Source: Mayamaea pseudoterrestris (lineage: Eukaryota). From it: a stretch of DNA of 64,000 bases. The notes beneath the pieces were generated by a model, which was not told the DNA's origin, searched no databases, and saw nothing but the letters and a program-made list of their open reading frames with translations. Shown piece after piece: positions 1 through 64,000 of this stretch. Positions within the stretch are counted from its first letter, which is position 1. Each line of letters opens with the position of its first letter. The position numbers and the translations under genes are program-made. The stretch spans positions 1,550,001 to 1,614,000 of the forward strand of contig BROI01000001.1 in assembly GCA_027923505.1 (NCBI GenBank). Direction: 5' to 3'.

Positions 1-2
1 TC

Positions 3-2264
3 TGGCGCTGGCCGGCAGCCTTTCAGAAGACGATCCGTGATGGCCTGCCGCCGAGGTTTATCGATAAACCACCAGCCAACAAGAAACCTCAGCGAGTACC
101 AAAGGATGCGGAGGAGTTGGCCCTGGTTGTCGCCAAAGTGAACAAGCTCCGGGCCAGAAAGTACATCGCGGTGGGAGAAGTGCGCTCGTTGATCAACATG
201 TTTCCCGTTCCTAAAGGAGAGTCCGACATCCGATTGGTTTTCGATGCGACAGCGAGTGGATTGAACGAGGTTTTGTTTGCTCCATGGTTTGCGCTCCCCA
301 CTGTCAGTCAGATGGTACGAACAGTTGCACCGCAATACTATTGCGCGGACAATGATTTTGGCGAGATGTTCTACAACTTTTGGCTGCACGAAGAGCTCCG
401 GCCCTACACTGGGATCGACCTGACCGGCCTTTGTCCAGATGAGCGAAGCATCAGGGGAGGGCGGATATGGGAGCATTTCACGCGACCCACTATGGGACTG
501 GGGCCTTCACCCTATCAAGCCGTCCAAGGAGCACTGCAATTCAAGGGGTTGGTACTGGGGCGAGGATCCGCGGAAGCGTCCGCGGACTCCAACGCTTTCC
601 ACTGGGTCAGTGTTGAGCTGAACGTCCCGGGGATGCTCGCCTATGACCCCGCGCAACCATGGATCTCCAAGCGCCGAAAGGATGGTCGAGTGGCAGTAGA
701 TATGCACTTGTTTGTTGATGACTCACGAACGACAGCACCAACGGAAGAGCTTGCTTGGCAGGGCGGCAGTAGGATCGCAAAGCTGGCCTCCTGGTATGGA
801 CTACAAGATGCAGCGCGCAAGAGAAGGCCGCCGAGTCAAACACCTGGCGCATGGTCGGGATCTGTGGTTTCAACCACAGAGGAAGGAGTCTTTGTGTCGG
901 TGTCAGTGGAGAGATGGGGCAAGACGAGAGCGGCGATCGCGTGGATCAAGGAGCAGCTAAGCCAGGATCCCAAGGCGATTGAGTTCAAGCAATTGGAGCG
1001 CATCCGCGGCTTTTTGGTTTACGTGGGACAAACCTACCGATCCTTGGTACCTTACCTCAAAGGCATCCACCTCACGCTTGACAGTTGGCGGGGAAACCGA
1101 GATGAAGAGGGCTGGCGGCACGGAGGAAGCAAGCGAGTGGAAGAGCAGCAGGAGGCCGCGGAAGCTCCTGCGGGCGAGGACGACGCATCCGCCCCGGCTC
1201 GTGTGCGAGTGGTAGCTAGGCTGGCGGAAGATGTGGAAGCCTTGCTTAAGCTTACCAACCATGCGACTCCACCGCTGGTGAGCGTCCGCCCCAGCCAGAG
1301 CGCCAGAGTCGTCATTGGATTTGGAGACGCATCCGGGAGCGGCTTTGGGATCTCTGAAGCAGACAACAAGGGAGACTATGAAGTAATCCAATACGTCTAC
1401 GGTGTGTGGGAAGAGCGCGTGAGCAACGAGTCATCTAACTTTCGAGAGTTGAACAACTTTGTGGTGAGGATCGAGTCGGGGCTCTCCAATGGAACCATTC
1501 AGCCCGGAACAGAGTTCTTCCTTTTCACGGACAACTTCGTGACTGAGCGTGCCTTCTACAAGGGTACAAGCAAAGCCAAAGTGCTCTTTGAACTGGTCCT
1601 GCGCTTGCGAACACTCGAGATGATTGGCAAGATCTTTCTTCACGTTATTTGGTGCTCCGGCAAGCGAATGATTGCTCAAGGGACAGATGGTCTCTCGCGG
1701 GGAGATTTAGCTAACGGAGTCCTTGTGGGCGAGTCGATGCTGGATTTCGTTCCGATACACTTGTCTCCTTTGGAACGCTCTCCCGAGCTTGAAAGGTGGA
1801 TCCGCAGCTGGTGTCCAAGGAACGCGTTGTTCCTCAAGGAAGCGGATTGGTTCGACTGCGCTCACACAGAGACGCGCCCCATGTTCTGGTTCCCAGCTCC
1901 CGCCTTGAGTGATGTAGCTCTGGAGCAACTGTGCGAGGCTTGGCACGCCAGGCCACACGTATTCCATTGCATTGTGGTGCCGAGCTTAATGACGAGTCGG
2001 TGGAGGAGGCAGATGCGGAAAGCGAGCGATGTGATGTTTACCATTCCCATCGGAGCGAGCTTCTGGAGAGAGGAGATGTTTGAATCGCTAACACTAGCCC
2101 TTGTTTGCCCTTTGCTTCCGGCAAGTCCATGGCAGGTACGACGAATGGACCTGGCACGAGACACTGAACGCAATTTGTCAGGTGTGTGGGAAGGAGCTGA
2201 AGGTGAGCGAGGGGCTCAGGTGCGCAAATTTTGGCTACAAGCGAAAGCAATGGCCGGATTGTAA
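3..2264 (+). CDS. Pol: reverse transcriptase + RNase H + degenerate methyltransferase-like C-terminus (5'-truncated by window edge)
   Basis: Frame is open from base 3 (WRWPAAFQKTIRDG...). RT motifs RLVFDAT, DNDFGEMFYNF, MGLGPSPY, LFVDD. RNase H motifs FGDASGSGFG, SNFRELNN, FTDN, DGLSRG. C-terminal WFPAPAL...CIVVPSLMTSRW. Confidence 0.92.
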   Translation, partial: WRWPAAFQKTIRDGLPPRFIDKPPANKKPQRVPKDAEELALVVAKVNKLRARKYIAVGEVRSLINMFPVPKGESDIRLVFDATASGLNEVLFAPWFALPTVSQMVRTVAPQYYCADNDFGEMFYNFWLHEELRPYTGIDLTGLCPDERSIRGGRIWEHFTRPTMGLGPSPYQAVQGALQFKGLVLGRGSAEASADSNAFHWVSVELNVPGMLAYDPAQPWISKRRKDGRVAVDMHLFVDDSRTTAPTEELAWQGGSRIAKLASWYGLQDAARKRRPPSQTPGAWSGSVVSTTEEGVFVSVSVERWGKTRAAIAWIKEQLSQDPKAIEFKQLERIRGFLVYVGQTYRSLVPYLKGIHLTLDSWRGNRDEEGWRHGGSKRVEEQQEAAEAPAGEDDASAPARVRVVARLAEDVEALLKLTNHATPPLVSVRPSQSARVVIGFGDASGSGFGISEADNKGDYEVIQYVYGVWEERVSNESSNFRELNNFVVRIESGLSNGTIQPGTEFFLFTDNFVTERAFYKGTSKAKVLFELVLRLRTLEMIGKIFLHVIWCSGKRMIAQGTDGLSRGDLANGVLVGESMLDFVPIHLSPLERSPELERWIRSWCPRNALFLKEADWFDCAHTETRPMFWFPAPALSDVALEQLCEAWHARPHVFHCIVVPSLMTSRWRRQMRKASDVMFTIPIGASFWREEMFESLTLALVCPLLPASPWQVRRMDLARDTERNLSGVWEGAEGERGAQVRKFWLQAKAMAGL

Positions 2265-3642
2265 GGGTCTGTGGCATTTCCGATGCTACGAGGCAAGTGA
2301 CACGGATCAGTACCCCAGGCAGCGATCTCCAGGCGAAGAAGGAGGGTTTGAGGACGAGGAGTTGAAGGAAGCGGCGAGATTCCAAGTGGCTAGGCGCGGG
2401 GATCATCTACTGTGCCCTTTTCAGTGTGATCTTTGTCACTTTCGGAATATGAGGAGTAGTGAACCCATGGTGGAAAGGAGAGAGGATCAAGAACTGCTTA
2501 CCGCAGTACGGCGAGCAATCCTAGATGCATTCTGGTCGAGAGAACGATCCACTGTGGAATCAAATTGGCGAGAACGAAATCATATAGCCAAGGCAATGAA
2601 GACGTTTGGATTCATCAGCGAGCCCGAGCAGGCGGACAAGCAACCGTATCCAGTGCGAGATACCTGGGGCATGTTTCAAGCGGTAACTTTGCTCCACAGA
2701 TCCTTGGATGAAGGAAAGAACTCAGATACTATCCAGTTTGGAACAATGCGGCGTTTGCGAACCCATTTCACCAACGTGGCATTGACAAAGCCCGATGGTG
2801 TGACTCTGACGACCATTACGGGAATGCAAGGAGCACAGCACTTTAGCGACAGCCCGACGCACTCCTACTGGTTCAAGCGCTTTCTGGAAGGGTGTCACAA
2901 GCGCATGGGTGACAACGTGCAGCCCGATCGAGCGGTGACAATCGATATGATGTTGAAGCTGCAGGAGTTGCTTGAGCGAGACTGGATAGGAGCGAGTGTC
3001 AGTGAGAAGCTTGATGTGTGTCTGCTGGCGGGGTTTCTTCTCGCGGGGTTCGCAGGTGGACTGCGAGGAGAAGAAGTACCCAAGATTGAGCTTGAAGGAA
3101 CAATGGCTCATCTTGATGAAAGCTTGTCACATCCTCGACACCGCCATTTTACACTTGCATTGCAGGGGCGCGTGAAGGGTGAGCGAGGCGAGCGATGCCA
3201 CCTGTTGCCGCTGGCACTGGAGACTCATTCGGGGCTGAATGTGGGTCTGTGGTTTTGTCGGATCCTGGACGAGTATACTGCGCGAGGAATCGTCCGTGGG
3301 CCAGTGTTTCGAGCTGAAAGGCAGGGCAAGGCGTGTCGAGGATGTGTCGCTGACTTTAATCCAAGATTTCACGAGTACTTGCGGGAAGTACAGGGGCAGT
3401 GGCCAGAAGTTATAAGCTCGGCGGTAGACGTAACGGAGTTTGGCTTGTTGAGGTCCTTGCGCCGAGGATCGACAGCACAAGCGCGCAATCGAGGAGTCAA
3501 GGATAGCGTGATTGAGAGCAACAATCGATGGAGGAAGGTAGAACGGGCCAAAGGAAGGCAAGTCAAGGTTGGAATGATGGAACACTATTCTGACGTTGCG
3601 GCATCCATTGAGACCCTGTTGATCTATTCGGCGTCGTTGTAG
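2098..3642 (+). CDS. Tyrosine recombinase with N-terminal Cys/His zinc finger
   Basis: YR catalytic residues in order: GLRGEE (R), VKGE (K), RSLRRG (H/R-x-x-R box), NRW, MEHY (Y). Open from 2098, overlaps pol by ~165 nt in the +1 frame, first ATG only at 2449. Confidence 0.9.
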   Translation, partial: PLFALCFRQVHGRYDEWTWHETLNAICQVCGKELKVSEGLRCANFGYKRKQWPDCKGLWHFRCYEASDTDQYPRQRSPGEEGGFEDEELKEAARFQVARRGDHLLCPFQCDLCHFRNMRSSEPMVERREDQELLTAVRRAILDAFWSRERSTVESNWRERNHIAKAMKTFGFISEPEQADKQPYPVRDTWGMFQAVTLLHRSLDEGKNSDTIQFGTMRRLRTHFTNVALTKPDGVTLTTITGMQGAQHFSDSPTHSYWFKRFLEGCHKRMGDNVQPDRAVTIDMMLKLQELLERDWIGASVSEKLDVCLLAGFLLAGFAGGLRGEEVPKIELEGTMAHLDESLSHPRHRHFTLALQGRVKGERGERCHLLPLALETHSGLNVGLWFCRILDEYTARGIVRGPVFRAERQGKACRGCVADFNPRFHEYLREVQGQWPEVISSAVDVTEFGLLRSLRRGSTAQARNRGVKDSVIESNNRWRKVERAKGRQVKVGMMEHYSDVAASIETLLIYSASL

Positions 3643-3731
3643 CAGCAGCCCTGTTGACAACGCAGGAGCTGTGGGACTAATACACGATCACAAGCGACGC
3701 CGGATAGAGTGGAAAGCAGAGACCGAGGGGG

Positions 3732-4219
3732 GCAGGAAAGCGGAGCTTTCTAATTTATATGGAAGGCTCTGACCCGCTTCTTTTAATTCAGACCGCTGGG
3801 GGAACGGCAGTGCTTACATCTTCGCGTCAGTGCACTCTGTGGGGCAGCCACAGTTTGTAAATGATCCTCCCTGGCTTGTCCGTTCGTGCGGCCATAGGCT
3901 TGGCATTCTTAACACCAAAGAGCCAAGGATGAAGCGTTGAGTTCCTGACCGGATTCGCCAGGGGAAAGAAGCCACTACAGAGTGGTCTAAGGAGGGGGCT
4001 CACAGTAGGAATCCCAGCCGGGCTCTGGCGAAGAGTTCGCAAGGTGGAATCCTACTGGGCGCTTCAAATGCGAGGCGGACCCGGAAGTGAACTTAACCCC
4101 AAACTAGGTGCAAAAGCACTAGTGGTCTTTGTTATATGTTATTGAGGAGTCGTTTCGTCTTTTAGAGATATGAGAGTGTAGTTCGATCAAGGAGTCTAGA
4201 CAGAGTGAGCTGAAGTACC
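3732..4219 (+). repeat. Split direct repeat B1 (488 bp)
   Basis: Matches 4480-4967 at offset 748 with no differences seen by eye; both copies run GCAGGAAAGCGG...GCTGAAGTACC. Confidence 0.95.
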
Positions 4220-4479
4220 ACGACAAGCACACAAGCCAAGCTGGTATGGAACGAACACTGGACAGACGGATTGAAAGGGCTACCACTCGATTACCAACGG
4301 ACTTGCAATCTGGAGCAAATTGATGGCATTGGCAATTGAGGCCATCCAATTTGCAAGGAGACGAGAAACGATCAGTTGTTGCAAGGAAGGCTCGAACGTT
4401 GTCGACCCAGGAACCAAAAGAGATCTCTCTTGGGAGCAGCATAAAGGCTTTACTTGTTTAAATTTCCCACCCACCCACC
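4220..4479 (+). repeat. Putative A2 repeat (260 bp) between B1 and B2
   Basis: Occupies the A2 slot of the A1-ORFs-B1-A2-B2 layout; the expected A1 partner would lie upstream of the window. Confidence 0.6.
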
Positions 4480-4967
4480 GCAGGAAAGCGGAGCTTTCTA
4501 ATTTATATGGAAGGCTCTGACCCGCTTCTTTTAATTCAGACCGCTGGGGGAACGGCAGTGCTTACATCTTCGCGTCAGTGCACTCTGTGGGGCAGCCACA
4601 GTTTGTAAATGATCCTCCCTGGCTTGTCCGTTCGTGCGGCCATAGGCTTGGCATTCTTAACACCAAAGAGCCAAGGATGAAGCGTTGAGTTCCTGACCGG
4701 ATTCGCCAGGGGAAAGAAGCCACTACAGAGTGGTCTAAGGAGGGGGCTCACAGTAGGAATCCCAGCCGGGCTCTGGCGAAGAGTTCGCAAGGTGGAATCC
4801 TACTGGGCGCTTCAAATGCGAGGCGGACCCGGAAGTGAACTTAACCCCAAACTAGGTGCAAAAGCACTAGTGGTCTTTGTTATATGTTATTGAGGAGTCG
4901 TTTCGTCTTTTAGAGATATGAGAGTGTAGTTCGATCAAGGAGTCTAGACAGAGTGAGCTGAAGTACC
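4480..4967 (+). repeat. Split direct repeat B2, 3' terminus of element
   Basis: Second copy of B; similarity stops abruptly after GAAGTACC at 4967. Confidence 0.95.
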
Positions 4968-5381
4968 GATCCGAGGTCATTGCATCCGCTGAGCTGTCTC
5001 CATTAGATATGCATGACATTTACCAATGCAGTCATTTGTGGTTTGATTCGTCTGCAAGGCAATACCCACGAATGACTCTGCTCGTGCTATGCATTTTTCA
5101 ATGAACACGTAATTCAGCCGCGATGAAGGGATTAAAGTCACCTACTGTAAAACTACGCGTTTGTTACGAAGATACGCAAAAGTATCTTGACTCAAACCAG
5201 TGCTTGCAAGCTTATTTAGCTTGCGACGGAAGATTGACCAAGAGATTCTGCGTAAGTAAGCGAAAATCACTTACGAGGAACGCACACGTGTAATACAAGC
5301 TACGAGTGTTAGGCACTATCACAAACATACATTACAATGTCAATAACTATTTACATTACATTAAGAAGGCTCATAGTGCGC

Positions 5382-6548
5382 TTAAAGCGGCGTCGAAAGT
5401 TCCGACGAGCTTCCGCTGAAAATAGCCATTCGATCCTTGATACTCATGCGCGGCGAGCTTCGAACACTCTCCAGTTCCTGCTGCAAGCGATTGCATGTCT
5501 TTTCTGCTGCAGTGGCCGCGTTTCCGTTGCTCCGCCGACTATTGGCAATGGCGCGTTGCTGAGACTCCCAAGAAGGCATGACCCGGTCGGAGCTTTTGAT
5601 GCGCTGGACGCGCCGCATGCGAGATTCGCGCTTCTCTCCAAACCCGCTATCAAAGTTGGCGTAACGTTCATCCTTGTTTAAGCTGGACGTCTTGTTCGTG
5701 TGTTTGTAGCGACGAACGTCAGCAGGTGCAGTGTGAACGGAAAGGTTCAAGTCGTTGACGACCAAGTTGCTGCTGCAACTCTCCACTGGAGTGGCATTCA
5801 CATGCAACTCCTCCTCCTTGATAATCTTGGCGCCATCCTTTTTGCGTCGACTATTCGCAATGGCCCGCTGCTGCGACTCTAGCGACGGCATGACACGGTC
5901 GGAACTGTTGATGCGCTGCACCCGGCGCATGCGCGACTCGCGCTTCTCGCCGAAACCACTGTCAAAGTTGGCGTACCGGTCGTTCCTGTCGATTGGCTTC
6001 TTGGGACTGCGCGAAACGCAAGCGGGCGCCGTGTGAACGGAAATGTTCAACTCATTATTGTTGTTGTAGGTGCCATGAAGCTTTCGTGTCGGCGAACGTG
6101 TCGTTGGCAAGGGATCAGAGTCGCTCAATTCATCCGTGTGTTCGGTTTCCGTAATGTCCTCCAGCTCCAATCGCTTCAGCGAATCTTCAAAGTTCTTCTT
6201 GTCTTGGACAATCACTGGAGGAGCGATTGGCTCAACGTTCTTTTTGGGTGATTTCTTAGCGGAAGACTCCTTCTTCTTCTTGCTTGAATCATCATGCTGC
6301 TGCTTCTTTGGAGACTTGAGCTGCTTATTGACAATCTGCTGACTCTGCTTACGCTGACTGCTGCAAAAGGCGGGAGGAGCTTCCGACATATCCGATCCCC
6401 GACGCGTGGGTCGCTGCGGAGCAATCGAAGTCTTGTCGCTCCGTCGTAAACCAAAGGTGCCGACGGCGCGAGGATCGTCTCCAGTTTCGCAGGCGGTGCT
6501 CCAGCGATTGTCCGTGGCGTTGTGCGACATGACAGCAGTTGATGGCAT
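5382..6548 (-). CDS. Disordered Ser/Lys/Arg-rich hypothetical protein with an internal duplicated module
   Basis: ~388-aa ORF from ATG 6548; two copies of LNxSVHTAPA...RYANFDSGFGEKRESRMRRVQRIxSSDRVMPSxESQQRAIANSRR. Confidence 0.75.
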   Translation of the reverse strand: MPSTAVMSHNATDNRWSTACETGDDPRAVGTFGLRRSDKTSIAPQRPTRRGSDMSEAPPAFCSSQRKQSQQIVNKQLKSPKKQQHDDSSKKKKESSAKKSPKKNVEPIAPPVIVQDKKNFEDSLKRLELEDITETEHTDELSDSDPLPTTRSPTRKLHGTYNNNNELNISVHTAPACVSRSPKKPIDRNDRYANFDSGFGEKRESRMRRVQRINSSDRVMPSLESQQRAIANSRRKKDGAKIIKEEELHVNATPVESCSSNLVVNDLNLSVHTAPADVRRYKHTNKTSSLNKDERYANFDSGFGEKRESRMRRVQRIKSSDRVMPSWESQQRAIANSRRSNGNAATAAEKTCNRLQQELESVRSSPRMSIKDRMAIFSGSSSELSTPL

Positions 6549-7089
6549 GATTGATGGCAAAGGATTGAGTCAGTGAGGTAGCTGCAGAATTTTTGGCTAA
6601 CTAGGTCTTGTTGTGATTGAGAATGAACTATGGCCAAGTGCGGAGGCGAACATACCCAGTCGCTCGACGATGAACCAGTGAGCATGACAAAAACGGGACG
6701 GAGTCGCGCGCCATCGGAGTCATTCTTGGTCACAAGGCTTATTTACAACTGACACGACAACGGAGTATTGTTAGTCACAGGTGTAAATGATATTTAAATC
6801 AGAATGAAATGTCTGTGGGCAATACTATAGTGGGACCGGCTCGCTCGATGCAAAGAGGCTCCGCACAAAATCACCGTCGCCAAGGATCAAACGCCACTAA
6901 AACGCGCGATTGATTATAAAAGCATCTACCGTAGCAATTACTTTTAGTGGAAGAAAAGCGATAAAGTCAATAGAATCCGGCCAGGTTTACTAGCCGTATG
7001 ACGCCCTCTACGATGCCCTCTACGGTGTTGATGCTGCAAATATAATTTGCGACGGCAGACATGAAACTCGCGCTCGCGCTTAAACGATG

Positions 7090-8838
7090 CTACAGACTCT
7101 CACGCATTGACGCTCGCCGACTCGACGCAGCTTGCCGTTTGACGTCAAATCGATCAACTTTGGAAGGCGACCATTGATGCTTTTGCGAATCTGTCGCAGC
7201 AATCATTGCCTCGATGCGGCGATGCAAGTCGCGATTGTCCCTGTCGTGCAGTTTGATTAATTCGGCAAACTCGTAGACACGTCGTTCAAAGCGCGTGCGG
7301 TTCAAATGATCAACTTGAGCTTTCAAGGTGTTTTGCTCGACTTGCTCCTCCAGCTCGCGCACCTCCTTTTCGTATTGCTCGTCCATGGTTTTTAACTTGT
7401 CGTGCTCCTCGGAAACGCGCTTGTGGTGAGCATCCAGTCGCTTCTTGTAGTCGTCCAGTTCGACAGTCTTTTCCTCCAGTCGCGCATTGTTGATGCGAAG
7501 GTTTTGACAATTGGTTCGCATGGTTTGATTGTGTTCGCGAATTTGGGCATTCTCGCGTCGAAGTAGATCAGCCGCTCGTTGGTTGCTTTCAATATCAGAT
7601 GGACTGGGCATTAAGGCACCATTCATTTGCTGGTACTCGGTGCTAAACTCGGCCTTGAGCTTGCGCATGGTTTTGGAGCGGTTCTTTTCAATGGCGGCAA
7701 GCTCCGAATGCATTCCTTCCTCGGCTGCTGTGAGTTGAGCCTCCAATTGTTTTATGCGCAGCAAGTCCTCCTTCATTGTGTTGACAATCTTTGGTATAAA
7801 CGGCTTTTGCTTCACGTAGTCACTCAGGCGTCGTGTTGGACGATTGCTGCCGAGTGGAGCCACCTCGCGGTTATGTGGCGAAGAAATTGCAACCGGACTG
7901 CGCAGGGACGAGCGTCCGCGATGAGTTGGCGACGACTGCGACGGGCTCAGCGGATCAAAGCAATCAATGTTTTCTGCCGTCACGTTTGATTGACGAGAGT
8001 CCGACATGACCGAAGAAGGCGACGCCATCGCAGTCAATTTGCTCTTGCTGCTGCTCTTGCCGACGGGACTCGTAACGGGCGATGCAAGTATGTTGCTGCT
8101 TCCGTTGCGCTTCATCTTCTTATCCTTATCCTTCGATTCAGACTTTTTAGTCTTTTTTGACTTCTTTTCCGACGTACGTTTCTTCTGCTTCCGCAAACTA
8201 ACATCCTCGCCACTGTCGTTCGAGTCAAGCTCCACCAGAGTAAAAGTATTTTCGACATTGACATGGCGATACCGTGGTGTCCGCACGCAGGACTGTGGCG
8301 AGTCGTACTGAAACTGCGAAAGGCTTGCGACGCTCGTATCTAAATGATCTTGCACTGAAACGTCATTGTCATCATCATCGTCCACATCGAGCGAAAGGTA
8401 GCTCCTACTTATTGAAGATGCATCCGGTCTGGGAGTTGGTGATAGTCGCTGCAATTCATCGTCAAGCGAAAGACTGCTGCTGTTGCTGCCGTCCAGATCG
8501 TTCTTTTTTGTTTTCCGTCGCGACCCTTTCGAGGAACTCGATGATCGCCGGGACGATGATCTACTTCCGGTACTTACAGCTGACAAAGGCGATTGCTCCT
8601 GCCGTCCCGATGCACTCAATCGCCGCTTGGTATCCGGACTTGTCGGATGATGCGCCAGCAACATTGTCAAGTCATTGTTGCTGCCACTGGCTTGAAAGTT
8701 CTTGCCGAGGCGACCAAGAAAGCCTCCTCCAGGAGAGTTGGGGCTGTCGGGTGCTGACTCGAATTGTTCTTGCTGAAGTTTGTTGGCAATGAGAGACGAG
8801 GATGTTTGATGGGAGCGACTGCGAGCAATAAATGTCAT
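7090..8838 (-). CDS. Hypothetical protein, disordered N-terminus + C-terminal coiled coil
   Basis: 582-aa ORF; Ser/Lys-rich N-half, heptad-rich C-terminal region (LRRENAQIREHN...YEKEVRELEEQVE). Confidence 0.8.
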   Translation of the reverse strand: MTFIARSRSHQTSSSLIANKLQQEQFESAPDSPNSPGGGFLGRLGKNFQASGSNNDLTMLLAHHPTSPDTKRRLSASGRQEQSPLSAVSTGSRSSSRRSSSSSKGSRRKTKKNDLDGSNSSSLSLDDELQRLSPTPRPDASSISRSYLSLDVDDDDDNDVSVQDHLDTSVASLSQFQYDSPQSCVRTPRYRHVNVENTFTLVELDSNDSGEDVSLRKQKKRTSEKKSKKTKKSESKDKDKKMKRNGSSNILASPVTSPVGKSSSKSKLTAMASPSSVMSDSRQSNVTAENIDCFDPLSPSQSSPTHRGRSSLRSPVAISSPHNREVAPLGSNRPTRRLSDYVKQKPFIPKIVNTMKEDLLRIKQLEAQLTAAEEGMHSELAAIEKNRSKTMRKLKAEFSTEYQQMNGALMPSPSDIESNQRAADLLRRENAQIREHNQTMRTNCQNLRINNARLEEKTVELDDYKKRLDAHHKRVSEEHDKLKTMDEQYEKEVRELEEQVEQNTLKAQVDHLNRTRFERRVYEFAELIKLHDRDNRDLHRRIEAMIAATDSQKHQWSPSKVDRFDVKRQAASSRRASMRESL

Positions 8839-9164
8839 CTTTGGTAGGAGGCTGAATAGGAGATCGTCTATAGAGGCAGCTTCTCTCGTCAGTGATTCTA
8901 TCTACTATCGTATACCGTGAAGGAGAGCTTAAGAAATGAATGAAGGGGATGGCTTGTCGTCGTGGCAAGACTGACGAGTTTGCGATGCAAGCTTGCGAAG
9001 AATCGGATGGACATTTGAATGACGTCACGGTCATTCAAGTCGTTCATGCACGACCGGATTTAAAAACGGTGCGACATGAGAATCCTCGATGGATCCATGC
9101 GTTTTTGTTCCTGATCGAAGAACAGAATATTCATCCTCAAAGAAGTGCTTTCTATACATCTACC

Positions 9165-11073
9165 ATGAGCTCCCAAGGAGGCCAACGCAACATGAACATT
9201 ACACCTGGCGACTTTGTCGAGCTGACTTGCGAAGGCTATAAGGGCAAGCGCGGCTACGTGCTGGAACGTCCAGGCCCAGGCCAGAGAGTAATAAACCACG
9301 TAAGCGACGCTTCTTCTCATAGCTTATCTGTCGTGATTGACAATGATTATCCGTACTATGTCCCCTCCGAAGCAAGGGCGAATGAATATTTGAGCGTTGA
9401 TCGAGAGGACTTGATTCTTTTACAAAAGGAACTGGTGAGATTTCAGGTGCGAGTGTGCGACTACAAGTCGAGCAAATTTCCATGTCTCGGCGTTGCAGCA
9501 GCGCCATCGTATTCTCGGCAAGAGATAGCATTCGACACCGAGTCAGTGTTTCGAAAGATGTATCGTCCTTCCATTGAAGAATTACCGGGACCGCATACTG
9601 TAGAATCCGTTTTTAAAGATGTTGAGACGGAGAGCTTGTTCCGTGACATGTTCAAAGGGAACAACCTGGTTCTGACTTGGATGCACTATTTTGAAAAGGA
9701 TACAAATGATGACATAGGAGACCATTTAGAGAATTGCAGGCCGACGCTCATAACTCATGTTTACGAAGCGAAGCCGGATGGAACGCTTGTGGAATTAGGA
9801 TTTGTCGGGGGTTTTCCAAAAGCGTCTCGAAACCACAGCGAGAAGGCGTATCAGACTAGATATAATTGGCTCGACAGACGGCTAAGCGAAAACCAACTCA
9901 CACTGGGACAAGCACGTGCCCTGCTCGAACGAATTTTTCATCTTCTATTTCGTTTGGTTGCTTTTGATCTCGGCAACTACAATGCGGCCGCCATAGCCCG
10001 CGGTATGGTAATGTCATACAAGGATGAAAATAGGTGGAAAGAAGCTGTGGACTTAGAAATGATCACAGGTGACTTGATGTCAGTATCACCGCGAAAAGAT
10101 GCTTTGTTTTTCGAGCTTTACAAGATCAGTACCTGCCTTGATGCATGCGCCAGGTACCGGGAGGCCGGAGCCCTTTATGGTCAAGCTATTGAATGCTATC
10201 GCAATGTCCCAGACAATTATGCTACTTTCCCACCCATGGAAATCGATTCTCGTCTTCAAGAGCGTCTCTGGCTCGAAGTCATTATGCACTACCAGAAAGG
10301 GCGTGCGTACTCGAGTTGTTGCGAGTGGGAGCTTGCTGAGACTTCATTGCTTGCTAGTCTGAGAAAGCTGTTTAAAAACTTGCATGGATATCAAGCCTTT
10401 GACGAGCCCCTTTTTCAAAAAACATATGAAGAGCTAATTAGTTTGCTGTATGCTTGGGTGGATTCGCTCGGTGGTGACGGAGTTGCGTCCCCGATAAACG
10501 AAGTCGCAAACCTATTGCGCGCGGCGGTGTTATCGGCTCGCTTGAAGCCAGACCAACCGGAACCACCAATATTTATCGCAGATCGATACCGACGAGATCC
10601 ACGCGCTGCCAAGAAAGCTCTCAAGAAAGCTTTTTCAGCAAAATCAGTCTCTTCTTTTCGATCACATGTGAGCTCTTGGAAAAAGATTGGTGCGGTGGCG
10701 AACGTTCCTCTGGACCCGGAGCTCATGTTGCAAATGTACAGAGGCCACGAAAGGGCCAATGAGGACGCACGCAATGCTTACCTTCGAGCAGCGCTTGTTG
10801 TACCTCCTATATACAGTTGTTGTTTCCCAGATTGCTGTAAGGCAGATGAAAACAGTAAGATGTTTAATTGCTCGCGGTGTAAATCGATTGACTACTGGTA
10901 CGTCGCAGTGCAAAATGCCGCTACCGTAATATCAATTTGTCTTGACTCATCCAATTTGTTTATTTTGCAGCTCCAAGGAATGCCAGGTTGCACATTGGAA
11001 GGCGCACAAGAAGGATTGCAAGCGAATCGCTGCCCAACTTGAAGCACGACGCGCTCAGCGCAACGATGAATGA
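9165..11073 (+). CDS. MYND zinc-finger protein (SH3/KOW-like N-terminus, helical TPR-like middle); intron 10898-10970
   Basis: Removing the 73-nt GTACGT...TTTGCAG intron restores CSRCKSIDYC-SKECQVAHWKAHKKDC (MYND); stop TGA 11071-11073. Start ATG 9165 is inferred. Confidence 0.85.
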
Positions 11074-11234
11074 GCAGCGCTCTGTAGTAAAAATTCCTAT
11101 CATTTAATCGTTTTAAATCATTAAGTATATTTACCTTTTAACACGCATTTACATTCATCCCTATAGTCGAGTCGTATCATCCAGACGAACGTCTTTTGAT
11201 CTCAACAGCCTTTCAACCAACCCATTACTCGCTT

Positions 11235-11771
11235 TTAATCATCCTCGCTAGCAGATGCATCCTTCTCCTTGTTGTCACTATCCTCCGCCTCGACTCTTTC
11301 AGTTTCATTCTTATCATCACTCTGTTCCATCTTCGCTTCATACTCTTGCGACGCCTTGACTCGCTCCTCCAGCAGTTCCGTCGCATTGGCGTTTGGATTC
11401 ACGTTTTTGCCAAACGGATTGATGGGTCGCTGGTCGTGCGCAAAGAGTGGTCGATCCGTATTGTTGCCGCGCCGGGCCTGCGGGTTCCACACCTTGAGCT
11501 CCTTGGTGGGCGACGACATTTTGGTGGGCATGGAGGCGCGCTTGACGGGAGAGTATTCGGTGCTATGGAATATTTCACTGGCGCTGCTGTTTGGATTCAC
11601 ATTTTTACCGAGCGGGTTGATGGGTTCCTGATCCGTACTGGCAAGGTTGTTGAGGGCGTGACCCTTGCCGTGCTGGTACTGCTGGACCTTTTTGATCTTG
11701 GGGGGATTCTTGTCAAACATGGCGCGGAGATTGGCGAGTCTGCTGCCGGACGTTTCTGGTTCGTCTGACAT
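11235..11771 (-). CDS. Small hydrophilic hypothetical protein with internal repeat
   Basis: 178 aa; DQxPINPxGKNVNPN occurs twice; acidic tail. Confidence 0.7.
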   Translation of the reverse strand: MSDEPETSGSRLANLRAMFDKNPPKIKKVQQYQHGKGHALNNLASTDQEPINPLGKNVNPNSSASEIFHSTEYSPVKRASMPTKMSSPTKELKVWNPQARRGNNTDRPLFAHDQRPINPFGKNVNPNANATELLEERVKASQEYEAKMEQSDDKNETERVEAEDSDNKEKDASASEDD

Positions 11772-12050
11772 GATGTATTTTTCTTGACTTTATCGTATGT
11801 ATTTGGGTGTAGGTAGGTGCTGCTGCCGTCGAGATTCGATGCAAGTGACGAGGCACGAGGCTCGCCATGGCGGAGGCGCGGCGTCGGCGTGACCTCCAAG
11901 CAGTCATCCAACTCGACGCGTCGTGACCGACAAAACTGTGACTCATAGTTTGGATCTCTACTTACGCCCAGCTGTTTCGGGATCTTGTTTCATGTCTTAG
12001 CGCGACTAAAAAATTCTGGATCTCCATCCAACCGCACACCAAGTTCCACC

Positions 12051-12881
12051 ATGATGAAAGGCTCGCTGTCACACAGTCGCTCTCGCTCCGATTCCTCCAT
12101 TTTCATTCTACCATTACTATTGACGCTCTATTTCTTGACTCGTCCGTCACTGTCACTATCTAATTCGCCCGCAATTACAACAATGTCAGCTGCCGCTGCC
12201 ACCAAGCAAATACCCGGCGCCCTCATTTTTCTGCACGGCCTGGGCGACTCCCCATCCGGCTGGTCGCATTTGCAGCGGTCCTTGGCGCAGCTGCGTCCAA
12301 GACTGGCAGAATTGACGTACATATTTCCAGCGGCTCCCATGGTGGCCATTAGCATCAACGGCGGCGCCCGCATGCCGGGGTGGTTCGATCTACTGGAGTG
12401 GCCCGTGAGTGTCGGCGATCCAGAGGATGAAGCAGGACTAAAGGCGGCAGTCACGCAGCTGCATGATGAAATAAGCAAGCTGGAAGAGTCTGGTGTTCCG
12501 AAAAGTCGCATAGTTGTGGGCGGATTCAGTCAAGGCGCGGCCGTCGCCTTGCTGGCAGCCTATCACGCTGGAGTGCAGCAACCAAACAGCTCACCACTCG
12601 CCGGAGTGGTGGCACTCTCCGGATGGCTGACCATGACCAACGACTTGCAAGTTTTCAAAGACATTGCCAAACATACGCCATGCTGGTGGGGGCATGGAAC
12701 GTATGACGACAAGGTGTTGTATGCGCAGCAAGCCTTTGGTGCAGGCAAGCTCAAGGAACACAAGGTCAATGTTTCCACCACGAGCTATCCCATGGGACAT
12801 GAGAGCTGCGCGGAGGAAATGGACGACTTGGCCGCGTTTCTGGATGAAACGCTGTTTGGAGCGGAACAGTCGGAGCTATAG
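12051..12881 (+). CDS. Acyl-protein thioesterase / phospholipase-carboxylesterase (LYPLA/APT family)
   Basis: IFLHGLGD, MPGWFD, GGFSQG (nucleophile), HGTYDD, MGHES; hydrophobic N-terminal segment. Exact start is uncertain. Confidence 0.92.
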   Translation: MMKGSLSHSRSRSDSSIFILPLLLTLYFLTRPSLSLSNSPAITTMSAAAATKQIPGALIFLHGLGDSPSGWSHLQRSLAQLRPRLAELTYIFPAAPMVAISINGGARMPGWFDLLEWPVSVGDPEDEAGLKAAVTQLHDEISKLEESGVPKSRIVVGGFSQGAAVALLAAYHAGVQQPNSSPLAGVVALSGWLTMTNDLQVFKDIAKHTPCWWGHGTYDDKVLYAQQAFGAGKLKEHKVNVSTTSYPMGHESCAEEMDDLAAFLDETLFGAEQSEL

Positions 12882-13044
12882 ACGAAAAAGAAATAAACGA
12901 AACGTATGCATGTATGCGACGCACGGGATATGTCGTGCTTCGCTTGTGGGTGACTCATAGAGTCAGCTACTAGTACGTAGTCCTGTAAACACTACAAATT
13001 ACTTGTAAACTACTTTACAAATATGTTAATGCAATTGACCCGCT

Positions 13045-14259
13045 CTAGTACAAGACACTGGCATGCTCGCCGCCGCGACTCGCCCAGCGGGCCGACCGCG
13101 TCAATCCGCGCTTGGACAAAGACTTTTTTCGCTCCACCGCCACGTCCAACATCTTGCTAGTATTCTTGGTGATACTACCACTCAATGATCCGCTGCTGCT
13201 GCGCAGGAAGCGACCGAAAAACAAGGATGGACTGGCGGCTCGGCAATGGTCCAGCATGGTGGTGGAAGCGGAGCGCTGCACGGCAGTCTTGGCGATTGGA
13301 TACGATACAATCAGCTCATCGTCGTCGTCACTCGACAGGCCTTCGTCATCGTCTTCCTCCTCCATAATGGTAAAGACGGCCGAGCTATTGGTAGTGTCAT
13401 TATATTGGTTGTCACTGTAATCAAGACACTTGCGCTCCGTCGCGTCGCCTTCGCGCGACTGCGCGTAAATGTTGACCAGTACGTCGCCCATTTGCAAGCT
13501 GGTTGAGTTGGTGCTGTCTGCAGGATAGGTGTTTGTGAAGAGCGGCGGCGGTGCCACGTTCCGCTGATTGGTTCGATTGCATTGTTGTTGCGGTTCAAAG
13601 ACGCGCTTTTTGCGGCGAAATGCTTGACTGTGGCGCGGCGGCGAAACATATGTTGGCGGCGTGACTGGACTTGGTCTTCGACCATGATTCATGGAAATCA
13701 ACAGTGGCGGCCCAACGGGACTTTTGTTGTTGGCGGTATGCATCAGTTGCTCCTTCCAGCTTGCCTCCTGCTCTGGGAGAGCGTCGAAATACATGTAGTC
13801 GCCAACGTCATTGTGCGACACAATGGTCGATGCGACGCTGTAGTTGTCGTCATCAACATCGTCCATAACATCATTGTCAGGTTGTTGTTGCCAATTAGTA
13901 GCCGTATTCGTCATCGCTGCATACTGATACTCCAAGTGGACGGGAAGACTCTGTACCGATGCTGCATCGTCATCTTCATCGTTGCTGCCGCCGCCATTGC
14001 CGGTGATGCGATTGTACTCGGCTTCAATGTCACTGACACTTGTTAGCGATGACTGTCGGTGCACCACACGCTGACGAAAGCTGCGTCGTCGTTCCTGCTG
14101 CGGCGACATTGAAACGCTCCGAGCCGCAGCCACGTTGGTGATGAAGGAGTTGGAGCGTCCGTCGTTGCGTGACGCGTTGCAACGAATGGTGGCTTCGTAG
14201 TGGGCGGCGCGACTTGCAACGACGGACAGCGGCATGGGAGTGCCGGGACGAAAACTCAT
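13045..14259 (-). CDS. Disordered hypothetical protein
   Basis: Long ORF; probable start MSFRPGTP at 14259; low complexity, no recognisable domain. Confidence 0.6.
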   Translation of the reverse strand: MSFRPGTPMPLSVVASRAAHYEATIRCNASRNDGRSNSFITNVAAARSVSMSPQQERRRSFRQRVVHRQSSLTSVSDIEAEYNRITGNGGGSNDEDDDAASVQSLPVHLEYQYAAMTNTATNWQQQPDNDVMDDVDDDNYSVASTIVSHNDVGDYMYFDALPEQEASWKEQLMHTANNKSPVGPPLLISMNHGRRPSPVTPPTYVSPPRHSQAFRRKKRVFEPQQQCNRTNQRNVAPPPLFTNTYPADSTNSTSLQMGDVLVNIYAQSREGDATERKCLDYSDNQYNDTTNSSAVFTIMEEEDDDEGLSSDDDDELIVSYPIAKTAVQRSASTTMLDHCRAASPSLFFGRFLRSSSGSLSGSITKNTSKMLDVAVERKKSLSKRGLTRSARWASRGGEHASVLY

Positions 14260-14781
14260 GGTGCAGCAATTGTTGAGTGATTGTGAGAGAGTAGTCGTCA
14301 AATATGTGAGCATCAAAAGTGACTGGGCAGGACTCGTCGTCTCTTGGATGCGGACAAAACGATGAGCACGATTCTTCGGCTTCGTTTTGCGTTCGCGAAA
14401 TTCGCTCATTCGTTGCGAACACAGAAGCATCGCAACGATACTAACTAATGTCAGTCACAAATCGATCGTGCGAACATGGAATTGAAACGTGGTTACGTCG
14501 TTCCGGTTCTCAATGGCGCGGCACGCTTTCGCTTTCGGTGGCTCACTTTTTCTTTCCAATCCAACGGCCCACTCATGCCATGTTCGATTCCTTGGACAGC
14601 CACAAAGCAAGGTTATCGTCGGAAGATAGAAAGCAAGAGCAAGAGTAACCAAGGATTGATACATTGAAAGCTTTCTTAGGTGCTTGTGACCTTTCGTGTG
14701 ATCCTCCGCCTCGTTCCAAAAAAGAAGAAACATCACCAAACAGCCGTTCGCCTAACTGACAGTCGTTCGAAAAGTTTCATC

Positions 14782-15402
14782 ATGACGACCACCAACTATG
14801 TGATGGAAACGTTGACGTTCCACCAAACGACAAGCTCCAAATGTTTTCACAACAAGTCGCGGCCCCCATTACGAAGTAACGTTCGATCGTTGCATGACGA
14901 CGACGGCGAATCATCCACTCTGAGTCTCACATATTCCATGTCCACGACGGCCAGTGACGACGACGATGATGAGTTTTCCTTTGCCGACATGATGCAAGTT
15001 TTTGGTGGTCATGACGATAAGCGTATGGCATTATCGCTGCGGAAGCGACGCTGGACGAGCAGCTGCGACGTTGAAACGTCCAAAAGTGATGTTGCATTAT
15101 TGGCATGCAGTACGACGGACCATGACGTTGTGGTCGCACAAGCCACTACTGACAATGGATCAATCGCATTGCATGGCGCTGACGACTTGCATGAACGAAA
15201 GGATGCGCAGCGAACCTGTCCATCATTGTCGTCGGTGGACGCATCAAACGACGACAAGTCATTGCCGCTGACCATGATGAACAGCAATAAAATTCGAGAC
15301 GATGAGCCCAATCACTTGGAGGAATTGTGTCAGACATCACCATGGATGGTTTGTTTGGTGGATGCGATCAAGAATCTAACCAGTCTTGAACGTTACTATT
15401 AG
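14782..15402 (+). CDS. Hypothetical protein (Asp/Ser/Thr-rich)
   Basis: ~206-aa ORF from MTTTNYVM; no recognisable domain. Confidence 0.5.
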   Translation: MTTTNYVMETLTFHQTTSSKCFHNKSRPPLRSNVRSLHDDDGESSTLSLTYSMSTTASDDDDDEFSFADMMQVFGGHDDKRMALSLRKRRWTSSCDVETSKSDVALLACSTTDHDVVVAQATTDNGSIALHGADDLHERKDAQRTCPSLSSVDASNDDKSLPLTMMNSNKIRDDEPNHLEELCQTSPWMVCLVDAIKNLTSLERYY

Positions 15403-15640
15403 CTCTGTGCGTCATGTGTGATTAGTCTGTTCGTTCTGCGTTTGTTCTTGTTAGCACCAGTTTTGATAATCTTTGTTAACGTCAAGGACAAAAATGCAGA
15501 GTGAGATCAGTTGGATTTGGTTATTAAATTCTAACGTTGGCGTATTAATGGCAAGTAGAAAATTAAGCATTTTCAATTTGACTACCGGTAGTCTCCACCG
15601 TTTACAAGTAGTGCGTCCATGAAGCATAACATACAGCTAC

Positions 15641-18276
15641 TTAGATACGCATGACATTGCGAATGCCGAGCAAGTCAAAGCATTGTCCCATGGCCAAGGT
15701 CGACACATGGCACAGGAGCAGGCGACTCTTCATTTCCGGGCTACCCAGCACCTTGCATTGCGTCACAAAGTCGCCGACCGCAGTGGAAAGCTTGTAGACG
15801 TATTCGCAAATGTTGCAGGGAAACAGCTCCTCCAACGTCTTTTCGTACATGTCGGCAAAGGCCATCAAATTGAGCGCAAGGTTGCGCTCCGATGGGTGCT
15901 CAATGACAATCTCCTCTCCCGACTTGAGCAAGTCTTGAATGTCAACGTTAAACTCCGCCTTGGCCTTGGCACCAATACTCTCCAATCTGACACGGGCATA
16001 CAGTAGGTAGACTGCCGTATCACCCTTGGTGTCAAGCATCTGATCGTACGAAAACTTGTAATTGGAAGTAGGATTTCGGCGCAAATCGTAGTACTTGACA
16101 GCACCGTACCCAACAGCTTCCGCAACGCTCTTGACTTCATCGACAGTGATACCGGCTTTTCCTTCCGCTATGCGCTCTCGAAGCGATTGGTCCATGCGCA
16201 CGACAGCCTCGTTCAGCAAGTCGACGAGTCTGACAGTCTCGCCTGAGCGTGTCTTGAAACGTTTGCCGTCCTCGCCTATGAAAATGTAAGCACAGTGTTT
16301 AATGACTTTCAAAAAACATGCATCATGATCATTGACGTGGCGATGTTCTTATACATACCTTGCACCGTTCCAAAGCCAATGTGCTCCAGTCGCTGATTAC
16401 CATCCTTTACCCAGCCAATCGCGCGACCAGCTCCATAGACCATCTTGAAGTGATCAGCTTGCGTAAAGTCAGTAATGACAATAATACGATCGGCCTTTAA
16501 CTCAAACAGTCTGTACTTGAGCGCGGCAGCATCCGTCGAGTCGTATCCGTAGCCACCATCCGACTTTTGCAGCATGAGCGGCACCTTGAAGTTGTTTACG
16601 CGCACCACCTTGGCGCCGCCTTCCTCCGCCTCCAACATGCCCGCTTGCTCAAACTCTTGAATGACGGCTGGAATCTTGTCATTGTAAAAGGACTCGCCAC
16701 ACTCGTTTAATCGCACGTCGAGTCGCTCGTACACCTTTTGGAACTCGGCGCGCGACGTGTCGCACAGCATTTTCCAAATGTTGGTGCACTCCTCGTCGCC
16801 CGCCTGCAGCTTGACCACGTTGAGCTGCGCCAGCTTTTTGAACTCGGGACTCTCGTCGAAGCGTTGCTTGGCCTTTTTGTAAAACTCGGTCAAGTCGGTA
16901 ATCGAGGCGCCCTCCGCGCCACTATGCGACTCGCCGCTAGCATTACCGACCGTCGACTCCTGCAGTTCCTTGAGATACTGAATGAGCATGCCAAACTGCG
17001 TGCCCCAGTCCCCCACGTGGTTGATTCGATGCACCGTATGACCCACCGCCTCCAATATGCGACACACCGACTCTCCGATAATGGTGCTCCGCAAGTGACC
17101 CACGTGCATTTCCTTGGCAATGTTGGGCGACGAAAAGTCCACGACGCATGTTTGCGGAGTAATGTTTGGAGGAAAGGGCATGACTTGCTGCTGTGCGTTG
17201 CTGCCTGCGTCACGAACCACGTTCAATCGCTGGTTCAAGTGCGTTTGCAGAAAGCGCGGCTGAATCTTCATCATGATGAAACCAGGTCCCTGCACCGTCA
17301 AGTCCGTGACCACGGGGTGGTCTTCGCCATTGCCTGCACTTACGACTGCATCAATCATGGCTTGCGCCACTTGCTGCGGACTATTAAATGTTGTAATGCC
17401 ACGTTGCTTGAGTGTCGCAAAAATCGACATGGCGGCGTTGCACTGGTAGTCGCCGTGCTTGGGGTTTTGGCACTTTGTCACCAAATTAGCTGCCAAGTCG
17501 GTGATTACATGGTTGGAAATGTGGCGGACGGCGGCGCCAAATACGTGGCGCAATACGTGCGACAAGCGGGGTTCATCCATGTCAATCGCGGTGACTGGTG
17601 CAGTCGAGTTTGAAGACGACGCTGATACGCTGGCATTAAACTCTGACACAGCTTGCTTGGCTGCTGCAAACGCCGCGGCGTGATGCTTGACGTAGTCGGA
17701 AACAATCTCCGGCAAGTCGGTTGTTGCGCAGTCGTTCAAAAGAGTCGTGACGATGCAAACATCCGCCACGGAAACGTTACTTCCCACCAAGCAGTGCATG
17801 GACGAATGATGATGGTGCTTGCGGCGGTGCTCGAGTGTTTCGATCAACCGTTGCAGCGACGGTTTGTTGTTCGACGATGAATGCCTCAACTCTGTTCGCT
17901 CCCAGTCGAGCCAGTCCTCCATTTTGGCCTGATCCAAGTCGCTGCATTGATTTGCCGTCACATTCATTCGACTCAGTGCCAGCGCCATGCCGTTGCCGCC
18001 GCCGCCGACCACGTCCAGTAGCTCATCTTGCTGCAGCAGGACGAGGGCTGGATGCTGCTGCTGCTGCAGGAAAAAGTTTGCATCATCGTCGGGAGCAGCC
18101 ACTGCCTGCAACTCGACTTGGTGCAGCTGCGCCGTCCAAAGTAGCTTGATCATGACGGAATTATTCGTGTTGTTATTGCCATGGACGAGGCCAAACTGGA
18201 AGGATGGAGTTGTGGCGGAAGCATTCGATGATGGAGCAGCAGCAGTCGCTTGCTTTGGCTTTTTCGAGGCTGCCAT
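15641..18276 (-). CDS. RARS: Arginyl-tRNA synthetase (cytosolic type) with N-terminal GST-C-like extension; intron 16276-16358
   Basis: GDYQCN, VDFSSPNIAKEMHVGHLRSTIIG, NHVGDWGTQFG, KSDGG, spliced VQG-EDGKRFKTRSG, GDTAVYLLYA, DALR-type C-terminus. Confidence 0.97.
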
Positions 18277-18795
18277 TGTGTACTCTTTAAATTCTCTTTT
18301 TCGTTTTGTAGAAGATATCTTGAGTAGTCGACTGCACAGGTTTAAGAAAGCTTGATGTTGCCAAGTCGTTAGCTTGTTGGAACGAGCCATGCTAGTGGAA
18401 CGTTTCGCTCGGCCACTCGAAACGGATCAACGAGCGGCTCCAGCACTAGTTGCCATGCGACATATGACGGGTGCAGGTCAGACGATATTATGATGCGGAT
18501 GCGACATGGATCTACATAAGCCTCGCGACACGCTTGCCCAAACTCGACCATGCGCGCGACGACCGCCGATTTTCAACACGTGCCTTCGCAATGGATGCAA
18601 CTCGAGTAGTGATACAAAATTAGCATCGCTTTCAGCCTTTGGATTTTTCTCCATCAAGCATTTCGATCAGTGAAAAAGCAGCAATTCGCCAGATTGATCC
18701 TTAAGCCTTGCCAGTTCCTTTCTAGCGCCCTAGCGCCCCGACATCCAAGATCAACTCGAGCGAGGCAGCAAATTCATTCTTCATTATTAGCCGCG

Positions 18796-20730
18796 ATGAA
18801 CGGAGCAAGCATGGGCGGCAGCAGTAGTCGCATCAGAGCAGCGTCAATTAAGGCGGCATCTATAGCCAGGAACGATGTCAATGATTCACGCAGCGACAAT
18901 GCAGAAAATGCTGCCTCCATTCCATCGCATCACTTGACGCTCCCTTCCGCCAACACTTCCGCCGACGCTTCCAAATACTCGAAGCGACGAAAGCCGCGAA
19001 AGTATATTTCAAATATGACCAAGCTGGCAGCCGTAGTAATGACCATGTGTTTGACCTTGGTAGTCTTCTTCTACATGCATCCCAGCAATACACGATTTGT
19101 CAAGAATCAATCGTCGCCACTACTCCGCGAGCAGCTGCTCGCTCACTTACCAAAGAAACATGCTCACTTTCACAAGAAGCAAGACAGCAATGTCGCGCAC
19201 GACGGTACTCGGCAGTTGGAAAAGTCGTTTCACAAGGTTCGCTCGCAGACGGATGCAAACGATGCTGAAACGCACATTGACGCCGTCTTGAACGATTGGC
19301 AAGCGGCGCTGGATGACGAAATTGTGCACAATTTTAGAGGCGGAATACGATGGACGCGTCCCTATCTACTGCCGCCGCTGCGTAAAGTGGTTGGTCAGGA
19401 TGATGTCACGCATCAGAATCAGGAGCAGCACAAGAATAGCAAGGCGGAGGCGCACTTTTTCAAAGCGACGAATCGCATGCGCACAATGTTCGACTGGGAG
19501 CACGAGTGGGAGGAATTATTGAAAAAGCAGCAACGCGACAAAAGCGGTGGAGCAGCAAGTAGTTTGGGCCCCCGCGTCGACTACACGGATTCGAAACACT
19601 ACATGTATCCACCACTGCCTGCCGACGAACATGTATTGCCTCCCGATCCAGCCATTTACCCTCCACTCCAGCCGCTTTCGCAAGTCATGGAAACGTGGCC
19701 GCAGGATGAAGACTACGATTTCGAAAAACATGGCTATATTCACGAGCAACTATGGCACTTTAACTTTACCAATCCCGTCGAACTAAAGTTGGCGCAAGTA
19801 CTGCGCGACCATGAGCTTCCCTTTAAACTGTACAACGTTCCGGAACTCGTCGAGGCAAACGTCAAGTGGACGGACGACTACGTGAGTGCCGGTTTTGGTG
19901 GATTGCATGAGAGTAACGCTGGACTCTTTGGATTCGGCAACAACAACATCCCATTCGCCAGTGGCGTGGCGCAGGAGTCGCCCAACAATTACTTTGCCTT
20001 TTTCACCCCAAAGCAGTGGAACGTGCATCGCATGGGCTTGCCGCCGACGCGCAACAGCGACTGGACGTTTTCCAAGTGGGCCAAGCACGCCAAATACGCG
20101 GATGCTGTACAACTATCGTACGATCAACCGCACGTGTATTGGCAAGCCGGCGTCGATCGCATGGAGCGATACTCTGAACCAAGCAAGTGGACGTTTATTA
20201 GTCGCGACTTGCCGTCGTTTGCGAGTCCGACGGAAAACTTTTTCGTGTTTTCGCCGCAGGAGCAAAAGGGCATTCAGTGTCGGTTCGGCGAGCGCGGCGT
20301 CGTGGCGGCGACGCACTACGACGGCGGCCGCAACGTGGTCGGCATGGTGACGGGCGCCAAGCGATACATTCTGAGTCCGCCGCATCAGTGCTCCAAGCTT
20401 GGAGTGTTTACGTCGAAGCGGAGTCCCATTTATCGACACTCCTTGTTGAACTTTGCGCATATACAATACTTGAAGGATGATACAGCGACGCAGGAACAAG
20501 CGAAAGGCATGTCGGATGAGGAGCGCGAGTGGTTGGAGCGGGCGAGCCAAGCGTTGTCGGTGGAGACTGTCCTCAAGGCGGGCGAAGCATTGTATATTCC
20601 AAGTCACTGGTTCCACTACATTATTTCGGTCCAAAAGTCTGCTCAGTGCAACGTTCGATCCGGAATAAATCAGGAGGGAAATCCTGCTTTCGGCAATCGT
20701 GAGACTGTGGAGCGATGTCTTGCAGAGTAA
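18796..20730 (+). CDS. JmjC/cupin-8 2-oxoglutarate Fe(II) oxygenase with N-terminal transmembrane anchor
   Basis: TM segment LAAVVMTMCLTLVVFFYM; ATHYDGGRN, GAKRYIL, LKAGEALYIPSHWFHYI (HxD...H triad). Confidence 0.88.
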   Translation: MNGASMGGSSSRIRAASIKAASIARNDVNDSRSDNAENAASIPSHHLTLPSANTSADASKYSKRRKPRKYISNMTKLAAVVMTMCLTLVVFFYMHPSNTRFVKNQSSPLLREQLLAHLPKKHAHFHKKQDSNVAHDGTRQLEKSFHKVRSQTDANDAETHIDAVLNDWQAALDDEIVHNFRGGIRWTRPYLLPPLRKVVGQDDVTHQNQEQHKNSKAEAHFFKATNRMRTMFDWEHEWEELLKKQQRDKSGGAASSLGPRVDYTDSKHYMYPPLPADEHVLPPDPAIYPPLQPLSQVMETWPQDEDYDFEKHGYIHEQLWHFNFTNPVELKLAQVLRDHELPFKLYNVPELVEANVKWTDDYVSAGFGGLHESNAGLFGFGNNNIPFASGVAQESPNNYFAFFTPKQWNVHRMGLPPTRNSDWTFSKWAKHAKYADAVQLSYDQPHVYWQAGVDRMERYSEPSKWTFISRDLPSFASPTENFFVFSPQEQKGIQCRFGERGVVAATHYDGGRNVVGMVTGAKRYILSPPHQCSKLGVFTSKRSPIYRHSLLNFAHIQYLKDDTATQEQAKGMSDEEREWLERASQALSVETVLKAGEALYIPSHWFHYIISVQKSAQCNVRSGINQEGNPAFGNRETVERCLAE

Positions 20731-21326
20731 AAGTTTGCAAATGATCGGGACATTTTGGATGCTGTGAACGCGTCTGGCAAAAAGCGGGCGCCCAAAATAT
20801 GCCGTAACTGTCGTTTCAATAGACTGGGAGGTCCATCAATCCACTCGACAACGCGCGAAAATACTCTGTTGACAACATCTACTGTTCTACCAATTCACGG
20901 AATCGGCAAAAGAGTTTACTCTCAGGCAAGCATTGGTCGACTGACGTACCATTCTTTGCATCAACGCTCCAGCCCATTTATAACAGTATTGCGTAACCAA
21001 ATAGCCATATAAGTCATTTGATTCTTTCATACGATTCCCTTACCGTCTTATGCGTTTGCAGACTCGTTGTATTTTATGGTGAAGCATAGTCATGACCGAC
21101 ATAGCTAACATCGCATATCGCTCCGTTTCCAAGACACGTCATTCGAAAAGTTGCGTCAGCGCGAGGCGGGCATCTGTTTGCAAGGTTCTACAGCCCGTCA
21201 CATTTTCGACACGCCCGACAACCATGACGTTTCGATTTGCCGACCGACCGACAACTTCTCCCTCCTTCGATGGCCCAAGGACATTATTCTTGGATTCTGC
21301 TTGATTAATATCCATTACATTAAAGT

Positions 21327-21977
21327 ATGAAAGCTGCAGCTCCCGTCATTGCGACTCTGCTCGCCTGCGTTCCTGTATCGAGTGCGTTCGGCGTCAAGCC
21401 ATTGCCGAAGAATGGCCAATGCTCATCGTCGTCCACAATGACCAGCCTTCAATCATCAAGAACCATGGTTGATTGGGAGATTACCAAGGCACAAGATGAG
21501 GACATTGAGATACTAGCAACCATGCTGGAGCGCAAGCGCGAGTTTGATCGCGACTTGAACGGAGAAGACTTCAACAAGGCGTTGCAGCCTCGACAGGGAT
21601 CGACGCTCAAAACACTCTTTCCAAGCTTTCCACAGTGCCAAACACTATTTATCGCTGAACAAGACTCTCCGCCAGACGATTACATTGGTTACGCCACGTA
21701 CGGAACAAAACATGAAGGCTTTGGACCGCCCTATCTATGGCTCGAAGACATTTACATTGACCCGAAACGACGAAGCGGCGGAGCCGGCACGGTCGTGATG
21801 AACCAGCTCGCCGAGGAAGCTGCCAACTTGAATTGTACGCATCTAGTTTGGATTGTTGAGCAAGGGAATCATCGTGGTATCAAGTTTTACGAAAAACTTG
21901 GTGCGGAGATTGATCGTCGTGACGTTTACCAAAACATGGCGCGCATGAAGTGGGTGCCTCCAACCTTGGCGTCCTAA
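21327..21977 (+). CDS. GNAT N-acetyltransferase (SSAT/diamine acetyltransferase-like), predicted plastid-targeted
   Basis: Signal peptide ending VSSA|FGV; LWLEDIYIDPKRRSGGAG, NHRGIKFYEKLGA. Confidence 0.85.
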   Translation: MKAAAPVIATLLACVPVSSAFGVKPLPKNGQCSSSSTMTSLQSSRTMVDWEITKAQDEDIEILATMLERKREFDRDLNGEDFNKALQPRQGSTLKTLFPSFPQCQTLFIAEQDSPPDDYIGYATYGTKHEGFGPPYLWLEDIYIDPKRRSGGAGTVVMNQLAEEAANLNCTHLVWIVEQGNHRGIKFYEKLGAEIDRRDVYQNMARMKWVPPTLAS

Positions 21978-22220
21978 GAGACGCTTGTTACTATTTCTAG
22001 CAGTCGCACAAAAGTTGTAGATTGCAATTTATTTACTTGTATACGTTGACTACGGCTTTATTGCAGTAGACGTGTGTTCATATGTATAATAGGCGATTAA
22101 TATGCTCATTCATCCTCGATTGCAGCATGCTTCGATTCCACCGAACACTTTCAAGCGGCGCGTTGGTCATTTATGCCGCTCATTCATGTTGAAGCTGCGA
22201 CTTGTTATCAGTTTAACTTT

Positions 22221-24323
22221 TTAAGCACTGGTACCATGTGAAGTCTTGGCCAGTTTCCTCCATTGTTCTGGTGTCCAGTACCAGCCAGACATACCAAAAA
22301 ACGAATTGATGGCATCTGCACTTGGTACAGACCATCCATACTTATCAAGCTGACAAGATCTTGGTGCTTCGCCTCTCACCCAAACCCAATAAACGCTTAT
22401 CAGACTGGGGCTTACCAATTGAATGATCTTTGTTGGAACTGGTTCTTTCACCTCCGGACATGCATGGCCTTCTTTAAGCTGGTATCCAGTAAAGCTAACC
22501 GGCTTACCATCCTCCGTATAAATTCCGACAATATCAACGACATGGAATGGCGAATATTCAGGCCAGAAGAAGGAAATTGTCGGGCGGCTCGGAGGTTTGA
22601 AGTCAGAAAGTAACTCCGCAGGAGATGTATAATTCTTTAAAAGTTTCGGAAGCCGGCCCCGATTGTTGAATTCAACAGTAACTTCCTCATGTCCAAACCA
22701 CGACCCACATATGAATTGGTCATCATACATCCTGGCAAGGCGTCGTGCTATTAGTTGAAAGCAGAACAGGGCTTCCCAGCCATCACCTGATTTGTCTCGT
22801 GCCGTCTTGAAGTTCATCAGCAAGTCTGCCATTCCTCTCATAAGTGCGACATAATTCTCATCTGGAAGGTCAAAGTTTTTTAGTATGTACAAGTGCGCGT
22901 ATGGTGTCCAGATAATTTTCTTATCTCCTCCACTGTCACTTCGTGTTGCGAGAAGGGCTTGCAAAGGTCCTGGCACCGATTGAACATTGCCAGCAAATAT
23001 CGAGGCAAAAAGTGGCCTGAGAGAGCGCATCTTCGTCGCGTCGTCAAATGCATTAAAGCGAACGACTGCACGCTCCATCTCGATAGAGTATCTTGGCTCG
23101 TCTTTGAATTGAGTGCAGATAATACCAGGTATCAACCCATAAAACACTGCATCTCTCTCCCCATGCAAGTTTTCATTCAGCCTTTTGCGTGCGATTTCGA
23201 GATCGTCGACAGTTGGAAGCGTCTGTAGCATGACTCTGCGATCACTTGTCCTTGAACGGTCAAGAATATCAGCAATCGCAAAAGACGACGGAAGTGCATG
23301 AGATGAAAAAATTAAGTACCTGCCCATTTCGGCCATAAATTCTCCGCGTAAAAAATCGCCAAATGCTCTGGCAACCCGCGTTCCCCCCGGATTGGATGTA
23401 TTCAACTTGGCCGGCTCATCAATAGTTAGTTCCGTCAAATTGTCCAAATCATCAATAAGCAAGGTAGCAAAGTCTGGTTCAAGCCACTTTCGTAGCTTTA
23501 ATGGATCAAAGTAATACTCTTTTGCAAGAAATTTCTGAAACTCCAGCGGTTTATTAGTGAGATTGTTCGAATAAAACCAGACTCCAAAAGCGATTCGTCG
23601 GCATAGTGCTTGGATTGGGTCAGACTGTTCATCAGACTCAATCGAGGTGTCATCGGTGAATGAAATGTATATTGGAGTGTACCCGGTATTCTCCTTGATG
23701 TAACGGGCCATTTCTTGTAACGCTCGGCTTTTGCCGCTGCAGGAACAGCCAGATACCGCCATAGGCGACACGCGTTGTCTTCGGCATCCATCAGAATACT
23801 TTGCCTCTTCGAGTACCTTTACCATCACTCGCTGCATCCAATCGAATTCAGCGACAAATTCAGGATCCTTGAAAAGCTTATAAGGAGCGGGATAGTCTCT
23901 GGGCTGGCCCAAAGTATCGAAATCGAAAGACTGATTGCGTTTGGTGTGGCCAGCCAAGTCGGGTTTTTCGCTCCATTGCTCGAGCACTTCTTGCCCAGCT
24001 GTCACCAATCGACCAAGCGTGTATGTTCCGCCATCTTCGAGTACGCAGTAGCTATACAAGTGAGCGCCTTCTGGGTCGATTAGAAATTTCGCTTGCGCTT
24101 CGAGAAGCATGCGAAAAGCATAATCACAGTCAAGAATTACATCGAAAGTCGTGTTCGCAAGTGTGTCAATGATTGTAAGTTGTTTGACATTCAGTTGAGT
24201 ATCATCCGACTTGGGCTTCTTGCTACGAAATTCCTTATCGTTTCTGCTTGGACTCGGATGCTGCAATGACAACGGCGCCTCCTTTGCGGCGTTGCTCTGG
24301 CGAGAGTCATTCAAATCGTCCAT
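22221..24323 (-). CDS. P-loop NTPase + C-terminal PD-(D/E)xK-like nuclease (Crinkler/CR-type architecture)
   Basis: Walker A GCSCSGKS, Walker B LLIDD; C-terminal GDGWEALF...VVDIVGIY...GYQLKEG. Intronless 700 aa. Confidence 0.65.
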   Translation of the reverse strand: MDDLNDSRQSNAAKEAPLSLQHPSPSRNDKEFRSKKPKSDDTQLNVKQLTIIDTLANTTFDVILDCDYAFRMLLEAQAKFLIDPEGAHLYSYCVLEDGGTYTLGRLVTAGQEVLEQWSEKPDLAGHTKRNQSFDFDTLGQPRDYPAPYKLFKDPEFVAEFDWMQRVMVKVLEEAKYSDGCRRQRVSPMAVSGCSCSGKSRALQEMARYIKENTGYTPIYISFTDDTSIESDEQSDPIQALCRRIAFGVWFYSNNLTNKPLEFQKFLAKEYYFDPLKLRKWLEPDFATLLIDDLDNLTELTIDEPAKLNTSNPGGTRVARAFGDFLRGEFMAEMGRYLIFSSHALPSSFAIADILDRSRTSDRRVMLQTLPTVDDLEIARKRLNENLHGERDAVFYGLIPGIICTQFKDEPRYSIEMERAVVRFNAFDDATKMRSLRPLFASIFAGNVQSVPGPLQALLATRSDSGGDKKIIWTPYAHLYILKNFDLPDENYVALMRGMADLLMNFKTARDKSGDGWEALFCFQLIARRLARMYDDQFICGSWFGHEEVTVEFNNRGRLPKLLKNYTSPAELLSDFKPPSRPTISFFWPEYSPFHVVDIVGIYTEDGKPVSFTGYQLKEGHACPEVKEPVPTKIIQLVSPSLISVYWVWVRGEAPRSCQLDKYGWSVPSADAINSFFGMSGWYWTPEQWRKLAKTSHGTSA

Positions 24324-24627
24324 TCTTTTGGCTCACTGCGATTGTAATGAAATTGGCTTTCGTTTGCTCCTATTCTGCGAATGTCGTGGTGCAAAGAAAC
24401 CCAAAATGAACATCGACGCCATCGAAGAAAAATGCGAGCGCATTTGTGCCGGTAAGACAGTTGCTTGTCGGCGAAGCTTGCGACATCCGATGGCCGATAG
24501 AAAAGATGCACATACTTTACGCCTGCACATTACTTAATCAATCATGATTCCTGTTGGAAAGAGTATTGCGTATACGCTCCAATTCCTCTACTGTAAAAAC
24601 TGACAAACCATGCATTGCTTCGTTTCA

Positions 24628-25765
24628 TCATCGCCCTTTCAATATGAGCTTGCGCGTCATGACCATGCCGGCGGCCGATAAGCCAAACCACGTGACGGCA
24701 TAACCAACGTGCACGGCCGGCGTCACTTTGAACTCTCCAATTTGGTCGGCCGTGGGCGCAAGTGGAAGGCTGCTGCTGCTGCCTGTGATTTTGTCTGACG
24801 TGGGACGAACGGCGGTGAAATATGGAGCCGATAGTGGCACGTTTCCCACGGCCTTCATGGTGGGAGCGTCAAACCAGTAAAGCTTTGGTGGCTTTGAAGA
24901 TATGTCGTGATCCGCGACGAGATACTTTGGGTCTGTAAGTAAATGAAAGTGCGACAGAGTGAGGCACCACGAGTGAAGCGAGTCAGTGATCACTGGAGGA
25001 ATCGCAGAATTCCATCGTCCCGAGACTCCACAATGCGACGTTTTATAATGAGAACAACGTACGTTCCGTCTCCGTCACGACGCCAACGACTTGAACGTTT
25101 CCCGTCGGTCGATCCCACTGGAGCAAGTCGGGTGACGGCTGCTGCACATGACGCTGCTGACGCCGTGCATCGTCCGCCACCAAGTTGCGGGGCACCCATC
25201 CTCGATTGACCAACACGTAATTGTCATTGGATAATGTGGCAGCTGCCATTTCTCGGTAAGGCTGGACTTTTGTAGTTCGAAACCACGACGTCCATTTCGA
25301 AGCAGTCTGCTTGTTTGCATCGTCATTCGCTCCATTGTCATGTTTCTCATCCAACAATTGCAGCGGCGTCACGACATAGTATCCCTGCGGCGCGCTGCTC
25401 AAACCCTTGGCGCTCGATCCGGGCGCATGGCCCAACGCTCCCGCCGGAGGGCCGCGAGGACCAACGAGGAATTCTTTATGGTGCAGAAATGTGCCAGTCA
25501 ACGAGTAGCGCCGAAATGATTCCTTCGACTTCTTGCTGTTGGTAGTCCCAGCGATAGAATCATGAGTTTCGTCATTCACTAGACTGTTTGCATAATATTT
25601 TAGCGGCTCCATGCTCAATTCCTTGGCGCGCTGCTCGACGAGCTGCTGCTTTTGCAAGAGTCGCTGCGTCTGCCAGCAGCCCAAGCCAAAGGTTCCGGCG
25701 CAGAGCGATCCAAAAAAGAGCTTGCCGGCAGTGTTCAAGGCAGCAGGAGGTGGAGGTATTGACAT
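24628..25765 (-). CDS. SURF1: SURF1/Shy1 cytochrome c oxidase assembly protein; intron 24933-25062
   Basis: TFGLGCWQTQRL, GYYVVTPL, VLVNRGWVP, spliced ETE-HPKY, HVGYAVTWFGLS. Confidence 0.93.
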
Positions 25766-26042
25766 TTTGTATCAGCAAATGTGATAGCGGTGAAGAGTAG
25801 TAGAATAGCCTGCAGTGAGCGCCAATGTTCGTCATGGTGGAAGGCCGCGTCAGAAACCGCATTGAGTCCCGCTGCGAAGTAGAGAACCGCTCCGACACTT
25901 TGACGATCAACCAACTTCAACTTTCACCATGGCACGGAATTTGGAAGATCCATCAACATCGGCAGCAGCAAACAAGTGAACCAACCTTCACCCTATTCAT
26001 CGATTCAAATCTTATATTCTTGTTACAATTGGACGAAGTAAT

Positions 26043-27394
26043 ATGCGACTCGCAGCATTAGCCTTCGCCATGTTGCTGCAATTCGCTCCGGGCGTTTTTG
26101 GATTTGTCACACCAGCTCATTCATTGTCAACAATTAACAAGCATGAAGATTCAACTACATCACTTTCATCATCCCTCAAGCAACCCACGTGGCAGGCCGA
26201 CTTGGACGAGCTTGTGAGTCCACTGACGCCTCCGGGCCGTCGGCAAATCTTGCTGCAGGAACTGTTGAATGCCAACCAGGAGATTCGAGCGAGCGTCCAA
26301 AAGGCGCTGCAGGACAGAAATGTGAGTATGAAAAAGTATAATATGAATGCTTATAAATGCGTGTTTTAAATAATGAGGCGTCCAATTTTTTCTGCTATTT
26401 CTAACCATATCAATTGTGTTCACAGATTGACCCCCTGCTGACTCCAACGCAACGCAAGCTGCAAGCCGGAACGCAAGCCGTGGCGCGACAATTGGCCAAC
26501 GACATTTTACCGTCACTGGCGCAAAACGGTCCTCCGTCGGATCCACTGTCACTGCTGCCATCGCCAGACGACTTGCAAAAGGTTGGATCCAGTGTCTTGG
26601 CCGCTATTGGCAATCAACTGCAACGCAACTTTGAGATTTTGCAATCCGATTTAGTTGACCCAGCCACGCGCATTCCGCAGCGCTTGTCGAAGCAAACGAA
26701 AGACTTGGTCAAGGAGGCGCAGAATGTGCTGCGCGACACACCCGTTGGTTTGCAGGAACCGCCGTACACGGTCGTGGCGGAAGCGGCCGACTACGAGATT
26801 CGCGACTACGCGGCCTACACCGTGGCCTGCACCAACATGGCAACCGTCCAGGGCGAAAGCAGCGGCGATAGCATTGGCGAAAATGGCAGCGAGTCAGCGA
26901 GTAGCATCACCGACGTTGGACAATCGGGTGCCGCCTTTAACTCGCTCGCCGCCTACTTGTTTGGCGCCAATGCGCAAGGCCAGTCCATGGACATGACAAC
27001 GCCCGTCACCACAACCTTTCAGGGCGAAATGCGCTTCTACTTGGCGTCTCCCAGTGTACCGGCACCACTGGACGCCAGCAACAGTAACAATCCGTATGAG
27101 ACTGGTCGCGTGTGGATTCAAAACATTCCAGCCGCCCGACTGGCCGTGCGACGCTTCACTGGGTTTGTCACGGACGGCGAAATTGCGCGACAAAAGGAGA
27201 GTCTACTGCTGGCGTTGCAGTTGGATGGTGTTGAACTGGATGTGGCGCATGGCCAAACGGTTGGTCACGTTATTTTTCAGTACAATCCACCGTACACGAT
27301 TCCAGTCATGAGGCGCAATGAGATTGCTGTTCCAGTGTTGAGAGATCTTTCGCAGAATTTGGATGATGCGTGGCAGGTGGAGACGGAGGAATGA
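26043..27394 (+). CDS. SOUL heme-binding family protein, predicted plastid-targeted; intron 26322-26425
   Basis: Signal peptide VFG|FVTP; PPYTVV...YEIRDY, AFNSLAAYLFGAN, MDMTTPV, AVRRFTG, QYNPPYTIPVMRRNEI. Confidence 0.92.
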
Positions 27395-27599
27395 GTTTTT
27401 TGGTTCGGGTGGGATGACTTCATATGGGATGCACCATCTGCGCTCGCTCCGACGGTTTTTTAATTACCGCGATTGCTGGTTAGCAGTGATTCGCCGGCTT
27501 TGTGTGGTTACTTTAGATTTATATGCATGTTCTACACCTTTGCTTACGACGTGGCGTCAACTGTATACTGTACATATGTAGCTCCATGCAATACTTTTA

Positions 27600-29075
27600 C
27601 TAACTAATTACTGCGTAGTACGGATCACCTCCATCATACGCCGGATCCCGCTTTCGAAAGCCAGTCTCAAAAATCACGCCCGTCACCTCCACTCCAGTAT
27701 CCTGCAGCAGCGACTCCATCCACGCATTCATCCCATACTTGTTCTTGATCAACCCATGATAGTGAAACCGAAATACTCCATCCTTGATCGAAAGCAGCTC
27801 CGTACAACTCCCAAATATTTGCAGCGCCGGCTGAATCTGATCCACAATGTTTGCGTCACACTCTCCCTTGCGCAACGTACCCACCAGTGTTTGGTAGGCT
27901 TCGTACGGCGCCCGCTCCTTGGCGTGCCAGGCTTGCGAGACGCCTGCTGGCAGCCATTCGGCGTTCTTGCTGCGCGCCAGTTCGACGGCGCGTTGGCGGG
28001 CCCGAAAGGGAGTCATTTCGTCGAAATTGGTGGGATTGTCGGTGAAGCGATTGTTCGTGTAGTTCTTTGGCTCAAAGCCATCCGGTTCGGGATAGCCGTG
28101 CCACTTTGCCACGTGAATGGGAACGGGCAAAGTGTCTGGCAGGAAGGGATCAATGGTAGTTTCAATTACTTCGAGCGTGTTGCGAAACTGAACGACTTGA
28201 TCATTGAGCGCCAGCTCTGGATCATGTGGGGCAAACTGCGGCTCCAGCATACTTTCGTTGCGTGTACGAATGTCCGTCATGAAGGAATTTCGACTTCCAA
28301 TCATGGTGCGGCTGTCAATGGGATTGGAGTGTCCAAAGACTGGATCCCATCCAACTTCGATCCCTTCATCGTCAATGGGCGCTTCCGTCACAAAGCTTGC
28401 TCCAAACGCCATTTCCTTTTGCACGCTGCGAATGTTGGGATCCATGTTATCGTTCGTTTGCGGCGCCAGCGGGTCCCACTCGTACTCGTAGCGGGCCTGC
28501 AAATCGCGCATGGTCCACGCACCAAGCGTTTCCGCGTCGAGCGCATCCGGATCGTCGGCGTTGACATATTTGGTTTCCTCGTCGTCAATCAGTTCGCCGT
28601 AATCGTCCGACAGCAACAATACATCCTGGGCGCTGCGCTGCGCCACATCGCGCAGTATTTGCTCGCGCATCAAGGCTTGCTCCTCCGTCTCCAAAATGGC
28701 GCCGGGACGATTCTGCGTCTCGGCTTCCAAGTAAGTCAAGTACTCGGATGGAGGTTCGCGAGGGGCGTAGTACTTGGGGCGATCAATGTCTTCGTCGGCA
28801 TTGTGAACGGCAGCCGCAGTCTTACTGCTGCTTTTAACGGCGTCTTTTGATTTAGTGGAAGAGCCTTTGGATTTTGCGTGTAATGCAAATATTCTTGCGT
28901 TATGATTCGCTAGTTGTGAGCCTCTCTCTGCAAGAGTAAATGATCCTTGTCGATTTAAAGCAAACGACGAGGAAATGGACCAGCCATCAACAGAGGTAGT
29001 CACTGCTAGGACAATCAATACTCTTAGATGCGATAGCGACCTTTTAAAGCTATTTGCATGACTTATAGAAGTCAT
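27600..29075 (-). CDS. Conserved-looking hypothetical protein, probably plastid-targeted
   Basis: ~490-aa ORF; signal peptide ending VDG|WSISS plus transit-like segment; ordered C-terminal domain (FHYHGLIKNKYGM...FETGFRKRDP). Confidence 0.7.
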   Translation of the reverse strand: MTSISHANSFKRSLSHLRVLIVLAVTTSVDGWSISSSFALNRQGSFTLAERGSQLANHNARIFALHAKSKGSSTKSKDAVKSSSKTAAAVHNADEDIDRPKYYAPREPPSEYLTYLEAETQNRPGAILETEEQALMREQILRDVAQRSAQDVLLLSDDYGELIDDEETKYVNADDPDALDAETLGAWTMRDLQARYEYEWDPLAPQTNDNMDPNIRSVQKEMAFGASFVTEAPIDDEGIEVGWDPVFGHSNPIDSRTMIGSRNSFMTDIRTRNESMLEPQFAPHDPELALNDQVVQFRNTLEVIETTIDPFLPDTLPVPIHVAKWHGYPEPDGFEPKNYTNNRFTDNPTNFDEMTPFRARQRAVELARSKNAEWLPAGVSQAWHAKERAPYEAYQTLVGTLRKGECDANIVDQIQPALQIFGSCTELLSIKDGVFRFHYHGLIKNKYGMNAWMESLLQDTGVEVTGVIFETGFRKRDPAYDGGDPYYAVIS

Positions 29076-29371
29076 GTCGTTTGCAAATTCTAGAGTCTTC
29101 AAGTAGCTTCATTCACCGACGTTAGCTGATTGTCCGCATTATGGATGTCACCATGGTGATGGATGCGGTGTGCACGCATTGTAACGGACGACCGCCAGAC
29201 ATGTCAGCGTGAGTAACGTTGCGACCGTCTACTGCACTTCCGGTTCGTCCACGGTCCCCGCGGTCCACGATCATCCGCACACGCTGCGATGATAGCCTCA
29301 CGCTTTAATGCATTCTTATCGCATTATCTCTATCAATACTTTCACGCGTGCGCAAGGATTGACAGCTTATC

Positions 29372-31060
29372 ATGGATGATGATTCCGACGACGATTCCGA
29401 CGACGAATATTACTATGATGAGACTTATTTGCGTCGCAATGAAAAAAAGCTTTCGAATTACATTCAAAGAGTCACAGGAGCAACGCCACCAACTGCAGGG
29501 TCTCAATTAAAGTTCTTAACAGGTTTGTTGCAAGATAATAAGCAACGACGCGCAACTGCTTGGATTCACCACGTGGAGCGACTGCTGAAGGATGGTTTGC
29601 GAAAGCTTGCTGATGGCGTCAAAATACCGGTATCCATCAATGACGATTACCGGTACAGCAATCTCTCGGACTTCTTATTCACCAATGAGCTACTCATTAT
29701 TCTGACACGTCAACCTCATTTAAAAGAGCGCTTCCTCGCTGCTCTTAGAGAACAGTCTACAAAAATGACGACTTTTGCAGTGACATTCGACAATGTATTG
29801 AATTTAATAGGAAAAAAACTTGCGGCCTTGACAATTCCCCATTCGATGGATTTGATTGTCATGACGACTGCAATTGGTCAGATTCTCGGCTCCTTTCCGC
29901 ATCTCGAGACAATGCTTGTATTATTTAATGGCGCGGCTGATCAGCGCACTTGCATTATAAATGCTCAGGTCGTCCTTGGATGCCGTCAAGTGAAGCGACT
30001 GGTGTTACAACCAACTTATTTTCGGCCAGAATCTCTTGCAATCTTCTCTGACTACATCCAAGGTCATCCGTGTCTAGAGGACGTTGAAATCGCTGGTTGT
30101 GGCGAAGAATTTGAACCACATGAAGACATTTTTGAATACCTCATCCGCCCTCTAGCTTTCGTCAAGCAACTTAAAGCAATTAAAATAAATTGCAGATGGA
30201 TAGAGATAAACCTTCATGAGGCAGAGATTATACGCAATGTACTGAAAGTTGAGACGCTCCTAAAAGCTGACCTGCAGGTTTTTGACTTAAATGAAGAAGC
30301 AATCGACACTATTTGTACAGGTCTGGCTGAAAGTAATCTGAAAAAGCTGACTGCTGCTGAGTGGACTTATCCGGAGCACAGGTGTGCATCAGTGGTGCAG
30401 GCGCTCACATCGTCCAAGCTAGTCGAGCTTTCTTTCAACGATGATTCAAGTGCAACTTGTAACGCCCTGAGCCTTAAATTGACGTCATCGGCATGTTGCT
30501 TGGAGATTCTTCGCGTTGGAATTACGAGCGCGGGATATCTTGCAGCGCTCCTGCAGCACGGTTTACAGTGGAGTGTTCCATGCCTTCATCTGGTATTCGA
30601 CGACTCGTTTGTGTGGACTGAGGATTGTGAAATTGCATTCGCGCTCTATGTGGCGAACAACAGCCACCTTCGACGCCTCATTCTTACTTGCACCGATTTT
30701 CATCGGCATGGCAGTCGCATGGCCGGCATGCCTATCTTGGAAGCGTTTGGCTCTGGCGTTGGACGACTAGACGAGCTCGAAATTGTGGATGGCGATGGAA
30801 AGTCCATTGGCAATGACTGGGCCTTGACGCTGAAGAAGCATGCCGGTTCGAATTTGAACCGCCATCGCCGACGCGCAGGCGCCATGTTTGCTGCTGCAAT
30901 GCAGGCTGAATCTGCAGGCATTCGTCGAGCAGCTCTGGTGAAAGGATTGTTCACGGTGAATGCGAGTGCTCGATTTGCATTCCTGTCAAACAATGAATTG
31001 ATGTGCCGCCGTGTTCTTTTGGAGGAGATGGAGCTTGCGATGGTGGGGCCAGCGGAATAG
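29372..31060 (+). CDS. RNI-like/degenerate leucine-rich-repeat protein (diatom-expanded type)
   Basis: 562 aa; recurring LxxLxL units (LETMLV, VKRLVL, LKKLTA, LVELSF, LEILRV, LRRLIL, LDELEI). Confidence 0.65.
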   Translation: MDDDSDDDSDDEYYYDETYLRRNEKKLSNYIQRVTGATPPTAGSQLKFLTGLLQDNKQRRATAWIHHVERLLKDGLRKLADGVKIPVSINDDYRYSNLSDFLFTNELLIILTRQPHLKERFLAALREQSTKMTTFAVTFDNVLNLIGKKLAALTIPHSMDLIVMTTAIGQILGSFPHLETMLVLFNGAADQRTCIINAQVVLGCRQVKRLVLQPTYFRPESLAIFSDYIQGHPCLEDVEIAGCGEEFEPHEDIFEYLIRPLAFVKQLKAIKINCRWIEINLHEAEIIRNVLKVETLLKADLQVFDLNEEAIDTICTGLAESNLKKLTAAEWTYPEHRCASVVQALTSSKLVELSFNDDSSATCNALSLKLTSSACCLEILRVGITSAGYLAALLQHGLQWSVPCLHLVFDDSFVWTEDCEIAFALYVANNSHLRRLILTCTDFHRHGSRMAGMPILEAFGSGVGRLDELEIVDGDGKSIGNDWALTLKKHAGSNLNRHRRRAGAMFAAAMQAESAGIRRAALVKGLFTVNASARFAFLSNNELMCRRVLLEEMELAMVGPAE

Positions 31061-31744
31061 ACAAAATGACAGAGAGCTTTGTCGACTGCAGCCTTTTGCA
31101 CCATGCCACTGCGTCGCTCTGTTTATCGCATTGCAGGTTGGATGAAGGCAGTAGTTTCTGCCATTGATAAATTTATAATACTCTATTGTACCGGTAGGTT
31201 GTGTGATGCCACACGTTTTCTCTTATTCTTGGCTAATGGACGTGACAACTCAAGTTAACTACTGGTCTGACATTTGTACTGCCTGTAGGCGCTTTTGTGA
31301 GCGAAACTTTTGAAAGTTTTTCTCCGCAATCGGTTTGTCTACGGCAGTAGCGTAATCTAACATGCCGTTGTATAGCTTGACACCGCGTCAAAACGTGAGA
31401 CTTGCTGGTGATTCGCTTATGGCGATGGACACATCCCGACTACCTCATGGTATGTATCACACCCAATTCATATAGAATAATACGTAGTTTTAGTACATTG
31501 TAGCTTTTTAATCAGCAGCGCAACGTCAAAGTATAGTAGCAGCATGGATTCTGCGATGGACGTTCCAAGTGAGCGAACGCAAGGCAGCAGCAGCATCTCA
31601 GCTCAGTCGCATGGTTGAAAAGTCGAAATTAATGTAGAAGTGTGAATAGTAAGATACAGGAGGTGCATCAGCGTAGCGTAGCGAAAGAAATGGAACAAGT
31701 AGAAGGCGTTGGAGAAGGAAAGTGGCATGTGCAGTTGATATAAA

Positions 31745-32131
31745 CTAGAACATGAGCGACTCGAACGGGTCGTTCGTTGACCGTTTCATGGGCAGATGAA
31801 AGTTGCCGCTCCGTGGCTGCGAAAGTAGCAGTTGCAAGGACTCAATCTCTGGAACGTCATCGTTGTCGCGCTGTATGGGTCGAAACGTATGCATCGTAGG
31901 AGTTGCCGCAACATTTCCGTTCCTGTCCATGCCAATGCTGTCGGGCGTGACGAGGATAAAGTCATGCTGCTGCTGCTCGAGCGACTCAGTCGTCTTAAAG
32001 GGAGTCTCCTGAACGTCTTGAAGCAAACCATCTTGGTTGACATTGGGAGAAAGGCGATGGACTTGCTGCCGTTTGCGCGACGCGACGAAATCGTTGGAAC
32101 GAGTCGCGTGGAAAGCGTCACAAAGCATCAT
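31745..32131 (-). CDS. Small hypothetical protein
   Basis: ORF from MMLCDAF; no domain recognised. Confidence 0.4.
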   Translation of the reverse strand: MMLCDAFHATRSNDFVASRKRQQVHRLSPNVNQDGLLQDVQETPFKTTESLEQQQHDFILVTPDSIGMDRNGNVAATPTMHTFRPIQRDNDDVPEIESLQLLLSQPRSGNFHLPMKRSTNDPFESLMF

Positions 32132-32555
32132 GATGAAGATGAGTGTCTTCCGGCTGGTAAATAGACAAGGCAGGACTTGGGTTTGGTGCAAGCTGTAGCA
32201 GTCTCTCAAGTGTGTATGATATCGACGGGTCAATGTTTTGATCTGACACATTGCAATGGAAGGAAGAGCGCGCTTCGGTGCGTTGGGCGCGATGCAGCGC
32301 AAGTTGAACCACGAAACGGGAAGGCTTTGCCGAAATAAGTGTCAAAGGTGTCAGCAGTGGTCATTCGTTCGCAAGGAACACTTGAAAATGTTCTTCGGAA
32401 TGACACCTCTCGTTCCTTCAGCTGACGTCAGGATGAGCGAAACGGAAGCGTTACTGAAATGACATTCTCATATCCACCACCAACCAACAACGTCGTTCCA
32501 TTTGAATTCCGACAACAACTTGCAAACTCCTTTTGTACAAGCAATCATCTTCTTC

Positions 32556-33560
32556 ATGCCGCCCTCAAACGACGACTCGGATGATCAATGGAGAGATGCC
32601 ATCTTATCTCTGCTGACGGGAACGAAGGAGAAGCTAAAGATTAAAGAGTTGCGAAAACTCGTCTTTCTCTCCTTGCAGCTCGAGGACGGCGACAAGCAAT
32701 CCAAAAAGATCTACAAAAAGACGATGCAAGCACTTGAAAGTACTGGTCAGTTGAAACTTGACGCGGAAGGAACAATCAAACTGAGCAAGAAACGAAAGTC
32801 GGACAAGGAGCTTGGCAAGAGCCGCAAAAGCAAGACGAACAAAAACACGGATGCCAACGACGACTCCAACGACAATCTACCAACTGGCGATACGGCAAAC
32901 GGCGATAGTAACGTGGAAGTGTCGATTCAAAAAGAGAAGGGTAAACCATGTCCAGGCAATCCGCAAGGCGTGACACGCTTGTTTCTCGGCAATCTTCCAT
33001 TTACGGTTGACGAATCCTCGCTGGTTGACTTTTTGCCGGGCGTCACGCACATTAAATGGATCACGGACAAGGAGACGGGCAAGTTTTACGGGTCCGCCTT
33101 TGTGGAGTGCGACACGCCCGCTTCAGCGGCCAAGGCGGTAACAAAGTCGGAGCAGCAGCTACTGGGTCGAGCCATCAAGATTAACTACGCGCCAGCCCGC
33201 GTGGGTGACGTTTGGCCGCCGCCAAAGAAGGTGATTTCGGGCAATCAAGGGACTGGTGGACAAGCAGGCGGCAAGGGAATACGAGCCATGTCAGCCAAGC
33301 CGGACAATTGCACCAAGCTTTTTATTGGGAATCTTTCGTATGATATTGATGATGATGGAATCACCAAATTTTTCGCCGCTGTGGATGCCGAGGTGAAGGC
33401 TGTTCGATGGATACATCACAAGGAGTCGGGAGATTTTAAAGGAGTCGGCTTTGTTGAGTTTTGGAACGAAGCGGCGTGTGAGAAGGCTGCGACCCTCAAT
33501 GGGAAGGATTTACTGGGTCGGCCGATACGCATCGACTGGGATAGCAACAACAGCACATAA
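32556..33560 (+). CDS. Two-RRM nucleolin/Nsr1-like RNA-binding protein
   Basis: RNP2/RNP1 pairs RLFLGNLPF/FYGSAFVE and KLFIGNLSY/FKGVGFVEF; Lys-rich N-terminus. Confidence 0.9.
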   Translation: MPPSNDDSDDQWRDAILSLLTGTKEKLKIKELRKLVFLSLQLEDGDKQSKKIYKKTMQALESTGQLKLDAEGTIKLSKKRKSDKELGKSRKSKTNKNTDANDDSNDNLPTGDTANGDSNVEVSIQKEKGKPCPGNPQGVTRLFLGNLPFTVDESSLVDFLPGVTHIKWITDKETGKFYGSAFVECDTPASAAKAVTKSEQQLLGRAIKINYAPARVGDVWPPPKKVISGNQGTGGQAGGKGIRAMSAKPDNCTKLFIGNLSYDIDDDGITKFFAAVDAEVKAVRWIHHKESGDFKGVGFVEFWNEAACEKAATLNGKDLLGRPIRIDWDSNNST

Positions 33561-33650
33561 GCGTTTCAAATTACAAATACATGCTCAATTTGTTTTTAAA
33601 TAGCATAGGATAGGAGAGTTTACTACATGAAAGTACTGACTCGCAACAAC

Positions 33651-36600
33651 TTATTCACGAAGGATGCGCTCCAAGGCAGTCTTGGCCAAGAGTCCGTACG
33701 AGGCATTCTCCGTTTTCAAGCACAGCTTGCACGCGTTGAAACCAGCCTTGAACGTGAGCTCGGCCAAAAACTCCTGGTTGGTAACGGTTCGCATGGAAAA
33801 GTAAACAACTTCTTGGCCTTCCGCGTTTGGGACGGGGCGACGAGCAATGAAAAAGATATTGTAGTTTTTAAACTTGGCCTGGACCGCTTCAATGTCAACC
33901 GCGTCGCGTGGCAAATCGGCAATAGTTCCGTAAAGCTCATTCTTGTCGTCAATCGACTTCCAAGACTCAATGAAGGAGGATCGCTCCATTTGACCGTCCG
34001 GCGAAAAGAGACACTCAAAGTTCAAATTAGCAGCAAAGTAAAAGACGGTACCAGTAGCCATGTTTTTGACAGCAACCTGGATCTGTGGTGAAGCTGGCTG
34101 GCCGGCAGGGACTGGAGCCAGCATATTCGGCGTTGCCGTGAGCTCCACTGTAGAAAGGCCGCTGCTTCCCTGAGAAATCGGTGGGTTGCATACAACTTGC
34201 TGATTGGCCGGAGCGAGGCCAAATGAATTCTTGTTAAGCTGAATGGCAAGTGTAGTAATATCGCTCGGCGAGTTGATGTTTCGCATCTCCATATCCATGC
34301 AGATCTTCTTGCGCTTGAGTGCAAAGCCGGCAAAGATTTCGATGCCACCAGACTTCTCGGGACCACAGACGCGGACCATTGGCGTTTCCGGATCAATTTT
34401 GGTATTGCCACCGGCGGATGATTTGTCATTAACACTCATGCCACCCATGTCCAAAAGGTCGACTTCGCCCTCGCCTCCACTGCCTGCTCCATACTCATCC
34501 TCGTCATCCGACGTCTCTTCCTTGTCTTCCCGCTCAGTGCCAGCTTCACGCCGGACGACAAAGGCATCAGGAGGCTTGTGATAGACTGAAGATAAAGTGG
34601 CAATTTGCTCAATCAATACATTCAACAAAGCCGGATCCAACCGAAAAGTGTCATCCTCAATCACCGGCTTGTCGCCAAGAACAACCATTTTCGCTGCTTC
34701 AGGGTCCGTCGAAAGGAGGCGCCAGTAGATAAATCCACGATCGCGCAAGTCAGGATTGTCAGTTTCCTCCGTCGCCATGTCCAATACGCGCTGGACCATA
34801 TCCTGCATGTCGTCAGGATTCTTCAGAAAACACTTGACAGTCGCAGTCAAAAGTTGCAGCTGAACAGCCGGATCTTCCTCCTCAAACGTTTCCAAAAACG
34901 TATCAAGCAGTTCGTCGGCATTGTCAATGCGCTCGGCGTACTCTCCAATGATCCAAATCATGCTCGCCTTTGCCGAAGGCTCATCAAGCGTATCGAGACA
35001 GTCGCAAAGCGTACCAATGATCGACTCGTAGCTGTACAGTGGATAAAGTGTAAAATATAATTGAGGGAGACAGTATGACACAACACACAATCAATTGCCT
35101 CAACCATGCACTCACCGTCCAGGGTATCGTCTAAAAATATTCTTGATAATAATGACAGATTCCTGTACGACGTAATTGACCTTGGTCTGTATAAGCTCAA
35201 GCAAGACACCAATGCATCGTTCCGCCGCACGTTCGAGCTTGACGGCGCAACGTCCAATGGCCGACACAGCCTTGCGGACAAAATCAACATCCACCTCCGT
35301 CGAATACTCCTTAAGCTCAAGCAACACTTGATCAATGTTGCGCTCCGTTACCAACTTAATGACAATCTCAAGTTTCTCCAGCTTGACGTAAATGGGATCG
35401 TTATACTTGCAAAAGAATACCTTTATCTCATTCTCAAGGATCTGAGGACGTTTCTGAACAATCAAGTTAATGTTACGCAAAGCAACATACTGAATCTCCG
35501 GCTCGCTGTTCAGCAGAGTCACCAAGGGCGGGGCCAGCTTGCGCGTCAGTGCACGAATGGCATCGGCATTCTGAGACCCCATCAACTCCATGTAACTCAA
35601 AATAACCTTGACGGCGCTCATGACCACGGCCGAGTTGGCATGCTGCAACCGAGGAGTGACGCGCTCGATAATGCCTTCCGCCTCGCGACCATCCGCTGGC
35701 GTGTACTTGGCGAGCGAGTCCAAAATAAAGACTTTCAAAATCGGAAGAATGAATAAGGTAAGATCGTTGTCATAAGCATATTTCGTTCAGAACAAACATC
35801 TAATGCGGACCGACGTACCTTGGCCCCATTCCGTGCACTCGTTGAGCGCGGCGAGCAGTTTCTGAAGCACCGATGCCGTAATCTACAAAAGACGGAAGAA
35901 AATACAAGTTAACAAACAGCAATTCGATTCCTTCCAAGGCGCGCATTCACGCCCTCCATTCATTTACCTTCATAACATCCTTCCCCGTCGTTTCCGCAAT
36001 CTCACTCAGTGCGGCAACTCCATTTGCCACAACGCTAGGATTCGAATCCGAAATCAAGTCATGCAAAATTTCCAAAAAACCCCGCTCCTCCACTAGTTCC
36101 GGCGCAATGTCGTGCAGCTTGGCGACGCACACGGCCGCCGTCTTGCGCACGTAGGGGTCATCGTCGCGCAGGGCGCGCGACAGCGGCTCGCACAAGTACT
36201 CCGTGATGCGGTCGACGCGAATGCAGCCCATGGTGCGCACGGCCAGGGCGCGAATCAACGGGTTCGGGTCGCTCGCGTCCTTGACAAAGGTATTGACGGC
36301 TAGTAACGTTAGTTCCGGTTGCGTCTTGGCGTAGTTGATCAAGTAGAGGTAGACGAGCTTCTTCAACTCAATGTTTCCGGTTTGGACGCAGTTGAGAACG
36401 TCGGTGAAGAGCATGCTGACATCCTTGCCAACGGTCTGTTGATAAGAGTGGTGAAGTAGGATCAAGATTTGAGAAATGATGTATTAGAAAGAGAGTCTGC
36501 ACGAAACGACGTAAAGCGATCATGTATTATCCATGTCTCTCCTTCCATCATCAAAGCCCATCCTTCCCTTAATCTCTCTCCATCAACTAAATTCTTTATT

Positions 36601-36758
36601 AGTATTATTTTACGTACCATGGACGCAATCACCTTTTTCACCGCGTCCACCTTGACCATGCGGTCCGTCGAGTGCAGCTCCATGCGCAGCTCGTGCATTT
36701 CTCCCTTCTTTTGCGTCGTAAAGAAGCGAGAGTCGCCATCCTTGCCGCCGAGACCCAT
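33651..36758 (-). CDS. AP-1/AP-2 complex beta subunit (beta-adaptin), 5 exons
   Basis: [70 protein letters not shown], appendage domain. Introns ~36436-36617, ~35884-35967, 35732-35818, ~35033-35115. Confidence 0.96.
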
Positions 36759-37270
36759 TGTTAATAAATAATAAACGCTAAGGTAAGTTGCTGTACAAGA
36801 AGCCAAAAAAGAAGAATTGAATGAGCCAAAAAGTTTGGTGGCCGCTGAAACCGATAGCAATGAATCGATTCGGTAGGCAGCACGAGCAACCTCGTCTCCA
36901 ATTAGGGAGCAAATCCAGGGGCTTGAAATCATTCAAATTTCCTCTCCTAGTCTCTCGGCGTCCAACTCTTACCTACTAATAGTCTGTCTGTTCGTGCAGG
37001 AGCAAAGTTAGAGTGGATCCTTGTTGGTGTGGCTGCTCGCTAGCGGAGCGAGCGTGAGGCTGGGTATGACCGGTCCAATGCGGCAATGAAAAGATGTCTG
37101 GTGATGCTGCGACATGGCAAGTTGGCTGACGTTTCACAAACCGCGCCACCATGAGCTTTCGATCAATCCGCTGCGGCACCACTTCACTTCTCTTCTTTTT
37201 CCTCCAAAAAAGCGTTCAGCTTCGCAGTTTATCAACCAGAATTCCATCAATCCACTAAATAAATTTGAAA

Positions 37271-38667
37271 ATGTCAATCTCACTTCCCAAGAATGCTGCT
37301 TTCGTGGCGGCGCTCCTCTTAACAGCCTCCAGTACTTCCTCCGCCTTTTGTCCTTCGACTTCAATAAAGAGCAGCACCAGCAGCAGCAGTCAGTCGCCGA
37401 CTGTTCTCTTTCAAAAGTCGAGTCGGCCTCCGCCAAGCAAGGGATTTGGAAGCGGAGGTGGAGGATCCAGCCAGTCTACCACTAGAAGCAGCAGCAGCAG
37501 CAACAGCAAACGTCGCAGTACAGCATCTTCATCATCTTCATCAACTACCTCAATTAAAACTGACAAGTTTCCCTACGCTGGCAAGATTCGTCCATTTCCG
37601 CAAACGCCGCAGCGTCGCGTCACGGACGAAACCATCATCAAACCCGACTACGCCATTAGCGGCGTTCCCCGCCACGCCACGTCCAATCTACTGCCGTGGA
37701 TCATTCCAATCAAGAGTGCTCTGGAAATCAGCAAGATGCGGACTTCGGGGCGGTTGGCGCGGGAAATTTTGGATCTGGCGGGTCGGGCCGTGGCGCCGGG
37801 AGTCACGACGGATGAGATTGACGCACTGGTGCATGAGGAAATTATCAAGGTATGTAGTAGTCGAGCGAATCAGAGACGGCGCTTCCGTTGGCGCGCGCTT
37901 GCTCACTGCTGACATTTTTTGTCTTTCATAAACAGCGCCGCGCATATCCCAGTCCACTCAACTACCACAGTTTTCCGAAATCATGCTGCACGTCCGTCAA
38001 CGAAGTCATTTGCCACGGCATTCCCGACAAGCGTCCCCTCCAAGACGGCGACATTATCAACCTTGACATTACCGTCTACTTTGAAGGCTACCACGGCGAT
38101 TGCTCGGAAATGTTTGTCGTTGGCGACAGCAATGCACTCGACGAACCTGGCCGCCAGCTACTGCAAGCCACCTACGACTGCTGGATATCGGCCTGTCGAA
38201 TGGTGCAACCGGGTCGCCACTACAAGGAGATTGGCGGCGTGATTGAGGATTACGTGACGCCGCGGGGTTTCTCGTCGGTCAAACAGTTTTGCGGCCACGG
38301 CATTGGAAGCATCTTTCACACCAATCCAAACATTTTGCACTACCGCAACAATGAACCAAACGGACAAATGGCGGCGGGTCATACCTTTACCATTGAACCA
38401 ATGATTTGCGAAGGATCGTCAAAGGCACTCACGTGGCCCGATGACTGGACGGCGACTACAACGGATGGCAAGCGGTCGGCGCAGTTTGAACATACGCTAC
38501 TGATTACGGAGGATGGTGTGGAAGCATTGACGGGCAAACTGGAAACGTCGCCGCTGCAGTTTTGGGAGCGTGATAGTCAAGTCCATCAAGGCATTTGGCT
38601 TGGCACGTCGGCGAGTGCGAAGCAAAAACAAAATGAGATCAATCGAGTGCAGCATGGCTTGATATAG
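37271..38667 (+). CDS. Methionine aminopeptidase type I, organelle (plastid)-targeted; intron 37850-37935
   Basis: Signal peptide [58 protein letters not shown]. Confidence 0.95.
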
Positions 38668-38953
38668 ACAGCATGAAGCATGGGTAGTTTTGATGTTCAT
38701 TGATATTGATAAAGGTTCGTCAAGGGTTGAATGTTGAACTACAACTGCAAGTGCTTTATTCGCGGCCAAGGCGCCTTTACAGCGACTTGGTAATCGCGTT
38801 TCAGCTCGTCCTTACAATGATGTAGCTACAGCAAGACTAGAACAACACGGTATAACTGAACCATTAGATATATAAAACATTCTAGTATCGTCAATGCGCT
38901 CTTTGTACAAGGTGGACATGATGTGCGACATGACTTTTTCACATGTATGTTCG

Positions 38954-39607
38954 TCATGCCGCCGCCGCGTGCGAGTGCTTGCCAAACAGTAACGCAACGT
39001 TCATGCGAATCTCGAGAATATCTTCGCGCTGCGCTTCCTCTGGAGCGTAAATGGTTGCCAACAGGAACTTAATGTGCGCCAAACAGGCTTGCGCCTCGTC
39101 GAATTCGCAAAAGTATGACATGATGAATCCCTTATTGTTCAGCAACGCGAGACGGAGCAATCGATCGGAACTGTCGCAGGTACATAGCAGCGACAAGGCA
39201 ATGTTGTACATTTTGAGTGCCATTTGAAAGGAGACTTGTTCGCTTCCTTCCTCCATGCCCATGGCTTGGTAGGCGAGACCAGTGTTGTAAAGCAGCAACG
39301 CCGAAAGCTTGATTTCGTTCTTCAACGTCTTGGTTGCTTGCACGTCATGATCCATGACCAGAATGGCCCAATTGTAAAGTGAAAATGAGGAGCAGTCATG
39401 GTCGTCCTTGCCAATGCGCATTGGTTGTAGTACAAGGTCCTTGTCATGTTCCGTCATGACGGTGGAAACTGATCGACAAGAAACACTTTGACCTTGCTGA
39501 ATTTGTCGCAGCGCTGAAACGAGGAGAATACCAGCATCTCTATACTTGTTGGCGCTCATGAGACAGCAGGCTCTGGTATTGAGTGAAAGGATGGAGACAG
39601 TGTCCAT
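38954..39607 (-). CDS. TPR-like helical protein of a diatom-expanded family
   Basis: SLNTRACCLM..., ALLLYNTGLAYQ, ALKMYNIA, LALLNNKG, C-terminal HAAAA. Confidence 0.65.
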   Translation of the reverse strand: MDTVSILSLNTRACCLMSANKYRDAGILLVSALRQIQQGQSVSCRSVSTVMTEHDKDLVLQPMRIGKDDHDCSSFSLYNWAILVMDHDVQATKTLKNEIKLSALLLYNTGLAYQAMGMEEGSEQVSFQMALKMYNIALSLLCTCDSSDRLLRLALLNNKGFIMSYFCEFDEAQACLAHIKFLLATIYAPEEAQREDILEIRMNVALLFGKHSHAAAA

Positions 39608-40561
39608 GGTTGTACGCTTGGAAGATTGGAGAAGGTAGGAGAAGGTATTTGAGTGAATGGAAACTGAATTTGTGAGACCCGCCGTTTTGTGGACTCGCCA
39701 GTAATCCCGATGCGTGGGATCAAAACCGCGAACATCGGAGGAATAGTGTGGAACATGCATTGACATGGCACTTCAAGGAAGAATATACAAGCGTCACAAG
39801 TGCTTCCGGGATTGGGAAGTCAGCTTCTTTATTAAGCCCTCGGTGTGTGGAAAGATCAGTGCCGTTCTGTTCTCGGTTGAAGCTGGAATTTCTCCGGAGG
39901 AAATGACCACTGTCGACTCCCGGCATTGGTGTCGATATTGATAATCCCACGGCCTTGTGGACATATGCACATTGGTAGCCAACGTCAGAAGGAAGCCAAA
40001 AAATAATGTTGATGTTGTGGTCTATATGTAAAGCAACCTCAAGATGTGACATATGAGAGTATGCGTAATGGCGCAGGAACAGATTCTTGAAGTGGATGAG
40101 CTTGCGTTGGATGACTTCCATGGAGCCACACGTTTTAATGTGAGCTGCATTTACGTACTGGTAGCAATTGTCAGAAGATTGCTGAGAGTGTCGCTTTTGT
40201 ACAAGCAGCTATCATTAGACGCACCTGCATACACACATCACAGCGAGCCTCCGCAGCTACCACATTGTAATTGTCGTCATCATTCCTTCAGGTAGCAGCA
40301 GCTCAGACTCGTAGGCCTTGACTACACGCATTTAGCAAGCCGGACAGATATAACTTGAACTTTAGTAGGATCATCTCGCATCTGCAGTTGACTGCCGTTA
40401 TCGTCAAAGACTACATCATCGTTTTGTGAGTCTTTTTCGGTCGATATCCTTATCGGTATCGGTAGATAGTCTCAGTCGTAGCGGCACTCATTCATCGCTC
40501 ATTGCCACCATGGCGCATTTGCCATTCGTTGCTTCGTCGACAACAGCACAAGAGCTACACC

Positions 40562-40951
40562 ATGCCATCCATTACTCGATCATCTGCAAGGAAACAGAGT
40601 GCGTCGCTTCACAAGACGAATCAGCCGCATGCAGTCAATATTAGTACTGATAAAGTTCCAAATACGAGCAAAACAGCAATCACATCATCAACAAAATCGT
40701 TTAACGCAAACAAGCATTACACTCACTTGAATTCTGACAAGGATTGTCTGCAGAATCCCCAATCATTTTGGCAGACTGCATTTTATCGCTTGCAGCTCTA
40801 CAATGGACTCTACATGCTGGATCGCTCCGAGCAAGTCTTTCTGTATAGTTTGGCCTTGGTAGTGCTGCTACTAGTGGCTTGGTATGGCTACGCCTTTTTG
40901 CATGGACTAGTGGATGGGTGGAGCAATGCTGCGACTGTGATTGTAGAATGA
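40562..40951 (+). CDS. Serine palmitoyltransferase small subunit-like protein
   Basis: FYRLQLYNGLYMLDRSEQ followed by a TM helix, resembling the SPTss Y...LYMLEPWE motif. Confidence 0.7.
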   Translation: MPSITRSSARKQSASLHKTNQPHAVNISTDKVPNTSKTAITSSTKSFNANKHYTHLNSDKDCLQNPQSFWQTAFYRLQLYNGLYMLDRSEQVFLYSLALVVLLLVAWYGYAFLHGLVDGWSNAATVIVE

Positions 40952-41074
40952 ATGAGGAACTATTCTGCAACAAGACTGTTCACAAGTTATTGTCTCTTTA
41001 TCCCCTTGCAACGATGCAACTTCGAGCTTTAAAAAAATGATAGTAAAGAATCTCAGGTGTTATTCGAGTCCTTT

Positions 41075-43123
41075 TTATGATTTATCTATAAGTACTTTGG
41101 ATTCATCTTCTTCTTCTTCATCCTCCTCTTCACGACCATGCTCGTCCTCATCTTCTTCCTCTTCATCATCGTCGTCCACATCTACAACAACTTTTTCTCC
41201 AATTGGAATGGTCTTGAAGTCAGCATGCGCCTCGTGCGCCGCACGCTCCAACCATTGCGGCGGCTCACTCATATCTTCCTCCGACAATGGAAAGCTGCCC
41301 CAATGAATGCCGACACTTTGCATGCAGTGGAGTCGTTCATGTATCTTGACAGCTTCCGTTGGATCCGCGTGGGCATCTCGCATGAAAAAGGATGGTTCGT
41401 AGGCGCCAATCGGAATGGCGGCCAGGTGAATGGGCTTGTTGATATAATCCGACAATTGCTCAAACAACGGAAAGTCTTGGGGCAGTGCCGTGTCTCCGGC
41501 AAAGTAAAAGGTTAGATTGTTGGGAAAGACCAAGTAGAAGCCGCACCATAGGCGAAGGTTGCGATCAAAGAGTGTGCGACTGCTCCAGTGCTGCGCGGGG
41601 CAGCAAGTGATCCAGAGTGACGAGTCGGACGGAGATACAGGCGGCGTTGGCGCATCCGACAAAGCAGGTGACGGATCCGCAAGCTGTTGCTCACGAGTCT
41701 TTTGTTGCTGACTGTCTTGCGGTTGAGATTGGTCGCGTTCCCTCTTCTCGGCCTCTTCCTCTCGCAATCGAGCAGGGTGTGTTACTGGTGAATCCTGAAT
41801 CGACACAAACTCGACGGGTCTGTATTCCATTGGAGCAGATGCAGCAGCCGCATCAGTTGCACCATACCCAGCTATTCCTCCTCCAGCCTTTCGCTGCGGC
41901 TTCCACCGAATCGATTCCCACCACTCCATTTCGACAATGCGATGAGCCGGAATATCGCACTTGTCCTGCAGCCACTGGCCAATCCCCAACGGAACAACCC
42001 ATTTATTCACACGATCACTCAGCTCCAGGACGGAGTGACGATCCAAGTGGTCGTAGTGATCATGACTAATCAAGCAAACGTCAATGCGAGGCGGCAAGTC
42101 GGATATGCGGCAGGCTGGTTCCTGAATGCGTCCAACGCCCAAGCCGGGGACCCACTGGAATGGACTAGCCTTGTAGGAAAACATGGGATCGGTTAAAACG
42201 GTCAAGTCACCCTGCTGAATGAGACAAGTGGCGTGGCCAATCCATGTGAAGACAAGTGACTCCTTGTCTGCAGCAGCGTTGTTGCTCGTCAAGTCGAGAC
42301 GAGACTCGCTTGCAATACCAGCATCTTGCTGCGCCTCATGAGCTGCTGCCGCAGCCATTACCACTTGACTCGTCTTCCTCGTCCTCAGACTCGCCGGCAG
42401 CAAACACTGCCACCCCACTTGATTATATTCTCGTTCCAGTCGCTTGTACCGCCAGTGCAGTATGCTGTAGAGTGAATGCACGCCCGCCGTTGACTGCGAT
42501 TTCCACGGATTCACGTAGCGACCCGTGCCTAACTCGCGCGACGTGAGCGGACGCCCGTAGGCGTCGAACCAGTCGAGCTGGTTGTATTCCGTGAGTGTGA
42601 CTTGGCGCAACGTGTTCCAGTCGTGGTCGCGCGTCGTGAGTTGCTGTGGCTGTTGTGATGGCGGATGCTGCAGTGACTGCAACTGCTGCGGTCGCCGCGC
42701 TCGTCGCTTCGTCTGCCGCCACAGACTGGTGACACTCTTGGACAAGGCTTGCGACTGCTCCTGGATGGACGTTTGCAGTTTTCGCACCATGCGCTCGTTT
42801 CGTTCCTGGCGGCGGAGCTTGCGCTGCATGCGCCGGGCGTTGCGCTGGTGTCTCCACGTGCTTTGCAGCAGCTTGACTTGAATGACGCGCTTTTCGCGTT
42901 CGACGCGGAGTCTCATTTTGAGCTCCTCCCATGATAGAGGAATGTACCAGTAGTTGCGGCGAAATATTATGGAGTGATGGATATATGTAGAGTTTGGTGA
43001 TAGTTGACTGCTTGGAATGTGGAGCATGCGAGGAAACGGATCGAGCGGAGATAAGTTTCGGGCAAGGCGTAATTGTCTCTGCATCGCCATGCTCCTTATG
43101 GATGCGGCGATACAGACAGACAT
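41075..43123 (-). CDS. NAPE-hydrolysing phospholipase D-like metallo-beta-lactamase
   Basis: TWIGHAT, LTDPMFS, ISHDHYDHLD, PAQHWSSR, FAGDT, IPIGAYEP, HADPTEAV, GIHWGSF. Confidence 0.92.
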   Translation of the reverse strand: MSVCIAASIRSMAMQRQLRLARNLSPLDPFPRMLHIPSSQLSPNSTYIHHSIIFRRNYWYIPLSWEELKMRLRVEREKRVIQVKLLQSTWRHQRNARRMQRKLRRQERNERMVRKLQTSIQEQSQALSKSVTSLWRQTKRRARRPQQLQSLQHPPSQQPQQLTTRDHDWNTLRQVTLTEYNQLDWFDAYGRPLTSRELGTGRYVNPWKSQSTAGVHSLYSILHWRYKRLEREYNQVGWQCLLPASLRTRKTSQVVMAAAAAHEAQQDAGIASESRLDLTSNNAAADKESLVFTWIGHATCLIQQGDLTVLTDPMFSYKASPFQWVPGLGVGRIQEPACRISDLPPRIDVCLISHDHYDHLDRHSVLELSDRVNKWVVPLGIGQWLQDKCDIPAHRIVEMEWWESIRWKPQRKAGGGIAGYGATDAAAASAPMEYRPVEFVSIQDSPVTHPARLREEEAEKRERDQSQPQDSQQQKTREQQLADPSPALSDAPTPPVSPSDSSLWITCCPAQHWSSRTLFDRNLRLWCGFYLVFPNNLTFYFAGDTALPQDFPLFEQLSDYINKPIHLAAIPIGAYEPSFFMRDAHADPTEAVKIHERLHCMQSVGIHWGSFPLSEEDMSEPPQWLERAAHEAHADFKTIPIGEKVVVDVDDDDEEEEDEDEHGREEEDEEEEDESKVLIDKS

Positions 43124-43428
43124 ATTTTAACTAGAACTCAGACATTTGACATGGAGTAAGATGCATTTGTAAACTAGGTGCCGTCGAAAGATGGACGATA
43201 CCCAAACGCAAGGATCGTCATGGTCGCAAGTCGAAAGGTGCGGAACGAAGAATTTTGCAGTACCGGTACGATCTTACTTAAAAAAAAATTGGCGCGAACG
43301 TTGTTGGCGAGGCACGTGACGAAAAGCACAGCCGCCCAATTTACGGAACGTGTGTCGCACGCAACGTGACGAACCCGCGTTTGCCTCCGAGCCGATCATT
43401 TTCCAAATCGCATTGCCTCCAAGCCACC

Positions 43429-44786
43429 ATGAGTACCTTTCTCTTCACCTCCGAGTCTGTCAATGAAGGACATCCTGGTAAGAATAGACTGGAGAATGTA
43501 GCATTTAATGTTTTCATAGAGAGAGAAACTGGGAATGGAGATTGAGACGCGAAGATTCGTTTCTTGGGGGGAAAAGGCCTTCGCACGCACTTACTGGCTG
43601 AAAAGTAACTCGTGGTTCAACTTGCTCGCGTCATATTCACTGCTCAACTCTATACTCACTCATCTCTCTATATTATTCAGACAAGTTTTGCGATCAGGTG
43701 TCCGATGCCGTCTTGGACGCTTGCGTCGGCGGCGATGAAATGTCTCGCGTCGCCTGCGAAACCTGCTGCAAGACTGGCATGGTGATGATTTTTGGTGAAA
43801 TCACCACGGCGGCCACGGTCAACTACGAGCAAGTCATTCGCGACGCCATCAAGGACATTGGCTACGATGATCCGGCCAAGGGATTCGACTACAAGACGTG
43901 CAATGTCATTGTGGCGATTGAGGAGCAGTCGCCGGATATTGCTCAGTCTGTGGATGCCGTCAAGCCGGAGGACATTGGCGCGGGAGACCAGGGTATCATG
44001 TTTGGATACGCCACCGACGAGACGCCCGAGCTCATGCCGCTGACGCATGTGTTGGCGACGCAGATTGGCGCCAAGCTCACCGAGGTTCGCAAGAATGGCA
44101 CCTGCGACTGGGTCCGCCCGGACGGCAAGACGCAGGTTACCTGCGAGTACAAGTTGGAGAATGGCGTTCCAGTGCCCCAGCGTGTGCACACGATTGTGAT
44201 TTCGACGCAGCACTCGGAGGATGTCACGCAGGAGCAGATCCAGGCGGATTTGATGGAGCATGTCATCAAGCCGGTCGTTCCGGAAAAGTACCTTGATGAC
44301 AAGACCATTTACCACTTGAACCCAAGTGGTCGCTTTGTCATTGGGGGACCGCACGGAGATGCTGGTTTGACGGGACGCAAGATTATCATTGATACCTACG
44401 GTGGATGGGGCGCCCATGGAGGAGGTGCCTTTTCGGGCAAGGACACGACCAAGGTTGACCGATCGGCTGCCTACGCCGCTCGATGGGTTGCCAAGAGTTT
44501 GGTCCATGCCAAGCTCTGCAAGCGCGCCTTGGTCCAGCTTTCGTACGCCATTGGTGTTCCATACCCATTGTCAGTCTTTGTTGACTCGTACGGAACTGTC
44601 AAGGAGGGCATGACGGATGCCGACTTGACGGAGGTTATCAATAAGAACTTTGACTTGCGCCCGGGTTGCATCATTCGCGACTTGAACTTGCGTCGCCCCA
44701 TTATGCGCAAGACGGCGGCCTATGGACATTTCGGACGTGACGATGCCGACTTTACCTGGGAGCAGGTCAAGGACTTGAAGCTTTAA
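43429..44786 (+). CDS. MAT: S-adenosylmethionine synthetase; intron 43478-43680
   Basis: GCCACCATG start; [19 protein letters not shown] across the intron; [24 protein letters not shown]. Confidence 0.98.
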
Positions 44787-45313
44787 GTACTGTAGAAGTA
44801 TTTTGGTATAGCATTGGGTATTGGAAAGGATTAACGTTTAATGTAAGCAACACTGCCAGCATTTATACTACGTTTATCAATATGTATTGGTGCCAGTTCT
44901 CTGCTGTCGTCGTTTATTTGGAGTCCGGAGCTATTCATCTTGGCCTGTTTCCGGCGACTCTTTGGCCCATCCTCATGAACGAAATTTGTATCATCATAGT
45001 ACACCAACTCGCGACATGTTCTTGCTTCTTTAACGCTCCCTACCAGCATCTGTTTTGCGCCATAGTCCTCCTTGTCTGAATATTGGACAGACATAAGAAC
45101 GTGAGCTAAGGAGTTGCTTTGAGCGCAGCTTGGAAAGGTTTCTATGCTATGGGCGGTGACATGCAAAATGAGGCCTCTATTAACGTTTTAGATGTTTACA
45201 GTGTAATCAAAAGGGCTCTGGATATGTAAATATATATCGTAGTTCCTGCAAAAACTGATGAGGAACAAACAGACTGCTGCAGCCTCGCTGCTTGTCCAAA
45301 ACGCACTCAACAC

Positions 45314-45649
45314 TCAGTGCAACTCCATGGCTCCCTCATTCTTGCGAGTCTTTTCCGCCTTGTTGTTATTGACGTGCAGAAGCATGCGACACCACGCCAT
45401 GGGACCCTTGCCCTTGCTCGTCTTGTGTTCGACCGAATGTGCCGTCTCGTCGTGATGTTTAGCGTCGGCAGCCGCCGCCGCCTGTCTCATCAAGTCGTAG
45501 GCGCAAGCTTCCAAATCCGAGGCTTGCGTGGGGTGCAAGTCGAGGCGCGTTTTCAAAGATGGTGTTGGAGGAGGAACGACGAGAAAGGCTTGGCAGGTAA
45601 AAGCAAGCATGAGAGCGAACAAAAGTGTCAACGAAACAGACGAATGCAT
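45314..45649 (-). CDS. Small predicted plastid/secreted protein
   Basis: Signal peptide ending CQA|FLV; core LDLHPTQASDLEACA. Confidence 0.6.
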   Translation of the reverse strand: MHSSVSLTLLFALMLAFTCQAFLVVPPPTPSLKTRLDLHPTQASDLEACAYDLMRQAAAAADAKHHDETAHSVEHKTSKGKGPMAWCRMLLHVNNNKAEKTRKNEGAMELH

Positions 45650-46091
45650 GATCGAATGTCGAACAAAGGCAAAAAGCAACAGGAGTTCTTGCAGTAGTAA
45701 TACTGAGTAGCTTGTCTTGCGTCAATCTCTCTCAAGAAATCAATCACGACTTGGTCGCTCTCGCAATGGAGCTCCTTGTTCTGCTGGCTATTGAAAGTGT
45801 CGACATCAGCGGAAGATCGCATCAAGACGACGGAAGGAATTCGAGAATGATGTGATGAAAATGGCGGGTGTGCTACTTTGTATGCTTTTCGCGAAACAGC
45901 TGCCGGCTGGCGCGCATGCGGTGTTGTTCTCGAAACGTCGTCGTCGGCAATGGCGCAAGGCCGACTTCGATGACAGCAACGACGTGCCATCAAACTTTCC
46001 GGAGGTATCTTGGTCATTTTCGTTGCTATAACTTCTACAAATTGAGAATCTAATAGCATCACAAGCAGCCTAGGTGAAATAGCCGCCAAGA

Positions 46092-49000
46092 ATGACCATG
46101 TCGTTTCCGTACACTGCAGCAACTCTCACAACAACGACGCGCCAGCAGCAGCAGCACTCCCCTACTTTGCGACAAGCAATGCCCAACAAGCTGGTCCACT
46201 CCGCCGTGGCAATCTTTGAATCCAATGCTAATTCGCGAGAAAATACCAAGCGCAATTTCAAAACAGTGTCGCCGCAACCAAATCAGCAGCAACGATCAGC
46301 AGCTGCAGCTGCATTTCACAGCAACAGACTCCACCCACCTTCGTTCTTGCATCAGCAAAGCATGCCCAACACCTTTGATGCTTCCTGGAACAGCAGTAGC
46401 AGTAGTAGTAATAATAGCTTGGAGCAGCAGCAGCTGCAGCAGCAAACGAGGAGGCTGCAGCTGGCAGCGTCGGCTCCGAAAATGAAGCGACGAATTACAT
46501 CTGCTGACATCAAAACAGAAGAGTCTGTTGCAGCATCGACTGCCATGGAGACTGCAATAGTATGTAATCCTCCGCCAGCGGAAAAGATCAAGCGAAGAAA
46601 GAGGGTTGTTTCTCGCGTCATTAAACGGGTCAAGCCAAAGGATGTAGGAGGAGAAACGGCAGACGAGCGTGGCAAAATGAAACGAGCAAATTCGGGTGCG
46701 CGGCAACATGCACAGAATAGCACTCAAGATGCAGGGACGCCCGGACGGTCTGCAGCGAAACGCGGCAAGAGTCAGCCTCCCGGTGCAGCGCCGTCTCGTG
46801 CTCCTGTTGACCAGAAGCAAAGTCCAGACTTGGCATCAACGAGTGCGCATCGAAGAAGGGTGATTCCATTGCAGTCAGGTACTAGTACAAGTACTACATC
46901 TACATCACTAGCAACAGCTGCTACTGATAAGAATCGACGCAGCAAGAGTCAGCCTCGACTAGCCTTGCCAAGCAGTCAAGGAAGTACCAGCAGTTGGTCT
47001 GATGCAGTTCCTGCCAAAACAAGTCTTGTTCGGGGAACAAACTACGTACCAACGTTACAAACACGCCATAACGACGCTACTGGAGTCATCCAACGAAGCA
47101 GCTCACCAAAGCCGCAACCGCGGCCGGCGGGTCGAACGGAGATGCAAAAATCAAAGTCTGCTCGTCAAATTGATGCGACGTCGGATAGAAACCAATCTTC
47201 GGTGCATCCCAAGCGCGAGCGGCCAAAGCAAGCGGAACTACGAAAAGCAAAGTCGGCTCGTCAAATACATGACGCAACGCTTTCGGAAACTGCAACGTTG
47301 GAGCAGTCGCGTCAACTCGCCAAGGACATTGCCTCCATCCAGGCGGAACTCGCTCGACTAACGGAAGCGCAAGCAACCAAAAACAAGCCTGCCGTCGAAG
47401 CAACGTCATCCAACAGAGACCGAGTCGGTCGATTCGAGCGCAAACCTCCACCCCGCACGAGAAGTAGCAGTGAACCGCAAAAACTACGCGGCAGTCAAAA
47501 TGAAACCTCGCCTGGTATTTTGGTCCGTCGACGAACCGTTGGACGAGTTCCTCGACGGCAAAGCAATCCAGATGGTGGCGCGAAATCAGCAGCAACGAGC
47601 GATGATACACCGTCGCCGTCGCCTCGCCCGGTGGGTCGCGTGCCTCGGCGGAGGACAACAATGTCAGCGGCAGTAGCATCGCCACCTCTCTATGCGTCTG
47701 AGAATGTGTCAGCGAAGGACCTGGCTGCGGCTGTCGACAATATATTCGTCAAGACAACTCCTACCAGCAATATCAAACTGACGGCGAAACAGTTTGGCAA
47801 AAACAGCAATACACAAATAGGTAACGGTGAGAGCAATGGTCATGTGCAACAACAAATAGACCCGTCGGAACACAAAGCGAGTGCCAATCAAGCGAAAAAG
47901 CAAGCGCTCGTCGTTAGTACGGCCAGCGATGATGTTGATGAGAAGCAAATACAAAGACGAAACATTGGTCGCGTGCCGAGGCCATCCTCGACAACTCCGC
48001 AAGCGACAGATCAAGATCCAATTGACGCCAACAATTGTAATGTCGCGGATAGTAACAACAATCAGCCACCGAGCCTTTTCAATAATGCACGGGCACTGCA
48101 AAATGAGTTGCGACCGCGTGAAAGCCAGTGCAAGAACAGTCAACGCAAGCTTGATGGCAACCTTACCATGGCGTCGCCCGCGGCAGCTACTTCATCAATC
48201 GCAATAGTCCAACCCGCATCCGCACCCGATCCATCTGCAGCAGCAGTCCCAGCAACACGTACTGTTCCTACAAAGCGGATTCAGCGAAGAGTTTTTCCGG
48301 TGAATAATTCAATGACTCCTGTGAATCCGGAAGTAAAGCGGAAAGTCGCTGGCAGTATCATTGCTGGGAGGTTGGCCGGACTGGCCTTGGACGACTCTCC
48401 TAGTCAATCAAACAATACTCTGAGCCTGCAAGAAAGAATTAAGCTTTTCCAGTCGGCTTCTGGCGTGAAAAATGAACTGCTTCACGTTCCTAACATTCAT
48501 CAAGTTGGGCGTCCAGTCATGTCCTTTGCGCAAAAACGGAAGAAAGGAGCGATTAAGATTCAAGCCGTCACACGAGGGATGATTCAGCGCAACTCGTTCC
48601 GCCGCGCGAGAGCAGTTCTCTGCTTGCAGTCGTTTGCGAGGATGGTGGCACCGAGACAAGCGTTTCGTCTTCGTATGTTGCATCGCGAGTATGCAACAGC
48701 GTTGAAGCGACAGAAGGGCGACCTCGAGCAGGTGCATAGACGCAAGAAACAAGCGATTGATTCTATTAATAATAAAAGAAACGGAAGTTTAGACAAGCTT
48801 GAGTCAACGATTGAATCGGATGGTGCGGAGGAGTTTGTAAGACAATTGTTTCAAGAGAATAGTAAGCTGCAGCTATCGAATGCAAAATTGAAAGAAATGA
48901 GAGCAACGATCCGGAGCATGCACCAGATGAATGACATGACCCACTCAAGTCAGTTGCAAAGTGTGCGGACATTGCAGGATGCAGTTGGCGCCTTGACAGA

Positions 49001-49550
49001 AAAGAACGACGTCTTATTGAGAAAAACCGACAAATACGAGGAGCGCATTGAAACTCGTTCTGCTGAACTAGACGAGCTGCGTGCTCGCATCGCTTACGAG
49101 TCTTCGTTACGTAAACTAATGGACAAGACTCTCGCAGGTCTTGTTGAATTGATCGAGAGTCGATGCGGTGACGAAGGGCTCGTAAAGAAGGTAATCGCCA
49201 TCAGCGCCGACGAGGAATATGAGAGCGATCATGAATCTTATGTTCTGGACGATGATGAGGACTCCTTGGATGCTGGCCAATTGCAGACGCCGGTCAAATC
49301 GAAGAAAATGTCGACCACGGATGGCTTTGAACTTAGCTTTAAAGTCACTGGCTTGGACGACGATGACGACATATCAGAATTATGTAACTCTGACCATCAT
49401 ATGTTGGGCATTGCGGAGGAAGGTGAATACGAGGTTGAGTACGACGAGATTACTGTCGACTCGGAGGAATTTGAAGGTCAGGATGATGACACTCTAGACA
49501 GCGACGACGCTTCCAGTGTATGGGACGGACGCCACGAGATCATCATATAA
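46092..49550 (+). CDS. Large disordered protein with two IQ motifs, coiled coil and acidic tail
   Basis: 1152 aa; AIKIQAVTRGMIQR and AVLCLQSFARMVAPR (IQ), followed by a heptad region; repeats KSKSARQI/KAKSARQI and GRVPR x3. Confidence 0.8.
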   Translation: MTMSFPYTAATLTTTTRQQQQHSPTLRQAMPNKLVHSAVAIFESNANSRENTKRNFKTVSPQPNQQQRSAAAAAFHSNRLHPPSFLHQQSMPNTFDASWNSSSSSSNNSLEQQQLQQQTRRLQLAASAPKMKRRITSADIKTEESVAASTAMETAIVCNPPPAEKIKRRKRVVSRVIKRVKPKDVGGETADERGKMKRANSGARQHAQNSTQDAGTPGRSAAKRGKSQPPGAAPSRAPVDQKQSPDLASTSAHRRRVIPLQSGTSTSTTSTSLATAATDKNRRSKSQPRLALPSSQGSTSSWSDAVPAKTSLVRGTNYVPTLQTRHNDATGVIQRSSSPKPQPRPAGRTEMQKSKSARQIDATSDRNQSSVHPKRERPKQAELRKAKSARQIHDATLSETATLEQSRQLAKDIASIQAELARLTEAQATKNKPAVEATSSNRDRVGRFERKPPPRTRSSSEPQKLRGSQNETSPGILVRRRTVGRVPRRQSNPDGGAKSAATSDDTPSPSPRPVGRVPRRRTTMSAAVASPPLYASENVSAKDLAAAVDNIFVKTTPTSNIKLTAKQFGKNSNTQIGNGESNGHVQQQIDPSEHKASANQAKKQALVVSTASDDVDEKQIQRRNIGRVPRPSSTTPQATDQDPIDANNCNVADSNNNQPPSLFNNARALQNELRPRESQCKNSQRKLDGNLTMASPAAATSSIAIVQPASAPDPSAAAVPATRTVPTKRIQRRVFPVNNSMTPVNPEVKRKVAGSIIAGRLAGLALDDSPSQSNNTLSLQERIKLFQSASGVKNELLHVPNIHQVGRPVMSFAQKRKKGAIKIQAVTRGMIQRNSFRRARAVLCLQSFARMVAPRQAFRLRMLHREYATALKRQKGDLEQVHRRKKQAIDSINNKRNGSLDKLESTIESDGAEEFVRQLFQENSKLQLSNAKLKEMRATIRSMHQMNDMTHSSQLQSVRTLQDAVGALTEKNDVLLRKTDKYEERIETRSAELDELRARIAYESSLRKLMDKTLAGLVELIESRCGDEGLVKKVIAISADEEYESDHESYVLDDDEDSLDAGQLQTPVKSKKMSTTDGFELSFKVTGLDDDDDISELCNSDHHMLGIAEEGEYEVEYDEITVDSEEFEGQDDDTLDSDDASSVWDGRHEIII

Positions 49551-49831
49551 TTCGAAGCTAGACAGGTGATTGCTACCCTTCATTTAATTGTTACCTTGAC
49601 TGTGAGTAAATTAAACTGGCAGCGACTGATTGTCGATTTATCTTGTGACCAATCATTCGCGTACTACAATCGTCAATTTCGCAACGATACGGTCGTTGTG
49701 AAGACAGTGAGCACCAGGATTCTACGAAAACAAAGCGAAACGCATCCATATCATGGAAAGAGTAGCGTTTTTAGCTCGCATCAAATCGCGGCCTCAAAAG
49801 AACCGAGTGAAGCGAATCAAGTACTGGTGGT

Positions 49832-51013
49832 CTAAACCTCAGTAGAGCCAAACTCTGCATCAAATGTATCATGATCAAACTCCGACGAGGCATCAAAATC
49901 CGAAGCGGCCGCCAATTCCTTGACAATCGACTCATTCACAGGCGATTCCTTTTCCGTCGCCTCATGATTCACAATAGGCTTTGGCTTGCAGCCCTTGGAC
50001 AAGATCCAATCGAATCCAATGGCATCAAGTTGCTCTCGTCGAGCAGAGTCCAACTTGCCAAATTTGTTTGCTCGGCGTTGCACGCTGATCCAGTTCGCCA
50101 GTTTCAAATCCTCCTTGTAAGCGTAAGGAACGCGCGTATGTCCATGTTTCTCACGATATGCTTGCAGTCTGGCGTAGGATGCGTTCCATTGCGCGTCGTG
50201 GAGTGTTTTACGCGGCACAAACGGCAGCGGCGACGCTGTCTTGTCTCCATTGACAAGAGCCGGAGCATCTCGCGGAAAGGAGTGTATCGTGCGCCACTCG
50301 AAACCAATGTCGTCCAATGCTTTGCGATGCTCCTCCTTGAGAGCATTTCGCCGAAACGCCGTGCGCTGCTTGCCCACCCAGCGACCCAAATATAAATCCG
50401 GCGCATAGTTCCACGGCACGTTGCAGTCTCCGTGTCGCTCCTTGTATTGTTGCAGCACTTGGTAGGATTCATCCCAGTTGCGTTTCGTGGGAGGAGCCAC
50501 GACGGTGCGCCAGACGAAGCCCAATTGTTCGAGCGCGCTTCGTTGATCATCGTCGAGCTTGCTTTTGCGAAAATTGTTGCGCTGCGTATGCACCCAAATG
50601 CCGAGCGACGGATTCACGGGATATGACTGCGGCACTAAACAATCGCCATGCTGCTGCTTGTATTCTTTCAGTAGTTCCAGCGACTTGTACCAGGCTATGC
50701 TGTCGTTTCTGCGCCGCCAATCAAAGCCAATCTCATCGAGGGCCGCTTTGCGCTCCGGCTTGAGTGTGTTGCTGCGATAGGCGAAACGGGTATTGGCAAC
50801 CCATGTACTGAGAACCGGATCTTCTGGATAATTGAATGGAACCTTGGTATGTCCATGCTTGAGTTTGAATGCTTTGAGCAGCTCCAAATTTTGTTCAAAG
50901 GAGCGAACCTTGTTGACGGCTCGAGTGCGCCGGCGCTTTGCATGTAGCGTTTGCTCCTCTCTCTCAGCAGCTCCCTCCTCTGCTTCTGTAGGATTCTCGT
51001 TGTTTCGCTTCAT
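49832..51013 (-). CDS. Helicase-associated (HA) domain protein, 4 repeats
   Basis: Four units of W/F...L..YK..HG(D/H)(C/T).VP..Y.....L..WV..QR......L...R...L..IGF.W. Confidence 0.92.
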   Translation of the reverse strand: MKRNNENPTEAEEGAAEREEQTLHAKRRRTRAVNKVRSFEQNLELLKAFKLKHGHTKVPFNYPEDPVLSTWVANTRFAYRSNTLKPERKAALDEIGFDWRRRNDSIAWYKSLELLKEYKQQHGDCLVPQSYPVNPSLGIWVHTQRNNFRKSKLDDDQRSALEQLGFVWRTVVAPPTKRNWDESYQVLQQYKERHGDCNVPWNYAPDLYLGRWVGKQRTAFRRNALKEEHRKALDDIGFEWRTIHSFPRDAPALVNGDKTASPLPFVPRKTLHDAQWNASYARLQAYREKHGHTRVPYAYKEDLKLANWISVQRRANKFGKLDSARREQLDAIGFDWILSKGCKPKPIVNHEATEKESPVNESIVKELAAASDFDASSEFDHDTFDAEFGSTEV

Positions 51014-51257
51014 GTTTGCATCAGAAACAGGTTCATTAGTAAGAGACTGGAATGCAGAAGCAAACTGAAGTGTGTGAAGCAGCCAATTGCGGCAAGGAAG
51101 GAGGCAGTCGGATTCAGATGTCGCACCGGTGAACATTTCATTCACGCTTTGCTTTTCAAACTGACGCACATCCATCACTCGACGTCGACCATGAGAAACA
51201 CATCCTGCCAAGCAGGAAAGTGAGCGGTAACATACAGACTTTTCTCTTCATCATCCC

Positions 51258-52973
51258 ATGATGCTGTACATACGTTTCTTACCTATGCTGCTATTGGGGG
51301 CAAAATCTTCCTTTGCCTGGGTGAATCCTTCAATTTCTTTGAAGAGCCGATCCTCACGACGGAATTGCCACAAATCGACCATACTTCGTGCATTACCATC
51401 ATCAGAAACCAGCGAATCATCTTCTCATCCACAACCAAAAACCCTTAACTTATATAACAGCAAGACGCGCCGCAAGGAGCCACTCATCCCCCTAAATCCA
51501 AACCGCGTCACCATGTACACGTGCGGACCGACCGTGTACGACTACGCGCACGTGGGCAACTTTCGAGCCTTTCTCACCTACGACTTGCTCAAGCGGGCGC
51601 TGATGTATTTGAATTATAGGAACATTATGCACGTACTGAACTTGACGGATGTGGACGATAAGATTATCAATCGCGCCAATCAACTGAAACTGGAATCAAC
51701 GTTGGAACTGACGCGCAAGTATGAAGCACTCTTTCTGCAAGATTTGCAGCGACTCAACATACTGCCGGCGACTATATATCCGCGCGCGACGGAACATGTC
51801 GAGCACATGATGGATTTGATAATAAGTTTGCGAAACAAGGGCTTGGCCTACGAAGCGAGCGATGGAAGTTGGTACTTTGACTCGCAAAACATGCCAAACT
51901 ATGGAAAACAACTGGTGCAGCTTGACTTTGACAGTGCAGACTCGGATTCGACTGCAGCTGCTGCAAATGAAGATGACTCTGCTACAAATGACAAGCGTCA
52001 TGTTGCCGATTTTTGCTTGTGGAAGGCCTTTAAACAAGGCGTCGATCGCTTGGACGCAGCCTGGCGTCGCGACGGTCACATTCAGCTAGGCCGGCCGGGA
52101 TGGCACTTGGAGTGCAGCGCCATGGCCTTGCACTACTTTGGCGGCGAAACGATTGACTTGCATGGCGGTGGACAGGATTTAAAGTTTCCGCATCATGAAA
52201 ACGAGATTGCGCAAGCTGAAGGAGCGACTGGAAACGTCTTTTGCAACTGCTGGTTTCATAATGGATTTGTCAACTTGGATGCCGAGAAAATGTCCAAGAG
52301 TCTTGGCAACTTTTTGACGCTGCAAACAGCTTGTCCGACCGCACTCGATGTGCGAGCCTATCGCTACTTGGTCATATGCAGCCAATATCGAAACCCATTG
52401 GCCTTTACACCACAGGCCATGGAAGCAAGTAAAAATGCCGTGACGCGAATAGACAAGATCAAATTTCGCATTGAAGAAGCTCTAGCGAATGCTGATAACG
52501 ACGCCAGTAGTACAATCGACAGTCCGATCGCCAGCAACGTCGTGCCGAATGCACTGGCAAATTTTGAGGCTGCCGTGATTGACGACCTCAGCATGCCGCG
52601 AGCAGCGGCGCAGCTGTTTACGCTTGTCAAGGAAGCTGAGAATGAATTTAAACGAGTCGCCAAATCTGACAATGTACAACAGATTGACGTTAAAGGACTC
52701 GAGGCTATACTAAATGCCATGACGCAAATGGATCAGGTGTTTGGCATCTTTTACGCGGCGTCCAGTATAGATGGCGACAATGACTCCGCAAATGGTCAAG
52801 CCGGCGATGATCCAGTTCCGTCTAAGGTCATGGACCTGGTCTCGCAAAGGTCAGCTGCCAAGGAAGCCAAGGATTGGGCGCTGGCCGACTCGCTTCGTGC
52901 TCGGATAAAAGAACTTGGCTACGAAGTAAAAGACAACAAAGGCGCAGCCTCTACAGTTAGTCGAAATCTATAG
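51258..52973 (+). CDS. CARS: Cysteinyl-tRNA synthetase, organelle-targeted
   Basis: MYTCGPTVYDYAHVGN, DFCLWK, GRPGWHLECSAM, DLKFPHHENE, KMSKS; presequence SFA|WVNP. Confidence 0.97.
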   Translation: MMLYIRFLPMLLLGAKSSFAWVNPSISLKSRSSRRNCHKSTILRALPSSETSESSSHPQPKTLNLYNSKTRRKEPLIPLNPNRVTMYTCGPTVYDYAHVGNFRAFLTYDLLKRALMYLNYRNIMHVLNLTDVDDKIINRANQLKLESTLELTRKYEALFLQDLQRLNILPATIYPRATEHVEHMMDLIISLRNKGLAYEASDGSWYFDSQNMPNYGKQLVQLDFDSADSDSTAAAANEDDSATNDKRHVADFCLWKAFKQGVDRLDAAWRRDGHIQLGRPGWHLECSAMALHYFGGETIDLHGGGQDLKFPHHENEIAQAEGATGNVFCNCWFHNGFVNLDAEKMSKSLGNFLTLQTACPTALDVRAYRYLVICSQYRNPLAFTPQAMEASKNAVTRIDKIKFRIEEALANADNDASSTIDSPIASNVVPNALANFEAAVIDDLSMPRAAAQLFTLVKEAENEFKRVAKSDNVQQIDVKGLEAILNAMTQMDQVFGIFYAASSIDGDNDSANGQAGDDPVPSKVMDLVSQRSAAKEAKDWALADSLRARIKELGYEVKDNKGAASTVSRNL

Positions 52974-53101
52974 AAGTTACCGTATAATGATGTTCCTTTT
53001 TTCCTCAATGGCTGTTTTTTAATGACGCCTTTCTTTTTATAACCGGACATGCGCTTGGGTCAACTCGCGTCACATGACTCCCGTCCGCTTTCTCTCTCAC
53101 A

Positions 53102-54200
53102 TCAGATATATCTGAGTCTACCGATTGGTGACTTTGATTGCCGCCATTCCAACAAACGAGTTTCACGCGCTTGCCGACGACGATCAGCATCACTATTTAA
53201 ACGAGCATCATCCTCTTCTGGTATACGTGCCACCGCATCGACGTCTTGCAGTATGCGGACAATGCTTTTGAGCCCCATACTTGAAGTTGTCAAGCCATGC
53301 TGCTGCAACGTGGCTTCTAGACTTGTTACTGTAGCATTGTCGTTTTCATTTCCTTCCTTCTGTGTGATCAGACATTTGACGGCACAAAGGAGCATCTGCT
53401 CAGAAAACATTGGCTGGTCCTGTATCTTTGGTATGTAATTTTCTTTCACAAGACTACACCAGTTGGTACGCAGGTTCCATTCCACATCGTCATGCACCAA
53501 GTAGCACACCGGAGGCTCGTCGAGCAACCGTAAAAAGTCGTCATCATAGCTGATTTTATGAGGCCAATGCCTTTCGTACCACAAAAAATACTCCTCGTCG
53601 TCATTGGGGGTGAACCAATTGACCTTTCGTTCCCTTCTTGTAGGTGGTTCGCCAAAGTCCAAAACGATTCGGCCACCGTCAAAGTCTTGTTCGGAATTGG
53701 CCTGCGAATCATTTTTCTTTGCAATCAACCATACATGATCAGGCTTGTCACGAACATCATCATCATCTTCTTCTCGAAACATGGAACTATCCTCGTCTTC
53801 TCCTCCCCATTTGAACGCAAAATGCACAGAGTGCACATTCTTCCGCAATACAATGGGAATTCGCGCGTACTCGCTGCCGCGGCGAAACTCAAAATAATCA
53901 AAGTCGTCAATGTCTCGGAGAAGTGGAAGCGGAAGTAATGTCAAGCGAAGGTGTGAATGCTATATGGTAAAGGGAAATGAGAAATGAAGATGCATTGCAT
54001 GAAACTTCACGAAAACCGACACTGCTTCGCGTTTTGCAACGTACCATTGTTTTGCACGTCCTCGAGAGCGAAATCGCATCCGGCCCATCTTGAAACGAGC
54101 ACACCTTCTTCAAAAGCACTTGAGGAAGATCAAGCATGGTCGTTTCCCGTACTTTTGCCATGATTTTGGGTCGCTTGTGGCGTTCTGGAGGCGAATCCAT
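53102..54200 (-). CDS. F-box-like protein; intron 53960-54044
   Basis: MLDLPQVLLKKVCSFQD...LSRTCKTM (F-box); the 85-nt GTACGT...ATAG intron joins in frame to the 53102-53944 ORF. Confidence 0.7.
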
Positions 54201-54509
54201 GGAGTGATGATCTCCAGCTACAGCAATGGCTGCACTAGCAGATGCTTCTCACTCAATAGGATTGAATGGAGACTGTTATCAAGAGCAACAACAAGAGCAA
54301 AGGACTCAAGTAATTGCAACTGCTACAACAACGAAGGCGTTGGTGATTAACTGAGAGGATTTAATTAGTTGCTACAAAATTAACCTCGCTCGCCCATCGT
54401 GGGCAATCACGATTGCTCTTCCACGTTCCGTTGGGGCGTCAGCTTACACATATAGTAAGATAGTTGCTTTGCACCTCGGTAGGAAGGTAGGATACACCTT
54501 CAACTTCGA

Positions 54510-55140
54510 CTCATGGTTGTCGATGGCGTTTTTGTTAGTGAGCTCTCGTGAGCCTCGATGTTGTGCAGCGCGTCGAGGAAGCTCGCCCCGCGCTTTCATG
54601 TAAATGTCGCACAGCACCTTGACACGTCACCACGCTTACATCACTTGACATTATTTGCAGGCGGAAAATGACCCGATGATTGATCATGGCTAATCCATGA
54701 TGTTTCCCTTACATCTGTCAAAAAATTGGGTTGCTTTTGTTGCGTTCTGGTAGATCCATGGTCGCTTGCCTTTTTTGTGAGAGCCGTGATGTTGTGCCGA
54801 CGCGTTAAAAAGCTCGCCCCGCGCGTTCATGAAATTGTCGCAGAGCAACTTGACACGTCACGCAACTTACATCAACCCATCGGCATTTGCAGACGAAAAG
54901 GGCTTGACGAATGACCATGGCTAATTTAAGTTGTTTCCCTTAAAATACATGTGCCATGACATGGAGTTGCTTGTGGTGTTTTGGTAAGGCCATGGTCGCG
55001 AATGTGTCCTTTGTGCGACGCGTTGGAGAAGCTCGCCCCGCGCGTTCATTAAAATATCGCACAGCAACTTGACACGTCATCCAGTGAGAAACACCCATCG
55101 GCATTCGTTGGCGACAACGGCTCGATCGACCATGGCCGAC
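54510..55140. repeat. Degenerate ~220-230 bp tandem repeat, three copies, intergenic
   Basis: AAGCTCGCCCCGCGC at 54579, 54810 and 55029, each followed exactly 40 nt later by TTGACACGTCA; shared flanking words CATGG, ATTTGCAG, TGTTTCCCTTA. Confidence 0.9.
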
Positions 55141-55170
55141 TAACCGATCCATTCGTCACGCTGCAGCACC

Positions 55171-56592
55171 ATGTTGCTACTACGCTCCATCACTCGAATA
55201 ACTATCGTCACTACTAGTCTACTCGTACGTGCATGTCATGCGGCTGCTGCTTACTCCGAACTCTCCTATTTGGACGACCCGGAGCTTGGCGCCAACTTGG
55301 AGCGTCACCCCGATCCCAACGACGAACACCACCAAAACATGGTCTACGTGGGTCGCCACGACGCGGACGGTCGTCGCATGAGTCGGATGCACGACAATTC
55401 CATCAAGTATATATTTGGAACAAGCTACGACGATAATCACAGACAAATTGACGAAGACGCTTTGCAACATTTCGACGGCCCCGATGTTTGGCACGATTTG
55501 CCCAAACATGATCACCGCAAGACGCGCGCCCAAGTCTTAAAGGAGCAGCGACACTCGCAAGTCAGTGAGCGCGGCCCCAAGCCGTTTGGTCACGTTGACA
55601 CGCATCGTTTGGATGGAGGCGTTGTTCCGGCCCAAGTGGTGAGCGTGGAACCCTTCTTCATTGACGCACACTTGGTGACGAACCAAGAGTTTGGGCAATT
55701 CGTATCGGCGACATACTACGAAACGGAAGCGGAACACTTCGGATGGTCGTTTGTATTGAGTAGCTTTCTGCCAGTCGGTTTGCAAACGAACGAATCCATG
55801 GAAGTTGACCCGGACGTTTCACACTGGGTTGTTGTCAAGGGCGCCAGTTGGAAGCACCCCGAAGGATTGCATTCGCACTACAAGCTTCATCGACTACAGC
55901 ATCCCGTGGTGCACGTTTCGCACAAGGATGCAGCCGAATACTGCGCCTGGCGCCAGAAACGACTATTGGGTGAGCGCGAGTGGGAGGCGGCGGCCCGCGC
56001 CGGGCATTACGGACCAAACAACCGGACACTGTACGAGTGGGGTGAGGAGCAAGATTGGAGCGTGGCGAGTCAATACGCCAATTTGTGGGGCAATGGCAGT
56101 TTTCCGAATGAAAATTTGGCCGAGGATGGTTGGCGCGGCACGTCGCCGGTGGGATCATATGCGCCAAATCGACTTGGTTTATACGACATGACTGGCAACG
56201 TTTGGGAGTGGATGCGCGGCGGCAAGCACAAGGCGCGCATCGTGCGCGGCGGTAGCTACGTGGACAGTTTGGATGGCAGCTTTAATCACGCGGCGACTCT
56301 GGGGGCGCGGGCGACGCTGCACGGAACCACCACGGCTGGTAACGTTGGCTTTCGCTGCGCCAAGGCGCCCCAGCGACGGACCGAGTATCACTGGCAGTGG
56401 CATGATGAAGGACAACATGGACAGCTGAGTGTAGAAGATCAGTTTGGTAAACGAGACTATGTTCCGCAAAAGGAGTGGGAGGACCTGCACGATGATGGAA
56501 TATTTGAGGATGAAATGGACGAGGAGCTTGGGGTTGTTCGCAAGAAGAAGAAGGTTGTGAAAAAGGTAGAAATACTGTCGACTGAACTATAG
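55171..56592 (+). CDS. Formylglycine-generating enzyme family, SUMF2/pFGE-like (no catalytic cysteines)
   Basis: Signal peptide; VTNQEF, AEHFGWSFV, WKHPEG, HPVVHVS, EREWEAAARAG, DMTGNVWEW, RGGSYVDSLDGSFNH, NVGFRCA; C-terminal STEL. Confidence 0.9.
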   Translation: MLLLRSITRITIVTTSLLVRACHAAAAYSELSYLDDPELGANLERHPDPNDEHHQNMVYVGRHDADGRRMSRMHDNSIKYIFGTSYDDNHRQIDEDALQHFDGPDVWHDLPKHDHRKTRAQVLKEQRHSQVSERGPKPFGHVDTHRLDGGVVPAQVVSVEPFFIDAHLVTNQEFGQFVSATYYETEAEHFGWSFVLSSFLPVGLQTNESMEVDPDVSHWVVVKGASWKHPEGLHSHYKLHRLQHPVVHVSHKDAAEYCAWRQKRLLGEREWEAAARAGHYGPNNRTLYEWGEEQDWSVASQYANLWGNGSFPNENLAEDGWRGTSPVGSYAPNRLGLYDMTGNVWEWMRGGKHKARIVRGGSYVDSLDGSFNHAATLGARATLHGTTTAGNVGFRCAKAPQRRTEYHWQWHDEGQHGQLSVEDQFGKRDYVPQKEWEDLHDDGIFEDEMDEELGVVRKKKKVVKKVEILSTEL

Positions 56593-56788
56593 CAGCAATT
56601 ATATAAATTTGTATTTAGTCAATGTCGTGATAATCCGGCGTAGGAGCAGTATCTCCGTCACCGAAATAGGTTGCGTCGCACCACCTCTATCGAGAACAGG
56701 CAGCAAGATATAACCAAAAATCCTCTACAAGTGTACACTCAATATTTACATCCAGCGCTACTTCACCATTCAATTTTCGTTGATTGCG

Positions 56789-57817
56789 TCACTTGCGCTC
56801 CTGCTGCTTTGCTGACGCTGTGGTTGTTTTCGCAAACGGCCTTGCATCGCCGTAGGCTTGATCAAACACCTTGTTCACACAGTCCTTGGCCATGTTTCGT
56901 TGCGGAAACAGATTGCTCGTGGCCGTTTCCGCCGTCCGACTGGCGCATGATTGTTTCGTGTTCTTGTTGGAACGCATGCCGAGCGTATACCAGGCGGGTG
57001 TCGCTGGCGGCTGCAGTGTCGCGTACGAATCACTGTGACTGAAACACTCCGCCTCCCGCGCCGCTCGCACCTCGCTGTAGGCCAAGCTTTCACAGTCGCG
57101 CAGATCCAGTTGCAGCATGCGCACGTCGTGGACGTGCACCAGTTCGTGCGTCAAGATTTCCTCCATTTCCTGGCGTGCGGCTGCTGCGGCGGCAGTTGTT
57201 GTTTCGTCACCATTATTACTCCAACTATTGCTAGTGACGTTGCTGCGCAGTCGATTCGTGCAAACAACGACACTCAGTGGAGTAGGTCCCATGACAAAGG
57301 CCCGAGCGCCGCCTTCCGGGCCAGTTAGCTTGCACGGCTGGCAGCGCACTGACATCCACTCGGTTGGTTGTTGTTCATTGTTTGTAGGTGTAGCATTATC
57401 TGACACTGCCGATGTGGCAAGCTGCTGCTCCGACGCAAATATATTGGATAGCATGGAGGGTCGAGTAATTCCTGTATTTGCTGCTTTTGGACGTACTGGT
57501 ATGTCATCATTTACTTCCGGCGGATGTAGTCGACTCAGTCGACGAGGCACCGTGGATTGCTGCTGCTGCTGCTCCACGGGAATTTGCACTTCAATGCCAT
57601 TCGGCGCCGCCCTCCACACGAGTCGTGATTCATCGTTAAAGAGACTGGCCAGTAGTTGCGACGGCTTGGAATCGGCCGACTGCAACACTTGCTTGAGTAG
57701 ATTGACGCAGGAACGACATTGAGCGTCGACTAGTGAGTTATCTTGAGAAGCATTGATGATACTGGAAGCTGATAGTGAAGATTTGATTGTCGAGTCTGGT
57801 TTTCTTGATGCAGACAT
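56789..57817 (-). CDS. ATP23: Mitochondrial inner-membrane protease ATP23 (peptidase M76)
   Basis: VVCTNR, EILTHELVHVHD (HExxH), CESLAYSEVRAA, CVNKVFDQAYGDARPF. Confidence 0.9.
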   Translation of the reverse strand: MSASRKPDSTIKSSLSASSIINASQDNSLVDAQCRSCVNLLKQVLQSADSKPSQLLASLFNDESRLVWRAAPNGIEVQIPVEQQQQQSTVPRRLSRLHPPEVNDDIPVRPKAANTGITRPSMLSNIFASEQQLATSAVSDNATPTNNEQQPTEWMSVRCQPCKLTGPEGGARAFVMGPTPLSVVVCTNRLRSNVTSNSWSNNGDETTTAAAAAARQEMEEILTHELVHVHDVRMLQLDLRDCESLAYSEVRAAREAECFSHSDSYATLQPPATPAWYTLGMRSNKNTKQSCASRTAETATSNLFPQRNMAKDCVNKVFDQAYGDARPFAKTTTASAKQQERK

Positions 57818-58277
57818 GATGCTGTGACTGCAGTGACTGCTGCGAAGAGCGATGATGACTGGCAGACGTTCAGATAGCAAGTCGCGGCAAGACAAGTCCA
57901 GTAAAGACTACTAAAGAAAGCACAGTAGCAAAAGCAGTTTTTAGTAAACTTGTCTTAGTCTCTTCCACTGAAACTCGTTATTTGTGTCAGCAAGAGCAAT
58001 AATTATTGTTGAATGGAGGAAGCAGCGTCGTCGAACGGCGTCGTCGTCGCGAGTGTTCGCGCCGCGCCAGAAATGACTCGTAATTTGTCGCACCATCACT
58101 GACAAGTACCGCAACGACTACCCTCTCAGAGCCAATCGTTGCTCCAGTTTTTCGTCGTAGCATGTTCTTTTGGACTCGCCGTTTGCACATTCTTCACCCA
58201 TGGCCCATGAAGCGGCACTGTACAGCATAGAAAGCTTATCAACGACTAGTAAACAACAACATCAAGACAAGACTAAC

Positions 58278-60203
<1,926 letters not shown>

Positions 60204-60361
60204 CCACCACCACGACGCAACATTGGACCCAATTGGAACCTTACATTTGCTGCGCCAAGCAGTTTTTGCGATGAGTATAAACATCGGTAAATATATTTGT
60301 CGTTACTACATAAACAAGATATAGCGTAGCATACATTAGATAGTTACTACGTGGACCATTG

Positions 60362-60912
60362 TTACTGCACCCATCGCATAAACTGCTCCTCCTCTGATGC
60401 ATCCGGACTAAGACGCTTATTATTAAACTCCGTTCCAATTGGATCCTCCAGCAGCAACATGAGATGATTCTTTTGTTTATGCTGCAATAGCGTATCTTCC
60501 AAATTATTGTAGCCAAGGTACAGCAGCATGTCAATCACTCGTTGGTCCTTAATGTCCTTGTAGGCATAAAAGTGCTTGCGAACAGCGTCCTTGACTTCGC
60601 GCTCACCCATGTGAACAATGTCAAAGATTTGCATGACGCGAGGAACTTCCCTGCGAAATGTAGAGAGCAAAATGGAGGCATCAGTTAGCGCATAAACAAG
60701 TAGTAGTAAGAGAAAGTAGCAAGGAATTCGGAATCTTGCCGCGTCGGTACCAACATGGCATCAGGGCGATGCAAACGTCGGTTGTTCGGGACCAAATTCA
60801 ACTATAATTTCAAATTTCACCACGCTTACCGAGCAATCTGCTTGTAAAGAGTTGCTGGTCTGTTCTTCACGACCAGATCCCGCGCCTTGTGGGCCAACTG
60901 TAAGCTCGTCAT
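60362..60912 (-). CDS. NDUFA6: Complex I LYR subunit NDUFA6/B14; intron 60651-60829
   Basis: TLYKQIAR-EVPRVM...VRKHF...IKDQRVIDMLL...LQHKQKNHLM. Confidence 0.85.
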
Positions 60913-61034
60913 GGTGATTGTCGTCGAGGCGAAAATGTGCGAAGTCATGGAAAGCAAGATTCCGTCTCGCTTGGCGCGCTTTCCTGGAACGTACGTCATC
61001 AGCGATCGATCCGTTTCACTTTCATCAATCGACC

Positions 61035-61829
61035 ATGAGGATTGCCGACGTCTGTCCTGTGCTACTTTGGACACTTTTAACATCGCCCATCACATCACTT
61101 TCGAGAGGTTCAATATCGATGACGACTTCGAGCGCCCCAACCAATATTCGACTCATAACGAACAAAATGTGTCCGTGAGTCTAGTGTCCATTATGCTTGA
61201 AAAGTAAAAAAAATTTATTTGTTGTGCAACAGGCTCACGCACTGTTGCATACGTTCGCTGTATACAGATATGCACAGAAAGCTTGGATTGCGCTCGAAGC
61301 CAGCGATACGCCCTTTCAACTGGAAGAAATACCACTCTACGGCACCAATGGCAAGCCTGAGTGGTTTCGGAAACTGAATCCTGCTGGCACTGTTCCCGTG
61401 TTTGTCGCGAACGACGGAGACTTGATAATACCAGACTCTGACTTGATACTGGATGCGTTTGAAGACGACTCGAATCTCGGATCAATTCCATTGTTCAACT
61501 CTGAAAATCAGTCACAGATTCAACAATGGCGAAGTACAGTGAACAAGAATTTGATACCAATTGGAAAGAATTCAGTGTTATCGGGACGATCCATGTCGAA
61601 CGAACTCCAAAAAGTGCTGGAGGAGCTCAATGCCATGGTGGTTGGCCCATATCTTGCTGGAAACTTGATAACGACGGCTGACTGTCACGCGTTTCCGTTT
61701 CTATGGCGACTCAATGACGAGTATCGTTTAGACGATTACCCCAGCTTGCAACAGTGGTTGAACAAATGCTCCAAAGAACAAGCATTCAGCAAGACGATTC
61801 AATCATCCTGGTGGTGGTGGTGGTGGTAA
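61035..61829 (+). CDS. Cys-type glutathione S-transferase (omega/lambda/DHAR-like); intron 61175-61267
   Basis: Spliced active site MCP-YAQK; KPEWF, NPAGTVPV, DSDLI, PYLAG..ITTADCHAFPFLWR; N-terminal targeting peptide. Confidence 0.9.
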
Positions 61830-61977
61830 TTCTGTCGCTGGCCATGGTGTTGACCTTGGGCCTGGTCATTCTGCATTTGAGATCTTTCTCTCCCGGTTAA
61901 TGGTACACCTGTACTAGAGTAGAACAAAAGCTATCGCTTATTTTTTTATTATGTACATGGTATGGCATTTGTGAAAC

Positions 61978-62673
61978 CTATCTTGTCGTTGACGGATTGA
62001 CCAGCTTGGCTGCATGCAAAAGCTTTCCTGATACTCCATCGCATATCAATAGCTTGTCTGCGGTCCTGATTTTGCCCAATCCGATCTGATAACTTCGATC
62101 CATTTGCCAGTAGGCAGCTGCGTCTTGCAATATCCGAAGATAGGAAGGACTGGGTGGTATATGATCGACACGTCGCGTCCGTCGTTGACTTTTTGGATTC
62201 GCGACAAGAGTGTAGCACGACAATAAAGAGTCTGCTGCATTTGCAGTTGCCGCTTTCAATGTCTCTTCACCAGCCCGATGATTGTCACCAACGTACGGCA
62301 CCACTAAACATTGTTGCCATTGGTACGACAGCGGCACTCCTTCCGTGCGACCCACGCGAGCAAAGTCTGCGTCAGTCAGTTCGTAAATGACTCCGTGAAC
62401 GACGCTTCCAGTTTGCTTCCTCACCGACGCTGCCGATGGTTCGACCAATGGGATTCCTGGAATATCAAAGACCAATTCGTAGTCTGCAAGCACTCCAGCT
62501 TGCGCCGAAATTGGTCGCAGGTTGCGAAGCGATTCCATGGTGGCGACATTCATGTTGCTTCCAAACGCAAAGTAATGGTAGCTAGAAGGAGCGACGGGCG
62601 AGCTGCCAGCCGAAAAGCTCCATGTCTTTTGAAGCAGTAGGCTGATAATTGATATAGTATGCAGGAGCTTCAT
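61978..62673 (-). CDS. Gamma-glutamylcyclotransferase (GGCT/AIG2-like), predicted plastid-targeted
   Basis: Signal peptide TWS|FSA; YFAFGSNM, VHGVIYEL, TEG, PSPSYLRIL. Confidence 0.85.
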   Translation of the reverse strand: MKLLHTISIISLLLQKTWSFSAGSSPVAPSSYHYFAFGSNMNVATMESLRNLRPISAQAGVLADYELVFDIPGIPLVEPSAASVRKQTGSVVHGVIYELTDADFARVGRTEGVPLSYQWQQCLVVPYVGDNHRAGEETLKAATANAADSLLSCYTLVANPKSQRRTRRVDHIPPSPSYLRILQDAAAYWQMDRSYQIGLGKIRTADKLLICDGVSGKLLHAAKLVNPSTTR

Positions 62674-63023
62674 GGTCAAGGATGCTATTCTGCAAGTGAA
62701 TGATGGATGATGGCGGAGTTGCGACGAAAATGTGAGCGCGGCTGACTCATGTCCGTGTCGCACCAGTTTCAGGATCGACGCAAGACGCGCTAGCTAACGT
62801 CGCCTCGCCCACTAGCTATTTTCTTAACAAACGCACCCACAACGAATTTAATTAACATGCAAATTAACTTTTGTAGAGGTTGTAGAACTCGAGTTGTGTT
62901 TCATGAGTCATCGCAAGCCTCCAGAAAGACCCCATTAACATCAGACATCGAACGCACATCATGCTATGTTGGGCGACCCAACAAATTACAGAAAAATGTA
63001 ATAAAAGATCTCCTCGTTTCCAT

Positions 63024-63729
63024 TCACGGTCCCTCATGAGCCTGATAATCCGATGACGGCGACACGGACCGCTTTTGCGCGCTCCGGCCAAACCCCTTGG
63101 CGTCAATTGGTGCCACAATAATGGTCCTCTTAAAGTGATATAGCATGAGACTAAAGACACTCAACACTCCAAAGAGCGTCAAGGCAACATTGGCAAACAT
63201 GCGGTTCGTGCGTTGCTTGCCGTAGCCATATGCATGAAAGGTTCCAAAGACAATCAAGTCTTGATTCAAAATCACCATGATGGTTCCGAGGAAAAATCCA
63301 ATGGAAAAGGCCGTTGGAAATCGCTTTAACACAAAGGTTCCCACGACGCCAAGCAGTAAATGCATGATGCCAGTCCAGACTGACCCGACGACGAGAGCCA
63401 TTGACCCTCCATTGGATTGCACATTGATCACTGAAAAAGAATACGTGAGTGCACGCAGTGTGGGTGAGAGCATGAGAGCATAGCCGACTGCAGTACTGCA
63501 TCAGCATGCGTTAAAAGTCAAAGCAGCCATAACGATTATTCCCTTTTATGTACGTACTTTCAATGACACTCACGACAAAGTAGAGGAGAATGAAAATGAG
63601 GCAAACGCCCCACGCCCGATGGACGGAACCTCGGGGATCCTCCTGACACGATCCAAAGGCCTTGTGGAGCCACGTGTGAGGCCATCCTTCCGCGTCGTCG
63701 TTCGTAACGGCAGTATTATCCCGCGCCAT
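63024..63729 (-). CDS. Four-TM membrane protein of unknown function; intron 63431-63557
   Basis: Splicing joins VSVIE-MINVQSNGG in frame; four hydrophobic helices. Confidence 0.7.
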
Positions 63730-64000
63730 GATTGGAGTATTGTATGCTTTGGTTGATGCAGTGGCAGTGCTGTTGATTGTCGCTGTGTTGAGATGCAAGA
63801 GTTGATTGTCAACGCCGACGATGGAGACGACCTCGGAGGCAGAACGGCGGGGCCGGCTCGCCGCCGGAAGGATCGTTCAACGGAAACCGCGAAGTTGAGT
63901 AACGCCAAGTGAGTCAGGCTGACGTCACCAGAGAAGGTTAGACGTCGCACGCACCTTTTCCTTGCCACCACGACCGCGTTGCATCGATCGTTCGACTCTC

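Follow-up and report, generated by a model that had tools for sequence, protein, structure and literature searches.

The window, by which we mean the whole 64,000-nucleotide stretch of DNA analysed here, opens inside a mobile element that is already under way at its first base. On the forward strand the element passes in order through a reverse transcriptase (RT)/RNase H ORF, a tyrosine recombinase ORF and the repeats B1, A2 and B2. The positions of these features and of the short tracts that border the repeats are as follows.

3..2264, + strand: reverse transcriptase/RNase H ORF (P0001), its 5' end cut by the window start
2101..3642, + strand: tyrosine recombinase ORF (P0002) with a Cys/His-rich N-terminal part, assigned from an AlphaFold model and Foldseek
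3702..3732, + strand: purine-rich tract ending in six G (3727-3732), directly before B1 and overlapping its first base
3732..4219, + strand: repeat B1, equal to 4480-4967 at 488/488 bases
4220..4461, + strand: repeat A2; contigs of runs X1 and X8 leave A at 4461
4462..4479, + strand: T/C-rich spacer of 18 nt, found at the A2|B2 junction only and outside repeat A
4480..4967, + strand: repeat B2, equal to B1, its last base being the right end of the element

Neither ORF could be assigned to a Pfam family, even at E 10 (0 families for P0001 and for P0002). A profile built from the first ORF and 15 of its relatives (16 sequences) gave 11 matches in the PDB, all of them to reverse transcriptases (MMLV, XMRV and Ty3) with E values of 0.08-0.7, and the alignment to MMLV covers the YVDD and motif-B stretches. 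The AlphaFold model of ORF 3-2264 (pLDDT 83) had MMLV RT as its best Foldseek match (E 2.9e-15), with further matches to the foamy virus, CaMV and Ty3 RTs. Judged by this modelled fold, the first ORF encodes an RT of the LTR/retroviral type. For the recombinase ORF, 2101-3642, a profile search of the PDB returned 0 matches. The AlphaFold model of this ORF (pLDDT 77) matched Cre recombinase best (E 9e-5), followed by XerH, the Tn1549 integrase, lambda integrase and Flp, and the second ORF is predicted from its model to encode a tyrosine recombinase, not a DDE integrase. Residues R322 and Y496 of the recombinase are invariant across 19 relatives and can be read as putatively catalytic. The N-terminus of the recombinase (window 2101-2500, approximately residues 20-125 of P0002) is rich in Cys and His, with C29, C41, C54, C62, C109, C112 and H113 invariant in 19 relatives; this part looks like a zinc-binding module placed before the recombinase fold.

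Because an RT fold and a Cre-like fold occur here together with identical B copies that have A2 between them, the element in the window is, on the evidence of the models, a DIRS-order tyrosine-recombinase retrotransposon with split direct repeats, probably in the Ngaro/PAT layout. An earlier note on this DNA had identified 3732-4219 as the B repeat of a tyrosine-recombinase retroelement, and this identification is borne out by the identity of B1 and B2 and by upstream ORFs with the modelled folds of a retroviral/LTR-type RT and of a Cre-like recombinase. We take a methyltransferase domain to be what separates PAT and DIRS1, in which it is present, from Ngaro, in which it is absent; the window element is assigned to Ngaro/PAT jointly. 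The lineage to which P0001 and P0002 belong would escape domain-based annotation, having no Pfam match, yet RT-type and Cre-like folds. According to PMC8547959 and PMC4157794, Ngaro elements are laid out as A1-[ORFs]-B1A2B2. The window element resembles Ngaro/PAT in its RT/RNase H ORF and tyrosine-recombinase ORF followed by B1-A2-B2 with identical B copies; unlike Ngaro/PAT, both of its proteins escape Pfam.

A metagenome scan with the recombinase identified 80 loci with 32-43% protein identity, and 113 related stretches were found. The same recombinase scan of viral contigs and of prokaryote genome contigs detected no relatives. Several diverged copies, approximately 81-95% alike, of the recombinase 3' end plus the first 120 nt of B (window 3499-3853) are present in run X1, from which it follows that the retrotransposon family has older members in that genome. 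One of these copies has 3797-4072 skipped or replaced.

The two B copies of the window are separated by 260 nt. In run X1 a 488-nt unitig has exactly the borders of B, and the unitig depth is 121-124 for B and A as against 62.6 for the internal part, a ratio of about two. Contigs in runs X1 and X8 could be traced through A up to 4461, after which they enter a different sequence that is common to both and that we read as the probable junction of A1 with the internal part. Since the contigs leave A at 4461 for this common sequence and the depth of A is doubled, a second A copy (A1) is implied, which would lie upstream of the window. With repeat A ending at 4461, the 18 nt from 4462 to 4479 occur only at the A2|B2 junction. 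In the related locus L003, a 19-nt C-rich stretch (5536-5554) is in the same way missing after the second A copy. Taken together, B and A repeat with a period of 610 to 875 nt, depending on the element, a variability expected of a U3-like region.

When the borders of B were compared among relatives, several motifs were found to recur. The 30 nt before B1 of the window are 83% purines. In 10 elements the B1/B2 repeat itself defines where B1 starts; nine of them (the window, L003, L006, L008, L009, L016, L021, L024 and L027) have a run of at least four G there, compared with a fraction of 0.043 of background windows. The purine share of the preceding 30 nt in these nine elements is 63-83% at B1, versus 20-43% at B2. 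A purine/G tract after the recombinase ORF was also seen in most of the other relatives. The tract at 3702-3732 is placed like the polypurine tract before U3 and, from its composition and position, may function as a plus-strand primer. At the opposite border, the right end of the element has the form GT-N(0-2)-ACC (window 4215-4219 and 4963-4967; ...GTACC). This terminus is common to the window, L006 (3694-3700) and five loci of subfamily G-A (L022, L047, L049, L059 and L064), and it is kept across subfamilies whose B sequences otherwise cannot be aligned. A C-rich motif lies at most 40 nt before B2 in 9 of the 10 elements, compared with 0.041 of background windows. These border motifs of B, namely the purine/G tract, the terminus and the A2|B2 spacer, are the firmest new facts of this analysis. 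The passages on the Ngaro layout in PMC8547959 and PMC4157794 contain no mention of a purine/G tract before B1 or of a C-rich spacer at A2|B2.

Two interpretations of the spacer were considered and rejected. An RNA helix between the G tract and the C-rich spacer could have, on reading the letters, at most three contiguous G-C pairs; the spacer is not a copy of a primer-binding site beside A1, because the sequence after A1 differs. The complement of the C-rich spacer had no match beyond chance in the part of the element that lies in the window.

Several other arrangements of repeats and ORFs were observed. Loci L028, L035 and L041 have a C-run motif (CCCACCCCC-like) 290-390 nt past the G tract with no second B copy after it, which is at odds with a simple B1-A2-spacer-B2 picture. 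In one subfamily (L022/L061, L047, L049/L050, L059/L060 and L064), five independent insertion sites contain a single B followed by unrelated flanks, with no A2-B2; either the split repeat is lacking in this lineage, or each copy has lost A2-B2 by recombination between B1 and B2. Locus L003 has an ORF of 887 aa (6340-9003) after its second A copy. This ORF resembles neither the RT ORF nor any Pfam family and presumably corresponds to the family's 5' (Gag-like) ORF; that L003 is arranged in tandem may reflect an assembly path through the repeats. In the window itself, downstream of the element, two direct-repeat pairs (5533-5989 and 5715-6056), approximately 81% alike and 300-312 nt apart, lie inside a minus-strand ORF at 5382-6560.

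The earlier note had further proposed, from complementary segments seen by eye, that B folds into one large nested sense-strand RNA. All of these segments are present in the proposed places, and 8 of the 9 helices are fully paired when G-U is allowed, the remaining one, 4003-14/4046-57, being paired at 11/12 positions. The predicted hairpins within B1 and the proposed long-range helices are listed here, with pair probabilities given as ensemble values computed in three sequence contexts.

3741..3771, + strand: 5' hairpin with a 12-bp stem and an A/T-rich loop; one G-U in the 8-bp core proposed earlier (3743-50/3762-69)
3837..3853, + strand: small hairpin CTGTGG/CCACAG, pair probability 0.997
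3899..3927, + strand: hairpin CTTGGC/GCCAAG, pair probability 0.74-0.89
3971..3986, + strand: small hairpin GCCACT/AGTGGT, pair probability 0.89
4003..4057, + strand: 55-nt composite hairpin with an outer stem of 11/12 bp and a capping stem of 7-8 bp, predicted fold
4103..4123, + strand: 3' hairpin ACTAG-GTGC/GCAC-CTAGT, pair probability 0.66-0.89
3820..4075, + strand: long-range pairing as proposed, 3820-27 with 4068-75 and 3930-36 with 4060-66; mean pair probability 0.0 in each of the three contexts

The local part of the proposal stands, whereas the nesting does not. The minimum-energy fold contains all seven local hairpins, whose pair probabilities are 0.66-0.99 (0.98-0.99 for 3743-50/3762-69, 0.84 for 4003-57 and 0.99 for the inner 4020-38), but both long-range helices have a probability of 0.0, and the outer 5' helix 3738-43/3774-79 reaches just 0.001-0.20 over the three contexts. 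The proposed helices alone give an energy of -86.4 kcal/mol, the best fold that enforces them -136.0 kcal/mol and the unconstrained minimum -149.0 kcal/mol, a cost of 13 kcal/mol for enforcement. The helix 3930-36/4060-66 forms only when 3928-4068 is folded alone, in which case it closes a three-way junction (z -3.3). Counted by minimum length (6, 7, 8 and 9 bp), 3732-4125 has 161, 57, 24 and 9 potential stems, and the corresponding means of 100 dinucleotide shuffles are 159.5, 60.9, 24.3 and 8.8; the long-range 8-bp helix is one of the 24 possible stems of at least 8 bp. Since these counts equal those of the shuffles, nesting helices found by eye are expected by chance.

Folding energies were also compared with those of dinucleotide shuffles on both strands. 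The 394-nt region 3732-4125 had z -2.72 on the plus strand, where 2 of 100 shuffles folded as well, and -1.01 on the minus strand; the whole repeat 3732-4219 had only -1.58 and +0.14, respectively (60 shuffles). Sliding windows of 150 nt ranged from +0.6 to -1.6 in B and from +1.3 to -2.25 in the upstream coding region, that is, with no difference between the two. The G-U pairs that had been taken as a sign of selection on plus-strand RNA do not bear this meaning, the plus strand being simply G-rich (143 G vs 107 C). The suggestion of a ribozyme or a known RNA family found no match in Rfam 15 (0 at E<=10 in window 3500-5100), and 20 related loci (131 kb) gave 0 Rfam matches at the gathering score, ribozymes included; B shows no sign of a ribozyme. 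Searching the window and 45 related loci with a covariance model for the central domain (3928-4068) recovered that domain from the two window copies and from none of the loci. B is not one large structured RNA, and the proposed nested fold is no more than chance gives. A fold assembled by eye from helices of 6-8 bp is no evidence of structure.

The local hairpins were then considered singly. Excised with borders that were picked post hoc, the 5' hairpin had z -3.4 on the plus and -1.4 on the minus strand, 4003-4057 had -3.8 and -2.9, and 4103-4123 had -3.4 and -3.8; the values for 3899-3927 and 3837-53 were -2.1 and -1.5, with 16 of 200 shuffles folding as well as the latter. Of 200 shuffles, 198-199 folded less well than the 4003-4057 hairpin, and the same range applies to the 5' hairpin with its 12-bp stem, again for post hoc borders. 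Two of the three best hairpins (4003-4057 and 4103-4123) fold about equally well on the minus strand. The hairpin at 4003-4057 is the least random-looking local feature, and the 5' hairpin is the longest local stem in the stem count of 3732-4125.

For the 5' hairpin, a comparison with relatives could be made at the start of B. The first 70 nt of B had a mean z of -0.79 over 41 loci, compared with -0.17 and -0.21 in two controls (one-sided p 0.04, for sequences that are not independent), and a start-of-B hairpin with z below -1 was found in just 4 of the 10 elements with a repeat-defined start. L016 and L017 preserve their 5' hairpin through two double-sided changes. A model built from the G tract and 5' hairpin of the window, L016 and L017 recovered the sequences that it was trained on, with their B2 copies, and apart from these just two matches, both weak (E 0.19 and 4.6) and placed at the B starts of L026 and L047. 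Some of the differences listed for the diverged copies of run X1 are insertions of T within the 5' hairpin loop, following 3757 and 3759; another, 3785 A>C, affects an unpaired base. A hairpin often comes after the G-run, yet it is not universal.

The sequence of B itself gave nothing beyond chance when blastn and nhmmer were run against the DNA of the 80 metagenome loci. Among the relatives, the region after the G-run was aligned within five subfamilies (G-A, G-B, G-D, G-E and G-C), and the RNAalifold energy of each alignment was compared with that of column-shuffled alignments. On the plus strand the z values, in this order of subfamilies, were -3.3, -6.8, -5.3, -4.2 and -2.4, and on the minus strand -3.5, -11.6, -4.9, -1.0 and -1.1, where the alignments of the smaller subfamilies, which start at the G-run, may extend past B into A. 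The alignments were thus better than column shuffles in five of five subfamilies on the plus strand and in three of five on the minus strand. In 20 coding-region controls from the same loci z ranged from -2.5 to +2.18, with 1 of 20 at or below -2.4. Helices common to both strands comprise 383 Watson-Crick cells out of 415, 12 G-U and 10 A-C, and these last two figures deprive the G-U argument of its force in the relatives also. In G-A, the largest subfamily, 22 pairs are changed on both sides, a count that column shuffles also reach (mean 15.9, maximum 25); against the tool's own shuffle control (10.2) it was reached in 0 of 500, but the structure tested there came from that very alignment. 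Downstream of the G-run, the relatives keep conserved pairing potential, consistently on the plus strand, though the helices common to both strands, with 12 G-U against 10 A-C cells, favour neither strand. Given this conserved pairing in five subfamilies, it is plausible that this part of the element has some structure acting in cis, so that the earlier idea of a cis-acting RNA retains this much, but not a single large fold.

The reading that we prefer, and to which we would give about an even chance, is that B is a U3-like 3' segment of a DIRS-order element with a few stable local hairpins, some of them probably cis-acting, and not one large fold. B would be 3' untranslated and would span the distance from the purine/G tract just past the recombinase ORF to the conserved right terminus (...GTACC), carrying the predicted hairpins at 3741-3771, 4003-4057 and 4103-4123 and three small ones. 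Some of these hairpins are probably active in cis, on single-stranded nucleic acid, while the element replicates. Their substrate would be either the sense RNA or plus-strand DNA starting at the purine tract, and possible roles are in priming, strand transfer or 3'-end definition. The weak thermodynamic signal in the window's own B, with a whole-repeat z of -1.58 and sliding windows like those of coding sequence, speaks against this reading.

These same values would fit a B that is no more than a repeat of 3' sequence, untranslated or regulatory (promoter, polyadenylation or spacer), with hairpins such as any 500-nt G-rich sequence contains and none of them selected. In keeping with such a segment, the stem counts equal those of shuffles, B is without a sequence or structure counterpart in the relatives, and the B plus A period varies from 610 to 875 nt, as for a U3-like region. 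We nevertheless consider the absence of any selected hairpin somewhat unlikely, in view of the z of -2.72 for the 394-nt core, the two hairpins (4003-4057 and the 5' hairpin, borders post hoc) that each beat 198-199 of 200 shuffles, and conserved pairing far above the coding controls in all five subfamilies.

It is unlikely, in our judgement, that the hairpins are instead inverted repeats in double-stranded DNA, bound by the recombinase of the element or by transcription factors of the host, and not RNA structure. Tyrosine recombinases do bind inverted-repeat sites (Cre/loxP, FLP/FRT), two of the three best hairpins are about as good on the minus strand (z -2.9 and -3.8), the signal is as strong or stronger on the minus strand in three of five subfamilies, and the helices common to both strands are almost purely Watson-Crick (383/415 cells), with G-U about as frequent as A-C. 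The expected recombination site, however, is the B|A junction at 4219/4220, where no inverted repeat was seen on reading the sequence; moreover, G-E and G-C have a signal on the plus strand only, and the whole-repeat z is better on the plus strand.

A replication cycle resembling that of LTR elements, in a lineage invisible to Pfam, was also considered and appears to us quite unlikely. Plus-strand DNA would be primed at the purine/G tract, making B the true equivalent of U3, and the RNA would end near the C-rich spacer at A2|B2. The integrated form A1-int-B1-A2-spacer-B2 would represent a two-repeat circle opened by the recombinase at the B|A border, and the start-of-B hairpin, lying beside both tracts, would be a signal for priming or strand transfer. 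Independently of such a cycle, B and its tract resemble the U3 and polypurine tract of LTR retrotransposons and retroviruses: a purine-rich tract with a terminal G-run lies directly 5' of a repeated 3' segment; like U3, the B segment of the window is long, length-variable and fast-evolving, and the RT is of the retroviral/LTR type. Unlike LTR elements, the window element is without the usual LTR arrangement, its integration is by a tyrosine recombinase, and no tRNA-type primer-binding site was found, the sequence after A1 in the contigs not beginning with TGG.

Finally, one large nested sense-strand RNA, closed by 3820-27/4068-75 and 3930-36/4060-66 and serving as a scaffold or ribozyme, is very improbable: its segments are complementary, 3928-4068 alone gives a three-way junction (z -3.3) and the plus strand folds better than the minus strand, but the long-range helices have probability 0.0 in the whole repeat, the enforced fold is 13 kcal/mol worse, the 24 alternative stems of at least 8 bp are a chance number, there are no Rfam matches, ribozymes included, and the central domain is without a counterpart in 45 relatives.

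Local cis-acting hairpins in a U3-like B, the reading preferred here, can be set beside other retroelements. Cis-acting RNA structures are known from retroelement UTRs, among them the 3' UTR elements of R2 and of stringent LINEs and the HDV-like and hammerhead ribozymes. Unlike these, B of the window is without an Rfam family and without a conserved architecture common to its relatives. A literature search found no paper joining Ngaro, RNA secondary structure and tyrosine recombinase, and a search on ribozyme and tyrosine recombinase found no DIRS in titles or abstracts. For DIRS-1, PMC7192593 describes the start of reverse transcription as unknown and a 3' hairpin of the mRNA as the suggested primer. 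Like that hairpin, those of the window belong to a tyrosine-recombinase retrotransposon and lie in its 3' terminal repeat region. Where the window element has split direct repeats, DIRS-1 has terminal repeats that are inverted, together with an internal complementary region; its proposed primer is a 3' hairpin of the mRNA, and the hairpins of the window are predictions from DNA. In the light of the 3' hairpin suggested for DIRS-1, B may have a role in priming or strand transfer.

The solid results of this work are the identity of the element and the conserved border motifs. The initiation and completion of reverse transcription in tyrosine-recombinase retrotransposons is a standing question, as stated in PMC7192593. 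The LTR-like cycle, if true, would provide the DIRS order with a concrete model of priming for the first time. Should the B hairpins, the purine tract and the junction spacer serve as signals in replication, they would offer testable positions for priming and strand transfer in these elements.
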